From: Gammaproteobacteria bacterium
GTDB lineage: Bacteria; Pseudomonadota; Gammaproteobacteria; Eutrophobiales; Eutrophobiaceae
Length of the DNA stretch: 64,000 nt
Assembly (NCBI GenBank): GCA_963422205.2
Contig: CAXMWX010000005.1
Span: 512,001-576,000 of the forward strand
Direction of reading: 5' to 3'
Shown: one piece after another, positions 1-64,000 of the stretch
How the letters are laid out: each line of letters opens with the position of its first letter
How positions within the stretch are numbered: position 1 is the stretch's first letter
Notes under the pieces: model-generated
What the model saw: the letters and a program-made list of their open reading frames with translations, nothing else
What the model was told of the DNA's origin: nothing
Databases searched by the model: none
Program-made: the position numbers and the translations under genes

Positions 1-1741
1 AATCCAGCAGGGGATCGAAATTAACCAGCAGGTAAGCGCTCAATGGCTGTGCCAGCATCTGGTGTGCATCCAGACCATCGATGCTCGCTGGCTTGCCGCC
101 ACACAGCCGGTGCGGTACGGCGCCCGCCTGCCAGGCCCCGACCACATTGGCCGCCTCACCCAGATAACCCAGCCGGACGCCGGTCAGCCCGGCCAGCCGA
201 CCGGCCAGATAGCGCAGCAGCGATAGCTGCGGATGGCTCATGGCCAGATTGCCCAGCAACACCGTACCCTTCTCGCCCCCCTGTTTAACCTTGAGCAAGG
301 CGCTGGCGATGCGCTCATGAGTCTCATCCGGGCGGATGCCAGCAAGCAGCCCACCCGCCCCGGCATCCTGGCCGCTCTGCTGCTCTGCCGCCTTGATAAC
401 ACCGGCCAGGGCGCCGACCATATCAGCCGCGCTCACCTGGGCGTACAATTCATAATTATACGCATCGGCCACCGGGTTGATGGTCATGATCGCCGCCCCT
501 TTTAATGCCGCCTTACGCAGGCGCAGGTTGATCAGCGGTTGATCCTTGCGTACATAACCACCGATGATCAGCACCGCCTCAAGGTCTTCCAGCACCGCCA
601 GACCAGCGCCCGGCTCATCGCCCAAGCCATCACTTAGGCCATCACCCAGGCCGGGCCAGGCGGGGGCGCTGTCCTGATCGGAAAAATCGGCCTGGCGCAG
701 GCGGTGATCAATATTGTTCGTCCCCAGGCCACGCATCAGTTTTTGCAGCAGGTACAGCTCCTCGGTCGTGGAATTGGCCGAAATCAGCGCACCCACCTTG
801 TCAATGCCATCCTGCTCAATGACCGCACCAAGCTGCTCGCCAATATGCACAAACGCCGTATCCCAGGCCACCTGCCGCCATTGCCCGTCGGTCTTTATCA
901 TCGGCGCCGCAAGACGTGCATCACTGTACATCCCTTCATAGCTGAAACGATCCCGATCGGATAACCAGACCTCGTTGATCGCCTCGTTCTCGGCCGGCAC
1001 AATGCGTTTCACGCGCCCGTCCCTGACGTGAAAATACAGATTGGACCCAACCGTATCATGAATGGCGATGCCGGGGTGCTGGCTCATCTCCCAGGCGCGG
1101 GCGGAGAAGCGGAACGGCTTGGCGGTCAAGGCACCGACCGGACACAGATCGATGACGTTGCCGGACAGCTCTGAGGTCATGCTTTTCTCTATGTACGTGC
1201 CAATCTCCATGAACTCGCCGCGGCCAGTCGCCCCCAACTCGCGCAGGCCGGCGATCTCCTCGCCAAAACGCACGCAACGGGTGCAATGGATGCAGCGGGT
1301 CATGTCCGTCTGCACCAGCGGGCCGATGTTTTTATCCTTGACAACGCGCTTGCCTTCCTGGTAGCGGGAGAGGTCGGCGCCGTAGCCCATCGCCAGGTCC
1401 TGCAATTCGCACTCCCCGCCCTGATCGCAGATCGGGCAATCCAGCGGGTGGTTGATCAGCAGAAATTCCATGACGGATTTTTGCGCTTCCAGGGCCAGTG
1501 CAGAACGAGTCTTCACCTTCATGCCGGCCATCACCGGCGTGGCGCAGGCCGGCAACGGCTTGGGCGCCTTCTCCACCTCAACCAGACACATGCGGCAGTT
1601 GGCCGCCACCGTCAGTTTTTTGTGGTAACAAAAGCGTGGTACGTAGTTATCGATGGAGTCAGTGACTTCGATCAACATCTGCCCAGCGCTCGCCTTGACC
1701 TGCTGGCCGTCAATCTCGATGGTGATCTGCTCATCTGCCAT
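1..1741 (-). CDS. nuoG: NADH-quinone oxidoreductase subunit G (partial, runs off the window start)
   Basis: Manual translation from ATG 1741: MADEQITIEIDG...PRFCYHKKLTVAANCRMCLVEVEKAPKPLPACATPV...INHPLDCPICDQGGECELQD...TRCIHCTRCVRF...CPVGALT, the canonical NuoG Fe-S motifs; directly downstream of nuoF. Not in the ORF track because it has no stop in the window. Confidence 0.97.
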   Translation of the reverse strand, partial: MADEQITIEIDGQQVKASAGQMLIEVTDSIDNYVPRFCYHKKLTVAANCRMCLVEVEKAPKPLPACATPVMAGMKVKTRSALALEAQKSVMEFLLINHPLDCPICDQGGECELQDLAMGYGADLSRYQEGKRVVKDKNIGPLVQTDMTRCIHCTRCVRFGEEIAGLRELGATGRGEFMEIGTYIEKSMTSELSGNVIDLCPVGALTAKPFRFSARAWEMSQHPGIAIHDTVGSNLYFHVRDGRVKRIVPAENEAINEVWLSDRDRFSYEGMYSDARLAAPMIKTDGQWRQVAWDTAFVHIGEQLGAVIEQDGIDKVGALISANSTTEELYLLQKLMRGLGTNNIDHRLRQADFSDQDSAPAWPGLGDGLSDGLGDEPGAGLAVLEDLEAVLIIGGYVRKDQPLINLRLRKAALKGAAIMTINPVADAYNYELYAQVSAADMVGALAGVIKAAEQQSGQDAGAGGLLAGIRPDETHERIASALLKVKQGGEKGTVLLGNLAMSHPQLSLLRYLAGRLAGLTGVRLGYLGEAANVVGAWQAGAVPHRLCGGKPASIDGLDAHQMLAQPLSAYLLVNFDPLLD

Positions 1742-1744
1742 ACG

Positions 1745-3058
1745 CTAGGCCGCCTGGCTGTCCACGCCATCGACGATGGAACGGCCCTGATTCTCGATCA
1801 TATACTCAAACTCGTGGCGATAATGTTTTAAGAAACTCTGCACCGGCCAGGCCGCCGCATCGCCCAGGGCGCAAATCGTGCGGCCTTCGATCTTGTTAGC
1901 CACATCCACCAGCTTGTCCAGATCCTCCGCCACGCCTCTGCCGTCAATGATGCGAGTCAACATGCGATACAACCAGCCTGTGCCTTCACGACAAGGGGTG
2001 CATTGACCGCAGGATTCGGAAAAATAAAACCGCGAGATGCGCCGCAGCATGCTGACCATACACGTCGTCTCATCCATCACCACCACAGCACCGGAGCCAA
2101 TCGCCGAGCCGGTGATGTCTTTGACCGAGTCATAATCCATATTCGCTTGCAGCATAAGATCGCCCGGCACCACCTGCACCGAGGAGCCGCCCGGAATGAC
2201 GGCCTTCAACTGCCGGCCCTTCCAAACGCCGCCCGCCAGCACCAGCAAGTCTTTGAACGGCAAGCCCATAGGCACTTCAAAATTACCCGGCCGCTGCACA
2301 TGCCCGCTGACGGAGAAACACTTGACCCCGCCGCTGCCCGCCACACCCAAATCGGCAAACCACTGGGCGCCGTGGCGGATGATCGCCGGTACTGAGCTGA
2401 AGCTCTCGGTGTTGTTGATGGTCGTTGGCCTGCCATACAGGCCATGCTGGGCAGGGAACGGCGGCTTGAAACGGGGCTTGCCGGGCTTGCCTTCCAGGGA
2501 CTCCAGCAAGGCGGTCTCCTCGCCACAAATGTAAGCACCAGCGCCCAGGGTGGCGTACACGTCCACATCCACGCCCGCACCGCGTATGTTTTTGCCGAGC
2601 AGACCCGCCGCATAGGCCTCCTTGAGTGCTGCCTCAAAACGGGCAAACGGCTCGTCCATGAACTCGCCACGGATATAATTATAGCCCACCGTGGCGCCCA
2701 TGGCATAACAGGCAATCGCCATGCCTTCCACCAGCGCATGCGGGTTAAAGCGCAAAATATCGCGGTCTTTGCAGGTGCCCGGCTCGCTCTCATCGGAATT
2801 GCACACCACGTATTTCTGGCCGGGCGCATCGGCGGACATGAAGCTCCATTTCAGCCCGGTGGGGAAACCCGCCCCGCCCCGGCCACGCAGCCCGGACCCC
2901 TTCATCGCCTCGATGATGGCCTTTGGCGGCGTCTTTTGATCGAGGATGTCTCGCCATGCCTCATAACCGCCAGTGCGGTAGTAGTTGGCCAGCGTCCAGG
3001 GCGAATCAAACGTGAGCGTGGCATAGCAGACCGCATTCAAGGCCGCCGATTTGCTCAT
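1745..3058 (-). CDS. nuoF: NADH-quinone oxidoreductase subunit F
   Basis: [63 protein letters not shown] motifs; start 3058 (or 3073). Confidence 0.97.
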
Positions 3059-3069
3059 CTCATCGCCCT

Positions 3070-3576
3070 TCATGCAAGGCCATCCAGGATCGCATTGACT
3101 TTCTCCTTATCCAGATTTTCATGGTAGATGTGATCCACCATCATCATGGGCGCACCACAACAGGCGGCCAGGCATTCCTCTTCGGCCTTGAGATAGATAC
3201 GGCCATCGGCGGTGGACTCGCCCGGTTTTACCCGGTAGCGATCTTCAATGTGCTGCACCAGCTCATCCGCCCCGCGCAGCATACAGGAAATGTTGGTACA
3301 TACCGAGACGCTGTGGCGGCCACAGGGCGCCGTCTCCAGCATGGAATAAAAGCTGGCCACTTCATAAACAGCAATACGCGGCATGTCCAGATAATCGGCG
3401 ACCGCATCCATTAATTCAGTCGTGAGATAGCCCTGGTTCTCATGTTGCACCTCACGCAGGGCCGCCAGCACGGCGGATTGTTTTTGATCTGGCGGGTACT
3501 TGGTCAACCAGCGATCAATCTCCTCGCGGACATGGTTGGACAAGGCAGGGGGGATGGTTGTCATCGTAACACTCAC
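3070..3576 (-). CDS. nuoE: NADH-quinone oxidoreductase subunit E
   Basis: [11 protein letters not shown] and [12 protein letters not shown] 2Fe-2S ligands; operon position. Confidence 0.96.
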
Positions 3577-3839
3577 CGGCTCAATATCGTTGAGATACGC
3601 GATACCAGCGCGGGTGCGCTATTATCTACCAGCCAGAATACCGAAAAGGCGAGAAGGCTGGCAAACGCCGTGATGCCAATCACGCCAAAAAAAACCAGCG
3701 TCATGATCCTGATAAGACCATAGATGCGACCTGGCCGCAGCGAGGCCGCCGACAGCGTCATCAGTGCGACAGGCACAGCGGCAACGACCATGATCGCTGC
3801 CAGCATCCCGATGATGTTCGCCGCCATCTCCTCACTCAT
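3573..3839 (-). CDS. Small hypothetical membrane protein (about 88 aa, 2 TM) inserted in the nuo operon
   Basis: Two hydrophobic stretches (IIGMLAAIMVVAAVPVALMTL; IMTLVFFGVIGITAFASLLAFSVFWLV); its TGA overlaps the nuoE GTG (GTGA at 3573-3576). Confidence 0.6.
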   Translation of the reverse strand: MSEEMAANIIGMLAAIMVVAAVPVALMTLSAASLRPGRIYGLIRIMTLVFFGVIGITAFASLLAFSVFWLVDNSAPALVSRISTILSR

Positions 3840-3881
3840 CTGCGGCCATCCTGTGAACACCAGAGCCTCATCACCAGACCT

Positions 3882-5136
3882 TCACCTGTCCACCTCGCCG
3901 AAGACGATATCCTGGGTGCCGATAACGGCAACCACATCGGCCAGCATATGGCCCTTGACCATTTCATTCATGGCGGACAGGTGGGCAAACCCGGGCGCAC
4001 GGATCTTGACTCGGTAGGGCTTGTTCGCCCCATCGGAAATGAGATAAATACCAAACTCGCCCTTGGGATGTTCCACGGCGCAATAGACCTCGCCCTCGGG
4101 GACATAATAGCCTTCGGTGAACAGCTTGAAATGATGTATCAACGATTCCATGTCGCCCTTCATCTCTGCCCGAGGGCGGCGGGGTGAGCTTGCGATCATC
4201 AATCACCACGGCGCCCGGGTTGGCCCTCAGCCACTCCACGCATTGCCGGATGATGCGGTTGGACTGGCGCATCTCCTCCACCCGCACCAGATAACGATCA
4301 TAACAGTCGCCGTTCGCCCCCACCGGAATAGCGAAGTCCAGATCCGCATAAACTTCATAGGGCTGTTTTTTCCGCAGGTCCCATTCAATGCCGGAGCCGC
4401 GCAACATCGGGCCGGTAAAGCCCAGTTGCAGGGCGCGCTCTGGCGAGACCACGCCGATGCCTACGGTGCGCTGCTTCCAGATCCGGTTATCGGTGAGCAG
4501 CGTCTCGTACTCATCCACGCAGCCGGGGAATTTGGCCGTGAATGCGTCGATGAAATCCAGCAGCGAACCTCGGCGGCTCTCATTTAAATCCTCCACCTGC
4601 TGCTCATCATGCCACTTCGATGCCTGGTACTGCGGCATGGTGGCAGGCAAATCCCGATACACCCCGCCGGGGCGGTAGTAGGTGGCGTGCATACGGGTGC
4701 CGGAGACTGCTTCGTAGCAATCCATGAGGTCTTCGCGCTCCCGAAAGCAGTACAGGAACATGGTCATGGCGCCGATGTCCAGCCCATGGGCGCCCAGCCA
4801 CATCAGGTGATTCAGGATGCGCGTGATCTCATCAAACATCACCCGAATGTATTGCGCCCGTGGCGGCGGCGTGATCCCCAGCAGCTTCTCAATAGCCATG
4901 ACATAAGCATGTTCATTGCACATCATCGAGACATAATCCAGCCGATCCATATAGCCGATGCTCTGGTTATAGGGCTTGGACTCCGCCAGCTTTTCCGTAC
5001 CCCGATGCAGCAAACCAATATGGGGATCAGCGCGCTCGATCACCTCGCCATCCATCTCCAGCACCAGCCGCAACACCCCGTGCGCCGCCGGATGTTGCGG
5101 CCCGAAATTCATGGTCATGTTCCTGATCTCAGGCAT
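3882..5136 (-). CDS. nuoD: NADH-quinone oxidoreductase subunit D, split by a one-base frameshift near 4175
   Basis: [15 protein letters not shown]...DRLDYVS in the 5136 frame; the C-terminus [14 protein letters not shown]...[12 protein letters not shown] is in another frame. Removing one base from the run at 4174-4176 restores [17 protein letters not shown]. Confidence 0.95.
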
Positions 5137-5141
5137 GGTGC

Positions 5142-5837
5142 TTACTCATCCAGCGACTCTTCGCCCGCCGCCGGTGCGGTGTAACGGTTGTCATGCCGGA
5201 TCACCTTGGGTACCAGGGTACGATTTTTGATCGTCACCGGCTGGTAGACCACGCGCCTTTGATCCGGGTCGTAACGCACTTCCACACGGCCTTCCAGCGG
5301 AAAGTCCTTGCGAAACGGATGGCCGATAAAGCCGTAATCGGTGAGGATGCGCCGCAGATCGACATGCCCCTCAAACAGAATTCCGAACAAGTCAAACGCC
5401 TCACGCTCATACCAGTCGGCAGCTGACCAGATGGAAGTGACCGAGGCGATTCTCGGCGGCTGCCCGCTCAAAAAACAGCGGATACGCAGGCGGTGGTTGT
5501 GCTTGATCGAGAGCAGGTGATAGACGACTGCCAAGCGATCCGGCATGTCCGTCTCATCGATATACACGCCCTGGCTGACGCCCCGGCTAAAGCCGGTGCT
5601 GGTGGTGTTCTGCGTCTCCCAATCGGCCTTGCCAAAGCGCAGGTAGTCCACCCCGCACAGATCAGATAACTGCTCAAAGCCAAGCGCTGCCTCATCACGC
5701 AGCTTCTGGCACACTTCCAGAATGTTCTCAGCGTCCACCTCCAGCGTCAGTTCATCATGCACACGCAAGGTCTTGTTGATACGCTCGCCCAGAGAAGCCC
5801 GCAAGCTGGCAAGCAGTTCGTCTAATGCCTGTGTCAT
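5142..5837 (-). CDS. nuoC: NADH-quinone oxidoreductase subunit C
   Basis: DLCGVDY and [40 protein letters not shown]. Confidence 0.96.
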
Positions 5838-5854
5838 GCCCTGGCTCAGTTGTC

Positions 5855-6340
5855 CTAGCGCGAAATGGTGCGGGTGTTGGTGCGTTTAATTTTCTTTTGC
5901 AGCTGCATGATGCCGAACAGCAGGGCTTCGGCTGTTGGCGGACAACCCGGCACGTAGATATCCACCGGGACGATGCGATCACAACCACGGACAACCGAGT
6001 AAGAATAATGATAATAGCCGCCGCCGTTGGCACAAGAGCCCATGGATATCACCCAGCGTGGCTCCGGCATCTGATCATAGACCTTACGCAGGGCCGGTGC
6101 CATCTTGTTGACCAGCGTACCGGCGACGATCATGACATCAGACTGTCTTGGGCTGGGACGGAAGATCACGCCAAAGCGATCCAGATCATAACGTGAAGCA
6201 CCGGCATGCATCATCTCTACCGCACAGCAGGCGAGGCCGAATGTCATCGGCCACATAGAGCCGGTGCGCGCCCAGTTGACCAGATTATCCACCGTGGTGG
6301 TGACGATGCCCTGTTCATGTATTTGCTCTGCTGCGCCCAT
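5855..6340 (-). CDS. nuoB: NADH-quinone oxidoreductase subunit B
   Basis: [41 protein letters not shown]. Confidence 0.97.
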
Positions 6341-6343
6341 ACG

Positions 6344-6700
6344 CTACTCCCATTCCAGCGCACCTTTGCGCCATTCGTAAATAAACCCCACCACCAACAC
6401 AGCCAGAAACAACATCATCGCCCAGAATCCCACCATGCCAATATCCCGCAAGGCCACCGCCCAGGGAAAGAAGAAGGCGATCTCCAGATCGAAGATGATG
6501 AACAGGATCGCCACCAGATAATAGCGCACATCAAACGGCATACGGGCATCTTCAAAGGCTTCAAAGCCGCATTCGTAGGGGGATTGTTTTTCATCATCAG
6601 GCCGGTTCGGGCCGAGAAAATAGCCGATGGCGAACAGCAGACCACCCAGCAAGAGGCCGACGATGAGGAAGATCAGGATGGGTAGATAGTTCTCCAGCAT
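6344..6700 (-). CDS. nuoA: NADH-quinone oxidoreductase subunit A
   Basis: [35 protein letters not shown]. Confidence 0.97.
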
Positions 6701-6948
6701 GAATATTCAAACCAACCGGGTAACCTGTGTTATCTTGATAAGGATTATACCGCCATCCGCACAGGCTGCCAGCGAAAAAACGGCGAAATGCGGATTTTCT
6801 CCCCAATTTCTGCGGTGGTCATACATGCAGCGCATACACGGGCGCACTGTCGCTACAATCATCACCTGTTGCCTGAATTGTTGCCTGAATAATCGGGCCG
6901 GGCTATGCTTGATTTATTGCTTTAATCCTTAACCTAAGGAGCAGCGAC

Positions 6949-7413
6949 ATGGGCAGGACGATTTATGAAAGGCCAGTAAAAGACCTGGCGCGTGAATGGG
7001 CCACGGCGCACTAGCAACCTGGGCAGACATTTGAAAGATCACTCCTGTTCAGATGGTTCAAAGAGAATCATCAACATGTCAACCAAAATCACCTTAGCGC
7101 AGAACTGGAGACAATGATTACCCATGGTGATAGCAGAAAAAAACATCACCCGCTGCCATACCGGGAAACGGATATGATCTATTTTATAAAATTGGAATCG
7201 GCAGAAGCACCAGATACCGACGGCATGACAAAGAACAGCAGGAGCAAGCCGGTCAGAGGGATAATCATCGCCAGTGATATATCTGAAGATTTGCCGCTTG
7301 CCACCAAACATCTGCCGCATGTTAAGCGGATTGCGTGCGAGTCAGCTTATACGCTGCACACCGTAGGCTGGTTTTTTTTATCTTTCGACTTTGCCGACCT
7401 TAAAAAATCATGA
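6949..7413 (+). pseudogene. Degraded endonuclease NucS-domain-like gene (in-frame TAG at 7012 and apparent internal deletion)
   Basis: TAAGGAG RBS then MGRTIYERPVKDLAREWATAH*QPGQTFERSLLFRWFKENH... in frame with ORF 7114-7413. The end VRGIIIASDISEDLPLATKHLPHVKRIACE resembles, from memory, the C-terminus of NucS-like endonucleases. No PD-(D/E)xK core is visible. Confidence 0.5.
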
Positions 7414-9611
7414 CTGACCGCATCGCAAAACATGACCTGCTGATTGCCAGGCCGCTGTATGAGTTCGTGGGCGATGAGCTAAGCCCCGGCACGGGCGTAT
7501 CGCCGGATGCCTTCTGGCAGGCGCTGTCCTGCATCGTGGCTGAGCTTGGCCCGGAGAATCGCACGCTGCTAAAGCGGCGTGATGCCCTGCAAGCGCAGAT
7601 CGATGCCTGGCACATCAAACACCGGCAGCAAGCGATCAACCCGGCCGAGTATCGCCGCTTCTTGGAGGAGATTGGTTACATCCTGCCTGAAGGCGAGGAT
7701 TTCAAGGTGACTGTCAACAATGCCGATGAGGAGATAACACGTATCGCCGGGCCGCAGCTGGTGGTGCCGGTCGATAACCCGCGCTATGCCCTGAACGCCG
7801 CCAATGCCCGCTGGGGCAGCCTGTATGATGCGCTGTACGGCACCGATGTCATCCCGGAGATCAACGGCTGCAAGCGCACCCGACACTACAACCCGGTGCG
7901 TGGCCGACAGGTCATAGACTATGTACGCCGATTTCTTGACCGGGCCGTGCCGATGGCGGTGGGCAGTCACAGCCATGTGGTCAAATACCAGATCAAATCC
8001 GGCAGGCTGGTCGGGGTGATGGGCGATGGCAGCGAACACGGGCTGGGCAAACGGGAGCGGTTTGTCGGCTATACCGGCGACCCGGCGGCGCCGGATTCCA
8101 TCCTGCTGGAACACAACGCCCTGCATATTGAGATTCATATCGGCGAAGGCTATTACATCGGCCGGGGCGATCTCGCCGGGGTGTATGACATTTCCCTAGA
8201 GTCCGCCGTCAGTGTGATCATGGATTGTGAGGATTCGGTAGCCGCCGTTGACTGTGAGGACAAGGTGCGGGTGTACCGCAACTGGCTGGGCCTGATGCGA
8301 GGCGATCTAAGCCGCCGCGTGGAAAAAAACGGGGAGGTGCTTGAACGCAGGCTCAACCCGGATCGCACCTACCTGGCCCCGGACGGCAGGCCGTTCACCC
8401 TGCCGGGGCGTGCCCTGTTGCTGTTACGTCATGTCGGCCTGCACATGTACACCGATGCCATCACCTGCACCGATGGCCAGCCGGTGCCGGAGGGGTTTGT
8501 TGATGCCATGGTCACCGTGCTGGCGGCGAAACATGATCTGCTTGGCAACGGGCGCTACCGCAACAGCCGTACTGGCTCTGTCTACATCGTCAAGCCCAAG
8601 CTGCACGGCCCGGCAGAGGTGGCGGCGACAGTAGCCCTGTTTGAGCGTGTGGAGGATGCCCTGGGGCTGGAGCGGCTGACCATCAAGATCGGCATCATGG
8701 ACGAGGAACGCCGCACCACTGTCAACCTGAAGGCGTGTATACGCACCGCCGAGAACCGGGTGATCTTCATCAACACGGGCTTTTTGGATCGCACGGGCGA
8801 TGAGATCCACACCAGCATGGAGGCCGGCCCCATGCTCACCAAAGCGGCGCTGAAGACCGCCCCCTGGCTGCTGGCCTATGAGGACTGGAATGTCGATACG
8901 GGCCTGGCCACCGGCCTGCCGCGCCATGCACAGATCGGCAAAGGCATGTGGGCGGAGCCGGATAACATGGCCGCCATGATGGATATCAAAGTAAACCATC
9001 CCCGCGCTGGCGCCACCTCTGCCTGGGTGCCCTCACCAACGGCGGCGACACTGCATGCCATGCACTATCATCGCGTCAACGTCGGTACCCGACAGCGTGA
9101 ATTGTTGTATGCCCGGCGGGCGAATCTTAATGACATCCTCACCCTGCCCCTGCTTGCTCCGCAGAATTTAAGCAGGGCGGTGATCGTCAAGGAATTGGAA
9201 AACAACGCCCAGGGGATCCTCGGCTATGTCGTGCGCTGGATCGAACAGGGCGTGGGGTGTTCCAAGGTGCCCGACATCAACAACACCGCCCTGATGGAAG
9301 ACCGGGCAACCCTGCGTATCTCCAGCCAGCACATCGCCAACTGGCTGCATCATGGCCTGACGAGCGAAGCTGAGGTCACAGAAATCTTCAAAAAGATGGC
9401 GTTTGTTGTTGATCATCAGAATATTGATGATCCGCAGTATGAAAATATGGCGCCCGATTTCGATGCCAGCAGCGCCTTTCAGGCGGCGCTGGCGCTGGTG
9501 TTCACTGGTCGGCAGCAGGCCAACGGCTACACCGAGCCAACGCTGCACGAGCGGCGCCGGGCATACAAGGCGAAGCGGGCGGGCATGACAGATGCTGGCA
9601 CCAGGGCATGA
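7410..9611 (+). CDS. glcB: Malate synthase G
   Basis: 733 aa; [77 protein letters not shown]. Confidence 0.97.
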
Positions 9612-10081
9612 TGCACCACCAGTCATGCTGGTCGCCGCCTGGCCCACCATGAGCAGTCACGTCACTGATTGCAACAGATAGCGGGCAACGGACAGAGGCC
9701 TGGCCAGCAATCACAGCGCCTCATCTTAAAGAGCAGACAAACAACCGTTGCTTGCTCCTCCCCTCACATCGTTGCTAACAAGCCCATCACTCGCTGGCAA
9801 CTGCCCGATGACGCCCTGGATCACGTCATGATTGCCTGGCACAAGCACCCTGCTGCTGCCGGGACTTAGACAACACCCCTGGCCAGCTTGAGGCCGCCAG
9901 CATGTGATCAACTGCCGCCCCCTTCAAGTTACATACATGATCTCCGCTACGCATTGCACCGCCTGATCGGCCTTGCACCTGTGAGATATTTATCCAGGCA
10001 GATCATATCATCTTGAAAGAGTGCACATTGCTGGTAACAGACAGTCCGCATGTACGGATCAATCAACCCGCTTGATCAGTT

Positions 10082-10102
10082 AAATGTTATGTTATAACAT
10101 TT
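10082..10102. promoter_or_regulatory. Zur-box-like inverted repeat AAATGTTAT-gtt-ATAACATTT
   Basis: Perfect 9-3-9 palindrome matching the proteobacterial Zur consensus, about 150 bp upstream of a His-rich TonB receptor. Confidence 0.85.
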
Positions 10103-10251
10103 TATTTATGTGGATGAGGTATCGACAAATAGCCAGCGCCCTGGTGCGGGTCAGGCGGCCCTCACCACGCCCGCTGCATACAATCAACACGTTGTCATTC
10201 ACCGATCACGCCCGAACTTAATTCCCATTATCACTGACAGGAGCAATACGC

Positions 10252-12375
10252 ATGTGTACTTACCATCTACGGCTGTTAGCCGGGTCGCTGTTATTCGCTG
10301 GCAGCCACATCCCTGCCGCCCATGCCGAGCAGCAGAGGGACGCTTCAGGCTTGCCTGAAGTGAACATCACCGCCGACCCGCTCGGTGACGTGGAATCGCA
10401 TCTGGTCAAGCCGGTCGACCTCATCACCGCCGCCGAATTGCAGCGCCGTGGCATGGGTAATATCGGGGAGACCATCGCCAATCAACCTGGCGTTACCTCC
10501 AGCGACTTCGGCCCGGGCGCCGGGCGTCCCGTCATCCGAGGCTTAGGAGGCAGCCGGGTGAGCGTGCTTGAAAACGGCATCAGCACCCTGGATGTTGCCA
10601 GCATCAGCGCCGATCACAGCGTCACCACAGAAGCCGCCTTCGCCCGACAAATAGAGATCTTTCGTGGCCCGGCCAGCCTGCTGTTTGGCAGCGGTGCCAG
10701 TGCGGGCGTGGTGAATGTGGTGCATAAGCGGATACTGGACGACGTCCCGGCCCGCCCGGAAGGCACGCTGTCAATGCAGTATGAAACTGTCTCAGAGGGG
10801 ATAACGGGCGGCGGCAGTGTCAATGTCGGTGCAGGTAATATTGCCCTTCATCTGGATGGTCTGATACGTGATACCGAGGACTATGATATCCCCGGCTTTG
10901 CCGAGTTAGCGCCGGATGAGGATGAGCAGCGGGGGATGCTGGAGAACAGCTGGGTGAACACAGAGAACATCGCCGCCGGCCTGTCTTATGTGCAGGAGCA
11001 CGGATTTATCGGCTTCGCTGTCAGCCGCCTTACCAATGAATACGGCGTACCCGGCGGACATGGGCATGGACATGAAGAGGAGCATGGGCATGAGGAGGAG
11101 GATCACGAAGAGGAAGGGCATGAAGAGGAGGCCGAGGGCGGTGTGATGATCGATCTGAAACAAACGCGCTATGATATTGAGGCGGTGCTGGACAATCCGC
11201 TGCCAGGCATGGTCAAGCTGAGTACACACTGGGCCTACAACGATTATGCCCATGATGAGGTTGAGGCCAGTGGCGAGGTCGGTACGGCGTTTGAAAATGA
11301 TGAAGTGGAAGGGCGGGTGGAGTTTATCCACCAGCCAATCGCCGGTTGGGATGGGGCATTCGGCGTACAGTATCGCAACCGGGATTTCTCTGCACTGGGT
11401 GAAGAGGGCTTCGTGCCTCCCTCCCGCCTGGAGTCTATCGGCCTGTTCCTGGTAGAGAAAGCGGATTTCGGGCGCTGGCATGTCGAACTGGGCGCACGCT
11501 ATGAACATCAGAGCAGCAAGGCCGATACCCATGCCAGCCGCACAAGCCATGATCTCTACAGTACGTCTGCTGGTATGAGCTGGCACTACGCCGACAGCTA
11601 CGAGACAGGTATGGCCATCACCTACACCCAGCGTGCGCCCGCTATTGAAGAGCTGTATTCGAACGGCCCGCACCTGGCGACCAACACTTATGAGATCGGC
11701 AGTCCCCGGCTTGCCAAAGAGAGATCAACCAATGTGGATATCTACTGGCGCAAGATAACAGGCCGGTTTACCTTCAATGCCAACCTGTTCTACAACAGGA
11801 TTGATGATTTCATCTTCCAGCAGGAACAGGACAGGAATAATGACGGTGTGGCCGACCGGGTGGAAGAGGATTTTGATGCGGCATCTCCGGTTTTTGTGGA
11901 TGAGGATGATGCCTTGCTGCTGGTGATGCAAAGCCAGGATGATGCCGATTTTTACGGCCTTGAACTTGAAGGCAGCCTGCGCCTTGTTGAAGATAAGCAC
12001 AGCACACTGGACCTGCGCCTGTGGACTGACTATATCCAAGGCGAGCGCAGTGAGGGTATTAACCTGCCACGCATCACACCCTGGCGCTTCGGCGCCGGCA
12101 GCATCTATCAGCGCGGGCCGTGGCTTGCCTCGGTGGATTACACCCGGGTAAACAAACAGAATGATACAGCGCCACTGGAGACCCCAAGCGCTGGCTATAA
12201 CAGGCTCGATCTGTACGTCTCCTACACGACGGAACTGGCGGCCACCCGCCTTACGGTGTTTGCCAGTGCCAGCAACCTGTTAGATGAGGATATCCGCCGC
12301 CACACCTCGTTCATCAAGGCCGCCGCCCCGTTGCCCGGGCGCTCCGGCATGGCGGGTATTCGCGCCAGTTTCTGA
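10252..12375 (+). CDS. TonB-dependent receptor, ZnuD-like zinc uptake
   Basis: Signal peptide (AAHA-E), plug motifs FGPGAGRPVIRG and IEIFRGPASLLFGSG, His/Glu-rich loop GHGHGHEEEHGHEEEDHEEEGHEEE, C-terminal Phe; upstream Zur box. Confidence 0.88.
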   Translation: MCTYHLRLLAGSLLFAGSHIPAAHAEQQRDASGLPEVNITADPLGDVESHLVKPVDLITAAELQRRGMGNIGETIANQPGVTSSDFGPGAGRPVIRGLGGSRVSVLENGISTLDVASISADHSVTTEAAFARQIEIFRGPASLLFGSGASAGVVNVVHKRILDDVPARPEGTLSMQYETVSEGITGGGSVNVGAGNIALHLDGLIRDTEDYDIPGFAELAPDEDEQRGMLENSWVNTENIAAGLSYVQEHGFIGFAVSRLTNEYGVPGGHGHGHEEEHGHEEEDHEEEGHEEEAEGGVMIDLKQTRYDIEAVLDNPLPGMVKLSTHWAYNDYAHDEVEASGEVGTAFENDEVEGRVEFIHQPIAGWDGAFGVQYRNRDFSALGEEGFVPPSRLESIGLFLVEKADFGRWHVELGARYEHQSSKADTHASRTSHDLYSTSAGMSWHYADSYETGMAITYTQRAPAIEELYSNGPHLATNTYEIGSPRLAKERSTNVDIYWRKITGRFTFNANLFYNRIDDFIFQQEQDRNNDGVADRVEEDFDAASPVFVDEDDALLLVMQSQDDADFYGLELEGSLRLVEDKHSTLDLRLWTDYIQGERSEGINLPRITPWRFGAGSIYQRGPWLASVDYTRVNKQNDTAPLETPSAGYNRLDLYVSYTTELAATRLTVFASASNLLDEDIRRHTSFIKAAAPLPGRSGMAGIRASF

Positions 12376-12518
12376 TCATCGCCCGCTCATCACTGCCCTG
12401 AAGTCGGCCGATAAGTCAAGTCGCTGCTGCCAGATGGGCAGATAACACTCAGCATGGCAGCACAAATCTGCTACATTGTCCGCTGGCTGTTCCAACAAAC
12501 AGCGGCGGTCTTAACGTC

Positions 12519-13253
12519 ATGCACATTATTGATTTACAAAAAATCAGGGCGAAATGCAGCGAGTGCAGTCTGGCGGAGATGTGCCTGCCACGTGGCCTTA
12601 ATCAGCGCGATATGAAAAAACTGGAGGCGATTACCCGAAAAAGCCGACCGGTGAATCGGGGCGATTGTATTTATGATGCGGGCGAGCGGTTCAACGCCAT
12701 CTATGCGGTGAATGCCGGCAGCATAAAGATCTCCTTGTTGAATGATGCGGGCGAGGAGCAGATCATCGGCTTTTATCTGCCTGGCGAGATGTTCGGCTTT
12801 GATGGCATTGACGGGCAGACCTACACCTGCCGTGCCATTGCGATGGAGACCAGCACGCTGTGCGCTTTTCCGTTTACCAAACTTAACGATATCTGCCATG
12901 ACATCCCGCAGTTGCAGGAAGAGGTGCTACGCATCTTGAGCCGGGAAATCAGCTATGAGAATCAGTTGCTGATCACCATTAACAAAAAGACCGCCGAAGA
13001 GAAAACCGCCACCTTCCTGCTGTCATTGTCCTCACGCTTCAAACGGCTGGGCTACTCGCCGTATGAGTTCAAGCTCTCCATGTCACGGCAGGATATCGGC
13101 AATTATCTCGGGCTGACGATTGAAACGGTAAGCCGTATACTGAACCGCTTTCAAAGGGCCGGGCTGATCACGCTGCAACACCGGTTTGTCAAGATCACCA
13201 GCCATGCCGCATTACAGGGCATCTGCACATCGCATGAGGACAGTGCCGCCTAG
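12519..13253 (+). CDS. fnr: FNR/Anr family O2-sensing transcriptional regulator
   Basis: N-terminal CSECSLAEMCLP cysteine cluster; HTH SRQDIGNYLGLTIETVSR; next to the cco genes. Confidence 0.93.
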   Translation: MHIIDLQKIRAKCSECSLAEMCLPRGLNQRDMKKLEAITRKSRPVNRGDCIYDAGERFNAIYAVNAGSIKISLLNDAGEEQIIGFYLPGEMFGFDGIDGQTYTCRAIAMETSTLCAFPFTKLNDICHDIPQLQEEVLRILSREISYENQLLITINKKTAEEKTATFLLSLSSRFKRLGYSPYEFKLSMSRQDIGNYLGLTIETVSRILNRFQRAGLITLQHRFVKITSHAALQGICTSHEDSAA

Positions 13254-13414
13254 TCTATCTCCTTATCAGGCGGCCGGTCATCGTCCATCACTATCCGGTA
13301 GGCCGGGCCGTTCAAATCATCGTATTGCCCGGAGCGAATCGCCCAGCGCAGCAGGCAGGCGATGAGTAACACCAGTAACAGTGATAAGGGGATCAGCAGA
13401 TACAAAACCTCCAT
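13250..13414 (-). CDS. ccoS: cbb3-type cytochrome oxidase assembly protein CcoS (54 aa)
   Basis: Manual translation MEVLYLLIPLSLLLVLLIACLLRWAIRSGQYDDLNGPAYRIVMDDDRPPDKEID; WA.RSGQYDD motif; too short for the ORF track; abuts the ccoI stop. Confidence 0.92.
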   Translation of the reverse strand: MEVLYLLIPLSLLLVLLIACLLRWAIRSGQYDDLNGPAYRIVMDDDRPPDKEID

Positions 13415-15752
13415 CAGGCGGTTGTCCTTAATCGGGCCAGCCGGGTTGAATTCAGCACGACAATCAGCGAGCTGACAGACATGCCGATGGCAGCCAGCCA
13501 GGGGGTCAATATGCCGGCTATCGCCAGCGGCAGCGCCAGCAGATTATAGCCAACCGCCCAGAGGATATTCTGCTTGAGTACACGGACAAACCGGCGAGCC
13601 AGTTGATGCGCCTCGGTAATCTGCATCAGATCGCTGTTTAACAGGATCATATCGGCATTCAGTTTGGAGATATCCGCCCCATTGCCCATAGCGATCGATA
13701 CCGGCGAGACTGCCAATGCGGGCGCATCATTAATGCCGTCACCCACCATGACCACCATATCACCACGGTCTATCTTCTCTTGCAGATACGCCAGTTTCCC
13801 CTCCGGCAGCTGCGCGCCGATGGCCTCATCAAATCCCAGTTTATCGCCGATGGCCACCACCAGGCGCTGCCTGTCACCACTGAGCAGGATGGTCTGTTTA
13901 GCCTGTGCATTCAGGTAGCTGACCAGCGCGCCCACCCCGGGCCGTGGATAATCCTCCAGACCGATGGCGCATAACACAGCCGTTGAGGTGGTCAGAAATA
14001 CTTCCATGCCAATGGTCTCATCAAGCGTATCTCCAGCCGACTCATCCTGCTCAGGCAACAGGCCGGTCTGGCGGTTGATAAATGCCGCACTGCCCAGAAA
14101 ATAGTGGCACTGATCTATCTTTGCTGTGACCCCGGCGCCCGGATGGTTGACAAGGTTGCAGGTCGGTAACAACTCGCCATGATCAGCAGCAGCACGAATG
14201 GCACGGGCTATCTGGTGGTCTGATTTGGCCTCCAGGCTGGCCGCCAGCTTCAGGCAGTGTGCCTTCGACAGCCCGGAGAACAAGGTCAGCCCGGAGACCT
14301 GCATCTCGCCGGTCGTCAAGGTGCCGGTCTTATCAAAGATAAACACCTGGGCGGCGGCCAGGGCCTGCAACACATTCTGCCCCAGCACGGCGACCCCGCG
14401 CCCCAGCATGGCGTTGTTCGCCGCCGTGTAAGCCGTTGGCGTGGCCAGGGACAATGCACACGGACAGGTCACCACCAGCACGGCAATTGTCACCCCCAGC
14501 CAGCTGGAGGCATCATGCAGATACCAGTACACACCGGTGACACAGGCGATCAGGATAACGGCCATGACAAACCCGCCAGCAAAGCGATTGATGATGGCCG
14601 TCAGCCGGGGTTTTTGCTGATGGCCCTGTTCAATCAGCCGCAAAATCTGCTGCAATCGGGTGTTGTTACCCACGGCGGTCACTTCGACTGTCAAAGGGGC
14701 ATACATGTTCGTGCTGCCGGCGATCAGCGCGTCCCCGGCCTTCTTCGTAACCGGTCTGGCTTCGCCGGTCAGCAGCGCCTCATCCACCGCACTGTCCCCG
14801 CTCATCACCACACCATCGACCGGAATATGCTCCCCGGCGTACACCAGGATCAGATCGCCCGGTTGCAGCTTGATGGCGGGTATCACATCAATCTGATTTG
14901 CATCAGTCTGATCTGCATCAGTCTGATCTGCTGGGGCAGGCGTTATTTTATTGGCGGTGTCCGGCTTCACGCGGTAGAGTTTTTCGAGATGCCGGTTGGC
15001 ATCAAGCCGGGTTTGAAATTCAAAATAACGGCTGATCAACAACAACAATATCAGCACGCAGATAGAGTCAAAATAGACCTCGCCCCGGCCTGAAACAGTC
15101 GCCAGGGCGCTGCCGATGAACGCTATCGTCAGCCCCAGCACCACCGGCACATCCATGCTGAGACTGCGATTTTTCAGATCACGCCAGGCGTTGATGAAAA
15201 ACGACTGGCCTGAATACACCATGACCGGCACGGTCAGCAACATGGCCACCCAGTGCAGGAAACGCTGCATGTCGGCATCCATATCCCAGGCCATATTCCA
15301 GGCACCAAAATACAAGCCAATAGATATCATCATGACCTGCATACCGAACAGCGCCGCACTGCCTATGTGCAGCAGTGCGGTTCTTTTTGCCTGTGTTTGT
15401 TGCAGTGCTTTTTGTTTGTGGTGAAAAGGCCAGGCTTGAAAACCCAGCTCATGGATACCGGCCAGGATATGGCTAAGTGGCAGCCGGGCAGGTTGCCAGA
15501 GCACTTCTGCGGTATGCGTGGAGTAATTCACCACCACACGGTCAACCCCTTCCAGCCCGGCAGATGGGATTCGATCTTCCAGCTACAGGACGGGCAACTG
15601 ATCCCCGCCAGACTGAATACGGCGGATGAGCGCTGTTGATCTGCAACCGTCACATACGCCTGCTGCAATAGCGGATCATCATAAACAGCAAAGGCCGCCG
15701 CCCCCGCGGCGGCGCTGGACAGGTCTTCAGTGTGAGCTATTGAGGCCATCAT
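13414..15752 (-). CDS. ccoI: P1B-type copper ATPase CcoI/FixI, split by a one-base frameshift near 15561
   Basis: CPC, DKTGTLT and GDGINDAP motifs in 13414-15537; the HMA CxxC domain (GISCPSCSWKIE) is in ORF 15528-15752. Adding one G restores HLAGLEGVDRVVVNYST. Confidence 0.9.
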
Positions 15753-15799
15753 GCCGGTTCATTTTACCGCCAAGTGTCATGGTAATTAATACAGGAAGT

Positions 15800-15813
15800 T
15801 TGACCGAGATCAA
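15800..15813. promoter_or_regulatory. FNR/Anr box TTGAC-CGAG-ATCAA
   Basis: One mismatch from the TTGAT-N4-ATCAA consensus; lies between the divergent ccoI and ompW-remnant/ccoN units. Confidence 0.85.
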
Positions 15814-15890
15814 ACTCATCCGTGATAGACAGTGACAGACTGCCGCCCTTAGTCAAAATAAAAAACAGGTTAAAGAGAAGGAGGCTGCCC

Positions 15891-16154
15891 ATGCGCTTTT
15901 TAGCCGGGCTGTTTTGCTGTTGCTGTCTATCCATAGCGACCGAGGCAGGTGGCTGGCGGATGGGTATGGGCGGGGTGGTCATGGCACCTGCTGATGGCAG
16001 CACGGTGATCGCCCTGTCCGGGACTGCGTTAAGCGGCAGAGGTATTGCGGTGGGTATCGGGGATATATTGGCGCCTGATTGCCCGGACAGGCTGAGAGAT
16101 CACGCAGGAGTGGAGGCGATTGCCGGTAGGGATTATTGGGGTTATCGGTTTTAA
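15891..16154 (+). pseudogene. Internally deleted OmpW/OprG-like outer membrane protein remnant (87 aa open frame)
   Basis: AAGGAGG RBS; signal-like N-terminus; EAGGWRMGMGGVVMAP...DHAGVEAIAG lines up with the OmpW/OprG N-terminal strands (recalled sequence) and jumps directly to the family C-terminal GYRF. Confidence 0.6.
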
Positions 16155-16165
16155 GGCAGCGTACC

Positions 16166-17587
16166 ATGCCGGATCACACGACCTACAATTACACAGTCGT
16201 CAGGCAATTCTCCATCATGACGATCGTCTGGGGCGTGGTGGGGATGCTGGTCGGTGTGATCATTGCTGCTCAACTGGCATGGCCTGAGTTAAATTTTGAT
16301 CTGCCCTGGTTCACGTTCGGACGCTTGCGGCCGCTGCATACCAATGCGGTCATATTTGCCTTCGGTGGTTGTGCGCTGTTCGCCACCTCTTATTATGTCG
16401 TCCAGCGCACCTGTCATGTGCGCCTTGTCAGTGACAGGCTCGCCGCTTTCACCTTCTGGGGCTGGCAGTTGGTGATTGTGCTGGCGGCGATAACACTCCC
16501 CCTTGGCATAACCACCTCAAAGGAATATGCCGAGTTAGAATGGCCTATTGACATTCTGATCACGGTTGTCTGGGTGTGTTATGCCGTTTTATTCTTTGGC
16601 ACCATCATGCAACGGCGGGTGCAGCATATTTATGTTGCCAACTGGTTCTTCGGCGCCTTTATCATCACCGTTGCCATTTTGCATATCGTGAATTCAATGG
16701 CCATGCCGGTCTCACTGGTTAAATCCTATTCGATCTATGCAGGTGTACAGGATGCCATGATCCAGTGGTGGTACGGACACAATGCCGTTGGCTTTTTTCT
16801 CACCGCCGGCTTTCTGGGGATGATGTACTACTTCATACCCAAACAGGCCGGTCGGCCGATTTACTCCTACCGGCTGTCGATCGTGCATTTCTGGGCGCTG
16901 ATCTTCACCTATATCTGGGCCGGCCCGCATCACCTGCACTACACCGCCCTGCCGGATTGGACGCAATCGCTGGGCATGGTGATGTCGATCATACTGCTGG
17001 CCCCTTCCTGGGGCGGCATGATCAACGGCATCATGACCTTATCCGGTGCTTGGCACAAGTTACGTACCGATCCGATCCTGCGCCTGTTGATTGTCTCTTT
17101 GTCTTTTTATGGCATGTCAACATTCGAAGGGCCGATGATGTCGATCAAGACAGTCAATGCCCTGTCACACTACACAGACTGGACTATCGGCCATGTGCAT
17201 TCTGGCGCCCTTGGCTGGGTCGCCATGATCTCGCTGGCCTGTATGTACTACCTCATCCCCCGATTATATGGCCGGGCGATCTACAGCGTCCGCCTGATTG
17301 AATACCATTTTTGGATCTCCACCATCGGCATCGTGCTGTATATCGCTTCCATGTGGGTGGCCGGGATCATGCAGGGCCTGATGTGGCGTGCCGTGAATGA
17401 TGACGGCACCTTGACCTACAGCTTCGTTGAGAGCGTACAGGCCATGCATCCCTTCTATGCCATCCGTTTTATCGGCGGCCTGCTGTTTTTCGCTGGCACA
17501 TTGATCATGTGCTGGAATTTATGGAAGACCATCGCCGCCGGCAGACCGGTGACCGCCCCGATTCCTGATCCGGTGGCCGCACTGTAA
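16166..17587 (+). CDS. ccoN: Cytochrome c oxidase cbb3-type subunit I
   Basis: [54 protein letters not shown]. Confidence 0.98.
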
Positions 17588-17598
17588 GGATAAGCCGC

Positions 17599-18213
17599 AT
17601 GTCAGGCATACACGAGAGAATCGAAAAAAATATCGGCGGGATGATCGTGCTGGTGGTGCTCACTGTCAGCATCGGCGGGCTGGTGCAGATTGTGCCGCTG
17701 TTCTTTATGCAGAGCACCACTGAAGCCGTTGATGGCCTTGAACCTTATGATGCCTTGAGCCTGGAGGGGCGTGATGTCTATATCCGCGAGGGCTGTTATC
17801 TGTGTCATTCGCAAATGATCCGCCCGTTTCGTGCAGAAACAGAGCGCTACGGGCATTACTCCCTGGCCGGCGAATTTGTCTATGATCATCCTTTTCAGTG
17901 GGGTTCGAAACGCACCGGGCCGGATCTGCAACGGGTGGGCGGGCGCTATTCCGATGAGTGGCACCGCATACACATGATCAACCCCAGAGATGTCGTGCCT
18001 GAGTCCATCATGCCGGGTTATCCCTGGCTGGAACAGGCGGTGATTGATGCCACACAAACCGCCCGAAAAATGCGGGCGTTGAAGTCCATCGGCGTGCCTT
18101 ATACAGAGGAGCAAATCGCAGCCGCCAGTGCCGCCGTTGAGGGAAAAACCGAAATGGATGCACTGATCGCCTACCTGCAGGGCTTAGGTACGGCGGTAAA
18201 AACACGCAGGTGA
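17599..18213 (+). CDS. ccoO: Cytochrome c oxidase cbb3-type subunit II
   Basis: [27 protein letters not shown]. Confidence 0.97.
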
Positions 18214-18217
18214 GACG

Positions 18218-18400
18218 ATGATGAACCTGATTTTTTCGATCTGGACTGTCGTGGTCTTTATTCTGTTCATTGGCATTGCCCTCTGGGCCTGGAGTGATCG
18301 CAACAAAAAAACCTTTGATGCGGCCGCCCGGCTGCCGCTGGAGGATGATGACGATAACGCAAGTCCGTCCGATAGCCGCACAAAAGATGCACATGGCTGA
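18218..18400 (+). CDS. ccoQ: Cytochrome c oxidase cbb3-type subunit IV
   Basis: Single TM followed by FDAAARLPLEDD; operon position. Confidence 0.92.
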   Translation: MMNLIFSIWTVVVFILFIGIALWAWSDRNKKTFDAAARLPLEDDDDNASPSDSRTKDAHG

Positions 18401-19310
18401 TTTCACGCACCCCATCTGGGGCTGGTTTATCCTTGCAAGCACCCTCATCAGCATCGCCGCGCTGTTACTGTTTGCCTTGAAAAATGCCGGGGCGAAAAAG
18501 AAAAAAGGGGAGGCGGCAAAAAGCATGGGGCATCTCTGGGATGAGGACCTGCATGAGTTGAACAACCCCCTGCCGCGCTGGTGGTTATACCTGTTCTACC
18601 TGACGTTGTTCTGGGGGGCGCTGTATCTGTTGCTGTATCCGGGGCTGGGCATATTTGCCGGTTATCTGGGCTGGTCGCAGGAACAGCAATATGCAGAGGA
18701 AATCCAGCAGGCGAATGTACGTTACGGCCCCATCTATGCACAGTATGCCGATACACCGGTGACGGCGCTCATCCAGGACGAACAAGCCGTGCTGATCGGC
18801 AAACGGCTGTTTGCCACTTACTGCACCACCTGCCACGGCTCGGATGCCCGCGGGGCAAGAGGCTATCCCAATTTGCGTGACGATGACTGGTCATGGGGCG
18901 GGATGCCGGAACACATCATCGCCAGTATCACCCACGGCAGGCAGGGCATCATGCCGCCATGGGGCGATGTGCTGGGCGAGCAAGGGGTGTTTGATGTGGC
19001 AGAATATGTCCGCACGCTGGGGGGGCTGTCCGCCGATACGCAGGTCGCTGCCAGAGGCAAGGCCCTTTATCATCAGTATTGCCAAGTATGTCATGGGATT
19101 GATGGCCGCGGTGATCAGGCCATAGGAGCGCCGAATCTCGCCGATGATATCTGGCTGTACGGCGGTTCACAAAAGAAGATCATGGAAGTCATCGCCCTGG
19201 GCAAAAGCGGCAACATGCCCGCCCATAAGGAATTTCTGGGCGAGGCCAAGATACATCTGCTGGCAACCTATTTATACAGCCTGTCAGCGGCCGAGGCGGC
19301 GGCTGAGTAA
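18393..19310 (+). CDS. ccoP: Cytochrome c oxidase cbb3-type subunit III
   Basis: GHLWDEDLHELNNPLPRWW; two CxxCH motifs (CTTCH, CQVCH); start refined to ATG 18393. Confidence 0.96.
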   Translation: MADFTHPIWGWFILASTLISIAALLLFALKNAGAKKKKGEAAKSMGHLWDEDLHELNNPLPRWWLYLFYLTLFWGALYLLLYPGLGIFAGYLGWSQEQQYAEEIQQANVRYGPIYAQYADTPVTALIQDEQAVLIGKRLFATYCTTCHGSDARGARGYPNLRDDDWSWGGMPEHIIASITHGRQGIMPPWGDVLGEQGVFDVAEYVRTLGGLSADTQVAARGKALYHQYCQVCHGIDGRGDQAIGAPNLADDIWLYGGSQKKIMEVIALGKSGNMPAHKEFLGEAKIHLLATYLYSLSAAEAAAE

Positions 19311-19315
19311 CCGCC

Positions 19316-19579
19316 ATGTGGTGCTGGGACAAGGTCAGCCCGATGCCCGTGCTGGCGCGCATCATGGCGATTTTGTGGCTGACCTTTCTGGTCTCCATTG
19401 CCGCCACTGGCATCTTTTTCTCCGCCATTGATCCGCTGGAATTGAAATATTGTGTTGCCCTGCCGGAAGTCAGCCGTCTCGGCGCTTACACCATCGGCTT
19501 TTTTCTGCTCTGGCTGCTCACTGCCAGCACCAGCCTGCTGTGTGTGTTTTTTATCTCTCCTGTCACCTTAAAGACATGA
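19316..19579 (+). CDS. Small membrane protein of unknown function in the cco cluster
   Basis: Two TM segments (LWLTFLVSIAATGIFFSAIDP...SRLGAYTIGFFLLW); tightly packed between ccoP and ccoG. Confidence 0.7.
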   Translation: MWCWDKVSPMPVLARIMAILWLTFLVSIAATGIFFSAIDPLELKYCVALPEVSRLGAYTIGFFLLWLLTASTSLLCVFFISPVTLKT

Positions 19580-19592
19580 GATCTGAACACAG

Positions 19593-21035
19593 ATGGGCAC
19601 GGCTTACGTGACCCCGGCCACTGACCCGGCGGCTGGCAAGGCTGCCCCGGTTCACCCCCTGCAAGCACAGGACATAGAACACGCCCTGGTTGCCCGGCGG
19701 GAGAAGATCTACCCGCGAGAGGTGCATGGCCTCTTTGCCCGTTTGCGAATCACGGCGGTTGTTCTCTTGCTTGGCCTGTTTTATGCCCTGCCCTGGGTAA
19801 GCTGGGATAATCGGCAAGCCATATTACTGGACCTGCCAGCGCGCAAATTCCATGTCCTGGGGCTGACCTTCTGGCCGCAGGATTTTCTTTATCTCGCCCT
19901 GCTGTTGATCCTGGCGGGCTTGAGTTTGTTTTTTTTTACCGCACTGGCCGGTCGGCTCTGGTGCGGCTATGCCTGCCCGCAGACCGTATGGACGGAGACG
20001 TTTCTCTGGATAGAGCGCATCATAGAAGGGGATCGGATAAAACAACAACGGCTGGATAGGGCGCCCTGGAGCGCACGCAAGCTAAGGCTCAAGGCAACCA
20101 AGCACATTATCTGGGTGAGTTATGCTGCCTTTACCGGCTTTACGTTTGTGTCTTACTTTACCCCGGCAAAGACCCTGCTGCATGAGTTACTGACAGTGAG
20201 CATGGGGCCGTGGGAGACCTTCTGGATGTGTTTTTACAGCCTTGCCACCTACGGCAATGCCGGCTGGATGCGGGAGCAGGTCTGTATCTACATGTGTCCG
20301 TATGCACGTTTTCAAAGCGCGATGTTCGATAACGATACGCTTATCGTCTCCTATGATAAGGCCCGTGGTGAACCCAAAGGGTCGCGCCGCCCCGGTACCG
20401 ATCATAAAAGCCGGGGGCTGGGCGATTGTATTGACTGCACGCTGTGCGTACAGGTCTGCCCGACTGGCATAGATATTCGCCACGGCCTGCAATACCAGTG
20501 TATCGGATGCTCCGCCTGTATTGATGTCTGCAATGATGTCATGGATAAAATGCAATACCCCAAGGGGCTGATTCGTTATACCACGCAACACGCCCTGCAA
20601 GGCAGAAAAACCCGCATCCTGCGCCCCCGAATCCTTATATATGGGGTAATTTTACTGGGCATCATGGGCGCATTCGCCTGGTCTTTAGCCAGCCGGGTGC
20701 CGGTCGGGCTGGACGTGATTCATGATCGCAACCAGTTATTCCGTGAAACACAGTGGTTGATAGAGAATGTCTACACCTTAAAGCTGCTCAACATGCAGAA
20801 CGTTGATGTGGACTATGTATTGGACGTTGCCGGCATAGACGATATGCAGTTGATACTTGACCAATCGCAGATCCATGTCCCGGCAGGCACGGTGTACGAT
20901 CTGCCGGCAAGAATCAGAGCCGCAGAAGCGAATCTGCCCTCCCGCAGCACCGAGATTATCTTTACATTACATGACAGACATGACGATGCTATTATCGTCT
21001 CTGAAACCGCTAAATTTATCGGGCCTGCACAATGA
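19593..21035 (+). CDS. ccoG: cbb3 accessory protein CcoG (4Fe-4S cupric reductase)
   Basis: GRLWCGYACPQTVW, CIYMCPYARFQ, DCIDCTLCVQVCPTGIDIR, CIGCSACIDVC. Confidence 0.96.
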   Translation: MGTAYVTPATDPAAGKAAPVHPLQAQDIEHALVARREKIYPREVHGLFARLRITAVVLLLGLFYALPWVSWDNRQAILLDLPARKFHVLGLTFWPQDFLYLALLLILAGLSLFFFTALAGRLWCGYACPQTVWTETFLWIERIIEGDRIKQQRLDRAPWSARKLRLKATKHIIWVSYAAFTGFTFVSYFTPAKTLLHELLTVSMGPWETFWMCFYSLATYGNAGWMREQVCIYMCPYARFQSAMFDNDTLIVSYDKARGEPKGSRRPGTDHKSRGLGDCIDCTLCVQVCPTGIDIRHGLQYQCIGCSACIDVCNDVMDKMQYPKGLIRYTTQHALQGRKTRILRPRILIYGVILLGIMGAFAWSLASRVPVGLDVIHDRNQLFRETQWLIENVYTLKLLNMQNVDVDYVLDVAGIDDMQLILDQSQIHVPAGTVYDLPARIRAAEANLPSRSTEIIFTLHDRHDDAIIVSETAKFIGPAQ

Positions 21036-21502
21036 ACACCGAAACCGACCGGCGAGCATGGTATAAAGAGCCGCTGGTCTGGCTGATCATTTTTTTCCCG
21101 TCAAGTGCTGTGTTAGGCGGCATTATCACGACTTGGCTGGCGGTGGCATCTGATGATGGCCTGGTGATTGATGATTACTACAAATACGGCCTGCAAATCA
21201 ACAAGGTGCTTGATCGTGAACAGGCCGCCGAACGCTATGGGCTAAAAGCCGTGATCATACCGAACCAAGAGAGCCGGCGCCTGCGGCTGCGGCTGTACGC
21301 CAATCAACACTTCAGTATGCCTGATGCGGTTAGGCTACAGTTTCTTCACCCCACCCGCGATGGCTTTGATCAGGCCCTGATCCTGCCCAGGACAGGCCGT
21401 GATGTCTATGAGGGCGAACTGCCCGAACTCATCCGTGGCAACTGGTATTTACACATCAGCGCCGGGGACTGGCGTGTGCTGGAATATTTCCCGGTGCTGT
21501 GA
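21032..21502 (+). CDS. ccoH: FixH/CcoH family protein
   Basis: WYKEPLVWLII, DGLVIDDYYKYG, FLHPTR..DQ; follows ccoG. Confidence 0.9.
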   Translation: MNTETDRRAWYKEPLVWLIIFFPSSAVLGGIITTWLAVASDDGLVIDDYYKYGLQINKVLDREQAAERYGLKAVIIPNQESRRLRLRLYANQHFSMPDAVRLQFLHPTRDGFDQALILPRTGRDVYEGELPELIRGNWYLHISAGDWRVLEYFPVL

Positions 21503-21634
21503 GCCGATGGCCAGCGTTGGTTGTCTCACAACCGGCAACCGATCGCCCTGTGATGCGGCGGTGGTTGCCCGCTGCGAGCATGATGATCCGCCGTGATGAG
21601 ATTGCCCAAATCAACGGCAATGTGAGGTGTTTGC

Positions 21635-22147
21635 GTGAATTCAAGATCGGATTTTCCCGGGTCGAATTTTTCTGAATCGAATTTCTCTGGACCAAATTTC
21701 TCTGAACCGATTTTTTCTGGGCCGGATGGCAAGGATATCACGGCCTTTTGCTCACGGTTTACGGCGCCAATCCGGCTCTGTGCGGTGAGGGCATCCGGCT
21801 ATCCCCTGGTGTGTTCACTGTGGTATGAATATGCAGATGGCACGTTTCTCTGCGCCACCCAAAAGACGGCGAGAATTGCGCTGTGTCTGCATGAAAACCC
21901 GAAATGTGCATTTGAACTTTCCCCGAACGAGCCGCCGTATTTTGGCATTCGGGGCAGCGGCGATGCGAACATTACCACCGCAGGTGCCGCCGAGTTATTG
22001 CAGCGTTTGATACAACGCTACACCGGCGATATGCAATCTGCGCTGGCGAGGATGCTGCTGGATAATGCCGCCAGCGAAGTCATGATAAAGATCAGGCCGA
22101 AGTCCATCTATAGCTGGGATTACACAAAGCGAATGAGGAGCGAATAA
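21635..22147 (+). CDS. Pyridoxamine 5'-phosphate oxidase-like FMN/F420-binding protein with a repeat-derived N-terminus
   Basis: GYPLVCSLWYEY, NPKCAFEL, GIRGSGDA, IRPKSIYSWDY pattern of split-barrel proteins. Confidence 0.7.
   Translation: MNSRSDFPGSNFSESNFSGPNFSEPIFSGPDGKDITAFCSRFTAPIRLCAVRASGYPLVCSLWYEYADGTFLCATQKTARIALCLHENPKCAFELSPNEPPYFGIRGSGDANITTAGAAELLQRLIQRYTGDMQSALARMLLDNAASEVMIKIRPKSIYSWDYTKRMRSE
21647..21721 (+). repeat. Five imperfect 15-bp tandem repeats (SDFPG/SNFSE/SNFSG/PNFSE/PIFSG)
   Basis: tcggattttcccggg tcgaatttttctgaa tcgaatttctctgga ccaaatttctctgaa ccgattttttctggg. Confidence 0.85.
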
Positions 22148-22204
22148 GCGGTTTATTGCGCGCGCATCGATTAAATTCATGGCATTTCATCTATAATTTA
22201 TGGT

Positions 22205-22906
22205 ATGCGCTCCCCTCTTCTCGCTTGCCTGTTGCTCTGCATTGCCTGTGAAAAACCGGATTTTGACATGGCACACCGGGCCTATGAGGCCGGCGATTAT
22301 GCGGCGGCGCTTGACATCCTGCGGCCACTGGCACAATCCGGCGATGTGAAATCACAGAATAATCTGGGCTTTATGTATCACCACGGCATCGGCGTAGAGC
22401 AAAATTATGCACAGGCCCTGCAATGGTACACCCGCGCAGCAGAGCAGGGGCTGGCCGAGGCGGCGCTTAGCCTGGGACATGCCTACCGCAAGGGGGTTGG
22501 CACCGGGCAGGATTATGCGGCAGCCGTGATGTGGTATACCTGCGCGGCGGCGCAGGGCCTGGCCGAGGCAGAGTACAGCATGGGCTATATGTATGAGATG
22601 GGTTATGGCGTGGCGCAGGATTATATCGAGACGGCAGAATGGTATTACAAAGCGGCCAAGCAGGGCCATGTCCTGGCGCAGAGTAATCTGGGAGAGATGT
22701 ATTTCAAGGGCTATGCCGTGCCGAAGAGTGATCTGCAAGCCTATGCCTGGCTAGGCATTGCCAGTGCGGGTGGACACCGGCCAGCCGAGCAGCTACGCGA
22801 TAACATCAGGTTACGCATGACAGCAACCCAACTGGAGAAAGCCCGTGCCCGTGCGCGGGAACTGTGGCAGCGATACGGCAATAAAAGCGGCAGATCGTCA
22901 GGTTGA
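22205..22906 (+). CDS. Sel1-like repeat protein, probable lipoprotein
   Basis: Repeated AQ.NLG.MY..G.GV.QDY..A..WY..AA.QG units; N-terminal LLCIAC lipobox-like signal. Confidence 0.9.
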   Translation: MRSPLLACLLLCIACEKPDFDMAHRAYEAGDYAAALDILRPLAQSGDVKSQNNLGFMYHHGIGVEQNYAQALQWYTRAAEQGLAEAALSLGHAYRKGVGTGQDYAAAVMWYTCAAAQGLAEAEYSMGYMYEMGYGVAQDYIETAEWYYKAAKQGHVLAQSNLGEMYFKGYAVPKSDLQAYAWLGIASAGGHRPAEQLRDNIRLRMTATQLEKARARARELWQRYGNKSGRSSG

Positions 22907-23131
22907 GCAGAACGGCGCGCTCGGTGCAAATGGCGGCGGTACTGCCGCATCGATCTTCAAACGGCGCCGCTGTCATCGTCCACCGCCTCCCCCGACATTC
23001 GCCAGCCCCTTAACTTGCAATGCCAGCCCTATGCCAGTGCGGATCTGCCAATGGCGGCCAGGCCCGGTCTGACTTATACTCAGCCGGTAATAACAAGGGT
23101 TAATAAACAGCGGCTATCACCGGGGGCGGAT

Positions 23132-23698
23132 ATGGATCGGCGGGATTTTGTCAAACGGGCGTTAAAGGGCGGCCACCTGTTGCTGGCCTTCCAGCTTGGC
23201 GGGGCGGCGGTCATGTTAAGCCCGCATGAGGCACATGCCAGACAGGTGCCGCTGCAAACGCTGCATCAACAAGACGCCGCCTTACTGGAGCAGCTGCTGG
23301 ATGTGATCGTGCCGGGGGCGCTGGATGCCGGCACGGTGCATTTTCTCGATCATCAACTGGGGGTGGCGCCCAATGACTGCTTGTTGATGGCCAAGTTTTT
23401 TGAGATACCGCTCCCTTACAGTAATTTCTATCAAACCGGTTTTCAGGTGCTGCGGGACTATGCTAGGGCGGAATTTTCCAGCGGCATTGAGCAGTTGACA
23501 CAGACACAAAAACACCAGCTCATTGCCTGCATCGCCACACCGGAGCGGGTCACAGCAGCGGGTTTTCCGATCTTTGTGTTTTATCTGTGTCTGCGGGCGG
23601 ATGCGGTTGACATGGTGTACGGCACCCCGGCGGGATTTGAAAAACTCAACGTGCCTTATATGGCGCATATCATGCCGCCCAGGGGATGGCATGGCTAA
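23132..23698 (+). CDS. Gluconate 2-dehydrogenase subunit 3 family protein (Tat-exported)
   Basis: MDRRDFVKR twin-arginine motif; PGALDAGTVHFLDHQL; overlaps a downstream GMC flavoprotein. Confidence 0.78.
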   Translation: MDRRDFVKRALKGGHLLLAFQLGGAAVMLSPHEAHARQVPLQTLHQQDAALLEQLLDVIVPGALDAGTVHFLDHQLGVAPNDCLLMAKFFEIPLPYSNFYQTGFQVLRDYARAEFSSGIEQLTQTQKHQLIACIATPERVTAAGFPIFVFYLCLRADAVDMVYGTPAGFEKLNVPYMAHIMPPRGWHG

Positions 23699-25265
23699 AA
23701 CACTGGACAAGCGAGAGGTGGTGATTGTCGGTGCCGGGGCGGCGGGCAGCGCTTATGCCGCGTATCTGGCCGAAGCGGGCAAAGATGTGCTGGTGCTGGA
23801 ACGAGGGGCGGTGCGCCGTTTAAGCGATCTGTACAGCTCGCAGATCTGGGCACGGCGTTTGAAATGGGGCGCACCCGTCGTGGTGGAGGAGGGGGCGGAT
23901 ACGATTTGGTATAACTTTAATTCAGGCCATGGTTTTGGCGGGGCGGCCATCCATCATTACGGAGTCTGGCCGCGATATCACCCGGAGGATATGGCGCTTG
24001 ACAGCCGCTATGGGCGCGGGCTGGACTGGCCGTTTGGCTATGATGTGCTGCGGCCGTATTACGATCAGGTGCAGGCCGAGGTGGGGCTGTCCGGCGATGC
24101 CGAGCAGGAGATCTGGCGACCGCCCGGCGCCCCTTATCCGCTGCCGCCGGTGCTGGTCAGCAACCACGGTCGCACCCTGGCCACCGGCTTTCATGCGCTC
24201 GGCATACCAACGGCACCGATACCGGTTGCCGTCTTGTCAGCCCCCTACCAGGGTCGGCCTGCCTGCCTCTGGGATGGCTGGTGTGATGCCGGTTGTCCAA
24301 CGGGCGCCCTGGCCAACCCGCTGGTCACCTACAAGCCGCGCGCAACACAGGCCAGGGCCGAGTTTCGGGCGCATGCCGAGGTCACCCGTCTGCTGGATGA
24401 TGAGGCCGGCAGGCGGGTGGCGGCGGTGGTGTATTATGATCAGAACAACAGGCAATGTATTCAGCCGGCGGATGTGGTGGTCTTGTGTGCATTCACGGTT
24501 GAGAACGTCCGTCTGCTGCTGAACTCCGCCTCCGGCAGGCACCCCAGGGGCCTCGCAAACAGCAGCGATACTCTCGGACGCTATCTGATGTCGCACCCGG
24601 CGGTGAGCGTGTTCGGCCTGTTTGATAAGGAGATGGAGAACTACCTGGGCCTGACCGGCGGGCAGTTACTGGTGCAGTCGGCCTTTGCCAAGCAGAGCGA
24701 TCCCGGTGGTGCGTTTGGCAGCCGGCAGTGGGTCGTCGGGCCGGCCTTAAAACCCAATGATCTGCTCGGGATTGCGATGACGCGCCCTGATCTGTACGGC
24801 CAGGAGTTAGATACGTTCATGTATCGCAGCGCCCATAAGATGGGCTGCATGGTCGCCGCTGTGGAAGAGCAGCCGAACCGGAATAACCGCATCCGTCTGG
24901 CCGCTGCCAAAGACAGGCACGGCATGCCGCTGGCCAGGATCAGCTACACCACCGGCGAGGATGCACGCCGGCTCTGGCAGAGCGCAGTCAAGGAGGGCAT
25001 GGCGGTCATGACGGCGGCGGGGGCGACAGAGACCTGGCACGGGCCGCAAGGCGGGCAACATATCATGGGCGGTACAATCATGGGCAAAGACAGCCGGCGG
25101 TCGGTGAGCAATGAACATGCACAGAGCCATGATATAAGCAATCTGTTTATCGGCGGCCCCAGCCTGCTGCCGACCAGTTCCTGTGTGAACTCCACCTTCA
25201 CTGTGCATGCATTGGCGCTGAAGTCCGCCCGGTTTATGATAGAGCATTGGGATGCGCTTGTTTGA
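23691..25265 (+). CDS. GMC family oxidoreductase flavoprotein
   Basis: VVIVGAGAAG...LERG, GHGFGGA, CLWDGWCDAGCP, HIMGGTIMG, NSTFTVHALA; start refined to ATG 23691. Confidence 0.9.
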   Translation: MAKTLDKREVVIVGAGAAGSAYAAYLAEAGKDVLVLERGAVRRLSDLYSSQIWARRLKWGAPVVVEEGADTIWYNFNSGHGFGGAAIHHYGVWPRYHPEDMALDSRYGRGLDWPFGYDVLRPYYDQVQAEVGLSGDAEQEIWRPPGAPYPLPPVLVSNHGRTLATGFHALGIPTAPIPVAVLSAPYQGRPACLWDGWCDAGCPTGALANPLVTYKPRATQARAEFRAHAEVTRLLDDEAGRRVAAVVYYDQNNRQCIQPADVVVLCAFTVENVRLLLNSASGRHPRGLANSSDTLGRYLMSHPAVSVFGLFDKEMENYLGLTGGQLLVQSAFAKQSDPGGAFGSRQWVVGPALKPNDLLGIAMTRPDLYGQELDTFMYRSAHKMGCMVAAVEEQPNRNNRIRLAAAKDRHGMPLARISYTTGEDARRLWQSAVKEGMAVMTAAGATETWHGPQGGQHIMGGTIMGKDSRRSVSNEHAQSHDISNLFIGGPSLLPTSSCVNSTFTVHALALKSARFMIEHWDALV

Positions 25266-25316
25266 GCGGCGGGCTCAACGCAAAAACGCACAGGTTGTAT
25301 TGATGAATGTCAGCCT

Positions 25317-26204
25317 ATGAATAACACCCGTCTGGTATGTATTGACCAGCCAGAGGCACTGCGTCGGCTTTGTCACCAACTGCATGGGTGTTCCTGGCTG
25401 GCCGTGGACACAGAATTTGAACGCACGAAGACCTACTACCCCGAATTGTGTCTATTGCAGTTAAGCAATACCAGGCTGACGGCCATTATTGATCCGCAGG
25501 CGATAACCGATCTGTCGCCGTTATATGCCGTGCTCTATGATCCCGGCATCACGCTGGTGTTCCATGCTGCACGTCAGGACTTAGAAATATTTTATCATCA
25601 TCACCATGCCATCCCGCTGCCCTTGTTCGATACCCAGATCGCTGCCGGACTGTTGGGTTATGAGGATCAGATCGGTTACGCCAGACTGGTGGCAGAAGAA
25701 CTACAGGTGCAGCTGGCCAAATCGGCCACCCGCACTGACTGGAAACGCCGGCCATTAACCGATAAGCAACGGCACTATGCGGCTGATGATGTCGGCTATT
25801 TGAGCCAGCTCTACCCTATCTTGCGGAAAAAATTAATCGCAGCGGATCTGCTGGCGAAGCACGATGCGCGGTGTCATGCGCTCACCCGGCCTGAAACCTA
25901 TCAGCCCGACCCGGACAGCCTCTGGCGAAAGATCAATGCTGCCTCGCAATTACCGGAGGCACAGCGCATCGTGCTGCAGAAGCTGACGTCCTGGCGTGAA
26001 CTCACGGCACAGAAGAAAAACCTGCCGCGTCAATGGGTGCTGCCCAACCGGGTGCTGGTAGAGCTGGCCCGTTGCCTGCCGGATAACAGCGCCGAACTTG
26101 CCAGAACAGCCGGGATGAATAAGAAAACCATACAACGCTACGGCCATGTATTACTGGCGATCATTCAACGCTGGCAGGAAAATAATAGCGACATGCCCGC
26201 CTGA
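25317..26204 (+). CDS. rnd: Ribonuclease D (short form, one HRDC domain)
   Basis: AVDTEFERTKTYYPELCLLQL, FHAARQDLE, FDTQIAA, TDWKRRPL..YAADDV, WRE..A...NLPR HRDC. Confidence 0.9.
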   Translation: MNNTRLVCIDQPEALRRLCHQLHGCSWLAVDTEFERTKTYYPELCLLQLSNTRLTAIIDPQAITDLSPLYAVLYDPGITLVFHAARQDLEIFYHHHHAIPLPLFDTQIAAGLLGYEDQIGYARLVAEELQVQLAKSATRTDWKRRPLTDKQRHYAADDVGYLSQLYPILRKKLIAADLLAKHDARCHALTRPETYQPDPDSLWRKINAASQLPEAQRIVLQKLTSWRELTAQKKNLPRQWVLPNRVLVELARCLPDNSAELARTAGMNKKTIQRYGHVLLAIIQRWQENNSDMPA

Positions 26205-26222
26205 TTCACCTACTATGGCGGT

Positions 26223-27539
26223 ATGATAGCGAATGCGTTTTTCTGGGGTGTGATCAGCGCTATCGCCTTGCCCATCGGGGCGTTTCTGGGCATGTGGTTA
26301 CGCCCCGGCCACAAGGTGAATTCCATCTTCATGGCCTTTGGCGGGGGCGCCTTGCTGTTTGCATTGACCATTGAATTGTTCGGTCATGTCCCGCACCACG
26401 TTCAGTCTCATGGCAGCCGCCTCATCTGGGTGGTCTTCATCTGTGCCATCGTTGGCGGCCTGATCTTCTCCGGCCTCAATGCGCTGTTGAACAATCATGG
26501 GGCGTTCATGCGCCGCTTCTCCAGCGCCCGTGCCTTTCTTGCCAGACTCAAACACAAACGCACCCGCCTGCTGGCGGCACGCCTCGGCCGCATCGAGCTG
26601 TTAAATGCGCTCCCGCCTGAGTTGATGGCCAGCCTGCTGAACCGGGTGCAATTAAAAAAATACCCGGCGGGGGCGTATATCTGCCGACAGGATGAGGAGG
26701 CGAACGAGATGTTTTTCATCCTGGATGGTCAGGTTGAGATTATCCGGCATGAAGACGAGCAGCAAACCCTGATCGCTACCCTGGATGCCTATCAGAGCTT
26801 TGGCGAGCTAGGGCTGTTAAGCGGCTGCCTTCGAACCGCCGATGCCATTGCCAAAGGTGATGTGCAGGTCTATGCCATTGCCGTCGATGATTTCCAGCAC
26901 CTGCTCAAAAAAGACAAGACCCTGCATGAGAAGGTTCTGCGGCTGGCCACGACACGGCTGGATAACCTGCTGGAGAGGGCCCACGCACATGTCGATCAGG
27001 CCCGCTATCAAAACGCCTTTGATGCGTTGCTGGATGAACACCATGTCTCTGTCAGCAAAGCGGAGATCAAACACGAGGGGCAAAGCCGCGCCAGGGGCAA
27101 TGCCGCACTGGCTATCTGGATGGGGATTTTTATCGACTGCATCCCGGAGTCGCTGGTCATCGGTATGCTGGCCGCCAGCAGCGATGGCATCAGCCTGGCC
27201 TTTATCATCGGCGTCTTCCTGGCGAATATGCCGGAGGCCATGTCCAGCTCGGTCAGTATGCGCGAGAACGGCCTGAAACTGCATAGCATTTATCTGATGT
27301 GGGGCTCGATCACCGTGATCACTGGTCTGGGGGCGGCCTTAGGCGCATTCATCTTCCCGCCTGATCCTGTCGGCAGCTTGTTTTATCTGATGGTTGGCCT
27401 GGAGGCGCTGGCCGCCGGTGCCATGCTGACCATGATCGCTGAGACCATGTTGCCGGAGGCATTTTCACTGGGCGGTTCGGTGGTCGGCCTGTCTACGCTG
27501 GCAGGCTTTCTGACCGCCCTGATGGTGAAGATCATCTAA
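26223..27539 (+). CDS. ZIP (ZupT-like) metal transporter with an inserted cyclic-nucleotide-binding domain
   Basis: ZIP motifs MAFGGGALL, IDCIPESLVIG, FLANMPEAMSS, AAGAMLTMIAETMLPEAF flank a CNBD (YPAGAYICRQDE..NEMFFILDGQV...FGELGLL...RTADAIA). Confidence 0.82.
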   Translation: MIANAFFWGVISAIALPIGAFLGMWLRPGHKVNSIFMAFGGGALLFALTIELFGHVPHHVQSHGSRLIWVVFICAIVGGLIFSGLNALLNNHGAFMRRFSSARAFLARLKHKRTRLLAARLGRIELLNALPPELMASLLNRVQLKKYPAGAYICRQDEEANEMFFILDGQVEIIRHEDEQQTLIATLDAYQSFGELGLLSGCLRTADAIAKGDVQVYAIAVDDFQHLLKKDKTLHEKVLRLATTRLDNLLERAHAHVDQARYQNAFDALLDEHHVSVSKAEIKHEGQSRARGNAALAIWMGIFIDCIPESLVIGMLAASSDGISLAFIIGVFLANMPEAMSSSVSMRENGLKLHSIYLMWGSITVITGLGAALGAFIFPPDPVGSLFYLMVGLEALAAGAMLTMIAETMLPEAFSLGGSVVGLSTLAGFLTALMVKII

Positions 27540-27542
27540 GCG

Positions 27543-28658
27543 ATGAGCAGGCAATTCCTGTGCACCTTTCTGCTGCCCGGCGTTATCTTGCAGTCCATTA
27601 TGATCAGCTATGGTTACGGCAGCGGGCAGGACTTGCGGTATTTCTTTCTTAGCCAGGGGCCGCGGCACGGCCTGTACAGCCTGGTGTTCATCGTCACCCC
27701 GCTGATCAGCCTGGTAGCAGTGCTTACCTTTGAGTTTGCCCGCATATTTCAGGCATATAATTACCGGGCGTTTTTTCGGCATCTGCTGGGCAAAGCATGG
27801 TTTCTCTGGGAGCTGGCTTATCTTGTCACGCTGATGCTGTTGTTTGCCTTGATCGGTGCGGCCACAGGCGAGATTTTTGCACACACACCGGGGCTGCCCG
27901 AAACCGCCGCCTCCGAAACGATAGCGCTGTTGTTTCTGCTGGTCGTTACCGCCTGGCTGGTGTATCACGGCACTGGCCTGATTGAGCGCATGCTGGTGTT
28001 CGGCTCGGTCGTGCTGTACCTGACCTACCTTGCGTTTCTCATCTGGTCTTTGGCCCTGTTTGGCGAGAACATCAGCACGGCATGGCAATGGCAGCCTCGC
28101 TCCCGTGAGTGGGCACAGAGCGGGCTGCACTATGCCAGCCTGCAACTTGGCCTGCTGCCAGTCGTATTGTTTGCCCTGCGCCACATAAAGACGCGTCGCC
28201 AGGCGGTGCTGTCCGGCCTGCTGGCGGGGCCGATGGCCTTGATACCGGCGATATTGCTCTATCTTGTTATGCTCATGCACTACCCGGATATCCCAACCCG
28301 CACGGCACCGTCTGCTGTGCTGCTGGCCGCCCTGCAGGCACCGTGGTTTGCGCTGCTGTTTCACGGGGTGTTGCTGGGCACCCTGATTGAGACCGGCGCC
28401 GGGGCAGTGCATGCGGTCAATGAACGGCTGGCGGATTACTGTCAGGCCACTGATAAAAAACTGCCGCCACAGGTACGCCCGATCAGCGCCCTGCTGCTGC
28501 CTGGCATTGCCGGTGTGTTATCAAAAATCGGCCTGGCCGGGAGCATGGCGCTGGCGGCAAATACCGTTGCGGCCTTTCTCCTGCTGTGTTTTCTCCTGCC
28601 GCTGATCCTCATCGGGATACCGAAGATGATAAGGGCCGGCGCCCATCAGCGCGGTTAG
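27543..28658 (+). CDS. YkvI-like multi-pass membrane protein (putative transporter)
   Basis: LLPGVILQSIMISYGYGSGQDL..FF, about 10 TM segments, GTLIETGAG. Confidence 0.7.
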   Translation: MSRQFLCTFLLPGVILQSIMISYGYGSGQDLRYFFLSQGPRHGLYSLVFIVTPLISLVAVLTFEFARIFQAYNYRAFFRHLLGKAWFLWELAYLVTLMLLFALIGAATGEIFAHTPGLPETAASETIALLFLLVVTAWLVYHGTGLIERMLVFGSVVLYLTYLAFLIWSLALFGENISTAWQWQPRSREWAQSGLHYASLQLGLLPVVLFALRHIKTRRQAVLSGLLAGPMALIPAILLYLVMLMHYPDIPTRTAPSAVLLAALQAPWFALLFHGVLLGTLIETGAGAVHAVNERLADYCQATDKKLPPQVRPISALLLPGIAGVLSKIGLAGSMALAANTVAAFLLLCFLLPLILIGIPKMIRAGAHQRG

Positions 28659-28724
28659 TGCATGAGCGAACACCGCCGCAATCGTGTATGCTTCTCTGGC
28701 CATGGTTTCTGATACACTGCCCTG

Positions 28725-29495
28725 ATGCCAAGCTGGTATGTGTATATCGTAAAATGTGCCGATGACAGCCTGTACACCGGCGTGACCACAGACATTGTGC
28801 GCCGCCTGCAAGAGCATAATCAGTCCAGACGGGCCGCAGCCTACACCCGAACAAGGCGTCCGGTGGCCCTTGTCTATACAGAAGCGCTCGCTGATCGCAG
28901 CGCGGCATGCAGGCGTGAGGCGGAGATCAAGTCGCTTGACCGGCAGGCAAAACACACACTCATAGCCACGGCGGATACGCCATATATCCGGCCCATCAAT
29001 GCGGCACAAAAGACGGCTGTTGAGGCCCTGACCCGGGATTATATTGACCAGGCAGGCCGGTTATTCGGTCAGGCGTTTCAGCCGATAGCGGTCGTGTTCG
29101 ATCTGTCGGGCCGGGCGGCCGGGATGTACAAGATAAAACGGGGGCAGCGGATGATCCGCTACAACCCCTGGTTATTTGCAAAATACTATGCAGAAAGCCT
29201 GACGAATACGGTGCCCCACGAGGTCGCACATTATATCGTCGATTGCCTGTATGACCGTCGGCATACCCGCCCCCACGGCCCGGCGTGGCAAGACGTGATG
29301 CAGCGCTTCGGGGCCGAATGCCGGGTTACCGGCGAGTATGATCTGACCGGCATACCGGTGAGAAAACAGCGCACATTTACCTACCGGTGCGGCTGTCGCC
29401 AGTATGAGATCAGCTGTGTCCGCCACAAGCGTATTCAGCGCGGGGTGGCGTATTGTTGTCGGCACTGCCATGCCCCCATTGCCGCCATTGCCTGA
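28725..29495 (+). CDS. GIY-YIG nuclease fused to a SprT-like zinc metalloprotease
   Basis: N-terminal WYVYIVKCADDSLYTGVTTDIVRRLQEHN...REAEIK (YhbQ-type GIY-YIG); C-terminal GRAAG, PHEVAH, HGPAW, YRCGC, YCCRHC (SprT plus Zn ribbon); one open frame. Confidence 0.85.
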   Translation: MPSWYVYIVKCADDSLYTGVTTDIVRRLQEHNQSRRAAAYTRTRRPVALVYTEALADRSAACRREAEIKSLDRQAKHTLIATADTPYIRPINAAQKTAVEALTRDYIDQAGRLFGQAFQPIAVVFDLSGRAAGMYKIKRGQRMIRYNPWLFAKYYAESLTNTVPHEVAHYIVDCLYDRRHTRPHGPAWQDVMQRFGAECRVTGEYDLTGIPVRKQRTFTYRCGCRQYEISCVRHKRIQRGVAYCCRHCHAPIAAIA

Positions 29496-29647
29496 GTTGA
29501 CTGGCAGTGATATCGTCAATTTATGCCTGAGTGATCGCAAAAAAACGCCGCATCTAACAGAAATCATCGGGAAAATTGGACATTCTCACACATTCTACTT
29601 ATGCTTGTGCTGGTTTGACTACACGATGAAGACTTCAAAGGTGATCT

Positions 29648-29848
29648 ATGTATAACATAATCAAATTGTGCCTGTTCAGCGCCCTGCTGATCCTGGCAGC
29701 TTGCGGCGACAAACCGCCTGCAAGCGGTTCAACCTCAACCACCGATACGGCCACATCAGCCGATAGCACCATGGACAGGCAACTGCCGGAAGGCCCCATT
29801 GAGACGCCTGAATGGGCGAAATTAGAGCACACCGTGATTACCAATTAA
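29648..29848 (+). CDS. Small hypothetical lipoprotein (66 aa), possibly truncated
   Basis: Signal with an LAAC lipobox followed by an S/T-rich linker. Confidence 0.55.
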   Translation: MYNIIKLCLFSALLILAACGDKPPASGSTSTTDTATSADSTMDRQLPEGPIETPEWAKLEHTVITN

Positions 29849-30144
29849 TCACACGGGCAAATGAGGCCGGGGCGCAACCAACCTCTTGGCCCTTAAAATA
29901 TGGACATCAACAGGGACACTCATCGTTTGCTGAGAAGCACCGACATGTTATGGCGCGGTCCTAATAATAGCCCCAGGAATAGCCTTGGGAATCGCCCTGT
30001 AAACCGCCCTGGGAGTATTGTTGGTCATTCCCCGGCGTGGCGTTAAGCTGTCAAGAGATGACACGCAAGCCAAGATAAACAGATGATCTGCCTAGACCAT
30101 TCCTCAAGCATCACGGCTTTTGTAGGCTGATTGAGGAGCAGACT

Positions 30145-31344
30145 ATGTCGTTTGAAGACATCGGCTTGATCGCCGAGTTACAGTGTGCTGTTGCCGATGA
30201 GGGTTACACGCACCCCACCCCCGTACAGATACAATCCATCCCGGCTATCCTCGCAAAACGCGATCTGATGGTCGGTGCCCAGACTGGCACAGGCAAGACC
30301 GCCGGTTTCACCCTGCCTATGTTGCAGCTCATCAAGCAATCCCAGGATACCGCGCAGGCACATCAGGCCGAGGCAATCATCAGGGCCCTGATACTCGTTC
30401 CCACGCGCGAGTTGGCCGCACAGGTGGGGGAGAGTGTACGCACTTATGGCAAATACCTGCCGCTGCGATCAGCCATCGTATTTGGCGGTGCGGCTATACA
30501 CAAGCAAATAGAGCGACTGGCAAAAGGGGTCGACATCCTGATCGCAACGCCGGGGCGGCTGCTGGATCACGTGCAGAGAAAGACGGTTGATTTATCTCAC
30601 GTCAGCTTTTTTGTGCTGGATGAGGCGGATCGTATGCTGGATATGGGCTTCATTAACGACATTCGCAAATTGCTGCACATCATTCCTAAGCAAAGGCAGA
30701 ACCTGTTGTTCTCCGCCACGTACTCCAATGAGATTAAACGCCTGGCCGATCGCTTGCTAAACAACCCGGAGATGATCCAGATAGAGACGGAAAATTCATC
30801 TGCCAAAGGCATCAAGCAAATCATACATCCGGTCGATCACTCCAGCAAACGGCAGCTACTCATGAAGATACTGGCCGATAACCCCGATGCCCAGGTGCTG
30901 ATTTTTATGAATATGAAACATTCCGCCGGCCGGCTGGCCGAGCGGATTAAAAAAGCGGGCGTCAATGCCTGTGCCATCCACGGCGATAAGACGCAGTCGC
31001 AAAGAGTGGCGGCATTAAAAAATTTCAAACAGGGGAAGGTGCGGGTGCTGGTGGCCAGCGATCTCGCCGCCCGCGGCATTGACATTGAAGACCTGCCTTT
31101 TGTCATCAACTATGATCTGCCGCTGGAGGCGGAAGTTTACATCCACCGTATTGGCCGCACCGGCCGCGTTGGCAAGACCGGGGTCGCCATATCGCTGGTG
31201 GCGGCTGATGAATCGGCCCTGCTGAAAAACATCGAAAAACTGATTGCCAGGCAACTGCCGCAGAAAGTCGTGCCGGGTTTTGAGCCGGATACCCGCATCA
31301 CACGCCTGTATGTGCCAGGCCAGCCGCTGTCACAACGCTCCTGA
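30145..31344 (+). CDS. rhlE: DEAD-box ATP-dependent RNA helicase, RhlE-like
   Basis: AQTGTGKT, PTRELA, TPGRLLDH, DEAD, SAT, ARGID, HRIGRTGR; GAGGAG RBS. Confidence 0.9.
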   Translation: MSFEDIGLIAELQCAVADEGYTHPTPVQIQSIPAILAKRDLMVGAQTGTGKTAGFTLPMLQLIKQSQDTAQAHQAEAIIRALILVPTRELAAQVGESVRTYGKYLPLRSAIVFGGAAIHKQIERLAKGVDILIATPGRLLDHVQRKTVDLSHVSFFVLDEADRMLDMGFINDIRKLLHIIPKQRQNLLFSATYSNEIKRLADRLLNNPEMIQIETENSSAKGIKQIIHPVDHSSKRQLLMKILADNPDAQVLIFMNMKHSAGRLAERIKKAGVNACAIHGDKTQSQRVAALKNFKQGKVRVLVASDLAARGIDIEDLPFVINYDLPLEAEVYIHRIGRTGRVGKTGVAISLVAADESALLKNIEKLIARQLPQKVVPGFEPDTRITRLYVPGQPLSQRS

Positions 31345-31532
31345 CAGATGAGGGGGCAACGCGGCCGACACCACACATTGGCAGGCATCGTGTGGTATGA
31401 GCATCCCGCCAGTTTTTGCGTTTGAGACTTGCGTATTGGATCTGACCGCCCGCCTGACCAGGTCACATTATCCGGCGGTGGCGGCAAGGTAAGCCGCCGT
31501 CTTTACCAGAACATCTTTCAGAACACCTTATC

Positions 31533-32915
31533 GTGCAGACTGCCCAGGAACATCTTCAGGAACACATTGACGATATTTTTGCCCGCATCAAAGCACGAGG
31601 GCTTAGTCACATCACCACGGCCTATGTTGATCATACCGGCAAGCTACGCAGTAAATACCTGCATGTGCACTCCCTGCACAAGGCCCTGACAGAGGGTACT
31701 GCACTTAATTTGGGCATTTTCTCTGTTGCCGTGAATGAGCAGCAAATGCAGAACAGCGTGTTCCTTGCCGCAGAAAACGAATTTCGTGACGGCGTGCTGC
31801 AACTCGATGCCGCTTCCTGTCGCAACTTCCCCTTGGATGCCGATGGCAAGGGCCTGTTGCTGCTGGGCGAGCTGGTTGATGAGTACCGGGCGTATTGCTG
31901 CCGTGCCCTGCTGCAATCAGAACTCCAGCGCTATCAGGATATGGGCCTGTTGCCCACCGGGGCCTATGAGTTTGAATGGTATCTGTTACAGGAAACGCTG
32001 GCCTCGGTGCGGGAGAAGACCGCAGGGCAGATTAAGGCCGCCGATGGCCTTGAGAGCTTTTATTCGTTTACCGAACAGCTCGCCGCCAATGATTTGTTTA
32101 CCGAGATCCGATCCGTGTGCGAGGCCATGAACATCGCGCTCGAAAGCCTGCACAATGAATTCTCAACCCTGATAGAGGCGGCCTTGTTACCCGCCGAGGG
32201 CGTGTTGATAGCAGATAACGCGGCCCTGTTTAAGGCGGTTATCAAGGCGATTGCGAGAAGCTACGGGTTGATGGCCTCCTTCATGGCCCGGCGTGATCAT
32301 CGCACACAGGGTTGTGGCGGCCATGTTAATCTGAACCTGCTGGATGCTGGCAGCCGCCGGGGGCTGTTGTATGATAAAGCAAACCCGGCCGGCCTGACGG
32401 ACACCTTGTTACAATTTATTGGCGGGCTGCAAAAATACACACCGGAATTACTGCTGCTGCAATGCCCTAACCTGAACTCCTTTCGCCGCTTCCAGCCCGG
32501 CCTGTTCGCCCCCCTGGCAAATAACTGGGGCATCAACAACAAGACCGTGGCCTATCGTTTTGTCAACACCAGCGAGACGGCCGCAAGGATTGAAGTGCGC
32601 CTGCCGGGTGCCGATGTCAACCCGTACCTGAGCCTGGCCGGGCTGTTAATCGCCGGACGCCAGGGCATAGCAGAGCAACGGCAACCGGAGGCAGCGGTAC
32701 AGGGCAATGGCTGGTCTGGTGATGCCCCGGGGCGTTACCCCTTCCCTGAGGATTTTTCTGCGGCAATAACGGCGTTTAAGACCTCCGCTCTCGCACGTGA
32801 CTGCCTGGGCGATGCGTTTGTTGCCTGCTATGCCGCCAGCCGGGAATGGCAACTGCATGATCTGAAGAACACGATCACCGACTGGGAGATCAGCACCTTC
32901 ATTGAAGGCACCTAG
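31533..32915 (+). CDS. Glutamine synthetase-like protein (gamma-glutamyl-amine ligase type)
   Basis: D..GKLRSK, EFEW, ADNAALFK, SFMA, GCGGHVN, NSFRR...WG.NN, IEVRLPGADVNPY. Confidence 0.8.
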   Translation: MQTAQEHLQEHIDDIFARIKARGLSHITTAYVDHTGKLRSKYLHVHSLHKALTEGTALNLGIFSVAVNEQQMQNSVFLAAENEFRDGVLQLDAASCRNFPLDADGKGLLLLGELVDEYRAYCCRALLQSELQRYQDMGLLPTGAYEFEWYLLQETLASVREKTAGQIKAADGLESFYSFTEQLAANDLFTEIRSVCEAMNIALESLHNEFSTLIEAALLPAEGVLIADNAALFKAVIKAIARSYGLMASFMARRDHRTQGCGGHVNLNLLDAGSRRGLLYDKANPAGLTDTLLQFIGGLQKYTPELLLLQCPNLNSFRRFQPGLFAPLANNWGINNKTVAYRFVNTSETAARIEVRLPGADVNPYLSLAGLLIAGRQGIAEQRQPEAAVQGNGWSGDAPGRYPFPEDFSAAITAFKTSALARDCLGDAFVACYAASREWQLHDLKNTITDWEISTFIEGT

Positions 32916-33139
32916 CGATGAGGGCGTGACAACGTGCAGGCTGTGCGCCGCCTCCCTGAACATAAAACCATGCCGCCGTGTGCCGTCTTTCAAGGAGAAA
33001 TTTCGCAAGTGCAGCAAAAACGTGTATCCTTGATATCTATATAGGCCGCTCGCGTTTATCTTGCCGGATGTTTCTCTCACGCCTCCGTGCGGGCGGCTGT
33101 GAGGCATCCAATCAACCAGGTGAATGTAAAAAAAAAATG

Positions 33140-33892
33140 ATGAAAATCCTTGTGCCAATCAAGCGCGTGATCGACTACAACGTGCGTGTGCGCGTGAAAT
33201 CTGATCGCTCTGGCGTGGAGAGAGCCAATGTCAAGATGTCCATGAATCCATTCTGCGAGATTGCCGTGGAGGAGGCGATTCGCATGCAAGAGGCCGGACA
33301 GGCAGAGGAGATCATTGTCGTCACCATCGGCGGGCCAAAATGCCAGGATATTCTGCGTACCGCCCTGGCGATGGGCGCCGATCGCGCCATCCTGGTTGAG
33401 ACTGATGTGGCGGTACAGCCGCTTGCCATTGCCAAATTACTCAAGGCGGTGGCGATGCAGGAAGCACCTGAAATCATTCTGCTGGGCAAACAGGCGATTG
33501 ATGATGATAACAACCAGACCGGCCAGATGCTGGCGGCATTGCTTGGCTGGCCACAGGGCACGTTTGCCTCCCGGGTTGAGTTTGCCGATGGCAAAGTGCA
33601 TGTCATGCGCGAGATTGATGGCGGCCTTCAGACGCTGGCACTGCAACTGCCCGCTGTCATCACCACCGATCTGCGCCTGAATGAGCCGCGCTATGTGAAG
33701 CTGCCGAATATCATGAAGGCAAAAAAGAAACCGCTGGACACCTTGCGGGCGGCCGAGATGGATATAGACATTACCCCCACGATCGAGATGCTTGAGGTCA
33801 ATGAGCCGGCGGCACGATCAGCCGGTGTCAAAGTCGCCGATGTCAGCGAGTTGGTTGATAAACTGCGTAACGAAGCCAGAGTAATTGCATGA
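33140..33892 (+). CDS. etfB: Electron transfer flavoprotein beta subunit
   Basis: [47 protein letters not shown]. Confidence 0.96.
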
Positions 33893-34821
33893 GCCTGCTT
33901 ATCATCGCTGAACACGATAACAGCAGATTAAAACCCGCCTTTTTGAACACCATCACGGCGGCCAGGCAGCTTGCCGATGAGATCACCGTACTGGTGGCAG
34001 GACACAGGGCGGACAGCGTGGCAGAAGCAGCGGCCAGGATCAACGGCGTGAGTCGTATCCTGCTGGTGGATGCGGTGCAGTATGAACATCAGTTGGCCGA
34101 GGATATCGCCCCGCTGGTGCTCACACTGGCCTCCGGTATGACGCATATCCTCAGCAGCGCCAGCACCTTTGGGAAAAATCTCATGCCCCGCATCGCCGCC
34201 CTGCTGGATGTCGGCATGCTCTCTGATGTTGCCGAGATCAAGACCAGCGATACCTTCATCCGGCCAATCTATGCCGGCAATGTCATGGCAACCGTCAAGA
34301 GTCACGATGCCGTTAAAGTCATGACCATACGCAGCACCGCCTTTGATGCCGCCACCGAGGGCGGGGGCGGGAAGGCGGCTATTGAACAGGGCAAGGCCAT
34401 CGCTGGCAGCGGCCTGTCCGCTTTTCTCAGCGAGGAACTGACCGTCTCGGAACGACCTGAATTGACCACCGCTGATATCATCGTCTCCGGTGGGCGAGGT
34501 CTTGGCAGCAACGAGAGTTTTGCCCTCATAGAGGCGCTGGCCGATAAATTACAGGCAGCCGTGGGGGCATCTAGGGCGGCGGTGGATGCCGGTTATATGC
34601 CGAATGATTATCAAGTGGGGCAGACGGGCAAGATAGTCGCACCCCAGCTTTACATTGCCGTTGGCATATCCGGTGCGATACAACATCTGGCGGGCATGAA
34701 AGACAGCAAGGTGATCGTGGCCATCAATAAAGACCCGGAAGCCCCGATCTTTGAAGTGGCGGACTACGGCCTGGTGGCGGACTTGTTCAAGGCCGTGCCG
34801 GAGTTGACCGAAGCACTGTAA
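33889..34821 (+). CDS. etfA: Electron transfer flavoprotein alpha subunit
   Basis: [55 protein letters not shown]. Confidence 0.96.
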
Positions 34822-34977
34822 GCCCGCCAGGGGATTATCACGTTCGCCGCAGGCCAACAACCCAGACCAACAACATATTCTGCCAAGGCCGTGCTGCTCC
34901 TTTATCGGCCCTCGTATACGATCACTTCCAAGTACGTAACATGCCTGCCCAGGACAGCTAACCCGGAGAGCTTTAAG

Positions 34978-35877
34978 GTGTGTTCAACCGCTAAACGCAA
35001 TCTGTACAAAGGGACGGTGATTACGCTGGCCGCCACCTTGCTTGTCTGTCTGCTGGATGTGTTGGCAAAGACCATGGTGGCGATCTATTCGCCATTTCAG
35101 ATCAGCTTCCTTCGCAGCCTCATCGGCTTCATGATTATTTGTGGCTATATTGCTGTCACCGGTAATGCCAGAGAATTAAGCACACGGCGGCCCGGCCTGC
35201 ATTGCATCAGGGCTGTCTTCACCCTGGCCCTGTATGTGATTTTCTTTTATGCGATCGCACATATCCCGCTGGTCGAAATAGAGGCTATCGCCCACTCGGC
35301 GCCTTTTTATGTTGCGCTGCTGGCACCGGTATTATTAAACGAGAAAGTCGCCGCATCGCAATGGCTGGCTATCCTTACCGGCTTCGGCGGCATCATGATC
35401 ATCCTGCGGCCTGATCCGGCGCGTTTTCATATCGCCTATGTCTATATGGTATTTGCGGCGATGGCCTATGCCGGGTTACTGATAACAGCGCGAAAAATGC
35501 GTGACAGCGAAACGCTGCTGGCGATGAATTTTTACATGTACCCGCTGGCGGTCATCGTGCTGGCCTATTTCGGTATTGCCAACTGGCAGAGACCGGAGCC
35601 GCTGCACTGGCTGGCCTTCATCACCATGGGCATATTCGGGGCACTGGCCATCTTTCTGTTTATCTATGCCATACAATTTATTGAAGCGACCCAGGCGGCG
35701 GTGCTGGATTACTTCACGCTGGCCTGGGCGTCAATTTTCGGCTATCTCTTCTGGCATGAATTTCCCGATGCGCTCACCCTGGCAGGGATCTTTCTGATCG
35801 TTGTCAGCGGTATTTATATCATCAGGCACAGCGCCAGGGCAACGGATGAATCCTTGATTGAAAGCCTGGATCACTGA
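34978..35877 (+). CDS. DMT/EamA family transporter
   Basis: About 10 TM segments; LNEKV..SQW, LTGFGGIMIILRP; start uncertain (ORF from 34891). Confidence 0.85.
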   Translation: MCSTAKRNLYKGTVITLAATLLVCLLDVLAKTMVAIYSPFQISFLRSLIGFMIICGYIAVTGNARELSTRRPGLHCIRAVFTLALYVIFFYAIAHIPLVEIEAIAHSAPFYVALLAPVLLNEKVAASQWLAILTGFGGIMIILRPDPARFHIAYVYMVFAAMAYAGLLITARKMRDSETLLAMNFYMYPLAVIVLAYFGIANWQRPEPLHWLAFITMGIFGALAIFLFIYAIQFIEATQAAVLDYFTLAWASIFGYLFWHEFPDALTLAGIFLIVVSGIYIIRHSARATDESLIESLDH

Positions 35878-36821
35878 TGGCTTCGCATGAACACCGGCCG
35901 GGACATCGCCCGCTGGCAGGGATCAGCTTTATGCTGCTCGCCTCAATCCTGTTTTCCGTCTCTGATGCCCTGGGAAAATGGCTGACGGCCAGCTACCCGA
36001 TCGCACAAATTGCCTTCGTTCGGCTCGCCGTGGGGATGATCATTTTGCTGCTGCTGATGGTCTTTACCGCCCGCCTGTCCAGCCTGAAAACCCGAAGACC
36101 GCTGTGGCATATTGGCCGCAGCCTGTTAAGTGCAAGCGTCATGTTTACCATGTTCTACGGCTTGAAGCATATCCCCCTGGCGGAGTTTGTCTCCCTGTGC
36201 TTCAGCATTCCGTTTTTTCTTGCGATCATCTCACCCTGGCTACTGGGCGAGGAGACAAGCTGGCAGTCCTGGCTGGCGATCACCACTGGCTTTATCGGCA
36301 TCGTGATCATCCTAAGACCCAGCCCGGAGCATATACACTTAGCCCATCTGGTCACCTTGTTACTGGCATTGACTATCGCCCTGTTGGCCGTCTCAGCAAG
36401 ATATCTGGGCGATACCGAAAATTTCTATTCGATGAATTTTTATCTCTACCCCGCCGGCCTGCTTGTGTATGGCGTTGATTCGGCCCGGGTGTGGGTGGCC
36501 CCGCCGCCCTTGCATTGGCTGGCGCTGGTCTCACTTGGGATCTGCACAACGATTGCCCTCGCCTGTTACATTCAGGCCAACCGCTATGCCCGGCCTACGA
36601 CCATCGCACCGATAGATTATATACGTATAATATGGACGATCCTGCTGGGGTATTTTATCTGGCATGAAATACCCGATACATACACCTGGCTGGGCATGAC
36701 GATTATCATTATCAGCGGCATTTATGTGGTCAGCCACACCGGCACGACGCCGGAAGTTGACACCGCACAGGGCCTCGCCCCGGCCAAAAACCCCATCCCT
36801 GATCAAGCGCTTAACCGGTAG
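35877..36821 (+). CDS. DMT/EamA family transporter (tandem paralog)
   Basis: About 10 TM segments; LLGEE, GFIGIVIILRP, APIDY; TGATG overlap with the previous gene. Confidence 0.87.
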   Translation: MASHEHRPGHRPLAGISFMLLASILFSVSDALGKWLTASYPIAQIAFVRLAVGMIILLLLMVFTARLSSLKTRRPLWHIGRSLLSASVMFTMFYGLKHIPLAEFVSLCFSIPFFLAIISPWLLGEETSWQSWLAITTGFIGIVIILRPSPEHIHLAHLVTLLLALTIALLAVSARYLGDTENFYSMNFYLYPAGLLVYGVDSARVWVAPPPLHWLALVSLGICTTIALACYIQANRYARPTTIAPIDYIRIIWTILLGYFIWHEIPDTYTWLGMTIIIISGIYVVSHTGTTPEVDTAQGLAPAKNPIPDQALNR

Positions 36822-39800
36822 CTGAAGCTCATAAAGAATCGATATAACAGGGGGACAACAAACAGGGTCAAGACGGTTGAGAATCCCAGGCCCCAGACGA
36901 TCGCCGTTGCCACCGGCCCCCAGATAAGCGACTTGCCCGCAATGCCAGCAGCCAGTGAAAACAAACCGGCAATGGTGGTCAGGGAAGTAATCAGAATAGG
37001 GATCACCCGGCGGCGACCGGCATAGATGGTGGCGTGCAGCAGGCTCATCCCCTGTCCTAAGCGATCATTGGCCGCCGAAATCAGGACAATGGCCGAATTG
37101 ACAGCGATCCCCGTCAAGGCCACCACACCATAGAGCGTATACAGGCTCACCGGGTTACCGGTCACCAGCAAACCAAGGATCACACCGGTAAAGGCCAGCG
37201 GCACAGTCGCAATGATCATAAACGGCTGAAAATAACTGCGGAACTGTGTCCCCAGAATGATGTAGATAATACCCAGCCCGAGCAAAAACAATATCCAGAT
37301 GGTGTCCAGGCTTTCCTGCAAATCATCCAGTTCGCCGGAAAAATCCAGGCTGATGCCGGGGTATTGTGCCTGCAAATCACGCCATTTTTGCGCTATCAGC
37401 TGATTCGCCTGAATGGTATCGATCTGCTGCTTGTCGATATCACTTTCCAGCGTAATGGTGCGGCGAAAATTATAGTGACGGATGTTCTGCTGCCCCAGAC
37501 CGGGCTCAGCAATAACCAACTCACTCAGGGTAACTGACTGGCCGTTGGGCAACGAGACAGTTTGCCGCATCAGATTATCAATATCGGCGTTACCATCCTT
37601 CCTGGCCAGCACCCTGACCTTCACCTCATCCCCCTCATCCTGAAAATCGGTCACGATCTCACCATCGACATACGCCTGCATCACCCGACCGATGACCGCC
37701 GGATTAATACCCGCACGTTGTATCGCCTCGCCATCCAGACGCAACACCAATTCGGGATTGCCCGGTCGATAATCCACCGTAATATTCCGATAGACCGGGT
37801 TGCTGGCTAAAAACTGTTTCAACGCATTGGTGGCCACCAGAATCGTCTCAAAATCATCGCCTTTGACCTTCACGCTGATGGCCTTGCGCGTGGGCGGCCC
37901 GTCTTTCACCTCCAGTATGGTCAGGCTGACCGGCCCGGGCATGGTCTTGACTTTTTGCCGAACCAATTCCGCCAGATCAAACACCGCTCGCCCGTCTTTG
38001 CCTTGTGGTTGCAGGCTGAACATCACCTGCCCTATGGTGTCGCCAAACAGCGGCTCGGTCTCGGTGAACTGTTGTCCGGCATAGGTCAACGAGGCCCGCA
38101 ACTCGCCCTTGCGGAACACCGTCAGCGCCTGTTGTTCAATACGCAGCAGCATGTCGCTGGTATCCTGCAAGGAGGAGCCGGCCGGCATCTCGACATTGAC
38201 ATAAAACAGCCGGATGGGATCGGAGGCAAAAAAATTAAATTTAATCTTGCCACTCACCAACGCCCCCGCCGCCAGGCCAAGGACAATGAGAATAACCAAT
38301 AACGTGATCAGCGGATAACGCAACGCCTTGAGCAAGGCCCGGATATAGCGCCGCCGCACCCAGTGCGCCGCCGCCTGGCGTCTCTTTTGCACAGTGCCGG
38401 GCCGGGAGAAATCGACCTTCAGTGCCAGCACATGGGCCGGCAGCATCCAGTAGGCCTCAAACAAACTGATAAACAGCGCAATGGTCACCACCAGCGGCAC
38501 CACCCGCATGAACTCGCCGAGGATGCCGGGCAACAAGACCAGCGGCAGAAACGCCGCAATGGTTGTCATGACCGAGGTGGTCACCGGGGCGAAGACTTCA
38601 CGCAGCGAGCTGAGCACAGCCGTCATGCCATCCCGGCCCCGCTGCAAACATTGATAGATGGATTCCACCACCACCACGGCATCATCCACAATCATCCCCA
38701 GCGAGATCACAACCCCCAGCAGGACGGTATTATTCAGGGTAAAACCACTGGCATTGATCACCAAAAACGTACCGGCCAGCGTGAACGGAATCCCGATACT
38801 GGTCAACAAGGCGATACGTGTCCCCAGAAACGCCCAGGTTACCAGCAAGACCATGAGCAGGCCGATGCTGGCATTTCTCTGCATCAGATTGAGCGCCTGG
38901 CGGGTGCTGATGGTCTGATCATCGGCCAGGATTAACTCAATGCCGGTGGCGTGGCTGAAGGCATTGCGCTCGGTGATGTACTGATTGATGCGATCAACCA
39001 GCTCGATCACATTCGCATCCGATTGCTTGGTGATGGTCAGTGTGGCGGCCGGTTTGCCGAGATAACGCACGATCTCGCCCGCCTCTTCCCGCTCACGGGA
39101 TAATTCAGCCACGGCTCCCAGGGGCACAACGCCGTTGGCCGTGACGATCGGAAAATCGCGCAACATGGCAGGATCCGCACTGGTGCCCTGCAAGCGCACG
39201 ATCCATTGCCCATCAACGGTGTGCAGATCGCCAGCAGAAACATCGCTGAAATAAACAGCAATGGTATCTGCGATATCCGCCGGTGTAATCCCCAGGCCCT
39301 CCAGGCGCTCCGGGATGAAGGCGACATGCAGTTCCGGATCAGACAGGCCGACATCATCCACCCGATCAACACCGCTGATCCGCTCCAGAGACCTTTTGAT
39401 ATTGCGAGTCTGGCGGCGCAGGTTCTCATCATCGCCTCGGCTGGTAACGACAATCATGGCAGTCGGGAAGGCGTTGGAGGTGCCGATGTCATAGACCACC
39501 GGGTCCTCGGCAGCTTCCGGCAACTCATCGGTGTAGGCGTTTTGCACCTCACGCCTGACATCAATCAGCCGCTTGTCAAACAGATCGGCATCGATCTGCT
39601 CAAAGCGCACCAGAATATTGGAAATGCCATCACGGCTGGTGCTGAGAACGAATTTCATGTCCTTGATAGAACGCCTCAAGGCTTCCTCCAGCGGGTCGGT
39701 AATGCGCCGTTCAATATCCACCGCCGCTGCCCCGGGGAAAACCGTCACAATATTCACCCAGTTAAAATTGATTTCAGGATCCTTGGCACGCGGCATGTTC

Positions 39801-39889
39801 AGATAGGTCAGCGCACCTAACACGATGACCAGGCCAAAGGTCAGATTAGCCAGCACATGATTATTAAGGAACGCTCTGAGGAATTGCAT
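36803..39889 (-). CDS. RND efflux transporter permease (AcrB/AcrD/AcrF family)
   Basis: About 1030 aa; FPGAAA.DIE..ITDPLE, GMIVDDAVVVVE, PILITSLTT, TVLTLFVVP. Confidence 0.93.
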   Translation of the reverse strand: MQFLRAFLNNHVLANLTFGLVIVLGALTYLNMPRAKDPEINFNWVNIVTVFPGAAAVDIERRITDPLEEALRRSIKDMKFVLSTSRDGISNILVRFEQIDADLFDKRLIDVRREVQNAYTDELPEAAEDPVVYDIGTSNAFPTAMIVVTSRGDDENLRRQTRNIKRSLERISGVDRVDDVGLSDPELHVAFIPERLEGLGITPADIADTIAVYFSDVSAGDLHTVDGQWIVRLQGTSADPAMLRDFPIVTANGVVPLGAVAELSREREEAGEIVRYLGKPAATLTITKQSDANVIELVDRINQYITERNAFSHATGIELILADDQTISTRQALNLMQRNASIGLLMVLLVTWAFLGTRIALLTSIGIPFTLAGTFLVINASGFTLNNTVLLGVVISLGMIVDDAVVVVESIYQCLQRGRDGMTAVLSSLREVFAPVTTSVMTTIAAFLPLVLLPGILGEFMRVVPLVVTIALFISLFEAYWMLPAHVLALKVDFSRPGTVQKRRQAAAHWVRRRYIRALLKALRYPLITLLVILIVLGLAAGALVSGKIKFNFFASDPIRLFYVNVEMPAGSSLQDTSDMLLRIEQQALTVFRKGELRASLTYAGQQFTETEPLFGDTIGQVMFSLQPQGKDGRAVFDLAELVRQKVKTMPGPVSLTILEVKDGPPTRKAISVKVKGDDFETILVATNALKQFLASNPVYRNITVDYRPGNPELVLRLDGEAIQRAGINPAVIGRVMQAYVDGEIVTDFQDEGDEVKVRVLARKDGNADIDNLMRQTVSLPNGQSVTLSELVIAEPGLGQQNIRHYNFRRTITLESDIDKQQIDTIQANQLIAQKWRDLQAQYPGISLDFSGELDDLQESLDTIWILFLLGLGIIYIILGTQFRSYFQPFMIIATVPLAFTGVILGLLVTGNPVSLYTLYGVVALTGIAVNSAIVLISAANDRLGQGMSLLHATIYAGRRRVIPILITSLTTIAGLFSLAAGIAGKSLIWGPVATAIVWGLGFSTVLTLFVVPLLYRFFMSFSYRLSA

Positions 39890-39902
39890 ATTACTGGGCA
39901 TA

Positions 39903-40928
39903 TCACGGCATGACACGGATGGCCTGTCCGTCTTGCAGGCTGTACTGGCCTTCGGTTATCACCCGGCTGTCAAGCGGCAGGTTCACCACCGTCGCCCTGC
40001 CTTGCTGGGCATGATCCAGCACATGAAACCGCGCCTTGCCGTTATCGTAGATAAACACCCCAAGATCATCACCCCGCCGGACCAGCAGCTTGCCCGGTAT
40101 GTGCGGCCGGTTATCCTGCCAGGTCAACTTGCCTGCCGCCCCCGGCAAGGCCGGAGTATCTTCAAACACCAGCCTGACCTCACGGTTACGGGTGGTGGTA
40201 TTGACCGCCGGCACCACAGTACGCAAGGCCAGCGGGTAACGCCTGGCCGAGTCCTCAAAGAACAAGGCAGCGACAGTCGTTAGCTGTTCGGTATCCGGTA
40301 TCGGCACCTGGGCGGCGATTTCCAGGGCGTCAATGTCGATCAACCGTACGACCGGCGTACCCCGGCCAGCGAACTCGCCCTCGGCACTTACCCGTTCGGT
40401 AATCACGGCATGGAACGGACTGGTCACATCGCAACGGGCGATGTCTGCCTTCGCCATCTCCAATGCCGCCCGGGCGGCACGCTGCTCGGCAGCTAACACC
40501 GCCAGATCGGATTGCCGTTCATCCAGCAGCTCCTCAGCGACAGTCTGTGTCATGGTCAGTTGTTCTGTACGCTGTAACCGGCGCTCTGCCAGGGCAATCC
40601 GGGCAGCTAGCGAGGCGAGGCGGGCCCTGGCCTCATCCCGTATCAACAGGTAATCAGTGCAATCCAGCCGGGCGAGCAAGGCGTCTCTCTTCACCACCTC
40701 ACCCACACGTACAAAAATGGCCTGGATACGGGCGGCGATTTCCGTAGAGATGGCGGCCTCATTCAGGCTATGGACGGTCGCCGGGGCGTTTTTCTGCGGG
40801 TAGATGGCAATTTCGTCAACACGCGCCGTGCTGACGCGGACGGCCTCCTGGGCAAAGAGAAAGGACGAGGCAAGAGATAACGAAACAACGGCCGCAAACA
40901 CGGCATTCGGTCGTTGCTGGGGGGGCAT
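39903..40928 (-). CDS. RND periplasmic adaptor (membrane fusion protein)
   Basis: Lipoyl-like VRVGEVV..LARLD, coiled coil, SPFHAVI; directly upstream of the RND permease. Confidence 0.9.
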   Translation of the reverse strand: MPPQQRPNAVFAAVVSLSLASSFLFAQEAVRVSTARVDEIAIYPQKNAPATVHSLNEAAISTEIAARIQAIFVRVGEVVKRDALLARLDCTDYLLIRDEARARLASLAARIALAERRLQRTEQLTMTQTVAEELLDERQSDLAVLAAEQRAARAALEMAKADIARCDVTSPFHAVITERVSAEGEFAGRGTPVVRLIDIDALEIAAQVPIPDTEQLTTVAALFFEDSARRYPLALRTVVPAVNTTTRNREVRLVFEDTPALPGAAGKLTWQDNRPHIPGKLLVRRGDDLGVFIYDNGKARFHVLDHAQQGRATVVNLPLDSRVITEGQYSLQDGQAIRVMP

Positions 40929-41053
40929 AAAACAGATTCCTTATAAGGCCGGGGGGTTGCTAATGTTGCTAATATCAGCGTCCATTCTCGCACAAGCATA
41001 GATGAAAGGCTTGTGAAATTTACCGGCAGGCTCAGCATCCCCCCGCCGGCCAG

Positions 41054-42283
41054 TCATGGCATGAGCGCCTTCATGGGGATTGACTCATCGGCCAGTTTAT
41101 CGGCCGCCATGCTGGCACCCTGCATGATCAGTGTCTTGGAAAACATGAACTCCGGCGGCTTGTTCACGGCATCAACGGCAATGATCCTGCCCTGGCGCAA
41201 ATAAAATGCGGCAAAGCGGCGGCTGTTGGTTATATCGCCGCGGATAACCACCTGATCGTAGCCTTGCGATAAACCGGCAATCTGCAATTTCAGATCGTAT
41301 TGATCCGACCAGAACCAGGGCAGGGCATGGTAATCCTCGGGCTTGCCACAGATAGCCAGGGCCGCAATATGCGCCTGCTCAGCGGCATTTTGCACCGATT
41401 CCAAACGCAACCAGCGATCATACACCGGATTGTAGTGACAGGTGCAATCGCCCGCCGCATAGATAGACGGATCGGATGTCTGTGCCTGGCTGTTCACCTT
41501 GATGCCGTTCTCCACCGCCAGACCGGCCGCCTCGGCCAGTTCGGTATTCGGCACGATGCCCACGCCGATGACAACCAAATCCGCCGCCAGAGTCGTGCCG
41601 TCATCACAGATCACCTGCGCCACTTTATCAGTACCCGGAGAAGCGTGAAAAGCGCTGACCGCGGTATTACAACGGATGTCCACCCCCTCTTCACGATGAA
41701 TGCGGGTGTAAAACGCCGACACCTCCGGGGCGGTCACGCGTTGCAGCACCCGCGCCTGCATCTCCAGCACCCTCACCTGCATACCCAGCCGGTTAAGCAC
41801 TGCGGCGCTCTCAAGACCAATATAACCCCCGCCCACGATCACGGCATGACCGCCCGGCTGGATGTGTTGCCGTATCTGCTCGGCATCGGCCAGATCCCGC
41901 AGATAGCAAACGCCAGCCAGGGTCGCACCGGGCAGATCGACCGTCCTGACCCTGGCACCGACAGTCAGCACCAGCCGGGTATAGGCCAGTTGCTCGCCAT
42001 CCATGCACGTGATCGTTTTGGCCGCCGGGTGAATTGCCGTGATGCGTTTATTCAGCACAAAGTCGATCTCCGCCTGTTCATAAACCGAAGCAGGCCGCAG
42101 ATAGATATCAGCCAACGATTTTTCACCGGCAAGAAAATCCTTGGATAACGGCGGGCGCTGATAGGGAATCACCGGCTCCTCAGTGACAACAGTAATCGCC
42201 CCAGCCCAGCCCTGCTGCCTTAGCATCGGCGCCAGCATGGCGGCCGCATGTCCGGAGCCGATAATGAGACAGTTATCTGTCAT
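41054..42283 (-). CDS. FAD-dependent ferredoxin reductase (putidaredoxin-reductase-like)
   Basis: IIGSGHAA, PYQRPPLSK, VGGGYIGLE, TSDPSIYAAGDC, PWFWSDQYDLKLQIAG. Confidence 0.9.
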   Translation of the reverse strand: MTDNCLIIGSGHAAAMLAPMLRQQGWAGAITVVTEEPVIPYQRPPLSKDFLAGEKSLADIYLRPASVYEQAEIDFVLNKRITAIHPAAKTITCMDGEQLAYTRLVLTVGARVRTVDLPGATLAGVCYLRDLADAEQIRQHIQPGGHAVIVGGGYIGLESAAVLNRLGMQVRVLEMQARVLQRVTAPEVSAFYTRIHREEGVDIRCNTAVSAFHASPGTDKVAQVICDDGTTLAADLVVIGVGIVPNTELAEAAGLAVENGIKVNSQAQTSDPSIYAAGDCTCHYNPVYDRWLRLESVQNAAEQAHIAALAICGKPEDYHALPWFWSDQYDLKLQIAGLSQGYDQVVIRGDITNSRRFAAFYLRQGRIIAVDAVNKPPEFMFSKTLIMQGASMAADKLADESIPMKALMP

Positions 42284-43568
42284 GGCAATGCCCACCTGTC
42301 GCTTGAATGACGGCATAGATGGCAGCCGTTAATTGGTTAAGCTCAGCGCTGCTGACAATGTAAGGCGGCATCAGGTAGATTAATTTCCCGAATGGTCGCA
42401 CCCACACGCCCTGCTCAACAAACAGGGCAGGCACACGCTGCATATCCACTGCCCGGTCAAGCTCAACCACACCTATCGCCCCCAGCACCCGAACATCCTG
42501 CACCCCGGGCAGTTCTTTACATGCCTCAAGCCCGGCTTTGAGATCATCGGCAATCGCCGCAATGCGTTGCCGCCAGTCCTCTGCCAGTAACACATCAATA
42601 CTGGCCTGGGCGACAGCACAGGCCAGGGGGTTGGCCATGAAAGTCGGCCCGTGCATGAACACGCCGGCCCCCCGGCATGATATCGTCTCTGCCACCTGGC
42701 GGCTCGTCAGGGTGGCCGCCAGGCTCATATAACCGCCCGTCAGGGCCTTGCCCAAACAGAGAATATCCGGCTCAATGGCCGCATGTTCACAGGCGAACAG
42801 CGTGCCAGTACGACCAAAACCGGTGGCAATCTCATCACACACAAGCAACACCTGATAGGTATCGCAAAGCTGTCTTGCCCGCTTGAGATACTGCGGCGAA
42901 TAAAACCACATGCCGCCCGCCCCCTGCACCACCGGCTCCAGAATAAGGGCGGCGATTCGCTCATGATGTTCGGCCAGCAGGCTCTCCAATGAAGCAATGT
43001 CATCCTCATGCCAGGGATCAGCAAAACGACACCGAGGCTGCTCAGCAAAATAATGCCGGGGCAAGACCTGTCGAAACAAGCCGTGCATCCCCGTGACCGG
43101 ATCACACACGGCCATGGCGCCGAAGGTATCGCCATGATAGCCTTGCTTTATCGTCAACAGCTTTTGTTTCTCGGCCATGCCCTGTGCCGCCCAGAACTGA
43201 ATCGCCATCTTGATGGCCACCTCTACAGCGACTGAGCCAGAGTCGGCAAAAAACACGGTCTGCAACGATGCCGGGGTCAGCCTGACCAACTGCTCGGCCA
43301 GGGCCACGGCTGGCTCGTGCGTCAAGCCGCCAAACATCACATGCGCCATCGTATCGAGTTGCGCTGTTATGGCGGCATTTAGCTCTGGATGATTATAGCC
43401 ATGAATCGCACACCACCAGGAGGCCATCCCATCGACAAGCTGCCTGCCATCCTCCAATTCAATCCTGGCACCGGCGGCGGAGCGTACCGAAAACAACGGT
43501 GAGGCCTCCGTCATGGCGGCATAGGGATGCCAGAGGTGGGCACGATCACGGGAGACTAATGCGCTCAT
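42273..43568 (-). CDS. bioA: Adenosylmethionine-8-amino-7-oxononanoate transaminase
   Basis: HLWHPY, DGMASWWCAIHGY, DSGSVAVEVA, DEIATGFGRTG, LGKALTGG, HGPTFMANPLA. Confidence 0.96.
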   Translation of the reverse strand: MSALVSRDRAHLWHPYAAMTEASPLFSVRSAAGARIELEDGRQLVDGMASWWCAIHGYNHPELNAAITAQLDTMAHVMFGGLTHEPAVALAEQLVRLTPASLQTVFFADSGSVAVEVAIKMAIQFWAAQGMAEKQKLLTIKQGYHGDTFGAMAVCDPVTGMHGLFRQVLPRHYFAEQPRCRFADPWHEDDIASLESLLAEHHERIAALILEPVVQGAGGMWFYSPQYLKRARQLCDTYQVLLVCDEIATGFGRTGTLFACEHAAIEPDILCLGKALTGGYMSLAATLTSRQVAETISCRGAGVFMHGPTFMANPLACAVAQASIDVLLAEDWRQRIAAIADDLKAGLEACKELPGVQDVRVLGAIGVVELDRAVDMQRVPALFVEQGVWVRPFGKLIYLMPPYIVSSAELNQLTAAIYAVIQATGGHCHDR

Positions 43569-43694
43569 CAGCTATGGTATGACCGCCTCACCACGGTCAC
43601 GTAACCCCTGCACTGGCGCACCTTAACCGGCGGGGGTTCGGTTTGTTTGCCTGAGTGTTTTCTTTCATGCAGATAGTGTACTTTAGTCAGCCCT

Positions 43695-44621
43695 ATGCAA
43701 ACAAACCCGTACATTATAGAGGCGACAGATTTAAGAAAAGCCTTTAATGGTGAATGCGTTGTCAACGGCATTGAGCTGGCCATCCCCTACGGCGGTTGTT
43801 TCGGTCTGCTCGGCCCTAACGGGGCGGGCAAGACGACAACCTTGAAGATGATCCTGGGACACTCACCCGTCACCTCCGGCCGCCTGACCGTGCTGGGTAT
43901 GCCGATAGCCGGCGATATCAGCCGCATCCGCCAGCGGATCGGCGTGGTGCCACAAACAGACAACTTGGATGTTGATTTTACTGTCAAGGAAAACCTGCAA
44001 GTCTACGCCAGCTATTTTGGTATCAGCAAACAGACGATCGATGAGCGCATAGCGAGGTTGTTGCCGTTTGTCGAATTGAGCGAGAAGGCCGATACCCGCA
44101 TTAACCAGCTCTCTGGTGGTATGCAGCGCCGCCTGAGCATTGCCCGCGCCCTGATCAATGAACCGGCATTGCTGATCCTCGATGAGCCAACCACCGGTCT
44201 TGATCCACAGGTACGGCATCTTATCTGGTCACGCTTGCGCGAACTCAAGCACACCGGCACCACCTTGTTACTGACCACCCATTACATGGAAGAGGCACAA
44301 AGGCTGTGTGATGATCTGGTGATCATGGATCACGGCACCATCCTCAGCCGGGGCAGCCCGCACACGCTCATCAAACACCATGTCGAGCCGGATGTGATAG
44401 AGATCCACGGTGCGGTTGAACAATTACCCGCCGCCAGCCGGCTGACCGGCCTTGATGTGAGAGTCGAGCGCATCGGGGAGACCGTCTATTACTTCACGAG
44501 TACGCCCGCACCGCTCATGCAGCAGCTGGAAGATGTCAGCGATATTGCCTGTCTGCATCGGCCAGCCAACCTGGAAGATGTGTTTCTGCGCCTGACCGGC
44601 AGAGAATTGCGGGAAGGCTGA
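43695..44621 (+). CDS. ABC exporter ATP-binding subunit, NodI-like
   Basis: GPNGAGKTT, LSGGMQRR, LDEPTTGLDPQ, TTHYMEEA, RPANLEDVFLRLTGR. Confidence 0.9.
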   Translation: MQTNPYIIEATDLRKAFNGECVVNGIELAIPYGGCFGLLGPNGAGKTTTLKMILGHSPVTSGRLTVLGMPIAGDISRIRQRIGVVPQTDNLDVDFTVKENLQVYASYFGISKQTIDERIARLLPFVELSEKADTRINQLSGGMQRRLSIARALINEPALLILDEPTTGLDPQVRHLIWSRLRELKHTGTTLLLTTHYMEEAQRLCDDLVIMDHGTILSRGSPHTLIKHHVEPDVIEIHGAVEQLPAASRLTGLDVRVERIGETVYYFTSTPAPLMQQLEDVSDIACLHRPANLEDVFLRLTGRELREG

Positions 44622-45397
44622 TGGACTGGCGCTGCCCGAAAATCAGGCCGAGGCTGTTGCTGGTCTGGCGCCGCAACCTGTTGGTATGGCGGCGGCTCAT
44701 TGTCCCCAGCTTATTATTAAACTTCGGCGAGCCGGTCCTATACCTGCTGGGGCTTGGCCTGGGGCTGGGGCGATTTGTCGGCGAGATGGCCGGGATGCCC
44801 TACCTGACCTTCCTCGCCACCGGCCTACTGGCCTCATCGGCCATGAACACAGCAACGTTTGAAGGCTTGTTTTCGGTCTATACCCGCATGGGGCCGCAGC
44901 GCACCTACGATGGGATACTGGCCACCCCGGTCGAGGTGGATGACATCATCGCCGGCGAGATGCTCTGGTGTGCAACCAAGGGCATGTTGAGCAGCACGGC
45001 TATCCTGGTGGTTGCTATCCTGGCCGGGGCAATTCATCACTGGCAAGCCTTTCTGTGTATCCCGCTGTTTTTGTTAATCGGCCTGTGCTTTGCCGGGCCG
45101 GCAATCGTGGTGGCCTCTTTCTCGCAATCCTATGATTACTTTAACTACTACATCACGCTGGTGTTGACCCCCATGTTTCTCTTTGGCGGCGTGTTCTATC
45201 CGGTGACCACCTTGCCACAGGCAGTACAGCCGTTGTTATCGCTGATCCCGCTGACCCATGCCATCGCCCTGGTGCGGCCCTTGTCCACCGGCGCCGAGGT
45301 CAAGGCGGTGGGATACCACCTCGGTGTCCTGGCCGTGGTTGCCCTCATCGGGTTTTATCTGGCGGTGGTGCTGGTAAGAAGGCGTCTTATCAAATAA
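44621..45397 (+). CDS. ABC-2 permease, NodJ-like
   Basis: VWRRNLLVWRR, EPVLYLLGLG, TPMFLFGGVFYP. Confidence 0.88.
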   Translation: MDWRCPKIRPRLLLVWRRNLLVWRRLIVPSLLLNFGEPVLYLLGLGLGLGRFVGEMAGMPYLTFLATGLLASSAMNTATFEGLFSVYTRMGPQRTYDGILATPVEVDDIIAGEMLWCATKGMLSSTAILVVAILAGAIHHWQAFLCIPLFLLIGLCFAGPAIVVASFSQSYDYFNYYITLVLTPMFLFGGVFYPVTTLPQAVQPLLSLIPLTHAIALVRPLSTGAEVKAVGYHLGVLAVVALIGFYLAVVLVRRRLIK

Positions 45398-45467
45398 GCC
45401 GCCCCTTGCCCGGATCCCCTGCCGCCAGCAATGCCCCATCACGGTCGCTCGCTGGTATAATAGCCGT

Positions 45468-46448
45468 ATGCGTTATATTGCATTGACAGCACCCGGCGAT
45501 GCCGAGGTCATGCAACTGGCCGAGCGTGATCTGCCCGCCCATGCCGCCGGTCAGGTGTTGATCAAGGTAAAAGCCGCCGGGGTCAATCGGCTGGATATCC
45601 TCCAGCGCCAGGGAAAGTATCCCCCACCGCCGGGCGCCTCGGATATCCTCGGGCTGGAAGTCGCTGGCGATATCGTGGCCATCGGCGATGATGTCACCAC
45701 CTTCAGGCCCGGCGATGCGGTCTGTGCGCTCATGACCGGCGGTGGGTATGCCGAGTATGCCAGCGCCGAAGCCAGCCTGTGTCTGCCCATCCCCGATGCG
45801 CTGTCTTACAGCGAGGCCGCCGCCCTGCCAGAGGCGCTGTTCACCATCTGGAGTAATGTCATCGACCGTGCTGGCCTTAAAGCGGGCGAGAGGTTTTTAG
45901 TGCATGGGGGCAGCAGCGGCATCGGCAGCATCGCCATTCAACTGGCAAAGGCACTGGGGGCTACTGTCTTCACGACCGCCGGCTCGGCCGAGAAATGCCG
46001 GGCCTGCATTGGGCTGGGGGCAGACTTGGCAATCAATTACCATGAGGACGATTTTGTCGAACAAATCAAACAGGCTACCCAGGGGGAGGGGGTGCATGTC
46101 ATTCTGGATATGGTGCTGGGCGATTACCTGCAGAAAAATATCCGGCTGGCCGCTGAGGAGGGGCGGCTGGTGATCATCGCTGGCCTTAAAGGCTATACCA
46201 CGAAAGTCAATCTATTGCCGGTCATGCAGAAGCGGCTGCTGATCACCGGCTCAACCCTTCGGGGGCGTGAAGTCGCATTCAAGGCGGCTATCGCCAGGAA
46301 AATACGGCAATACGTCTGGCCCTGGGTGGAATCCGGCCAAATAAGACCGGTGATCTATCAGGAATTTGCACTGGCCGAGGCGGCGGCGGCACATCACCTG
46401 ATGCAGAGCAGCCAGCACATCGGCAAGATCATCTTGAACACCGCATAA
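45468..46448 (+). CDS. NAD(P)H-quinone oxidoreductase, PIG3 family
   Basis: AAGVNR.D..QRQG.YPPPPGASDILGLE, HGGSSGIG, GSTLR, HIGKI. Confidence 0.92.
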   Translation: MRYIALTAPGDAEVMQLAERDLPAHAAGQVLIKVKAAGVNRLDILQRQGKYPPPPGASDILGLEVAGDIVAIGDDVTTFRPGDAVCALMTGGGYAEYASAEASLCLPIPDALSYSEAAALPEALFTIWSNVIDRAGLKAGERFLVHGGSSGIGSIAIQLAKALGATVFTTAGSAEKCRACIGLGADLAINYHEDDFVEQIKQATQGEGVHVILDMVLGDYLQKNIRLAAEEGRLVIIAGLKGYTTKVNLLPVMQKRLLITGSTLRGREVAFKAAIARKIRQYVWPWVESGQIRPVIYQEFALAEAAAAHHLMQSSQHIGKIILNTA

Positions 46449-46538
46449 ATCACCCAGAAATATTTTCCACATCCGGCCGAGTTCTTTATAATCTGCGCTT
46501 TCCTTAAAAATCAGCACACACGCACATAGAGGACGTTC

Positions 46539-46859
46539 ATGCCCAAAATACAATTCATCGCCTTTGATGGCGCCTTAACGGAAGTCGATGCCGCCGATGG
46601 CATATCGCTGATGCAGGCCGCCGTGAATAACGGCATCTCCGCCGTTGTGGCTGAATGTGGCGGTGCCTGTAGCTGTGCAACTTGCCATGTGCATGTGGCC
46701 GAGGACTGGTTTGACAAACTGCCGCCCGCCGAGGACATGGAAAAGGACATGCTGGATTTTGTCACCAGCCCGAAACCCACCAGCCGCCTGAGCTGCCAGA
46801 TCAAACTGACCCCCGAACTGGACGGCCTGGTGGTCAATACGCCGGAATCACAATACTAG
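46539..46859 (+). CDS. 2Fe-2S ferredoxin (adrenodoxin/putidaredoxin type)
   Basis: ECGGACSCATCHV...SRLSCQI. Confidence 0.93.
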   Translation: MPKIQFIAFDGALTEVDAADGISLMQAAVNNGISAVVAECGGACSCATCHVHVAEDWFDKLPPAEDMEKDMLDFVTSPKPTSRLSCQIKLTPELDGLVVNTPESQY

Positions 46860-46928
46860 ACACCCCTGCCCTGGCATGACTGCCGGTTCATGCCGTCAGT
46901 TAAGGATCCCTCATGCGATGATAAGCCG

Positions 46929-48140
46929 CTAACCTTGGCGCTCAATCACGATCGCAATCCCCTGACCCACCCCGATACACATGCTGATAAGACCATAGCG
47001 ACCACCGCTTCTCTCCAGTTGCCGCAGCGTGGTCAACACCAGGCGGGCACCCGATGCCCCCAGAGGATGCCCGATAGCAATCGCCCCGCCATTCGGGTTG
47101 ACCCGTTCATCCTTAAAATCAATCTGCAATAACTGCAAACAGCCCAGCACCTGTGTGGCGAAGGCTTCGTTGATTTCGATCACATCCATATCAGCCAAAC
47201 TCAGGCCAGCACGTTGCAGCACCTTCTGGCAGGCGGGTACCGGGCCAAGCCCCATCACCCTCGGCGGCACGCCGGCAATCGCACCAGATACGATCGCCGC
47301 ACGGGCGGACAAACCCAGCTTATCGCCCATCGCCTGACTGCCGACCAGCAAGCCTGCCGCCCCATCATTAATGCCGGAGGCATTGCCAGCCGTCACCACA
47401 CCGCCGGCGAGTAGAGTCGGCAGCTTACCCAGTCTCTCCAGGCGGGTATCCGGGCGCGGATGCTCATCCTCTTTGACCACCACCGGCGGGTCGGTGCGCC
47501 GCCGGGCGGGTACTGCTACCGGCAGGAGTTCTGCAACAAAAAAATCATCGGCCCTGGCCGCGGCGTATTTTTGTTGCGACTGAAAGGCAAACGCATCGCT
47601 GTCTGTACGGCTGATATGATGCTCAGCGGCGATGTTGTCAGCCGTCTGTGGCATGGTGTCATCGCCATATGACTGCGTCAGTTTGCTGTTGGGAAAACGC
47701 GCACCAATGGTGGTATCACAGAGTTGTTGCGAACGCCCATAAGCACTGTCGGCCTTGCTCATCACCCACGGCGCCCGGCTCATGCTCTCCACACCGCCGG
47801 CGATGAATAATTCGCCTTCACCGGTGCGTATCGCCCGCCCGGCATCCAGCACCGCCGCCGCACCGCTGCCACACAAGCGGTTGACCGTGATCCCGCCGAC
47901 CGCCGTATCGAAGCCCGCCAGCAAGCCGGCACTGCGGGCAATATTTCGCCCGTCCTCGCCCGCCTGGATACTGCAACCGGCGATCACATCTTCAATGAGG
48001 CTGCTGTCAAGATGATTGCGCTCAACCAGGGCACGTAATACGGCGGCCAGTAAATCATCCGCACGTACTGCCGCCAGGGCCCCGGCATGTCGACCAAAGG
48101 GCGTGCGGATCCCATCGTAAATCATGGCGTGTTTCATCAT
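46929..48140 (-). CDS. Acetyl-CoA C-acyltransferase (PcaF/PaaJ-like thiolase)
   Basis: RTPFGR, NRLCGSG, GGVESMSRAP, NEAFA, GHPLGASG, MCIGVGQG. Confidence 0.92.
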   Translation of the reverse strand: MMKHAMIYDGIRTPFGRHAGALAAVRADDLLAAVLRALVERNHLDSSLIEDVIAGCSIQAGEDGRNIARSAGLLAGFDTAVGGITVNRLCGSGAAAVLDAGRAIRTGEGELFIAGGVESMSRAPWVMSKADSAYGRSQQLCDTTIGARFPNSKLTQSYGDDTMPQTADNIAAEHHISRTDSDAFAFQSQQKYAAARADDFFVAELLPVAVPARRRTDPPVVVKEDEHPRPDTRLERLGKLPTLLAGGVVTAGNASGINDGAAGLLVGSQAMGDKLGLSARAAIVSGAIAGVPPRVMGLGPVPACQKVLQRAGLSLADMDVIEINEAFATQVLGCLQLLQIDFKDERVNPNGGAIAIGHPLGASGARLVLTTLRQLERSGGRYGLISMCIGVGQGIAIVIERQG

Positions 48141-48301
48141 GTTTTCCTGTGAAGCCAGGGGCAGCTGATAACGTGAATATCAAGACATGCTCGCAGCACG
48201 ATTATGCGCCTTGCCAGAGGGCGTGTAAATACTCAAACCTGCACTGCCATGCCAGCCGTGCTGGGCGCGATAGGCTCTCAGGACGTTGTGATACTGCGGG
48301 G

Positions 48302-48430
48302 TTAAGGTGCATAAATTTCAGCTTGTAATTGCTGAAACCTGCCCAGTTGCTGATCGGTATTGCCAAATAAGGCAGTCATCATCAACACGCGCTTATGATA
48401 CTGACCTACGGCCAGTTCTTCGCTCAGATA
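48302..48430 (-). pseudogene. C-terminal remnant of an acyl-CoA dehydrogenase
   Basis: LSEELAVGQYHKRVLMMTALFGNTDQQLGRF resembles the ACAD C-terminal helix (T.E..VG.Y.KR......FG..D.HL.RF); no matching upstream body. Confidence 0.5.
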
Positions 48431-48553
48431 GGGGCAATTATCATGAATCCCGGCAGTGAACAATGGAACACCACGTTCTACCAACATCTGAACGGATAGT
48501 CGCCGCCGCGCGCACGGCATTGGCCGGATAATGGGATCAGGGCAACGAAAGCA

Positions 48554-48793
48554 ATGAGTGATGTCACTATCCCGGGGGAGGTGTGGGAAGACGATCTGGA
48601 GGGTATTATTGTATCCTGGTTATACCGGGATGGTGCCGCCATTGAACAGGGCAAGCCGATTTTTGAAGTCATGGTAGAAAAAGTGCAAATGGATTTAGAG
48701 GCGCCAGCCTCAGGCATTTTACACATAAAAGCACAGGCAGAAACCATTGTTAAGAAGGGTATGCTCACTGCACAGATACATCCGGCCGGATAA
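48554..48793 (+). CDS. Stand-alone biotin/lipoyl attachment domain protein
   Basis: EGIIVSWLYRDGAAIEQGKPIFEVMVEKVQMDLEAPASGIL. Confidence 0.85.
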   Translation: MSDVTIPGEVWEDDLEGIIVSWLYRDGAAIEQGKPIFEVMVEKVQMDLEAPASGILHIKAQAETIVKKGMLTAQIHPAG

Positions 48794-48979
48794 GAGAAGC
48801 CGGATTAAGAATCTGTCTCTCTGTCACGGACGGGTGTGATACTCTGTGTCGTGTGGGCTGAAGCGGCCAGGGGCGGATGCTTAACGCGTTGATACCGTAT
48901 ACCCTGATGCGGTATATATTGACACCATATATACTGTAACTGCCCACCGGCGTATCACAGAAGAAACGCGACAGACACG

Positions 48980-50854
48980 ATGAGAATAACCCGACGTGAT
49001 TTTATCAATGGCGTGCTGATGGGCTCCGGTGCCGTACTGGTAGCGGCGAGGACGAGCAAGGCCAGACAGCCCATGCCACACACAGAGGTGGGCGAGGCCT
49101 GGTATGGCGAGGGTGGCGTGGGGGATTATGCGCCCTCACACGGCAATACGCCAGAGGGGGTGAACACCGCACACCGCTTGCGTGATGGCCGCTTCGCCAG
49201 TTTTCCGAATACCCTGCCTGTCGATGAACATTACGATGTGGTCATTGTCGGTGGTGGTATGGCCGGTCTGGGGGCTGCCTGGCATTTTAAGAAACATGCC
49301 CGCCCCGATCAGCGCTGCCTGCTGCTTGATAACCATCCCTTATTTGGTGGTGAAGCGAAGGAAAACGAGTTTCACGTTGATGGCGAAACGCTGCTTGCAC
49401 CCCAGGGGGCAAACGGTTTTTTTGTGCCTGCCTTCGCAGACGACCCCGAATCCGTCACGGGTGATGCGCGTTATTATGCCGAGTTCGCCATCCCCAGAGA
49501 ATTGCCCTACGGTGACTGGGCCAAGGGCATCACGCCGTTAAATATCTGCCGTGACAATTATGGTTATCTGCACTGGTTACTTGAGCATAACACCGATGTG
49601 GGGTATTTCTTTGGTACGCCTAACGGTGGCCAGTGGGTTAAGAATATCTGGCAAAATCAGTTAGAAGACACGCCCTGGAGCAGACAACAACGCCAGAGCA
49701 TGCTGGCCTGGCGCAACAGCCGCAATGACACCCTGGCGGATGGTCGCCGTGATCCCTGGCTTGACAGCATGTCTTACCAGACTTACCTGCAACACGAGAA
49801 GGGCCTTGGGCCGGAGGCCGCCGCGGCGGCGGATGTGTTTCTTGCCGCCGCCTTCGGGCTTGGCAGTGATGCGGTGTCGGCCTGGGTAGCAAAAGATGTC
49901 GCCATGCCGGGGATGCTCTCGCAAGCACAATTTCAGCAGACAATGCCGCGCCGACAAGCCTTCCCTGGCGGTAATTCCGGCTTTGCCCGTTATTTTCTCA
50001 AACACATCATGCCCGCGGCCATTGCCGGCGGGAAGCACTTTGATGACATCATGACTGGCCGGATTAATTTTGCTGCCCTGGATCAGGCTGGCAGCCCGAT
50101 ACGGATTCGTTTGCGATCAACTGCCGTGAGTGTGCAACATGCAGCAGGCAAACACGGCCCCGTGCAGGTTGTCTATATGCACGGCGGCAAGCCCCATGTT
50201 GTCCGAACGAAAGGCGTTGTCATGGCCTCCGGTGGCTGGATGAACCGCCATGTCGTCAGCGATCTGCCGGATGATTTCATGCACGCCTACCTGCAATTTA
50301 ACCATGCTCCTTTTCTGGTGGCGAATGTTGGCTTGAGCAACTGGCGTTTTCTGTATGAGCTGGGTGTCACGGCGTGTCGCTGGCTGGATGGTTTTGCCTA
50401 TACCTGTAATGTACGTCAACCCATGTATGTTGGCAGACACAAGCCCGTGCTGCACCCGGACAAGCCCATCGTGTTGACTTTTTACATTCCTTTCTATACC
50501 CCCGGATTGCCGGTCAAGGCGCAAACAGTCAAGGGGCGAAGTGAGCTACTGCACACCACTTATGCCGATTATGAGCGACAGATCATCGCCCAGATGACCA
50601 CTCTGTTCGCTGCCACTGGCTTTGATGCAGAACGAGACATTCGAGGCATCATCCTCAATCGCTGGGGGCATGCCTATGTCGTGCCCGAGCCGGGCTTTTT
50701 TTATGACACCAACCAACGCACAGCACCACGTAACATCATCAAACAGGGATATGGGCGTATCGCCTTCGGCCATTCAGAGCTGCAAGGCTTCCAGCACTGG
50801 GGGCCGGCAGCGGATGAGGGCCGACGGGCGATGGAGCAAGTATTGTTTTCATGA
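48980..50854 (+). CDS. Tat-exported FAD-dependent oxidoreductase, spermidine dehydrogenase SpdH-like
   Basis: ITRRDFING Tat motif; YDVVIVGGGMAGL, LDNHPLFGGEAKENEF, FPGGNSGFAR, NRWGHAY, GRIAFGHS. Confidence 0.78.
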   Translation: MRITRRDFINGVLMGSGAVLVAARTSKARQPMPHTEVGEAWYGEGGVGDYAPSHGNTPEGVNTAHRLRDGRFASFPNTLPVDEHYDVVIVGGGMAGLGAAWHFKKHARPDQRCLLLDNHPLFGGEAKENEFHVDGETLLAPQGANGFFVPAFADDPESVTGDARYYAEFAIPRELPYGDWAKGITPLNICRDNYGYLHWLLEHNTDVGYFFGTPNGGQWVKNIWQNQLEDTPWSRQQRQSMLAWRNSRNDTLADGRRDPWLDSMSYQTYLQHEKGLGPEAAAAADVFLAAAFGLGSDAVSAWVAKDVAMPGMLSQAQFQQTMPRRQAFPGGNSGFARYFLKHIMPAAIAGGKHFDDIMTGRINFAALDQAGSPIRIRLRSTAVSVQHAAGKHGPVQVVYMHGGKPHVVRTKGVVMASGGWMNRHVVSDLPDDFMHAYLQFNHAPFLVANVGLSNWRFLYELGVTACRWLDGFAYTCNVRQPMYVGRHKPVLHPDKPIVLTFYIPFYTPGLPVKAQTVKGRSELLHTTYADYERQIIAQMTTLFAATGFDAERDIRGIILNRWGHAYVVPEPGFFYDTNQRTAPRNIIKQGYGRIAFGHSELQGFQHWGPAADEGRRAMEQVLFS

Positions 50855-50947
50855 CGGCGGCCGCTTGCTCACACGCCCGCCTGCCCGAAGCTAACCCCTG
50901 GCAGCGATGCGATACAAGGCGGCTTGATTATCGCCGATTGATGACTT

Positions 50948-51964
50948 ATGTTGTTGCACATGCGTGATGATAAGGCACAGCAACGCGCACCGCGAAATCG
51001 TACTATCAGCTTGGGCGAAGCGGAGCAAGCAAATCATACAAAGAAACTCATCAAAATCACCCGGCCGGTTTGTATTGATGAGATACTGAACAAGACCATA
51101 CAGCAGGATGTCTTTGATGTACTGGATCATTTGCCGGACGCATTTATCGATCTCGTGTTCGTTGACCCGCCGTACAATTTCAACAAGACATTCAATCTCA
51201 CAACGTTCCGGGAAATGGATACTGAAAAATACCAGTGCTGGCTGGATTCCTGGATGAGTAAAATGGTGCGCCTGTTAAAGCCAGATGCATCAATCTATAT
51301 TTGCGGCGATTGGAAATCATCGACGGCTGTTTTTAACATCGCCAGGAAGTATTTCAGGATTCAAAACCGCATCACTTTCGAGAGAGAAAAAGGGCGCGGT
51401 GCAAAAACGAATTGGAAAAACAGCGCCGAGGATATTTGGTTTTGCACCATGTCAAAAAATTACTACTTCAACGTTGAAGCGGTGAAAATGAAAAGAAAGG
51501 TGCTGGCGCCGTATCGTGATAACTCCGGCAGGGCGAAAGACTGGAACGAGGAGAGAAACGGCAAATACCGCTTAACGCATCCGTCCAACATCTGGACCGA
51601 CATCACCATTCCGTTTTGGTCCATGCCCGAAAACACCGACCACCCAACGCAAAAACCGGAAAAACTCGTGGCGAAAATCCTGCTTGCAAGTTCCAGGCCC
51701 GGCGCTGTGATCTTTGATCCATTTCTCGGCTCCGGCACCACATCCGTGGTGGCAAAGAAGCTGGGAAGGCAGTATGTAGGAATAGAAATCGATGAATACT
51801 ATGGCTGTCTTGCCGAGAGGCGACTGGAACTGGCAGAGGCAGATAACAGCATTCAGGGGTATTGCGATGGCGTCTTTTGGGAGCGGAATACGCTTAGCGA
51901 ACAGACTAATGAGACGGGTGAAAATCATCAAGCGAGAGAACCGGAAGACATGCTGGCTGGATAA
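50948..51964 (+). CDS. Orphan N4/N6 DNA methyltransferase (beta class)
   Basis: Motif IV DPPY precedes HPTQKP and motif I DPFLGSGTT...GIEID; no adjacent restriction endonuclease. Confidence 0.9.
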   Translation: MLLHMRDDKAQQRAPRNRTISLGEAEQANHTKKLIKITRPVCIDEILNKTIQQDVFDVLDHLPDAFIDLVFVDPPYNFNKTFNLTTFREMDTEKYQCWLDSWMSKMVRLLKPDASIYICGDWKSSTAVFNIARKYFRIQNRITFEREKGRGAKTNWKNSAEDIWFCTMSKNYYFNVEAVKMKRKVLAPYRDNSGRAKDWNEERNGKYRLTHPSNIWTDITIPFWSMPENTDHPTQKPEKLVAKILLASSRPGAVIFDPFLGSGTTSVVAKKLGRQYVGIEIDEYYGCLAERRLELAEADNSIQGYCDGVFWERNTLSEQTNETGENHQAREPEDMLAG

Positions 51965-51968
51965 AGCA

Positions 51969-52853
51969 TTACCCGGCCAGCTTGTCCTGTGTCCTGGTAT
52001 CAAAATCACTGGCCGCATGACGCTCATGCAACTGCTCTTTTGGCTCTCCCCAGGTGCGGTTTACCATGCGCCCTCGCTGCACCGCCGGGCGCTGCAAGAT
52101 GTCTTCCGCCCATCGGCACAGGTGTTGGTATGAGGCGGTCTGCAAAAATTCGGCAGCGTCATAGAGCACATTAAACGTCAGATTGCCATACCAGGGCCAG
52201 ATAGCCATATCCGCAATACTGTACTCATCAGCGCACAGGTAGCGATGCTCGGCCAGGTGCCGGTCAAGCACATCCATCTGCCGTTTCACTTCCATGGTAA
52301 AGCGGTTAATACTGTATTCCATCCTGGTCGGCGCATAACGATAAAAATGCCCAAAGCCGCCGCCAAGATAAGGCGCACTGCCTATCTGCCAGAATAACCA
52401 CGACAGACAGGCCGCACGGGCGGATGGATCAGCAGGGATAAACCGGCCAGACTTCTCCGCCAGGTAGAGCAGGATGGCCCCGGACTCAAACACCTTGACG
52501 GGCGGGGTGGTGCTGCAATCCAGCAGGGCGGGGATCTTCGAATTCGGGTTCAGCTCAACAAAGCCGCTGCCGAACTGCTCACCCTCATCAATCCGAATCA
52601 GGTGTGCATCATATTCTGCTTCGCCAACACCCAGGGCGAGCAGCTCCTCCAGCATGATCGTCACCTTCACACCATTCGGCGTAGCAAGCGAGTACAGTTG
52701 CAACGGATGCTTGCCAATGGGCAACGCGTTATCATGAGTCGCCCCGGCAAACGGCCGGTTAATTTTAGCAAACCTGCCGCCGCTCTGCTCATCCCAAGTC
52801 CAGATGTCAGGCGGGGTATAAGCGGGGGCTTGTTGTTCTGGGTTATGGCTCAT
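51969..52853 (-). CDS. yghU: GSH-dependent disulfide-bond oxidoreductase YghU
   Basis: YTPPDIWTW, INRPFAGATH, LYSLATPNGVKV, NPNSKIPAL, FESGAIL, ERHAASDF. Confidence 0.93.
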   Translation of the reverse strand: MSHNPEQQAPAYTPPDIWTWDEQSGGRFAKINRPFAGATHDNALPIGKHPLQLYSLATPNGVKVTIMLEELLALGVGEAEYDAHLIRIDEGEQFGSGFVELNPNSKIPALLDCSTTPPVKVFESGAILLYLAEKSGRFIPADPSARAACLSWLFWQIGSAPYLGGGFGHFYRYAPTRMEYSINRFTMEVKRQMDVLDRHLAEHRYLCADEYSIADMAIWPWYGNLTFNVLYDAAEFLQTASYQHLCRWAEDILQRPAVQRGRMVNRTWGEPKEQLHERHAASDFDTRTQDKLAG

Positions 52854-52872
52854 GGGTTATGGGTTATGGGTT
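52852..52872. repeat. 7-bp tandem repeat (ATGGGTT)3 immediately upstream of the yghU start
   Basis: catgggttatgggttatgggttatgggg, with a further copy inside the first codons. Confidence 0.8.
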
Positions 52873-52931
52873 ATGGGGCTTGATCTCTCATAAGATGGGG
52901 CATGTTGGCATCCGTTCCGCCCTGTGCGTTT

Positions 52932-53576
52932 TTAGTCTGCTCGTTTCAGGTCGGCCAGTTGCCCCATGCAGACCCGGGCAAGGCGGGTGATGGCCTCCCA
53001 ATCCTCATTCTCCACCAGTGTCGGCGTCACCATCCAGGAGCCGCCAACGCAAAACACGTTTGGCATGGTGATAAAAGTACCCAGATTGTTTGTATTGATG
53101 CCACCGGTGGGGCAGAACCTGACCTTGGGGAAGGCGGCCTGAAAGGCGGGCAACAGCGCCACGGCGTTGAGGGGTATGGCCGGAAACAGCTTCAGATGAT
53201 GCCAGCCATAATCCATACATGACATGATCCCGGAAGCGGAACTGACGCCGGGCAAAAAAGCCGTGTTTTTGGTCGCCGCCATCGCTAACAGCTTATCGGT
53301 GACACCCGGTGAGACGATAAAGTCCACGCCCAGATCAACCACCTCAGCCAGCAGTTCAGGACGGGTCACCGTGCCAGCCCCCACCAGGATATCCAGATCG
53401 GCTTGCTTGACGGCCTTGATGGCATCAAGCGCAGCGGGAGTACGGCAGGTTATCTCGATACAGGAAAGCCCGCTTTGCCGCAGCGCTTCGGCCAGCTTGA
53501 CTGTCGCCGCCACCCGGCTCGCCGTCACCACGGGTAATATGCCAATCTGTTCAAGTTGCTGATATATCTCTGACAT
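52932..53576 (-). CDS. eda: KDPG/KHG aldolase
   Basis: IEITCRT, VGAGTV, FIVSPG, LKLFPA, FCPTGGI, VGGSW. Confidence 0.93.
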   Translation of the reverse strand: MSEIYQQLEQIGILPVVTASRVAATVKLAEALRQSGLSCIEITCRTPAALDAIKAVKQADLDILVGAGTVTRPELLAEVVDLGVDFIVSPGVTDKLLAMAATKNTAFLPGVSSASGIMSCMDYGWHHLKLFPAIPLNAVALLPAFQAAFPKVRFCPTGGINTNNLGTFITMPNVFCVGGSWMVTPTLVENEDWEAITRLARVCMGQLADLKRAD

Positions 53577-53730
53577 GATGTTGCCTGGTCTGTCCCTCTG
53601 GCTTACTTATAAAACCGCTGATGCCTTGTGATCGTCTTGCGCCTGGCTGAAATCATTTCACATTATGCCAGAAAAATCGACCACCACCCATGACAGGAAA
53701 GCAGGACATAACACAAACCGCTCAGGCTGC

Positions 53731-55056
53731 TTATCCATGCACTCGCTCGCCCAGCAGATGGGTTTCCCGGATCACCCGATCATCACCTAACATCATCAGG
53801 ACAAACAATTTCTCTTCCAGATGCTCTGGCAGATGCTCTACCATATTCATGCGCCTCTCCAGCAGGGGCGTGGCGGCAGGCTCGATGATGATAAAATCTG
53901 CCTCTTTGCCGGCGGCAAAATTACCCACATGCTGATCAATATATAAAGCGCGGGCACCGCCCAGGGTGGCCAGATAAAAAGCCCGCAATGATGACAAGGA
54001 CTGGCCGGACATCCGCATGACCTTGTATGCCTCATGCAGGGTCTGCAACATGCCAAAACTGCTGCCGCCACCCACATCAGTCGCCATGCCGACACGCATA
54101 CCGGCATCATCGGCGGCCTGCATATCAAACAAACCACTGCCCAGGAATAAATTCGAGGTCGGACAAAATGCCGCGGCGGCGCCACAGGCGGCCATGCGCC
54201 GTCGGTCGGCGGCATCCAGATAAATACAGTGCGCCAGCACCGAGCGCTCTCGCAACAAGCCGAAGGCATCGTACACATCCAGATAACTTCGGCTGTGCGG
54301 AAACAACGCGGCAACCCACTTGACCTCCTCCCGATTTTCTGCCACGTGGGTGTGCATGAACACATCATCATATTCATCCAGCAAACGGCCGGCCAGCTTT
54401 AGCTGTGCGCTGGTTGAGGTAGGCGCAAAACGCGGAGTGACCGCATATAAAAAACGATCTTTTTTATGCCAGGTCTCGATCAATGCCCTGACATCGGCAT
54501 AACCTGATTGTACGCTATCCTGAAAATCATCCGGGCAGTTCCTGTCCATCATCACCTTGCCGGCGGCAAGGCGCATACGATAACGCCGGGCAGCGGTAAA
54601 AACCGCATCAATGCTTTGCTTGTGTACACTGCCCAGCACCAGCGCCGAGGTGGTGCCATTGCGAAACAACTCCTGTAGAAAAAAGTCCGCCACCTCACAG
54701 GCATAGGCATAATCGGCAAAACGTCTCTCGGCAGGAAAGGTATATCGCTGCAACCAGTCGAGCAATTCCCCGGCGGGCGAGGCAATGATATCCGCTTGCA
54801 CATAATGTATATGGCAGTCGATAAACCCCGGCATGATCAGACAGCCGGAATAATCCTGTACCTTAACCCCCTCAAGGCCAGGCAACAATTCCTGATAAGG
54901 CCCAACGCTGATGACATGACCGGCATCCAGAAGCAACAGCCCATCGGCAAAATATTCATAGGCCAGGTGCGAGTCGGTTGTGGCAGGATCATCGAGGAAG
55001 TGTAGAATGCTGGCACGCAGGGCCTTTGTCTCTGCATTTTTTGCAGCTATGATCAT
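53731..55056 (-). CDS. guaD: Guanine deaminase
   Basis: PGFIDCHIHY.Q, LLDWL..YTFPAE, YAVTPRFAPTS, HTHVAEN, FCPTSNLFLGSG, TDVGGG, LGDDR. Confidence 0.93.
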   Translation of the reverse strand: MIIAAKNAETKALRASILHFLDDPATTDSHLAYEYFADGLLLLDAGHVISVGPYQELLPGLEGVKVQDYSGCLIMPGFIDCHIHYVQADIIASPAGELLDWLQRYTFPAERRFADYAYACEVADFFLQELFRNGTTSALVLGSVHKQSIDAVFTAARRYRMRLAAGKVMMDRNCPDDFQDSVQSGYADVRALIETWHKKDRFLYAVTPRFAPTSTSAQLKLAGRLLDEYDDVFMHTHVAENREEVKWVAALFPHSRSYLDVYDAFGLLRERSVLAHCIYLDAADRRRMAACGAAAAFCPTSNLFLGSGLFDMQAADDAGMRVGMATDVGGGSSFGMLQTLHEAYKVMRMSGQSLSSLRAFYLATLGGARALYIDQHVGNFAAGKEADFIIIEPAATPLLERRMNMVEHLPEHLEEKLFVLMMLGDDRVIRETHLLGERVHG

Positions 55057-55255
55057 GCAGCAGGACTCCTTGACATGGACTAAACGACAGGCTGTTATGC
55101 AAACGCCAGCGGCTGATGCCGCTGCTGGCAAGTGCAAACGCCTAGCGTAAAAGTATGCCTGATTTTCACAGAAAAAACAGGATGACTGGCCACCGGCAAG
55201 ACATTATCATCGGCGCAAAAACGATCTGCACCCAAGACCCCCGGAGTGCATCATC

Positions 55256-55819
55256 ATGGTTGAAAAAGTCTATCTCAGTGCCAATGAATTATTGGCTGAT
55301 TCCTTTACCATGGCCGCAGAGATATATGCCAGCGGCTTCCGCCCGGACTTTATCATCGGCATCTGGCGCGGCGGTACCCCGGTGGGAATCGCCGTCCAGG
55401 AATACCTGCAATACAAAGGCGTAAAAACCGATCACATCGCCATCCGCACCTCCTCGTATACCGGTATCAACCAGCCGTCAAAAACCATCCGTGTACACGG
55501 CCTGCATTACATCATCGAGAACGTCAATGCGGACGACTCACTGCTGATCGTTGACGATGTGTTTGATTCCGGCAGCAGCATCCAGGCGGTGATTGATGAG
55601 TTGTCCCAGAAAACCCGCCGTAATATGCCGGAGGTGCTGAAGATAGCCTGTCCCTGGTATAAGCCTGACAATAACAAAACCGATATCGTGCCGGATTACT
55701 ACCTGCATGAAACCGCGGCCTGGCTGGTGTTTCCACATGAGTTGATCGGCTTGCGTATTGAGGAGATCCGCCAGGGCAAGCCGGAGATGGCGGAGGTGTT
55801 GGCATCCCTTAAAGACTGA
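55256..55819 (+). CDS. Purine (hypoxanthine/xanthine-guanine) phosphoribosyltransferase
   Basis: IGIWRGG, PRPP-binding LLIVDDVFDSGSS, WLVFPHE. Confidence 0.85.
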   Translation: MVEKVYLSANELLADSFTMAAEIYASGFRPDFIIGIWRGGTPVGIAVQEYLQYKGVKTDHIAIRTSSYTGINQPSKTIRVHGLHYIIENVNADDSLLIVDDVFDSGSSIQAVIDELSQKTRRNMPEVLKIACPWYKPDNNKTDIVPDYYLHETAAWLVFPHELIGLRIEEIRQGKPEMAEVLASLKD

Positions 55820-55932
55820 ACACCAGGCGGCCTGATACCAACACGCTGGCTTGCGATCTGATCTGTGCCGAGATCAGGATTGCGACAGCACCCATCACCA
55901 CCGGCGATAAAAGCAGGCCCTTGCCCTAAATC

Positions 55933-56988
55933 TCATGCCGCAAACACGGCCGACAAGTTCTGTGCAAAAGGCGGGGAGATGATGCCTTTCTCCGTGATGA
56001 TGGCGGTAATGTACTTCGCCGGTGTCACGTCAAATGCAGGATTACCTGCCAGCGTTCCTTCCGGGGCAATCTGCTCATTGCCGATGCGGATCACCTCCTC
56101 CGGGTCGCGCTGTTCGATCTCAATCCCGCCTCCGTCCGCGGTCGAGATATCGATCGTGGACGTGGGGGCGGCGATGTAAAACGGCACGGCATGGGCGTAT
56201 GCCACCAGCGCCAGGTTATAAGTGCCGATTTTATTCGCCGTATCGCCATTGGCAGCAATACGATCACAACCCACCACACAAAAATCCACCCCGCCCCGCT
56301 GCATGTAAAAACCCGAAGCCCCATCCACGATCAGCGTGTGCGGAATCCCCAGTTGTGCCAACTCCCAGCAGGTCAGGCGCGCACCTTGCAGGCGCGGGCG
56401 GGTCTCATCCACCAGCACGGCAATATTCCGGCCCTGCTCGTGCGCCGTGCGAATCACGCCCAGTGCCGTACCATACCCCACGGTGGCCAGGCCGCCGGTG
56501 TTGCAATGGTGTATGGCCGTTGCCTGCTGCGGCACCAGCGCCAGCGCCTGTTCGCCGATGCGTTTGTTAATAGCGATATCCTCTCGGGCGATGGTATGGG
56601 CGGCGGTTAATACCTGCTGCCGTAACTCATCGGCACTGTGTACGTTGGCGCTGGCGATGTCTGCCTTAATGCGATCCAGCGCCCAGCACAGGTTCACCGC
56701 CGTCGGCCGGGCGCAGCGCAGCACAGCATCGGCCTTCTGGTAGAGCCGTTGCAGTGCTGCCAGATCATCGCTGCCGTGATGATAAAGCTCCACCGCCAGC
56801 CCATAGGCCGCCGCCGCACCGATGGCCGGTGCGCCCCGAATCACCATGTCCCTGATGGCCGCCGCCACCCCGGCAGCATCGGTATAATCCCAATAGACCT
56901 GCCGGGCCGGGAGCTGCCGTTGATCCAGCAGGCGCACGCTGTTATCGGCCTCACGCCAGGCAATACTGTGATACTCCATCGGCATCAC
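55933..56988 (-). CDS. mtnA: S-methyl-5-thioribose-1-phosphate isomerase
   Basis: LDQRQLP, MVIRGAPAIG, ARPTAVNL, HCNTGGLAT.GYGTALG, ETRPRLQGARLT, ANKIGTY, NPAFDVTP. Confidence 0.95.
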   Translation of the reverse strand: MMPMEYHSIAWREADNSVRLLDQRQLPARQVYWDYTDAAGVAAAIRDMVIRGAPAIGAAAAYGLAVELYHHGSDDLAALQRLYQKADAVLRCARPTAVNLCWALDRIKADIASANVHSADELRQQVLTAAHTIAREDIAINKRIGEQALALVPQQATAIHHCNTGGLATVGYGTALGVIRTAHEQGRNIAVLVDETRPRLQGARLTCWELAQLGIPHTLIVDGASGFYMQRGGVDFCVVGCDRIAANGDTANKIGTYNLALVAYAHAVPFYIAAPTSTIDISTADGGGIEIEQRDPEEVIRIGNEQIAPEGTLAGNPAFDVTPAKYITAIITEKGIISPPFAQNLSAVFAA

Positions 56989-56997
56989 GCCTCGCCT

Positions 56998-57786
56998 TCA
57001 AAAGGCTTTGCTGGACAGCACACCGCCATCCACCCGCAATTCCGCCCCGGTGATCCAGGCCGCGGCGGTAGAGCTTAAAAACAAACAGGCGTTGGCCACA
57101 TCCTCGGCCCGTCCCAGCCGCTCAAGCGGTGCTGACTTTCTCCAGCCCGCCACCCCTTCCGGCCATTCCGCTTCAATGCCTTGACGCCAGATAAGCCCGG
57201 GCAGCACGGCATTACAGCGAATACCATACCGCCCCAACTCACTGGCAGCACTGCGGGTAAACATATTCACGCCGGCTTTTGCCGCCGTGTAATGGCTGTG
57301 CATCGGCATGACATGCTGGGATTCAATCGATGAGATATTGACGATGGATTTGTGCCGGGCCGCCTTCATGTAGGCAATGACAGACTGGGTACATAAAAAC
57401 GTTGAGCGCATATTGGCGCACATCACAGCATCCCATTCGGCTGTCGTCATATCAACAATCGAAGAGAGGGGATAATGACCGGCATTGTTGATCAACACAT
57501 CAACCGGCTGGTCGGTGGCGATGTCGGCGAACATCTGCTGCACCTCCTGTTTCCTGCCAACATCGGCAGAAATCGTCACCGCCTGCCCGCCGTTGTCTTC
57601 GATCTTCCGTTGCAGTGCCTCGGCCCTCGCCCTGCCGGAGCGGTAATGAATAACCACACGCGCACCCGCCTCAGCAAAACGCTCGGCAATGCCCGCCCCC
57701 ACCACACCGCTTGCACCGGTGATGACCACCGTGCAGCCGGTAAAATCAGTAAACTCTGCCAAGCTGGATGAGGGCATCACATTCAT
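56998..57786 (-). CDS. SDR family NAD(P)-dependent oxidoreductase
   Basis: TGASGVVG, NNAG, YTAAK, ITGAELRVDGG; about 10 bp upstream of mtnA. Confidence 0.9.
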   Translation of the reverse strand: MNVMPSSSLAEFTDFTGCTVVITGASGVVGAGIAERFAEAGARVVIHYRSGRARAEALQRKIEDNGGQAVTISADVGRKQEVQQMFADIATDQPVDVLINNAGHYPLSSIVDMTTAEWDAVMCANMRSTFLCTQSVIAYMKAARHKSIVNISSIESQHVMPMHSHYTAAKAGVNMFTRSAASELGRYGIRCNAVLPGLIWRQGIEAEWPEGVAGWRKSAPLERLGRAEDVANACLFLSSTAAAWITGAELRVDGGVLSSKAF

Positions 57787-57933
57787 GCCGATAGCATAGC
57801 GCGCTGGCGCTGGCCTTGCCATGACAGATGGCGCAAAATGCCGACAGGAGTAGTTAAGGTGGGCGTGCCTGGGTTATGATCAGGCGGTGTTTCTTAAAAA
57901 CATACCTTAATAAAACCTACCGGAGATATCCTG

Positions 57934-59280
57934 ATGACCGTGGTTCGCCTCGCATTCAAGCACCCTCATCGTAAGCGGTTTTTGCAGGAGAAAACCATCC
58001 AGCGCCTCGTCCTGGATAAGTATGATTGCATTATCACCGAGGGTGAGCATGCAGATGTGCTGATACACGGCCCCAGGCTTACCCTAAAAGAGGGCGCTTT
58101 CCATACCGTGATAGACGATATCAATCTGCAACACACCCCGGCCAGAACCCTGATCTTCTGTGGCGAGAACATTGAAGCCGTGGATATGTTTCCCATGCCC
58201 ATAACGAAGGTGATACGTTTGCTGACGAGGTTGCTGAACCTGCTGCTACCCCCCCCCCCCCCCCCCCCCCCCCCCGAAAGTCATACAAATCGCACAAGCA
58301 TCATCGGGCAAATACCGAAGAGCACGGAGCCAAAGAGCGCGGGGAATGGAACGAGCCCCATGCTGACCGTTAGAATAGCGCTGGCCAGATCACTCGTGTT
58401 TCTCATTCATGCCATCATCAAGGTCTGGCTTAAAGTAGAAAAATCCAACACCATGCGCCGCTTGATCGACAGGAGAAAACTGTATTATCGCAGGCCGGCC
58501 TTAACCCGCTATATTCAGAACCTGCCTGGTGCCAATAACTATGTGGTGGCTACCAATAAAGTGAACGAGACGGACAACATCCTGACCCTGCCGCTCTTCT
58601 TTCGCCCCTGTAGCGGCGACTGGCAGCGGTTTACTGAACCCAAGCCAGGCTTGGAAGAGAAAACGCGCTTCTGTGCCTTTGCGGTATCTGGCCTCGGAGA
58701 TTGCAGCAGGCTGCACTGCCTGCGAAGCCTGCTGTGCGTTGAGTTATCCAAATACAAACCGGTCGACTGTTACGGGCCCTGGCTCAATAACGCCACCGTG
58801 CCGCAGGCGCTGGTAGAGAAACACAGCGAGGGAAAAACAAAACTGGATCATTTTACCGCAGCGGATATCATGCAGGCATGCAATAAGGCTTACCATCCTG
58901 ATTGTGGCGGGGTGGATCGCGATGCCTTGAATCAGGACGTGTTCAGGGACTACAAATTCGTGATTTGTTTTGAGAACAGCATCGCCGAGGATTACATCAC
59001 CGAGGAACTGCCCAATGTCATGCTGGGCGGCAGCATCGGTATTCATTACGGGGCGCCCAATGTGGGGGAGTATTTCAACCCCAAATCGTTTATCAATTAT
59101 GCGGACTACGATGATTACCAGGCGGTCATTGACAGGATCATCGCCCTGGACAAAGACGATGAGCAATACATGCACATGCTAAGCGAGCCTTATTTCCCGG
59201 ACAATCGGGTGCCGGAGATCATCATCGAAAAAGAAAAGGCGCTGTGCCGGTTTCTGGACAGGATTTTTCTTGGCCGATGA
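57934..59280 (+). CDS. Glycosyltransferase family 10 (alpha-1,3/4-fucosyltransferase-like) with an internal poly-C tract
   Basis: FCAFAVS...R...LSKYKPVDCYG, YKFVICFENS..EDYITE, FNPKSFIN. Confidence 0.8.
   Translation: MTVVRLAFKHPHRKRFLQEKTIQRLVLDKYDCIITEGEHADVLIHGPRLTLKEGAFHTVIDDINLQHTPARTLIFCGENIEAVDMFPMPITKVIRLLTRLLNLLLPPPPPPPPPESHTNRTSIIGQIPKSTEPKSAGNGTSPMLTVRIALARSLVFLIHAIIKVWLKVEKSNTMRRLIDRRKLYYRRPALTRYIQNLPGANNYVVATNKVNETDNILTLPLFFRPCSGDWQRFTEPKPGLEEKTRFCAFAVSGLGDCSRLHCLRSLLCVELSKYKPVDCYGPWLNNATVPQALVEKHSEGKTKLDHFTAADIMQACNKAYHPDCGGVDRDALNQDVFRDYKFVICFENSIAEDYITEELPNVMLGGSIGIHYGAPNVGEYFNPKSFINYADYDDYQAVIDRIIALDKDDEQYMHMLSEPYFPDNRVPEIIIEKEKALCRFLDRIFLGR
58249..58275 (+). repeat. Homopolymer tract C27 encoding Pro9 inside the GT10 gene
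   Basis: 27 consecutive C counted directly. Confidence 0.9.
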
Positions 59281-59311
59281 TAAGGCGGGCGTGAAGGCGA
59301 ACATTAAGATC

Positions 59312-60739
59312 ATGGCCATTATCTCCACAGATCATATCGCAGCTTTTTGGGCGGGATGCCTGGCCGTGCTGATAGCCGGCGGCCTGTGCGCTACGGCGAG
59401 CAATGCAGCAGAGGTTGATCTCATCATCAGTGCAGATCACATCGTCACCATGGATGAGAGAAATACCGTCATCAAAAACGGCGCACTGGCGATCAACGAT
59501 GGCAGCATCATCGCCATCGATCACCGTGACAGAATTCGCCAGCAATATCAGGCACGCCAGACTTTAAGCGGTCATCATCGTCTGCTCATGCCCGGCCTCA
59601 TCAACGGACATACCCATGCCGCCATGACCCTGTTTCGTGGTCTGGCCGATGATCTCGCCCTGATGGACTGGCTCAATAATTACATCTTTCCGGCGGAGAT
59701 CCGCTTTGTCGATGAGACCTTCGTGCGTATCGGCACCCAGTTAGCCTGTCTGGAGATGATCAAAGGCGGGACGACCACCTTCGTGGATATGTACTTCCAC
59801 CCACGGGAGATCGCCCGGGTCGTGGCGGCATGCGGTATGCGGGCGATTATCGGGGCGGCCGTGATTGAACAGCCCAGCGGCTACACCAAAGACTTTGCCG
59901 ATGCCATGCTAAAAGCCGAGCGTTTTATCGCCGAATGGCAAGGGAAAAACAGCCGCATCACACCGGCCTTCGCCGCCCATGCCGCTTATACCATCGGCCC
60001 GGAGAACCTGAAGCTCGTTCGCCAAGCAGCCAATGCCGCCGCCGTGCCGGTGCTCATCCACCTGGCCGAATCCCGAACCGAGCTTGAGATCATCGATCAG
60101 CGCTATAACAACACGCCGGTTAAGCACCTGGCCGCCATGGACTTCTTCAGCGGCCCGACGATAGCAGCGCATGTCGTCTGGCCAACCGATGCAGAACTGC
60201 CCATTCTGGCGCGATACCAGGTGGCGGCAATCCACAACCCCACTTCCAACATGAAAACCGCCTCCGGATTCGCCCCGGTGCCGAAACTGCTTCAGCAGGG
60301 CGTGCCGGTCGGCCTTGGCACCGATGGGGCGGCCTCCAATAATGATCTGGATATGTGGGAGGAGATTCGGCTGGCGGCGCTGCTGCACAAGGGGAAGTTA
60401 CTGAACCCGCAAATCCTGCCGGCCATGACTGTGCTGGAGATGGCCACCCGCCGGGGCGCCGAGGCGGTGGGCCTGGGGGAGATCACCGGCAGCCTGGCCG
60501 TGGGCAGGCGTGCCGATGTGATCCAAATCTCGCTTGAAGCGGCTCACCTGGTGCCGGTGTACGATGTGGTCTCGCATCTTGTCTACGCCGTTGATGCCCA
60601 GGATGTGCAGACCGTCATCATTGATGGCAAGGTGGTGATGCGTGATCGCAAGATCCTCACACTGAACGAAGCGGCTGTGATCGATGCTGCCCGCACCATC
60701 GCAACGCAAATCAACCAGGCCATGCGGGCAACGCCATAA
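59312..60739 (+). CDS. MTA/SAH deaminase-family amidohydrolase with a predicted signal peptide
   Basis: PGLINGHTHAAMTLFRGLADD..LMDWL, HLAES, HNPTSNMK.ASG, GTDGAASNNDLD; hydrophobic N-terminus ending ASNA-AE. Confidence 0.85.
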   Translation: MAIISTDHIAAFWAGCLAVLIAGGLCATASNAAEVDLIISADHIVTMDERNTVIKNGALAINDGSIIAIDHRDRIRQQYQARQTLSGHHRLLMPGLINGHTHAAMTLFRGLADDLALMDWLNNYIFPAEIRFVDETFVRIGTQLACLEMIKGGTTTFVDMYFHPREIARVVAACGMRAIIGAAVIEQPSGYTKDFADAMLKAERFIAEWQGKNSRITPAFAAHAAYTIGPENLKLVRQAANAAAVPVLIHLAESRTELEIIDQRYNNTPVKHLAAMDFFSGPTIAAHVVWPTDAELPILARYQVAAIHNPTSNMKTASGFAPVPKLLQQGVPVGLGTDGAASNNDLDMWEEIRLAALLHKGKLLNPQILPAMTVLEMATRRGAEAVGLGEITGSLAVGRRADVIQISLEAAHLVPVYDVVSHLVYAVDAQDVQTVIIDGKVVMRDRKILTLNEAAVIDAARTIATQINQAMRATP

Positions 60740-60751
60740 TGCCTTATCTCC

Positions 60752-61276
60752 ATGCCAGACATAACGGCTGAACAGATCATTGCACACCTTAACCTGCGGC
60801 CCCTGCCCATCGAAGGCGGCTATTATGCCGTCACCTACCGCTCGGATGAGACGCTGCCCGCTGCCAGCCTGCCTGAACGCTACGACAATGCTCGCCCGCT
60901 TGCCGGGGCGATCTATTTTTTGATGACCACAGCGCAGTTCTCCGCCCTGCACAGCTTGCCCACCGATGAGGTGTATTACTATCACCTGGGCGACCCGGTA
61001 GAGATGTTATTGCTGCATCCCGATGGGACGGGCACCGTCAGGATCCTCGGGGCGGATATCTGCGCCGGGCAACAGCTGCAAACCCTCGCCCCCCGACAGT
61101 GCTGGCATGGCGCCCGGCCACGGCCCGGCGCTCGGCATGGTTTCAGCCTGTGCAGCACCTCCATGGCACCGGCCTATGCCACAGGTGATGCGGTGTTTGC
61201 CGAACGGGAGGGGCTGATAGCACAGTATCCGCCATTTGGCACGCTGATCACCGCCTTGACTCGGCCAGCGGCCTGA
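60752..61276 (+). CDS. DUF985 / Cupin_5 family protein
   Basis: L.PLPIEGGYY..TYRS, AIYFLM, FSALH...DEVYYYH.GDP, W.GAR, MAP. Confidence 0.85.
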   Translation: MPDITAEQIIAHLNLRPLPIEGGYYAVTYRSDETLPAASLPERYDNARPLAGAIYFLMTTAQFSALHSLPTDEVYYYHLGDPVEMLLLHPDGTGTVRILGADICAGQQLQTLAPRQCWHGARPRPGARHGFSLCSTSMAPAYATGDAVFAEREGLIAQYPPFGTLITALTRPAA

Positions 61277-61306
61277 TACACCAGCAACCCCGTCAGCCAA
61301 GCCGCC

Positions 61307-62026
61307 ATGCCCGCCTATGTCTTTAACGCCCGGCCCGGTGATATTGCCGAGACGGTCATTATGCCCGGGGACCCGTTGCGGGCGAAGTATATTGCCGAGT
61401 CCTGTCTGGATGATGCCAGAGAAGTGACCAATGTACGCAATATGCTGGGTTTTAGCGGCAGCTACAATGGCAGGGCTGTCAGCGTCATCGGGCATGGGAT
61501 CGGCATTGCCTCAGCCATGCTCTATACCACCGAGTTGATCCGGGCGTGGGGCGTGCGGCGCATTATTCGGGTGGGTAGCTGTGGTACGGTCAGTGCGGCT
61601 GTCAAGCTGCGTGATCTGGTGATCGCCATGGGCGCATCGACCGACTCAAACGTGAACCGCACCCGCTTCAGGGGGCATGATCTGGCGGCGATAGCGGATT
61701 ATGATTTACTGCAAGCCGCCGTAGAGAATGCCCGCCGGCAGGGTCTCACCTACCATGTGTGTAACGTCTTCACTTCGGATTTTTTCTACCCCCCGGCGGA
61801 TGCCGAGATGTGGGATATTCTGGAACGCTACCGGGTGCCGGTCGTGGAGATGGAGATCGCCGGCATTTATGGCGTTGCAGCGGAATACGGTGCGGCGGCC
61901 ATCGCCCTGTGTACCGTCAGTGATGATGTGCATACCCACACAGGCATCTCCCAGAAAGAGCGGCAAGAGGGTTTTGATGACATGATCCGGGTGGCGCTGG
62001 AGACCGCCGCTGCACCCGCCCCATGA
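61307..62026 (+). CDS. deoD: Purine nucleoside phosphorylase, DeoD type (divergent)
   Basis: MPGDPLRAKYIAE, IRVGSCG, GASTDSNVNR, VEME, TVSD. Confidence 0.9.
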   Translation: MPAYVFNARPGDIAETVIMPGDPLRAKYIAESCLDDAREVTNVRNMLGFSGSYNGRAVSVIGHGIGIASAMLYTTELIRAWGVRRIIRVGSCGTVSAAVKLRDLVIAMGASTDSNVNRTRFRGHDLAAIADYDLLQAAVENARRQGLTYHVCNVFTSDFFYPPADAEMWDILERYRVPVVEMEIAGIYGVAAEYGAAAIALCTVSDDVHTHTGISQKERQEGFDDMIRVALETAAAPAP

Positions 62027-62261
62027 CAGCTATGCCGCAAGCCAGATCGGCCCTGCCGGGGCTTGTCAACGGCGCTGACGGACTGGGCGCTCGCAAACAG
62101 GGCTTGCCCTATGTTGCTTCTTCACAACAAAATCGAATCTTTCAATTTGCATTGTCAACAACCCGGTAATCCAGTACCCTCGCCGCCTGATATGAGCGCT
62201 TGACAACACATACCGGATCAACCCCGGATGGTTTATTTATCCCTAAGGAGACTAACAAGTT

Positions 62262-64000
62262 ATGAGATTCAATCCGCCCAGCATCGGCATTGCCTTGCTT
62301 GCAACCGCCTTCATTGGTCACACGTTTGCACAAGGCGTTCTGGAAGAGATCATCGTCACGGCACAGAAGCGTGAGCAGAATATTCAGGAGGTGCCCCTCT
62401 CCATAACCAACTTATCCGGGGACAGGCTAAATGCGCGGTTTACAGGCGGTGAGGATATCCTCAGTCTGTCCAGTGCGGCGCCGGGGCTGCATGTGGAATC
62501 ATCCAACGGTCGCCTGGCGCCGCGCTTTTATCTGCGTGGCCTCGGCAATGCGGATTTCACCCAGGCGGCATCCCAACCGGTATCCATCGTCTTTGATGAA
62601 GTGCCCATGGAAAAAGCGGCGCTGAAGGCATTTCCCCTGTTCGATATGGCGGACATTGAAGTCATTCGAGGCCCGCAGGGGACGCTGTTTGGTCGCAACA
62701 CAACAGCCGGTATTATCAAGATCGATTCACGCCGACCAACCGAAGAAACCGAAGGCTTTGCGAGGCTCGCTGTGGGTAATCTGGGTACTGTCAATGCCGA
62801 GGCAGCCATCGGCGGCACACTGGTTGAACAGGTATTAACAGGCCGGGCTTCATTCATGACTCAAAACCGTGCAGACTGGGTCAGCAATGGTTTCACGGGC
62901 GAAGCAGATGCCCTCGGCGGTCATAATGTGTTTGCCGGTCGGCTACAGTTGTTGTGGACGCCGAGAGATGATGTCACTGCCTGGGTGATGCACCAGCATC
63001 AGGACGCCGATGGTACTGCCAGCCTGTTCCGCGCCAATGTGCTCAGCACAGGCAGCAATGAACTCAACGATAATTATGATCGGGATACGGTATTTTTCGA
63101 TGGCGGCGACAATAATCCCGGCAAGATCAAATCACATGGCACCACGGTAAAACTGGACTGGGACATCAATCGGCATACCATTACCTCGATCACCGCTTAT
63201 CAGGATGTCTATGATCGCTTTGGCCGCTCTGATATTGATGGCGGTAACCCCCGCGGCCCGGGTAGGATACCCTTCCCGGTCGATACCGGCAGTTCTCTGG
63301 AACTCACGCAGTTCACGCAGGAGGTTCGTCTTGCCAGCCAGCTGGATGGGGCATTCAATTATCAGGTGGGGCTGTTTTATTTTGAGGATGATCTGGCAAT
63401 TAACTCCCAGGGGGTAAGACAGGAAGAGTTTCAAACCAACTCAACTTCCAATATTGAGAATACCACCTGGGCGGTCTTCGGACAGGGCAGCTATGCGGTA
63501 AATGAGCAACTGACGCTGACCGCCGGCGTGCGTTACACCGATGATGAGAAAGACGCCCTGCATGTTGATTTCAACCCGCCGATCATCCCGTCAGTGCCGA
63601 TTGCATTATCCGATGACAATATCAGTTGGGATCTGGCCTTATCCTATGCCATGACCGATGAGGCACAGGTCTATGCCCGTATTGCTTCCGGTTTCAGAGC
63701 ACCGACTATCCAGGATCGTATTGAGGATGATGTCAATATCACAACGGCTGATTCAGAGACCATCATGTCGTATGAGGTCGGTTACAAGGCAGACATCAAC
63801 CAGCGACTGCGCTTGAATACCGCCCTGTTCTATTATGACATTGATGATATGCAGCTCACCGCCATAGGCGGTACCGCAAACACGACCTCCCTGTTGAATG
63901 CAAAGGGCGGCGAGGGTTACGGTCTTGAGTTTGACATTGACTGGATCGCAACGGATAACCTGATAGTGTCCGGCGGTTTTGGCTATGCCAGGACAAAAAT
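62262..64000 (+). CDS. TonB-dependent receptor (partial, runs off the window end)
   Basis: TAAGGAG RBS, ATG 62262; manual translation MRFNPP...AQGVLEEIIVTAQKREQNIQEVPLSIT...IEVIRGPQGTLFGRNTTAG. Confidence 0.93.
   Translation, partial: MRFNPPSIGIALLATAFIGHTFAQGVLEEIIVTAQKREQNIQEVPLSITNLSGDRLNARFTGGEDILSLSSAAPGLHVESSNGRLAPRFYLRGLGNADFTQAASQPVSIVFDEVPMEKAALKAFPLFDMADIEVIRGPQGTLFGRNTTAGIIKIDSRRPTEETEGFARLAVGNLGTVNAEAAIGGTLVEQVLTGRASFMTQNRADWVSNGFTGEADALGGHNVFAGRLQLLWTPRDDVTAWVMHQHQDADGTASLFRANVLSTGSNELNDNYDRDTVFFDGGDNNPGKIKSHGTTVKLDWDINRHTITSITAYQDVYDRFGRSDIDGGNPRGPGRIPFPVDTGSSLELTQFTQEVRLASQLDGAFNYQVGLFYFEDDLAINSQGVRQEEFQTNSTSNIENTTWAVFGQGSYAVNEQLTLTAGVRYTDDEKDALHVDFNPPIIPSVPIALSDDNISWDLALSYAMTDEAQVYARIASGFRAPTIQDRIEDDVNITTADSETIMSYEVGYKADINQRLRLNTALFYYDIDDMQLTAIGGTANTTSLLNAKGGEGYGLEFDIDWIATDNLIVSGGFGYARTK

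Follow-up and report, generated by a model that had tools for sequence, protein, structure and literature searches.

A cyclic-nucleotide-binding domain in the TM3-TM4 loop of a predicted ZIP-type metal carrier

The gene and its predicted fold

The window (the whole stretch of DNA that was analysed, 64,000 nucleotides) contains on its forward strand an open frame for a protein, here called CNBD-ZIP, with which homologues align over the whole length, from the first residue to the last. Its parts were delimited with Pfam, with structural matches and with an AlphaFold2 (AF2) model built from an 83-row alignment (mean pLDDT 88.5, pTM 0.73), and are as follows.

26223..27539, + strand: whole CNBD-ZIP gene, an open frame with an ATG start, 438 amino acids plus stop
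26223..26495, + strand: predicted ZIP TM1-TM3, residues 1-91 (AF2 helices 2-26, 30-52 and 66-91)
26502..26588, + strand: post-TM3 motif and basic linker helix to the CNBD, residues 94-122 (AF2 helices 94-97 and 99-122)
26589..26972, + strand: cyclic-nucleotide-binding domain (CNBD), residues 123-250 (PF00027, structural matches)
26799..26846, + strand: phosphate-binding cassette FGELGLLSGCLRTADA, residues 193-208 (conserved Gly-Glu and Arg-Thr-Ala)
26973..27101, + strand: post-CNBD linker, residues 251-293 (a low-confidence stretch, then helices 260-272 and 279-290 into TM4)
27102..27533, + strand: predicted ZIP TM4-TM8, residues 294-437 (AF2 helices, PF02535, BbZIP match)
27132..27152, + strand: TM4 motif IDCIPES, residues 304-310 (D305 aligned with BbZIP H177, C306 with N178, E309 with E181)
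27219..27239, + strand: TM5 motif LANMPEA, residues 333-339 (A334 aligned with BbZIP Q207, N335 with D208, E338 with E211)

The Pfam family PF00027 (cNMP_binding) matches residues 145-231 (E 1.5e-21; 76.6 bits, cut-off 27.5), and PF02535 (Zip), which is over its cut-off, matches in two stretches split by the insert, the better of which covers residues 257-415 and profile positions 140-297 of 323 (E 1.3e-9; 38.2 bits, cut-off 35.1). In the C-terminal half, the AF2 model places TM helices at 294-318, 325-348, 353-377, 385-417 and 420-437. The top Foldseek matches to the whole model were CNBDs without exception, and BbZIP surfaced in a wider structural search, where chain 7z6m_A ranked first among 48,161 solved chains (Z 24.5, rmsd 2.5 Å, 231 of 238 residues, 22% identity, model range 1 to 438). 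The domain E-values and the fold match far exceed chance expectation, and in the model the two membrane halves, three helices and five helices on either side of the TM3-TM4 loop, form one ZIP fold. Searched on their own against PDB sequences, the TM halves (residues 285-438 and 1-95) gave no match at E values up to 10, and the link to ZIPs is therefore drawn from Pfam, from the fold and from an insert-less relative, P0266; insert-less relatives of the clade reach 76.5 bits with PF02535. The same 8-TM fold is found in BbZIP (7z6m, 5tsa, 8ght and others), in E. coli ZupT and in GufA-type ZIPs, and the P-E pairs and the AAGAM of TM7 are shared as well. With the ZupT equivalog model NF003243 the protein scored 25.6 bits against a cut-off of 252 and, judged by its sequence, it is not a ZupT orthologue. 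It differs from BbZIP in its TM3-TM4 loop, which is a 130-residue CNBD plus linkers, and in its metal centre (see below).

This picture agrees with the initial annotation, which had read the frame as three ZIP-like N-terminal helices, a basic linker, a complete-looking CNBD with a phosphate-binding cassette at about 26600-26960, inserted in the TM3-TM4 loop, and then TM4 to TM8. The AF2 model has this arrangement, its flanks model as a ZIP fold, and two Zip stretches flank PF00027, the split for which a HMMER search had been proposed; the annotated limits of the CNBD are consistent with residues 123-250. The motifs that had been quoted are present as written, the cassette at the residues listed above, IDCIPES at 304-310 and ANMPEA at 334-339.

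Conservation is uneven along the protein. TM4-TM8 is the most conserved region (mean column conservation 0.64 among 83 homologues) and the post-CNBD linker the least (0.28); at the start of that linker pLDDT falls below 50 (residues 250-257), and position 262, W in 80 of the 83 homologues, is Y in the window's protein. G93 and R97, of the post-TM3 motif, are invariant (83/83). TM2 carries E51, a position occupied by Glu in 74 and by Asp in 8 of the 83 homologues, and the loop that follows TM2 holds a His-rich HVPHH motif (residues 55-59).

The cyclic-nucleotide-binding domain and its ligand

What fills the loop is a whole CNBD, and its cassette is canonical. The secondary structure of the domain is complete in the AF2 model (residues 123 to 248, approximately), with an N-terminal helix, a beta roll, a cassette helix and B and C helices, and it resembles CNB-B of PKG II (5bv6_A; Z 18.7, rmsd 1.9 Å, 143 residues aligned) and, at Z 15 to 19, the cNMP-bound CNBDs of PKG, PKA, HCN, SthK, MloK1 and SLC9C1. 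In canonical CNBDs, the Gly-Glu and Arg residues of the cassette hold the ribose-phosphate. G194, E195, R204, T205 and A206 are all present in the window's protein. All 83 homologues retain G194, 77 of them retain E195, 72 retain R204 and 65 retain A206, and 49 have T or S at position 205. The cassette is better conserved than the remaining CNBD (0.60 versus 0.44), and E195 and R204 are kept together in 71 of the 83. By the usual reading rules, the Arg-Thr of the cassette is not decisive between cAMP and cGMP.

In the other 12 homologues the cassette Arg or Glu is missing and the whole architecture is retained, and such members are predicted to be unable to bind cNMP canonically. They speak for a reading in which the CNBD-fold insert of a ZIP metal carrier senses neither cAMP nor cGMP but binds another small molecule, or nothing, and has a constitutive regulatory, autoinhibitory or interaction role. 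The structural neighbours of the insert also include CRP/FNR-type sensors for other effectors, namely NtcA (2-oxoglutarate), FNR, FixK2 and DNR, which fits that reading, as does the lack of an adjacent cyclase gene: no PF00211 match adjoins the gene in the window or lies among the 60 of 125 nearest neighbours scanned in other loci. Against it stand the intact Gly-Glu and Arg of the window's protein and of the 71 homologues, the higher conservation of the cassette, and the fact that the best sequence and fold matches of the CNBD are true cNMP binders. A class III cyclase (PF00211 over cut-off) was also present in 50 of the 50 carrier genomes tested. On balance we regard a non-sensing insert as unlikely and prefer a domain that binds cAMP or cGMP.

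A single intact gene for a class III cyclase is present in the window's genome, along with nine matches to CNBDs. As a background to the 50 carrier genomes, PF00211 was found in 200 of 301 genomes sampled from the window's class (including the unpublished G039, G141, G296 and G308), a weak and unmatched comparison in that the phyla of the carriers are rich in cyclases, a single class serves as the background and related genomes are not independent; the co-occurrence amounts to one necessary condition for signal supply.

The same canonical CNBD and cassette are found in the cyclic nucleotide-gated channels MloK1, SthK, LliK and HCN/CNG (LliK 5v4s_A, Z 17.8; SthK 4d7s_A, Z 17.5; MloK1 2k0g, Z 16.3), and the logic, in which a cNMP sensor in the cytoplasm is joined to an ion pathway, is shared. 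These channels have a tetrameric pore and a C-terminal CNBD behind a C-linker, whereas CNBD-ZIP has a ZIP carrier, an internal CNBD and a predicted dimer. Only the CNBD portion of the model (residues 103-249) matches channels and the membrane part matches BbZIP; a selectivity filter and a tetrameric pore domain of the MloK1/SthK type do not precede the CNBD. A second comparison is with the sperm Na+/H+ exchanger SLC9C1 (9ydf_A, Z 15.3; 8pcz_A, Z 14.4), like CNBD-ZIP a secondary transporter with a CNBD. SLC9C1 differs in being eukaryotic, in its NHE fold and in having a C-terminal CNBD that works with a voltage-sensor domain; we take this CNBD to have a role in regulation.

Family, metal site and genomic context

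Relatives of CNBD-ZIP occur in many phyla and are encoded by at least 490 species genomes. In a survey of homologues for the same architecture, as the initial annotation had suggested, 114 of the best 120 have it, the other six having PF00027 only (precomputed Pfam). Tandem and triple-CNBD forms exist in the clade, and alveolates are among the carriers; in a tree of the TM core, single-CNBD forms make up the backbone and multi-CNBD forms are clades nested among them. Such proteins, among them those of Pelodictyon luteolum (613 aa), Vitrella brassicaformis (864 aa) and Chromera velia (925 aa), have the TM core, signature and insertion point of the window's protein; where the latter has a single CNBD they have two or three, or long loops of low complexity, and all are uncharacterised; the Chromera velia member carries the name "Zinc transporter ZIP11". 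Judged from these sequences, the architecture defines a large conserved ZIP clade and not a single fusion. Most named bacterial carriers are uncultured, one cultured isolate being Allohahella marinimesophila JCM 17555 (locus L054). Our literature searches found no publication on the CNBD-ZIP protein or on a direct link of this kind between cAMP/cGMP signalling and metal flux, in keeping with the earlier remark that no characterised example was known.

The metal site was mapped by aligning the insert-less relative P0266 to BbZIP chains and carrying the result over to P0001 by the shared motif; the identity of the BbZIP metal centre and the primacy of its site M1 are taken from PMC9873690. Among the BbZIP centre residues H177, N178, E181, Q207, D208, E211 and E240, those of the P-E pairs are kept (as E309 and E338) and the others are altered: H177 corresponds to D305, N178 to C306 (G in most homologues), Q207 to A334, D208 to N335, and the second-site residue Glu240 to A371; the site is changed and not missing. 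D305 is kept in 83, E309 in 80, N335 in 81 and E338 in 82 of the 83 homologues, whereas position 306 is G in 60 of them (C in the window's protein) and, at position 334, 54 have A and 27 have S. The initial annotation had held that the usual His ligand positions of TM4 and TM5 are replaced, and so they are, by Asp305 (BbZIP His177) and Ala334 (BbZIP Gln207). In TM2, E51 falls on BbZIP S106 and L44 on M99 in a stretch of the alignment that is not significant by itself.

Read in this way, a putative carboxylate/amide metal site made up of D305, E309, N335 and E338, with E51 of TM2, is strictly conserved, the His ligand appears to be lost, and the second BbZIP site (N178 to G or C, E240 to A) is probably lost as well. 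A single site with oxygen ligands throughout would point to broad specificity or to a harder cation (Mn2+, Fe2+, perhaps Mg2+ or Ca2+), and to a carrier that is not zinc-specific. The four substitutions H177 to D, Q207 to A or S, N178 to G or C and E240 to A are conserved across the family, and they also fit a ZIP core that moves Mg2+, Ca2+ or protons, or serves as a cNMP-controlled leak or channel, and no longer carries transition metals; the ZupT equivalog score, far below its cut-off, agrees with this. CNBD-ZIP would in that case be an ion pathway under second-messenger control and would not serve metal nutrition. We nevertheless consider such a core decidedly unlikely. The P-E pairs of TM4 and TM5 and the residues D305, N335, E394 and E412 are retained, as they are in ZIPs that carry metals, the fold match to BbZIP is close, and no ZIP is known to have the transport of a non-metal or alkaline-earth substrate as its main role.

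Genomic context is of little help in naming the substrate. The window neighbours are housekeeping genes, and, RNase D and the DEAD-box helicase apart, neither the downstream YkvI-like gene nor any other window neighbour recurs in 79 loci. No conserved neighbourhood was found in these loci, the largest non-self cluster comprising 5-6 of 79; one six-locus cluster is an artefact of ORF calling, made up of ORFs that overlie the gene on the opposite strand. RNase D is found close by in 2 of the 79 loci, and the DEAD-box helicase gives one weak match (23% identity, L054). Pfam searches of the 60 scanned neighbours gave no metalloregulator and a loose theme of GGDEF/EAL or PilZ genes (six loci). There is no Rfam riboswitch match at 24000-30500 and none in 47 of the 79 related loci, which gave one tRNA only; no metalloregulator site lies upstream, where the sole promoter-like site precedes the RNase D gene, and no common upstream motif was seen by eye in the window and the seven closest loci. 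No neighbour, riboswitch or regulator site thus names the metal. The metal transporters of the window's genome include one Nramp and one ZnuA-type protein, with FeoB_N matches in GTPase-sized frames only, and with an Nramp and a ZnuA-type system present there is no obvious gap pointing to a substrate. Both the lack of a link to metal-homeostasis genes, riboswitches and regulators and the presence of these systems are points in favour of the non-transition-metal core considered above.

Within the window's class the gene is patchy, occurring in 4 of 401 genomes (counting the window's own and the unpublished G141) and in 0 of 2 genomes of the window's own family. Patchiness is one reason to consider an anti-phage effector of Pycsar type, in which a CNBD joined to membrane helices would harm the membrane once cCMP or cUMP is produced by a defence cyclase; further reasons are matches to the PADLOC PycTIR and related effector models at residues 108-248 (E 6.6e-14 and weaker) and the presence of the cUMP-bound PycTIR CNBD (8jsk_B, Z 16.9) among the structural neighbours. 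The PADLOC matches (PycTIR, TIR effector, PycC) cover the CNBD only, however, the membrane part amounts to an entire ZIP, strongly conserved and with its metal-site residues intact, the neighbours are of the housekeeping kind, and no composition anomaly was seen at 18-36 kb, all of which make a defence role highly improbable. The gene was not assigned to Pycsar, given that it has no PycTM model match and no adjacent defence cyclase, neither in the window nor among the 60 scanned neighbours.

Dimer and proposed mechanism

CNBD-ZIP was predicted as a homodimer with an ipSAE of 0.50 (0.49-0.51 in three runs), the best of three controls reaching 0.00; among proteins of solved structure, 20 of 30 same-chain pairs attain this ipSAE mark, against 1 of 23 single chains. 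At least 87% of contacts were common to the runs and partner pLDDT was at least 63. The predicted interface lies on TM2, TM3, TM7 and TM8, and the confident contacts exclude the CNBDs. BbZIP dimerizes through scaffold helices, as described in PMC9873690, and the predicted dimer is alike; the BbZIP dimer being already known, the prediction may reflect likeness to it.

According to PMC9873690, ZIPs are elevator-type carriers in which alpha4 belongs to the sliding Domain I and alpha3 and alpha7 to the static, dimer-forming Domain II. With alpha3 static and alpha4 sliding, the insert would bridge both halves. Our preferred reading, to which we give a probability of roughly one-half, is that CNBD-ZIP is a cNMP-regulated, homodimeric, elevator-type ZIP divalent-cation carrier with its CNBD in the TM3-TM4 loop, probably not zinc-specific. 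In such a protein, one canonical CNBD would replace the variable cytoplasmic loop between TM3 and TM4. The class III cyclase or cyclases of the cell would make cAMP or cGMP, and the cassette (E195, R204, T205) would bind it. Of the two ends of the CNBD, one would be attached to TM3 of the static scaffold and the other to TM4 of the moving transport half, which carries D305 and E309. Since the domain would thus tie a static to a moving helix, movement of its own helices on ligand binding could free or restrain sliding of the transport domain, or open or block the cytoplasmic exit, and metal flux into the cytoplasm would come under second-messenger control, by activation or by inhibition. The low-confidence stretch at 250-257 and the poorly conserved linker weaken the case for a rigid mechanical link to TM4. 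A more specific version is a tentative possibility: an ancient ZIP clade in which the CNBD would clamp TM3 to TM4, and cAMP or cGMP would directly start or stop the elevator stroke of a carrier with one all-oxygen site for a hard cation such as Mn2+ or Fe2+.

The initial annotation had proposed a cyclic nucleotide-gated metal transporter. The ZIP fold of that proposal is upheld, but "gated" is a term from channels and does not suit a family described in PMC9873690 as elevator-type. The CNBD and the ZIP fold are observed, and it is from these two that we infer cAMP or cGMP control of metal flux.

Post-translational regulation of ZIPs and the control of their elevator movement are poorly understood. 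A CNBD inside the ZIP TM3-TM4 loop is a widespread, uncharacterised design that probably makes metal transport switchable by a second messenger. A ZIP with a small-molecule sensor as its regulatory loop would offer a natural on/off handle with which to trap conformations and test the elevator model, and its His-free single site may help to define the determinants of metal selectivity in ZIPs. If the proposed mechanism is true, CNBD-ZIP would be the first ligand-switched ZIP, and it would wire cAMP/cGMP signalling directly to the flux of metal ions, certainly in bacterial carriers and possibly also in those among the alveolates.

Domain architecture and fold

CNBD-ZIP is the 438-residue product of an ATG-initiated open frame at 26223-27539 (+). 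Pfam places a cyclic-nucleotide-binding domain (CNBD; PF00027) at residues 145-231 with 76.6 bits (cut-off 27.5; E 1.5e-21), and the ZIP metal-ion transporter family (PF02535) matches in two stretches around it, the better at residues 257-415, which align to profile positions 140-297 of 323 and score 38.2 bits (cut-off 35.1). Both families therefore exceed their cut-offs in the split arrangement described in the initial annotation, and the motifs cited there occur letter for letter in the translation. In NCBIfam the CNBD is the sole match of any strength, and the ZupT equivalog falls far below its cut-off (25.6 bits vs 252). The AlphaFold2 model, which took as input an 83-row alignment of single-CNBD homologues, has a mean pLDDT of 88.5 and a pTM of 0.73, with values below 50 only at residues 250-257.

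Layout of CNBD-ZIP in the AlphaFold2 model (residues)
2-26, 30-52, 66-91: transmembrane (TM) helices 1-3
99-122: long basic linker helix
about 123-248: complete CNBD
260-272, 279-290: two short helices after the CNBD
294-318, 325-348, 353-377, 385-417, 420-437: five C-terminal TM helices

Neither TM half, used alone as a sequence query, matched anything in the PDB, and Foldseek comparison of the model with the PDB returned CNBDs only among the matches listed. When 48,161 representative chains were aligned to the model, the top chain was the Bordetella bronchiseptica ZIP, BbZIP (7z6m_A; Z 24.5, rmsd 2.5 A), with 231 of 238 residues aligned at 22% identity over the model range 1..438. Since this best match joins the two flanks, they form one ZIP fold with the insert between TM3 and TM4, in line with the loop position originally proposed. 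CNBD chains followed, namely PKG II CNB-B (5bv6_A, Z 18.7), LliK (5v4s_A, 17.8), SthK (4d7s_A, 17.5) and the SLC9C1 CNBD (9ydf_A, 15.3).

Homodimer prediction gave an ipSAE of 0.50 (three runs, 0.49-0.51), and the highest value among three controls was 0.00; of proteins with solved structures, 20 of 30 that are pairs of one chain reach this mark, as does 1 of 23 that are single chains. At least 87% of contacts recur between runs, with partner pLDDT of at least 63. Confident contacts involve TM2 (38-60), TM3 (65-87), TM7 (399-414) and TM8 (418-438), and no CNBD residue is among them. The predicted dimer is scaffold-mediated, like that reported for BbZIP in the available text of PMC9873690, and the passing score may reflect this likeness.

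The metal site

We mapped the BbZIP metal residues through P0266, a CNBD-less relative from the same ZIP clade that matches BbZIP chains at E of about 5e-5, using motifs common to P0266 and the window's protein. The P0266 alignment sets LHNLPEG (BbZIP TM4) opposite IDSFPES, IQDVPEG (TM5) opposite LANLPEA, and the Glu of GLMEPLG (TM6) opposite Ala. According to the text available of PMC9873690, the binuclear centre of BbZIP consists of the seven residues tabulated here together with M99, and M1 is its primary transport site.

BbZIP metal residues and their counterparts in CNBD-ZIP, mapped via P0266
H177: D305
N178: C306 (Gly in 60/83 homologues)
E181: E309
Q207: A334 (Ala in 54/83 and Ser in 27/83 homologues)
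D208: N335
E211: E338
E240: A371

This mapping upholds the initial annotation in that the usual His of TM4 is replaced by Asp and the TM5 position by Ala. The ligand columns are well kept among the homologues (D305 in 83/83, E338 in 82/83, N335 in 81/83 and E309 in 80/83), and TM2 position 51 is Glu in 74/83 and Asp in 8/83. On these alignments we read the site as a probably single, all-oxygen one from which the second BbZIP site has been lost. E51 lies opposite BbZIP S106 in a weaker stretch of the P0266 alignment that is not significant on its own; S106 has been suggested to contact Q207 and possibly to chelate metal when the transporter faces outward (PMC9873690, in the part available), and on this mapping both positions are altered in the window's protein (E51, A334). 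A His-free oxygen site would point away from a zinc-specific role, and nothing among the neighbours, riboswitches or other evidence gathered names a metal. CNBD-ZIP is the only ZIP in its genome, which also encodes an Nramp and a ZnuA-type protein. That the ZIP-fold core carries some other ion, or leaks, seems to us decidedly unlikely.

The putative sensor domain and its genomic setting

The phosphate-binding cassette of the CNBD (residues 193-208) reads FGELGLLSGCLRTADA and contains G194, E195, R204, T205 and A206, which we take to be the ribose- and phosphate-holding residues of CNBDs. G194 is present in 83/83 homologues, E195 in 77/83 and R204 in 72/83. Mean column conservation is 0.60 in the cassette, compared with 0.64 for TM4-8, 0.57 for TM1-3, 0.44 for the whole CNBD and 0.28 for the post-CNBD linker. 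That linker has a single strongly conserved position, residue 262 (nt 27006-27008), which is Trp in 80/83 homologues and Tyr in the window's protein. E195 and R204 occur together in 71/83 homologues; the 12/83 that lack one or both, and the presence of non-cyclic-nucleotide sensors among the fold neighbours, favour a domain that senses something else or nothing, a reading we consider unlikely.

The window's genome (2.99 Mb, 14 contigs, 98% complete) contains nine CNBD matches, no class I cyclase and one intact class III cyclase gene (PF00211). A second class III cyclase domain, outside the window at G000:C7:735167-736571 (-), is interrupted by an in-frame TAG and spread over several short frames; it may be a damaged gene or a fault of the assembly. 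Class III cyclases score above the Pfam cut-off in 50/50 carrier genomes tested and occur in 200/301 sampled genomes of the window's class, including the unpublished G039, G141, G296 and G308. Since these carriers belong to other phyla that are rich in cyclases, this co-occurrence is a necessary condition for cyclic-nucleotide sensing and no more. At 12519-13253 (+) the window also encodes a CRP/FNR-family regulator that has a CNBD itself; on one side of it lies a TonB-dependent receptor (10252-12375, +) and on the other, in the opposite strand, a P-type ATPase (13414-15537).

Genes near CNBD-ZIP in the window
25317-26204: RNase D-like gene, ending 18 nt before the CNBD-ZIP start
27543-28658 (+): 371-aa polytopic membrane protein, starting 3 nt after the CNBD-ZIP stop
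28725-29495 (+): one ORF with a GIY-YIG nuclease (residues 4-74) and a SprT-like metalloprotease domain (106-198)

The sole promoter-like site is upstream of the RNase D gene. For the 371-aa protein Pfam gives no family, and its ESM Atlas features are YkvI-like (score 0.97). The region of the gene shows no compositional anomaly, and no riboswitch was found near it or in 47 related loci. The neighbourhood is unconserved: RNase D is near CNBD-ZIP in 2/79 loci and the YkvI-like gene in 0/79, and the largest neighbour cluster covers at most 6 of 79. Pfam families assigned to 60 genes from the 125 nearest neighbours were of a mixed housekeeping kind, with no metalloregulator and no cyclase. The lack of an adjacent cyclase, there and in the window, together with PADLOC matches restricted to the CNBD, makes it highly improbable that CNBD-ZIP is a Pycsar-type defence effector.

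Among the same 60 neighbours, GGDEF/EAL or PilZ genes occur in six loci, loosely suggesting a second-messenger neighbourhood. A GAF-PAS-GGDEF-EAL gene lies directly downstream in three closely related gammaproteobacterial genomes (L001 6388-8592, L004 6367-8571, L006 6374-8578), and CNBD-ZIP has a GGDEF neighbour in both L031 and L034 and a PilZ neighbour in L003. L001 and L004 have in common an A+T-rich inverted repeat, ATGACAT...ATGTCAT, roughly 130-160 nt before the gene begins, which may be a regulator site and is absent upstream of the window's copy. In three Bdellovibrionia/Bdellovibrionales loci (L010, L011, L012), the gene sits in a cell-wall synthesis cluster, between a PASTA-domain penicillin-binding transpeptidase and two Mur ligase genes.

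Proposed coupling, and distribution of the family

The fold, the metal-site residues and the sensor-type domain of CNBD-ZIP are established here, and from them we infer how it may work. Cyclic nucleotide from the cell's cyclases would bind the cassette of a domain that connects TM3 to TM4. In BbZIP, alpha4 belongs to the sliding Domain I, and alpha3 and alpha7 to the static, dimer-mediating Domain II (PMC9873690, available text); the CNBD would thus link the static half to the moving half, whose TM4 carries two of the metal ligands. A ligand-driven shift of the CNBD's terminal helices might either release or hold back the elevator stroke, or else open or close the way out to the cytoplasm. This scheme is weakest at residues 250-293, which are flexible and poorly conserved and argue against a rigid C-terminal lever; we therefore favour coupling via the post-TM3 segment, where G93 and R97 are invariant in the 83 homologues, together with the linker helix, or else a domain that docks onto the cytoplasmic face.

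A word-index search (7999 candidates scored) gave 1077 proteins at E up to 1e-3; precomputed Pfam assigns both families to 114 of the best 120 of these (414-464 aa) and PF00027 only to the other 6. Peptide patterns run over one genome per species (185,579 species) found at least 588 matching stretches, at least 490 of them encoding a relative, so that the survey suggested in the initial annotation finds the architecture in many phyla. The 79 loci kept among the matches listed come nearly all from metagenome-assembled genomes of Gammaproteobacteria, Spirochaetota, Nitrospinota, Bdellovibrionota, Hydrogenedentota, Desulfobacterota, Myxococcota, Gemmatimonadota, Latescibacterota, Acidobacteriota, Bacteroidota and several candidate phyla. 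Those matches include one cultured isolate, Allohahella marinimesophila JCM 17555, and the nearest relatives among them, at 66-68% identity, belong to uncultured Gammaproteobacteria, Candidatus Eutrophobius brisbanensis being one. Distribution is patchy: at E up to 1e-40, CNBD-ZIP was found in 4/401 sampled genomes of the window's class, including its own and the unpublished G141, and in 0/2 of its family.

Exhaustive HMMER search of 50%-identity representatives yielded 287 proteins at E up to 1e-30. Among 269 family proteins, both TM cores accompany one CNBD in 183, two in 49, three in 9 and none in 15, and 13 are fragments. In a midpoint-rooted FastTree tree of the TM core (125 of 138 representatives with both cores; 13 incomplete cores left out), single-CNBD forms make up the backbone and tandem forms (about 610 aa), which include one from the green sulfur bacterium Pelodictyon luteolum, make up one nested clade. 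Long multi-CNBD forms (680-930 aa) and most CNBD-less forms make up another, adjoining the window's group; by source name they include the eukaryotes Vitrella brassicaformis, Pelomyxa schiedti and Chromera velia, whose protein is annotated 'Zinc transporter ZIP11'.

The available text of PMC13192868 divides ZIPs into five major subfamilies 'and many smaller groups'; a term search of that text and of the part available of PMC9873690 found no mention of cyclic nucleotides, and full-text searches covering literature outside subscription journals found no description of a CNBD-bearing ZIP. The window's gene is genuine and intact, and belongs to a large ZIP clade, as yet unstudied, that has a putative cyclic-nucleotide sensor built in.

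Follow-up and report, generated by a model that had tools for sequence, protein, structure and literature searches.

An in-frame fusion of a YhbQ-type GIY-YIG nuclease and an SprT metalloprotease hints at a link between two poorly understood bacterial proteins

In this study, we describe a gene at 28725..29495 (+) of a stretch of 64,000 nucleotides from an uncultured gammaproteobacterium, referred to here as the window. We show that this gene encodes, as judged from its translation, a single polypeptide with two complete catalytic modules, namely a GIY-YIG nuclease and an SprT metalloprotease (Table 1). Its open reading frame of 256 amino acids starts with ATG, ends with TGA and contains no internal stop, both in the list of open reading frames and in the raw sequence. 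All the catalytic and metal-binding residues of the two halves are present upon inspection of motifs and alignments, and no domain beyond GIY-YIG and SprT was found in a Pfam search of the protein. SprT and YhbQ-type proteins are both orphans that occur in E. coli as well as in numerous further bacteria, and the architecture hints that these two poorly understood proteins may work together. We found no published function for bacterial SprT, and YhbQ-type nucleases are, to our knowledge, just as obscure. We know of no dedicated bacterial DNA-protein crosslink protease comparable to eukaryotic SPRTN or Wss1, a role for which SprT is the obvious candidate. The covalent link between the two families, which appears to have been made in either order and on two or more occasions, provides a concrete hypothesis that is cheap to test, and a naturally fused enzyme would permit its biochemistry to be addressed without reconstituting a complex. 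Should the partnership hypothesis be wrong, the gene would still illustrate neatly how two domains can fuse repeatedly and in either order.

Table 1. Coordinates of the fusion gene and its features, in positions of the window
Feature	Position	Strand	Basis or remark
Whole fusion gene	28725..29495	+	Single ORF, both Pfam domains in the same frame
GIY-YIG nuclease domain, YhbQ/UPF0213 (prokaryotic Slx1-like) type, aa 1-80	28725..28964	+	PF01541
Linker ATADTPYIR, aa 81-89, 9 residues	28965..28991	+	Domain ends in alignments A1, A5
SprT metalloprotease subdomain, aa 90-200	28992..29324	+	PF10263
H165-E166-x-x-H169 (HEVAH)	29217-29231	+	Zinc site motif
Third zinc ligand H184 (H184-G-P-A-W188)	29274-29276	+	Motif
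SprT C-terminal zinc ribbon, aa 201-256	29325..29492	+	Cys4 ligands
Zinc ribbon Cys C222	29388-29390	+	Invariant in A4
Zinc ribbon Cys C224	29394-29396	+	Invariant in A4
Zinc ribbon Cys C245	29457-29459	+	Invariant in A4
Zinc ribbon Cys C248	29466-29468	+	Invariant in A4

The nuclease half is recognised by PF01541 at residues 4-74 (E 8.5e-17, 61.7 bits against a cut-off of 22.6) and carries the family motifs W4-Y5-V6-Y7, Y17-T-G19, R26-R27, E30-H31-N32 and E65. Ten positions (W4, Y7, Y17, G19, R26, R27, H31, Y40, E65 and K76) are invariant in all 44 sequences of alignment A5. They include the catalytic set Y7, Y17, R27, H31 and E65, whose roles (GIY Tyr, YIG Tyr, conserved Arg and metal-binding Glu) we take to be those of the I-TevI and UvrC literature. 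By sequence, profile and fold alike, the top matches are two members of the UPF0213/YhbQ family, B. halodurans BH0048 (1zg2) and E. faecalis EF2693 (1ywl), with E values of 1.4e-15 and 4.7e-13 in the sequence search and of 4.9e-26 and 2.2e-24 in the profile search, respectively. E. coli YhbQ, which RefSeq names 'DNA damage response nuclease', is 40% identical to this half (E 1e-23), and chromosomal stand-alone genes from marine gammaproteobacteria (Amphritea, Marinobacterium, Arenicella and others) reach 57-71%. The N-terminal 80 residues are thus a complete member of a family that, in the part of PMC1564403 available to us, is described as typically lacking auxiliary domains, whereas here it is covalently joined to a protease. 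The same source distinguishes the Slx1/YhbQ lineage by a minimal domain without the C-terminal Asn of the UvrC lineage (PMC1564403). The fusion has no Asn between E65 and the end of the domain at residue 80, and its fold match to UvrC (1yd6) has an E value of only 1.0; its features place this half, a predicted endonuclease, in the Slx1/YhbQ (UPF0213) lineage. The eukaryotic Slx1-Slx4 structure-specific endonucleases belong to this lineage as well and likewise lack the Asn; they are matched in fold (4xm5, 4xlg and 7cq2, probability 1.00, E 0.045-0.09) and, marginally, in sequence profile (E 0.002-0.05), whereas the window protein has neither a RING/PHD finger nor an Slx4 partner. A GIY-YIG homing endonuclease was also considered and rejected, given that Pfam detects no NUMOD-like C-terminal DNA-binding module, the GC content is flat and the setting is one of housekeeping genes.

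The protease half matches PF10263 at residues 106-198 (E 4e-15, 56 bits against a cut-off of 25.6). G129, H165, E166, H169, P183, H184, G185 and W188, together with the four zinc-ribbon cysteines, are invariant in all 82 sequences of alignment A4, and the zinc ribbon of the SprT family (PF17283, Zn_ribbon_SprT) is detected by Pfam in the relatives P0002-P0006. The HExxH motif, the third His ligand and the Cys4 zinc ribbon are all found, which assigns this half to the SprT-like family on the strength of its motifs. As the NCBIfam model NF003421 scores 105.4 bits over residues 94-253, under its cut-off of 175, we regard it as a member of the family and not as an equivalog of E. coli SprT. The latter (YggI, b2944), of the same family and of the length of the SprT part, is 30% identical over 163 residues (E 3e-22). 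E. coli and stand-alone gammaproteobacterial SprT proteins share the invariant residues but, unlike the window protein, have about 165-200 residues and no nuclease domain. Matches in the ESM Atlas are SprT-only clusters with a score of 0.81, no more than a lead.

Modelling is consistent with these assignments. The AlphaFold2 model of the fusion has a pLDDT of 91.7, a pTM of 0.73 and no segment below 50, its input being alignment A4, in which the GIY-YIG half is covered by only two sequences; the zinc-ribbon blocks lie at 89-98 and the linker block at 79. In Foldseek searches, UPF0213 and Slx1 structures align with the N-terminal half, and the protease domain of human SPRTN (6mdw, E 2.4e-3; 6mdx, E 3.7e-3; probability 1.00, 155-156 columns), from an entry entitled 'Mechanism of protease dependent DPC repair', aligns with the C-terminal half. 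SPRTN is the best fold match for residues ~90-256, with 22% identity over 155 columns, although over the whole chain the TM-score reaches only 0.42-0.43 when normalised to the target, and profile comparison also finds it (6mdx, E 2e-5; 6mdw, E 1.2e-4). Both proteins share the HExxH and third-His zinc site followed by a zinc-binding subdomain, and the fold and profile matches assign an SPRTN/Wss1-type fold to the protease and its zinc-binding subdomain. The window protein differs in its total length of 256 residues, in the lack of the ubiquitin-, PCNA- or p97-binding tails and in its nuclease domain, which is absent from SPRTN. IrrE (3dti/3dte) is a weak fold match (E 0.46-0.78).

The two modules meet at what would be their natural boundaries. 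In alignments A1 and A5, stand-alone GIY-YIG proteins stop and stand-alone SprT proteins start at the linker columns, so that the natural C-terminus of the nuclease is almost directly joined to the natural N-terminus of SprT. The initial annotation, which had quoted the motifs of both domains, placed ATADTPY at the join and argued that these are not simply two neighbouring genes, holds on each count: every motif is found in the 256-residue translation, the joining segment is A81-T-A-D-T-P-Y87, and both Pfam domains lie in one frame of a continuous reading frame. Its statement that the junction has neither a stop nor an internal ATG can be extended, as there is no in-frame ATG, GTG or TTG between codons 47 and 124, which makes it impossible for a separate full-length SprT to be produced from an internal start. 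One might suspect a sequencing or assembly error that erased a stop or frameshift between separate genes, and locus L001, where removal of one in-frame TGA would turn two genes into a fusion, illustrates how little this would take. We consider such an artefact extremely improbable. The orthologue P0002, from another source, is 68% identical over its full length, has the same continuous architecture, and both its halves are equally conserved, which indicates that the fusion is not a product of assembly; furthermore, four other clusters carry the fusion in reverse order, and here a nine-residue linker joins natural domain ends in a regular reading frame.

The architecture, which the initial annotation proposed to seek in other genomes, does occur beyond this assembly, and it is rare. 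Among the matches listed from a collection of 5.8 billion cluster representatives, six clusters at 90% identity (P0001-P0006) hold the fusion, two with GIY-YIG preceding SprT and four, 75-78% identical to one another, with SprT preceding GIY-YIG. Since the window protein scores at over double the curated Pfam cut-off for each domain and five other clusters contain the same two-domain protein, the architecture exceeds what chance would produce. Identity to P0002 amounts to 68% in the GIY-YIG domain, 69% in the protease and 70% in the zinc ribbon, compared with two of seven residues shared in the linker (residues 83-89). The comparison shows, at the sequence level, that both halves are under similar constraint. 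Representatives at 50% identity could not be used to count fusions, as the opposite-order class sits under stand-alone representatives at that level; the sole multi-stretch match found there, P0126, is an SprT with a tripled zinc ribbon and was discarded as a fusion. We found no paper describing the combination of GIY-YIG and SprT.

The phylogeny of the SprT part suggests that the linkage is not the result of one event. In the denser SprT tree, the opposite-order fusions fall within three nested clades of stand-alone SprT proteins (support 96, 98 and 96) that leave out the clade of the window protein, and forcing the six fusions into one clade costs 66.2 lnL units (AU p = 0.00032). A single origin was not rejected in the first, sparser tree (AU p = 0.119), and the denser sampling was added once that result was known. 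According to the denser tree, the SprT-GIY-YIG linkage arose at least twice, in both orders. There are 44 close stand-alone SprT clusters with 61-72% identity to the opposite-order fusions, and some of these clusters may represent adjacent pairs of the L001 kind. For marine stand-alone SprT proteins, identity to the SprT part of the window protein is 49-58%. The GIY-YIG tree, with one of its 47 inner branches supported, says nothing on the number of origins. At locus L001, sprT is followed by one TGA (10517-10519), five codons and a GIY-YIG gene in the same frame, and its SprT, on a long branch, groups with neither fusion class with support. The true in-frame fusion and the Rosetta-stone link put forward in the initial annotation therefore stand, the link being firmer than its author could know given the two fusion orders and the adjacent pair in L001; its suggestion of crosslink repair is retained here as conjecture.

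Recurrence also bears on whether the fusion has a meaning at all. Two unrelated small genes may simply have adjoined and lost a stop codon in a near-neutral accident, each domain keeping its own function. The rarity of the fusion among the matches listed is what such an accident would leave, as are the single stop codon that separates the two states in L001, the 26 of 27 GIY-YIG loci without SprT nearby and the other partners of the nuclease domain: prokaryotic Slx1-like GIY-YIG domains are also reported fused to the unrelated HsdR, methyltransferases and TrmH (PMC1564403), and on account of these fusions the domain may be regarded as somewhat promiscuous. However, the families have been linked at least twice and in both orders, L001 adds an adjacent pair whose SprT belongs with support to neither class, and the two halves are equally conserved between species at 68% overall identity. 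In addition, each collection search listed 120 SprT-type clusters, among which the sole additional Pfam family is GIY-YIG; in neither listing do the 114 clusters without a fusion carry another Pfam partner. Taken with these observations, an accidental fusion seems unlikely.

For the function of the fused protein we propose, tentatively, that it may be a single-chain DNA-damage processing enzyme acting on protein-blocked DNA. We infer crosslink repair from the analogy with SPRTN and the RefSeq name of E. coli YhbQ. In such an enzyme, the zinc ribbon and the protease would bind DNA beside a covalently trapped protein, which the protease would digest in the manner of human SPRTN, and the tethered GIY-YIG domain would nick the strand beside the leftover peptide adduct, or at a stalled, branched structure, the nick opening the lesion for excision and resynthesis. 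The fusion would thereby make obligatory a cooperation performed elsewhere by separate SprT and YhbQ-type proteins. A precedent for joining a GIY-YIG incision domain to a second enzyme for the same lesion may be found in the mycobacterial Cho-like protein fused to an epsilon-type 3' exonuclease, as reported in PMC1564403, although that GIY-YIG domain comes from the UvrC/Cho lineage and is paired with an exonuclease instead of a protease.

A functional fusion might serve another job. The GIY-YIG domain could mainly recognise branched or single-stranded DNA and thereby direct the protease to stalled forks or recombination intermediates, or activate it there. Alternatively, the protease could control the nuclease, for instance by cleaving its own chain or by clearing away a regulator bound to DNA, in an IrrE-like fashion. 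Slx1-family nucleases are described as structure-selective and weak on their own, with Slx4 stimulating Slx1 about 500-fold (PMC7017083), SPRTN-type proteases as DNA-dependent, and the structural relatives IrrE and ArdC as having regulatory or anti-restriction roles (PMC7213743); the pTM of the two-domain chain (0.73) further hints at a defined mutual arrangement. Against this, every catalytic residue of the GIY-YIG set is invariant, which points to an active nuclease and not just a binding module, and no candidate regulator substrate lies near the fusion gene. We consider targeting or control possible, albeit rather doubtful, and lean towards processing of protein-blocked DNA.

The genomic setting is of a chromosomal, housekeeping kind. 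The neighbours of the fusion encode a ZIP transporter, a DEAD-box helicase and a membrane protein that matches no Pfam family, RNase D-like, CcoG/FixH, glutamine synthetase and ETF genes lie in the wider context, and no mobile-element genes are seen there. This setting matters for a protein of genetic conflict, be it in anti-phage defence, in anti-restriction or as a toxin, in which a nuclease would be combined with a Spartan-like protease as in ArdC of plasmid R388. PMC7213743 describes ArdC as a DNA-binding domain joined to a Spartan-like metalloprotease, a DNA-directed module and a protease in one chain as in the window protein, that overcomes restriction, and matches to the SprT half include five uncharacterised families of phage proteins (best phrog_10756, E 1.6e-10). 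ArdC is nevertheless plasmid-borne and anti-restriction, has a non-catalytic ssDNA-binding N-terminal domain, which Pfam does not detect here, and uses Glu as third metal ligand (PMC7213743), whereas the window protein has a predicted catalytic nuclease, a His ligand and a chromosomal housekeeping setting. The flat GC content across the gene (0.56-0.62), the identity of the nuclease half to chromosomal stand-alone genes and the fact that neither the fusion nor its two immediate neighbours match a PADLOC-DB 2.0.0 family at E <= 0.01 all speak against conflict, which we regard as very unlikely.

Beyond the fused gene, SprT and the YhbQ-type nuclease might be the two halves of a widespread, unrecognised bacterial pathway clearing proteins covalently trapped on DNA. 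They would act as a protease-nuclease pair, and possibly bind each other in a complex, also in genomes that encode them at separate loci, and the fusions and L001 would be genomic footprints of it. We view such a general pathway as conceivable rather than probable. Arguing against a general partnership, and against crosslink repair by the fused protein as well, are the presence of SprT at only one of 27 GIY-YIG loci, the lack of a LexA box, the unrelated neighbours and the rarity of the fusion. The 26 loci without SprT refer to flanks of up to 10 kb, shorter in 11 loci, in a sample that was drawn with patterns from the GIY-YIG half and so represents GIY-YIG and not SprT loci, the window's own genome being outside it. 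Neither a LexA (SOS) box, in a pattern scan, nor a promoter-like site just upstream, in a promoter and terminator scan, was found for the fusion; window-wide, the LexA-box pattern occurs 24 times against 18.2 +/- 4.3 expected, that is, at chance level. No neighbour of the stand-alone GIY-YIG gene is conserved across 81 flanking ORFs from 21 loci. In E. coli, sprT is followed by endA and not by a GIY-YIG gene; as EndA is a periplasmic enzyme, this adjacency may be coincidental and is not counted here in favour of a repair role. In favour of such a role, the gene for an AlkB-like repair oxygenase begins 20 bp downstream of a stand-alone GIY-YIG gene at locus L014.

The fusion gene is one unbroken reading frame of 256 codons, which starts with M-P-S-W-Y-V-Y-I, stops at TGA and encodes a genuine and conserved polypeptide made of two enzymes. 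In Pfam, residues 4-74 match a GIY-YIG catalytic domain (E 8.5e-17, 61.7 bits against a cut-off of 22.6) and residues 106-198 a SprT-like domain (E 4e-15, 56 bits against 25.6), and the NCBIfam SprT model NF003421 covers residues 94-253 with 105.4 bits, short of the 175 that it requires of an equivalog. No in-frame ATG, GTG or TTG lies between codons 47 and 124. The initial annotation, made from the sequence alone, had proposed such an in-frame joining of the two enzymes, and this is borne out in full, down to the motifs it cited, all of which lie where it had placed them. Comparison with stand-alone relatives (alignments A1 and A5) locates the natural end of the nuclease at about residue 80 and the natural start of SprT, marked by a conserved P-I-N...Q motif, at about residues 88-90; because the domain ends of these relatives fall there, the ATADTPYIR linker connects a natural GIY-YIG C-terminus with a natural SprT N-terminus. 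Residues G129, H165, E166, H169, P183, H184, G185 and W188 are invariant in 82 SprT sequences (alignment A4), as are C222, C224, C245 and C248, and the positions invariant in 44 GIY-YIG sequences (A5; W4, Y7, Y17, G19, R26, R27, H31, Y40, E65 and K76) are all present in the window protein. This is a genuine, well-formed gene and a new combination of two known kinds of domain.

Positions of the genes and domains discussed (nucleotides of the window or locus, unless marked aa)
Feature	Location	Strand	Length
Window, ZIP-family metal transporter	26223-27539	+	438 aa
Window, fusion gene	28725-29495	+	256 aa
Window, zinc ribbon of the fusion gene	29325-29492		
Window, DEAD-box helicase	30145-31344	+	
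L001, sprT	9980-10519		179 aa
L001, GIY-YIG gene	10535-10780		81 aa
L008, DEAD-box helicase	7358-8737	-	
L027, DEAD-box helicase	7946-9319	-	
L009, stand-alone GIY-YIG gene	10001-10237		
L009, YgjP-like metallopeptidase	10246-10935	-	
L014, stand-alone GIY-YIG gene	6686-6928	+	
L014, AlkB-like oxygenase	6948-7574	+	
L028, E. coli K-12 sprT locus	NC_000913.3 3089755-3091054		
P0003-P0006, SprT	aa ~21-114		
P0003-P0006, zinc ribbon	aa ~132-170		
P0003-P0006, GIY-YIG	aa ~177-250		

The architecture, PF01541 with PF10263, is also found beyond this assembly. Among 5.8 billion cluster representatives, a word-seeded search returned 675 proteins at E <= 1e-3 from 1664 candidates; among the best 120 of these, both Pfam families occur in six (P0001, the window protein, to P0006) and SprT families alone in 114. 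When P0005 was used as the seed, 378 matches were obtained from 1166 candidates, the best 120 of which contain the same six fusions and no others. The domain order of the window is kept in P0002 and reversed in P0003-P0006. P0002 (258 aa), which comes from another source, shares 68% identity with the window protein: the GIY-YIG part agrees at 68%, the protease at 69% and the zinc ribbon at 70%, and the linker keeps 2 of 7 residues, the pattern that would be expected of two constrained domains and a free linker. Because this protein from another source shares the continuous architecture, a sequencing error that hides a stop is very unlikely, and that the fusion is an artefact is scarcely credible.

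When 1.84 billion representatives at 50% identity were searched exhaustively (12,316 matches at E <= 1e-3), P0001 alone among the best 150 matched both halves, in a library that is unfit as a fusion census because the opposite-order class sits in clusters with stand-alone representatives. The sole multi-stretch match of this search, P0126 (327 aa), was rejected as a fusion, being a SprT protein in which the C-terminal zinc ribbon is present three times in tandem with short spacers. Two further SprT proteins, P0219 (335 aa) and P0238 (300 aa), carry C-terminal extensions of about 120-150 residues without a Pfam match, which resemble each other near their ends. The ESM Atlas, among clusters of at least 50 members, gave SprT-only clusters (score 0.81) and no fusion.

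The reversed proteins (254-262 aa) share 75-78% mutual identity and run from SprT to GIY-YIG. A scan of the genome collection with both patterns from the GIY-YIG half gave 68 pattern matches and 27 loci, in 26 of which tblastn (E <= 1e-3) found no SprT near the GIY-YIG gene within flanks of up to 10 kb, shorter on at least one side in 11 loci. In L001, from an uncultured gammaproteobacterial MAG, sprT is followed in the same frame by the GIY-YIG gene, the gap being a TGA and five codons (10517-10534). This pair is a single substitution from a SprT-first fusion, and its junction could mark two genuinely neighbouring genes, a fusion that broke not long ago or a site of read-through.

In a first SprT tree (87 rows), which had a weak backbone, the window-order and opposite-order fusions fell in supported clades (97 and 100, the latter including the stand-alone P0129), and an AU test did not reject one clade for the six fusions (p = 0.119, lnL difference 36.6). 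The P0005 search revealed 44 stand-alone SprT clusters 61-72% identical to the opposite-order SprT half; between the window SprT half and P0005, identity is only 43%. The denser tree of 61 rows comprised the six fusions, L001, the 20 nearest stand-alone kin of the window protein, 26 new kin and 8 others, the distant representatives of the first tree being left out. There, the opposite-order fusions lie within nested clades (96, 98, 96) made up otherwise of SprT proteins that are stand-alone as judged by length and Pfam content only, with the window clade outside. A single clade is rejected (p = 0.00032, lnL difference 66.2), a value to be read jointly with that of the first tree, as the six-fusion group was fixed before both trees and the denser sampling was picked after the first result. 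The two families have come together on at least two occasions, and in both orders; given this, we hold an accidental, near-neutral fusion to be unlikely. The L001 SprT forms a long branch in both trees, with no supported grouping with either fusion class, and a GIY-YIG tree (50 rows, without the six weakest loci, L021-L026), with 1 of 47 branches supported, is uninformative on origins.

An AlphaFold2 model of the window protein, computed from A4 and with its GIY-YIG half backed by just two aligned sequences, has a mean pLDDT of 91.7, a pTM of 0.73 and no segment below 50. Its best Foldseek matches in the PDB are the UPF0213 proteins 1zg2 (E 1.4e-5) and 1ywl (E 1.7e-3), followed by human SPRTN (6mdw, E 2.4e-3; 6mdx, E 3.7e-3; 155-156 columns, 22% identity) and then by Slx1 structures, with UvrC 1yd6 no better than E 1.0. 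The same proteins are reached by sequence (1zg2, E 1.4e-15; 1ywl, E 4.7e-13), by the GIY-YIG profile (E 4.9e-26 and 2.2e-24) and, for Spartan, by the SprT profile (6mdx, E 2e-5; 6mdw, E 1.2e-4). From these likenesses we tentatively favour a role in DNA damage: the Spartan-like protease would clear a protein stuck on the DNA, and the Slx1-type nuclease tethered to it would cut the DNA close by. That one of the two domains has instead a targeting or regulatory role seems to us somewhat doubtful. For experiments, the gene is a cheap and specific way into two orphan bacterial families.

The SprT profile ranks C2H2 zinc-finger arrays (PRDM9, ZNF568) above Spartan, through short, repeated matches on the R-H-x-R...G...Y-x-C-x-x-C stretch of the zinc ribbon (positions ~149-175 of the profile alignment A6), which looks like a zinc-finger linker and knuckle. 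As these are short repeats with a likeness of pattern only, kinship was set aside, and the resemblance is probably convergent.

Upstream of the fusion gene lie, in order, ccoG/fixH and genes for a Sel1-repeat protein, a GMC oxidoreductase, an RNase D-like exonuclease, the ZIP transporter and a 371-aa membrane protein that no Pfam family matches; the fusion gene is followed downstream by a 66-aa ORF, the DEAD-box helicase, a glutamine-synthetase-like enzyme, ETF subunits, EamA transporters and an AcrB pump. The CcoG protein has no match above 76% identity, and its named matches are confined to gammaproteobacterial MAGs and Candidatus Muproteobacteria. In the ZIP transporter, a cyclic-nucleotide-binding domain (aa 145-231) separates the hydrophobic N-terminal part from the Zip match (aa 257-415), which suggests a nucleotide-gated metal transporter. 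GC content across the fusion gene (0.56-0.62) resembles that of its surroundings. The 64-kb window holds no further SprT or GIY-YIG copy; directly upstream of the fusion gene there is no promoter-like site and no LexA-box pattern, and terminator-like sites are at chance level. PADLOC gave no matches, PHROGs matched the SprT half only, in families without known function, and a role in a conflict system is quite improbable. In the window and at two of the 27 loci (L008, L027), no more than about 1.3 kb separates the GIY-YIG gene from a gene for a DEAD-box helicase, at 40-41% identity and in differing orientations, a synteny that is weak or coincidental.

In the literature searched, the architecture is undescribed, and domain-architecture databases may list it. 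Full-text searches, judged by titles and abstract openings, found no paper on a fusion of SprT or another metalloprotease with GIY-YIG, and for bacterial SprT function they gave eukaryotic SPRTN/Wss1 work and incidental mentions only. According to a 2006 phylogenomic survey of the superfamily, prokaryotic Slx1-family GIY-YIG proteins 'typically lack any auxiliary domains'; the fusion partners that it names are HsdR, methyltransferases and TrmH, and neither 'protease' nor 'peptidase' occurs anywhere in its text (PMC1564403). ArdC is described as binding DNA and as carrying a Spartan-like protease domain (PMC7213743).

Because the fusion is rare and 26 of 27 GIY-YIG genes have no SprT nearby, a general SprT-YhbQ partnership is a hypothesis rather than a finding, and we regard it as rather unlikely to hold. 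Among 81 flanking ORFs of 21 loci (without L021-L026), no conserved neighbour of stand-alone GIY-YIG genes was found. A handful of these neighbours are DNA-related. In L014, an AlkB-like 2OG-Fe(II) oxygenase gene begins 20 bp 3' of the GIY-YIG gene, a possible repair operon at one locus; in both L012 and L013 the GIY-YIG gene has a divergent dnaN, in L016 a convergent rdgC, and L018 has a PIF1-type helicase close by. The N-terminal half of the window protein shares 40% identity (E 1e-23) with E. coli YhbQ, to which RefSeq gives the name 'DNA damage response nuclease YhbQ', and the SprT half shares 30% (E 3e-22) with E. coli YggI (SprT). On the same strand as yggI, 95 bp 3' of it, lies endA (endonuclease I), another SprT-nuclease adjacency, though EndA is periplasmic. 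In L009, a YgjP-like HExxH metallopeptidase gene is convergent with a stand-alone GIY-YIG gene across a 9-bp gap, which places a second, different zinc protease beside a YhbQ-type nuclease, at one locus and on opposite strands.

Follow-up and report, generated by a model that had tools for sequence, protein, structure and literature searches.

Gene Content and Organization of the Locus

The window is a 64,000 nt stretch of DNA from a gammaproteobacterial genome that is 98% complete; the piece under study covers positions 53731-64000 and its features are listed in Table 1. Every gene named in an earlier, sequence-only reading was found in its place through open reading frames and profile matches, and the deaminase, DUF985 cupin, deoD and TonB receptor genes are co-oriented as that reading described; the first three are joined by gaps of 12 and 30 nt, and the receptor gene starts 235 nt 3' of deoD. 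The GT10-like ORF was absent from the earlier gene list and looks like an insertion; for guaD, homology sets in at residue 36, so that the true start probably lies downstream of the initial TTG. Past the window end are the remainder of the TonB receptor gene, a predicted Tat-exported PhoD, a second DeoD, DeoC, a PfkB kinase and LOG.

Table 1. Features of the studied piece, with positions counted along the window
Feature	Position	Strand	Basis and remarks
guaD, guanine deaminase	53731-55137	-	TIGR02967 553.5 bits (cut-off 375)
Purine (6-oxopurine-type) phosphoribosyltransferase (PRTase)	55256-55819	+	PF00156; 187 aa
mtnA	55933-56988	-	TIGR00512 415 bits (cut-off 279)
SDR oxidoreductase	56998-57822	-	PF13561/PF00106; 9 nt upstream of mtnA
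GT10-like ORF (glycosyltransferase-like)	57934-59280	+	448 aa; between SDR and deaminase
MtaD-type amidohydrolase, predicted exported	59270 or 59312 to 60739	+	4f0r relative; signal segment
DUF985 / Cupin_5 protein	60752-61276	+	PF06172 120.7 bits; in deaminase-cupin-deoD operon
deoD (DeoD*)	61307-62026	+	TIGR00107 309 bits (cut-off 232)
TonB-dependent outer-membrane receptor	62262-64000 (full: to ~64427)	+	Plug and barrel domains

A core of mtnA, the exported deaminase and the deoD product, here termed DeoD*, is kept in the window and in five of six related loci, the sixth being cut by its contig end at the gene and hence without context for this count; a TonB receptor adjoins the core in six of the seven. 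Neighborhood conservation, put forward earlier as a check, holds for this core; the SDR and cupin show no fixed link to mtnA. It is very improbable that the purine genes, the TonB receptor and mtnA lie together by chance, in loose synteny without functional coupling within a small, receptor-rich genome; the SDR, cupin, guaD and PRTase come and go among relatives, the GT10-like insertion marks a plastic region, and promoter and terminator scans gave no excess over shuffled controls, however the core is retained across relatives with cluster proteins 60-79% identical and spacing tight or overlapping, and the clade-specific residues of DeoD* co-occur with the neighborhood.

The Predicted Exported Deaminase

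The amidohydrolase was read earlier as a deaminase of the MTA/SAH type, which agrees with its closest solved structure, 4f0r (E 7e-97), against which the metal and catalytic motifs align; the protein lies below every NCBIfam equivalog cut-off. Solved MTA/SAH/adenosine deaminases (4f0r, 3lnp, 4dyk, 4gbd, 4dzh and Tm0936, 1p1m) match nearly the whole catalytic domain, with E values up to 2e-61, however the window protein differs from them in carrying an N-terminal signal segment of ~34-48 residues and in belonging to a separate exported clade. Translation starts either at the TTG at 59270, with AGGA 6 nt upstream, or at the ATG at 59312; counted in the ATG form, the alignment with the cytoplasmic 4f0r sets in at residue 35-36. 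The hydrophobic segment terminates after ASNA (followed by AE) at ~59413, and the catalytic domain runs from ~59414.

A hydrophobic N-terminal extension is present in 88 of 90 homologue rows by a loose rule (94 rows in total, the 4 without a 5' end left out); a PROSITE-like rule applied to 89 intact loci finds a lipobox in 61 and an h-region only in 17, with 11 failing. In the tree the exported rows fall together on one side (91 rows, branch support 91), 25 cytoplasmic mtnA-paired MtaD proteins of the order form a separate clade (support 99), and the window deaminase groups with its 6 nearest relatives (support 99). The exported clade is predicted to be a large group of proteins that are mostly lipoproteins. 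Since the signal-peptide-like N-terminus is conserved in relatives, as signal peptide or lipobox, the earlier suggestion of periplasmic deamination appears well founded as a prediction; a periplasmic deaminase would have no access to the cell's own 5'-deoxyadenosine, and DeoD* would need to accept adenine forms too.

Members of the exported clade often adjoin TonB receptors and nucleoside catabolic genes. Only 2 of 80 loci have mtnA within 10 kb, and most are general nucleoside loci with NupC, nucleoside hydrolase, pyrimidine nucleoside phosphorylase, DeoC or 5'-nucleotidase; this setting points to adenosine as the usual substrate of the clade. Adenosine is accepted by MtaD-type enzymes too, as a review states in connection with Tm0936 (PMC4372640). 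The corresponding spot beside NupC-DeoD in genus g19 is taken by an unrelated, lipobox-bearing deaminase of the PF00962 family, which fits plain adenosine as its substrate. The usual arrangement in the order of the window genome is a divergent mtnA/mtaD pair; cytoplasmic MtaD was found in 29 of 30 sampled mtnA loci, at the place held here by the exported deaminase, and apart from the latter the window genome encodes no MtaD-type deaminase, the remaining hits being paralogues of 26% identity.

The DeoD Paralogue

DeoD* aligns with E. coli DeoD and with the M64V mutant that is its best solved match (1otx) over ~230 residues (E 1e-87), keeping the phosphate site, Asp204 and Arg217. It differs from the E. 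coli enzyme in His4 to Val, Met64 to Ile, Ala182 to Ile and His205 to Asp or Glu, among other clade-specific changes; the window protein itself has Val at the His4 position and Ile at the Met64 position, with motifs EMEIAG and VSDDV. It is 61% identical to the second, canonical DeoD of the same genome, which keeps His4. In DeoD, His4 is donated to the active site of the neighboring subunit and hydrogen-bonds a ribosyl hydroxyl, the contact being worded as 'sugar hydroxyl groups' in the available passages of PMC6193948 and PMC3434127. All 7 DeoD* members carry Val in place of the His4 seen in 89% of 78 canonical rows; Ile in place of Met64 is limited to 3/7, and another 11 positions around the nucleoside site are specific to the clade and common to its members. 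The hydroxyl contacted by His4 is presumably the 5'-OH specifically. Wherever context is available, the subclade was seen in no setting other than beside mtnA and the exported deaminase. On these residues DeoD* appears to be a specialized paralogue of the DeoD-type (hexameric) purine nucleoside phosphorylase, and is proposed to act as a 5'-deoxy/5'-methylthio-nucleoside phosphorylase.

Searches of the window genome gave no match for MTAP/MtnP, nothing over cut-off for MtnN, no Add/PF00962 adenosine deaminase and no other MTA or 5'-deoxyadenosine enzyme over cut-off; AhcY is present. Deamination ahead of phosphorolysis, with MtnA next, is shared with two other routes: Pseudomonas aeruginosa reportedly salvages MTA by an MTA deaminase followed by methylthioinosine phosphorylase, and Methanocaldococcus jannaschii is said to use the 5'-deoxyadenosine deaminase DadD. 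Those routes rely on cytoplasmic deaminases and on a phosphorylase from the trimeric MTAP family; here, in contrast, the deaminase has a signal peptide, an MTAP-family gene was not found in the genome, and the downstream route is an aldolase rather than MtnB/C/D.

MtnA, the Aldolase and the Sugar Branch

The sequence-only reading was right that the window lacks mtnB/C/D and a class II aldolase. In the genome-wide search it had called for, MtnB and MtnD again gave nothing over cut-off and a RuBisCO-like protein was not found, however a FucA-like class II aldolase (Ald2) is present on contig C5, unlinked to mtnA. A class II aldolase lies directly 3' of mtnA in related loci L019, L041 and L232; the C5 protein is its best match in the genome, at 62-63% identity, and falls below FucA cut-offs. 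Among 126 genomes of the order, mtnA is found in 118, the aldolase in 79 and mtnB in only 21. Because the genome holds a FucA-like aldolase whose orthologues adjoin mtnA in relatives, the sugar branch is considered to be the known DHAP shunt, and the undescribed sugar-phosphate steps suggested earlier are not needed.

The DHAP shunt for MTA and 5'-deoxyadenosine of Rhodospirillum rubrum and extraintestinal E. coli proceeds by Pfs/MtnN plus MtnK or by MtnP, then MtnA, Ald2 and an alcohol dehydrogenase, and in E. coli also supports use of exogenous 5'-deoxynucleosides; the excerpted text of PMC10986504 names only these two front-end variants, neither with an exported deaminase, a DeoD-type step or a TonB link. 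The window genome shares MtnA, the aldolase (adjacent in relatives) and an oxidoreductase beside mtnA; it differs in having no MtnP, MtnN or MtnB over cut-off, in the proposed use of a DeoD-type hexameric paralogue for the nucleoside step, in the exported deaminase before it and in the linked TonB receptor.

The gene set also resembles the haloarchaeal non-carboxylating pentose bisphosphate pathway, described in the available part of PMC9700705 as comprising a nucleoside phosphorylase, PfkB kinase, eIF2B-family isomerase, FucA-like Ru1P aldolase and reductase. All but the kinase have counterparts here, the aldolase step yielding DHAP and an aldehyde. MtnA and the aldolase might accordingly act on ribose-1-phosphate released by DeoD, directly to ribulose-1-phosphate or via the bisphosphate, giving DHAP and glycolaldehyde that the SDR reduces, and so replace a missing phosphopentomutase; this is considered improbable. 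Against the Ru1P-aldolase model the aldolase reaches 188 bits, deoB was not found in the genome and the neighborhood includes a PfkB kinase, however the isomerase is MtnA-type, over the TIGR00512 cut-off and at 214 bits against the R15P-isomerase model TIGR00511 (cut-off 314). With the R1P-kinase model the PfkB protein scores no more than 47 bits (cut-off 330), leaving no convincing R1P kinase, and the conserved core of L041 and L232 lacks PfkB; the cluster has no RuBP phosphatase candidate. Loss of deoB is also independent of the cassette, the gene being missing from 119/126 genomes of the order with or without it and present in 5/6 cassette-bearing g34 genomes, and the His4-to-Val change, which removes the ribosyl-hydroxyl contact, counts against ordinary ribose.

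SDR, Cupin, GuaD and PRTase

The SDR reaches no NCBIfam equivalog, and aldehyde reductase is a best guess for its function. Within the window genome it is the best match of its orthologues (204-353 bits, against at most 137 for other hits); these adjoin mtnA in L019, while in genus g19 they are next to deoC and the cupin and in Woeseiaceae next to deoD and a TonB receptor. The DUF985 cupin (solved relatives 1yud and 3loi/3lzz) is a single-copy gene found at this spot also in L019, L094 and each of the six g34 loci; in g19 it is divergent from SDR-deoC in 12/22 loci. The earlier idea that both are steps of the MTA route is not upheld, as they co-occur beside deoC/deoD/nupC in another genus; they appear instead to belong to the nucleoside catabolic neighborhood. 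A guaD orthologue (64% identity) is found in related cluster L041. The PRTase, which among solved structures matches best the purine PRTs 1vdm and 4z1o/4trb, has orthologues beside the cassette in L041 (82%) and L091/G011 (73%), and also beside deaminase-DeoD pairs in other MAGs.

The TonB Receptor and Possible Coupling to Uptake

The TonB receptor is 721 aa in full, with a signal peptide; no close solved structure was found for it, nor a riboswitch upstream of it. Orthologues in L019 and L041 are 63-68% identical, and other receptors beside the cassette in L091, L093 and L095 40-44%; cassette-adjacent receptors of different relatives are only 40-68% identical to one another. Across the exported-deaminase loci a receptor is directly upstream and co-oriented in 16/64 (those with enough upstream sequence) and within 3.5 kb in 25/74. 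The spacing of receptor and deoD, followed by PhoD, which carries a twin-arginine motif, and canonical DeoD, is a layout typical of phosphate or nucleotide scavenging.

Such a layout would also suit general nucleoside/nucleotide scavenging only, in which ordinary adenosine and nucleotides are taken as sources of phosphorus, nitrogen and purines by the receptor, PhoD and the exported deaminase; the cell's own 5'-deoxyadenosine would then be disposed of, as mere housekeeping, by DeoD*, MtnA and the aldolase, which lie here because purine salvage is shared, and external MTA or 5'-deoxyadenosine would contribute no flux. This reading, considered somewhat unlikely, draws on the receptor-PhoD-canonical DeoD unit directly downstream, the general nucleoside loci in which 78/80 exported deaminases lie, and the g19 lipoprotein; mtnA is a housekeeping gene by its frequency in the order, and spermidine synthase was not found in the genome, so that radical-SAM 5'-deoxyadenosine would be the main endogenous substrate. 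Against it, the exported deaminase takes the place of cytoplasmic MtaD and is in one operon with DeoD*, DeoD* never occurs without mtnA and the exported deaminase where context exists, and in a same-genus genome with the order deaminase-DeoD*-receptor, the DeoD* end and receptor start share coordinate 3442.

Proposed Route

The preferred interpretation, held at a probability of roughly 55%, is that the region lies at the heart of an island for nucleoside/nucleotide scavenging, with a lineage-specific core that feeds the known DHAP shunt through a new front end. The earlier proposal that MTA and 5'-deoxyadenosine are scavenged stands in part: the exported deaminase, conserved core and adjacent receptor agree with it, however the deaminase clade lies mostly in general nucleoside loci. 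Given those loci and the receptor-PhoD-canonical DeoD unit, MTA and 5'-deoxyadenosine are no likelier as substrates than ordinary adenosine and nucleotides, which are at least equally probable. The cluster probably allows a marine gammaproteobacterium to take up adenine nucleosides, waste products of S-adenosylmethionine chemistry among them, to deaminate them outside the cytoplasm and to degrade them along a new version of a known salvage route.

Gene content, family membership, signal peptides, co-conservation and the lack of the canonical enzymes are what the analysis shows directly; all substrates, localizations and the order of steps in the route are deduced ones. The receptor would carry nucleotides or nucleosides through the outer membrane, PhoD would strip phosphate in the periplasm, and the Sec-exported deaminase would there turn adenine nucleosides (candidates being adenosine, 5'-deoxyadenosine, MTA and perhaps SAH) into inosine forms. 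In the cytoplasm, DeoD* would phosphorolyze 5'-modified nucleosides to hypoxanthine (or adenine) and 5-deoxy- or 5-methylthio-ribose-1-phosphate; MtnA would isomerize the latter and the unlinked Ald2 cleave the product to DHAP together with either acetaldehyde or 2-(methylthio)acetaldehyde, an aldehyde on which the SDR may act. Bases would be handled by the PRTase and GuaD, and ordinary (deoxy)nucleosides by canonical DeoD, DeoC and the PfkB kinase. Import between the two compartments may rely on a NupC-type transporter, which is unlinked in the window genome and in the operon in one relative; in that closed g34 genome, the operon deaminase-cupin-DeoD*-NupC faces mtnA-ald2-add.

Gene content of the cluster and proposed pathway

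The cluster is tentatively read, at a probability of roughly 0.3, as a system by which marine-sediment Gammaproteobacteria would harvest 5'-methylthioadenosine (MTA) as well as 5'-deoxyadenosine, by-products of S-adenosylmethionine in other cells; a TonB-dependent receptor would admit the nucleosides, a periplasmic and often lipid-anchored MtaD-type deaminase would convert them to inosine analogues, and NupC would pass these on to a His4-to-Val DeoD-type enzyme acting as a 5'-deoxyinosine/methylthioinosine phosphorylase, followed by MtnA and the class II aldolase Ald2, with the SDR and the DUF985 cupin carrying out undescribed steps on the sugar or aldehyde products. Past the phosphorylase step, the chemistry is that of the known DHAP shunt, and the deaminase-first order is also known: deamination precedes phosphorolysis in Pseudomonas aeruginosa and reportedly in Methanocaldococcus jannaschii, however the deaminase described here is predicted to be exported. 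The elements considered to be new are the exported MtaD-type enzyme, a His4-to-Val DeoD-type phosphorylase in the place of MtnP, a recurrent link to TonB receptor, NupC and PhoD genes, and the SDR/DUF985 pair.

Genes of the cluster, in window numbering
Feature	Position	Strand	Remark
guaD	53731-55137	-	
Purine-type PRTase	55256-55819	+	
mtnA	55933-56988	-	
SDR	56998-57822	-	9 nt upstream of mtnA
GT10-like (fucosyltransferase-family) ORF	57934-59280	+	448 aa; run of nine prolines
MtaD-type amidohydrolase (deaminase)	59270 or 59312 to 60739	+	
DUF985/Cupin_5 cupin	60752-61276	+	
DeoD-type phosphorylase (specialised DeoD)	61307-62026	+	
TonB-dependent receptor	from 62262, past window end	+	full length 721 aa; 235 nt after the specialised DeoD

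Gene calls are based on the ORF listing and on Pfam/NCBIfam profile scans of the window, which recover every gene named in the sequence-only reading; the GT10-like ORF and the continuation of the cluster beyond the window had been overlooked there. Past the window end (covered by the fetched locus L005, for which window position = L005 + 62000) the receptor is followed by a PhoD phosphatase that carries a twin-arginine signal and an overlapping, canonical second DeoD, and further on by deoC and a PfkB kinase on the opposite strand and a LOG-family gene. The GT10-like ORF was probably inserted recently and is likely to have no relation to the cluster, since a counterpart is absent from all 80 related deaminase loci (the best 80 of 553) and the SDR and deaminase genes of the relative L019 are directly divergent with no such ORF between them; the G+C content of its region is 0.53 versus 0.56-0.62 in the flanks. 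A promoter and terminator scan of the region gives counts no higher than shuffled controls and is uninformative on operon boundaries. An N6/N4 DNA methyltransferase (PF01555, 152 bits) is encoded at 50948-51964 (+) within a stretch of lower G+C content (0.48).

No riboswitch precedes the cluster receptor at E 0.01 or better in the fetched loci L005, L006, L019 and L041; the sole match, a TPP riboswitch (80 bits), sits just upstream of another, unrelated TonB-dependent receptor, after which genes for a PnuC-family transporter and an APH-family kinase resembling thiamine kinase are found. This unit (L005:7460-11426, approximately 69460-73426 in window numbering) is predicted to be a separate thiamine-type vitamin uptake system neighboring the nucleoside island.

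The MtaD-type deaminase, predicted to be exported

The deaminase has an amidohydrolase fold (PF01979, 231 bits), and its best solved relative is 4f0r (E 7e-97), followed by 3lnp, 4dyk, 4gbd, 4dzh and Tm0936, all cytoplasmic MTA/SAH deaminases. The metal-ligand and catalytic motifs HTH, HLAE, AAH and GTDGAASN align to those of 4f0r, so that the HxH, both further His, the Asp and the catalytic Glu are all present; homology to the solved relatives begins only at residue 35-36, and is preceded by a hydrophobic segment ending ...ASNA/AE. A lysine-rich n-region would result from starting at TTG 59270, which is preceded six bases upstream by AGGA. Unlike cytoplasmic MtaD, the protein is thus predicted to be exported, and the periplasmic deamination suggested by the sequence-only reading is supported by this N-terminal segment and by the signal peptides or lipoboxes kept in relatives.

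At least 553 related stretches are found in species-representative genomes, the best 80 of which were analyzed; these belong mostly to Woeseiaceae and Gammaproteobacteria MAGs, with four from cyanobacteria. Signal features were scored in 94 rows, some of them deaminases located next to DeoD and one from a duplicate contig; four of the rows lack the 5' end. By a loose rule a hydrophobic N-terminal extension is present in 88 of the 90 rows with a 5' end; a PROSITE-like rule applied to the 89 intact loci assigns a lipobox to 61 and an h-region only to 17, while 11 fail, most of which still resemble signal peptides by eye. In other genera of the host order, mtnA is paired divergently with a 38-51% identical deaminase in 29 of 30 sampled loci; among the rows listed these enzymes have little or no N-terminal extension and no signal peptide, many starting MNIDTLINARW. 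In a quick maximum-likelihood tree, 25 of the cytoplasmic, mtnA-paired enzymes make up one clade (support 99) and the exported rows fall opposite them (91 rows, support 91). The window deaminase and the six relatives nearest to it group together (support 99); the Actinomycetota locus L090 is a long stray branch in this tree and is to be disregarded. Taken together, the signal-feature counts, the cytoplasmic pairings and the tree clades indicate that in the window lineage the predicted exported enzyme fills the place next to mtnA that is usually held by cytoplasmic MtaD.

The gene is the sole MtaD-type gene in its genome, the next paralogues being 26% identical. The curated equivalog cut-offs are missed (PRK09045, 476 vs 540; NF005557, 361 vs 522; NF012037, 286 vs 779), and activity on MTA, SAH or 5'-deoxyadenosine is a candidate function only, which sequence alone cannot separate from activity on adenosine. 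A 26%-identical, 460 aa amidohydrolase on C5, another contig of the host genome (L007:1429-2811 (-), corresponding to C5:207353-208735), was considered as a cytoplasmic MtaD and rejected; it falls far below all NCBIfam cut-offs and joins guaD as a long-branched outgroup in the tree. Its flanks encode an MFS transporter and a fragment of acyl-CoA synthetase; it may be a deaminase of another kind.

The specialised DeoD-type phosphorylase

The specialised DeoD of the cluster scores 309 bits against TIGR00107 (cut-off 232) and shares 61% identity with the canonical downstream DeoD, than which it scores lower against the DeoD models (318 vs 365 bits). Its VSD and ERQ motifs align to E. coli PNP, so that Asp204 and Arg217 are common to both enzymes, however His4 of the E. 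coli protein is replaced by Val. In a comparison set of the 80 loci fetched with the specialised DeoD and five more, it forms a subclade with six loci (L091, L092, which is the same as L019, L093, L094, L095 and L041) marked by twelve subclade-specific positions, including His4 to Val (E. coli PNP numbering), Ala182 to Ile and His205 to Asp or Glu. Val occupies the His4 position in 7/7 members, whereas His is found in 89% of 78 canonical rows; the canonical second DeoD of the host starts MTTKHINA. Ile takes the place of Met64 in three members alone (the window, L091 and L094), and among solved structures the window protein matches the E. coli M64V mutant best; that mutation is reported to open the pocket to 5'-modified nucleosides. 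The hydroxyl bound by His4 is presumably the 5'-OH. In PMC6193948 and PMC3434127, His4 is described as donated to the active site of the adjacent subunit, where it hydrogen-bonds a ribosyl hydroxyl.

All members of the subclade with genomic context lie beside both mtnA and the exported deaminase (five of the six loci and the window; the contig of L093 starts at the gene), and are accompanied by a TonB receptor in 6/7, the cupin in 4/7 and the SDR in 2/7. The same-genus genome G011 has the order deaminase, phosphorylase, receptor, with mtnA divergent, and the end of its phosphorylase ORF and the start of its receptor ORF share coordinate 3442. With a core that is conserved and residues specific to the clade, chance synteny of these genes without functional coupling is unlikely. 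As the host genome holds no other such enzyme over cut-off, the specialised DeoD is the obvious candidate for removing 5'-deoxyadenosine; this natural His4-to-Val subfamily would also be relevant to the engineering of phosphorylases for 5'-modified nucleosides.

The sugar branch and the DHAP shunt

The host genome comprises 2.99 Mb in 14 contigs and is 98% complete. The MtnA type of the isomerase is supported by TIGR00512 (415 bits, cut-off 279). The sequence-only reading remarked on the absence of mtnB, mtnC, mtnD and a class II aldolase from the window; for MtnB and MtnD this extends over cut-off to the whole genome, which sets the host apart from universal methionine salvage (MtnA-B-C-D), however an aldolase is present elsewhere. 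This FucA-like class II aldolase (214 aa) is encoded on C5 beside ychF, unlinked to mtnA, and scores below the FucA equivalog cut-offs (208 vs 264). A PF00596 aldolase lies directly 3' of mtnA in the relatives L019 (SDR-mtnA-aldolase) and L041 (mtnA-aldolase) and in the closed genome G125 (locus L232, mtnA-aldolase-add); these are 62-63% identical to the C5 aldolase, which is their best match in the host genome, in line with the 64-71% identity of other cluster proteins between host and relatives. The sugar branch is predicted to be the known DHAP shunt, consisting of MtnA and Ald2, which would yield DHAP and an aldehyde from MTA or 5'-deoxyadenosine.

PMC10986504 describes two front ends for this shunt, Pfs with MtnK or MtnP, and reports that it supports the growth of E. 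coli strains on external MTA and 5'-deoxyadenosine. MtnA and Ald2 are likewise present here, however neither front end is found over cut-off in the host genome on searches for MtnP and MtnN (Pfs): a TIGR01694/MTAP-family match for MtnP is absent genome-wide, and the genome-wide TIGR01704 matches for MtnN are the two DeoD paralogues alone, both below cut-off. The cluster points to a third front end, in which a phosphorylase of another family would be used and the first chemical step would occur outside the cytoplasm. Genome-wide, PF00962 adenosine deaminase, deoB and spermidine synthase are also absent, while AhcY is encoded; the one NupC-family transporter is on a different contig from the cluster. 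The MTA-isoprenoid shunt, which combines a RuBisCO-like protein with a cupin methylsulfurylase, is rejected, the genome having no RuBisCO-like protein (no PF00016 match).

Of the 126 genomes of the order, 118 have mtnA over cut-off, 79 have the aldolase orthologue and 21 have mtnB; deoB exceeds its cut-off in only seven, although DeoD and DeoC are often clustered. Members of the order may depend chiefly on the DHAP shunt, together with a phosphopentomutase still to be found. A ribose-1-phosphate shunt, modeled on the haloarchaeal non-carboxylating pentose bisphosphate pathway as presented in PMC9700705, is compatible with the gene list; however the host's isomerase, kinase and aldolase all miss the corresponding equivalog cut-offs (R15P isomerase TIGR00511, 214 vs 314; R1P kinase NF053626, 47 vs 330; Ru1P aldolase NF053831, 188 vs 300). 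The missing deoB is discarded as an argument for it, as deoB is lacking in 119/126 order genomes regardless of the cassette.

The SDR and the DUF985 cupin

The cupin matches PF06172 with 120.7 bits (cut-off 25), its solved relatives being 1yud and 3loi/3lzz. A single-sequence search with the cupin gave one relative; its contexts therefore come from a family search across the 126 order genomes, 30 of which carry Cupin_5. In genus g34 the cupin directly follows the deaminase in 6/6 loci; the specialised DeoD comes next in five, and the remaining locus breaks off within the cupin gene. Of the 22 loci in genus g19, 12 have the cupin divergent from an SDR that in most cases precedes deoC, and in 15 an SDR or deoC is within 1.5 kb of it, with DeoD and NupC next door. 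The window SDR is the clear best host-genome match of the tested g19 SDRs (45-50% identity) and of a Woeseiaceae SDR (43%) that adjoins DeoD and a receptor, at 204-248 bits versus at most 119 for other host hits. These contexts and best matches suggest that the SDR/cupin pair belongs to general nucleoside catabolism; the proposal that the two are steps of the mtnA pathway is not sustained in that form, since the pair recurs beside deoC, DeoD and NupC in g19 and is not mtnA-specific.

DeoC and Ald2 both release acetaldehyde-type products, and an aldehyde reductase is a plausible role for the SDR, though only a guess. An animal DUF985 member binds GDP (3lzz; PMC11594714) and is reported as a phosphoglucose isomerase in PMC8704077, citing others. 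A reproducible genomic context is now available for DUF985 and its partner SDR; if the cupin does act on the sugar or aldehyde products, DUF985 would gain its first bacterial function.

Envelope links and nucleoside neighborhoods

Among the best 80 of 553 deaminase loci, 64 have 2.8 kb or more of upstream sequence, and in 16 of these a co-oriented receptor gene lies directly upstream; 25 of 74 have one no farther than 3.5 kb away on either side, while mtnA is within 10 kb in just 2/80. Other neighbors of the deaminase are NupC, inosine-uridine nucleoside hydrolase, pyrimidine nucleoside phosphorylase, PfkB, DeoC, DeoD, 5'-nucleotidase, phosphopentomutase and PhoD. In G125 the operon runs deaminase, cupin, specialised DeoD, NupC, where NupC would supply the inner-membrane step. 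A PF00962-family protein of g19 (512 aa, L230:11941-13479, genome G038) has a lipobox N-terminus (...LFSAC) and is encoded beside NupC-DeoD; it would be a second deaminase family, unrelated to the MtaD type, that appears to be exported and is encoded at a nucleoside locus. From these links, extracytoplasmic deamination of adenine nucleosides looks to be a recurrent theme, and the exported deaminase clade as a whole is probably not specific to SAM by-products.

General nucleoside and nucleotide scavenging, with a housekeeping DHAP shunt merely co-located, is an alternative reading; both the clade-wide deaminase contexts and the receptor-PhoD-DeoD unit agree with it. The receptor matches solved structures only in the plug region of 4epa, which is uninformative. 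Woeseiaceae and their relatives are abundant in marine sediments; the recurrence in them of exported deaminases beside TonB receptors and nucleoside genes suggests that the turnover of debris from nucleic acids and cofactors may commonly include periplasmic nucleoside deamination, a step so far undescribed. A literature search outside subscription journals, on periplasmic adenosine deaminase or MTA with TonB receptors and on Woeseia with nucleosides, returned nothing relevant and no paper on the exported MtaD-type group.

In L019 (L019:1967-6215 and L019:12783-14081), the nearest relative, a beta-lactamase-fold protein is encoded between the specialised DeoD and the receptor, and the cassette is flanked by genes for subunits of xanthine dehydrogenase, for 5-hydroxyisourate hydrolase and for a GntR regulator; this layout suggests onward oxidation of hypoxanthine in that relative.
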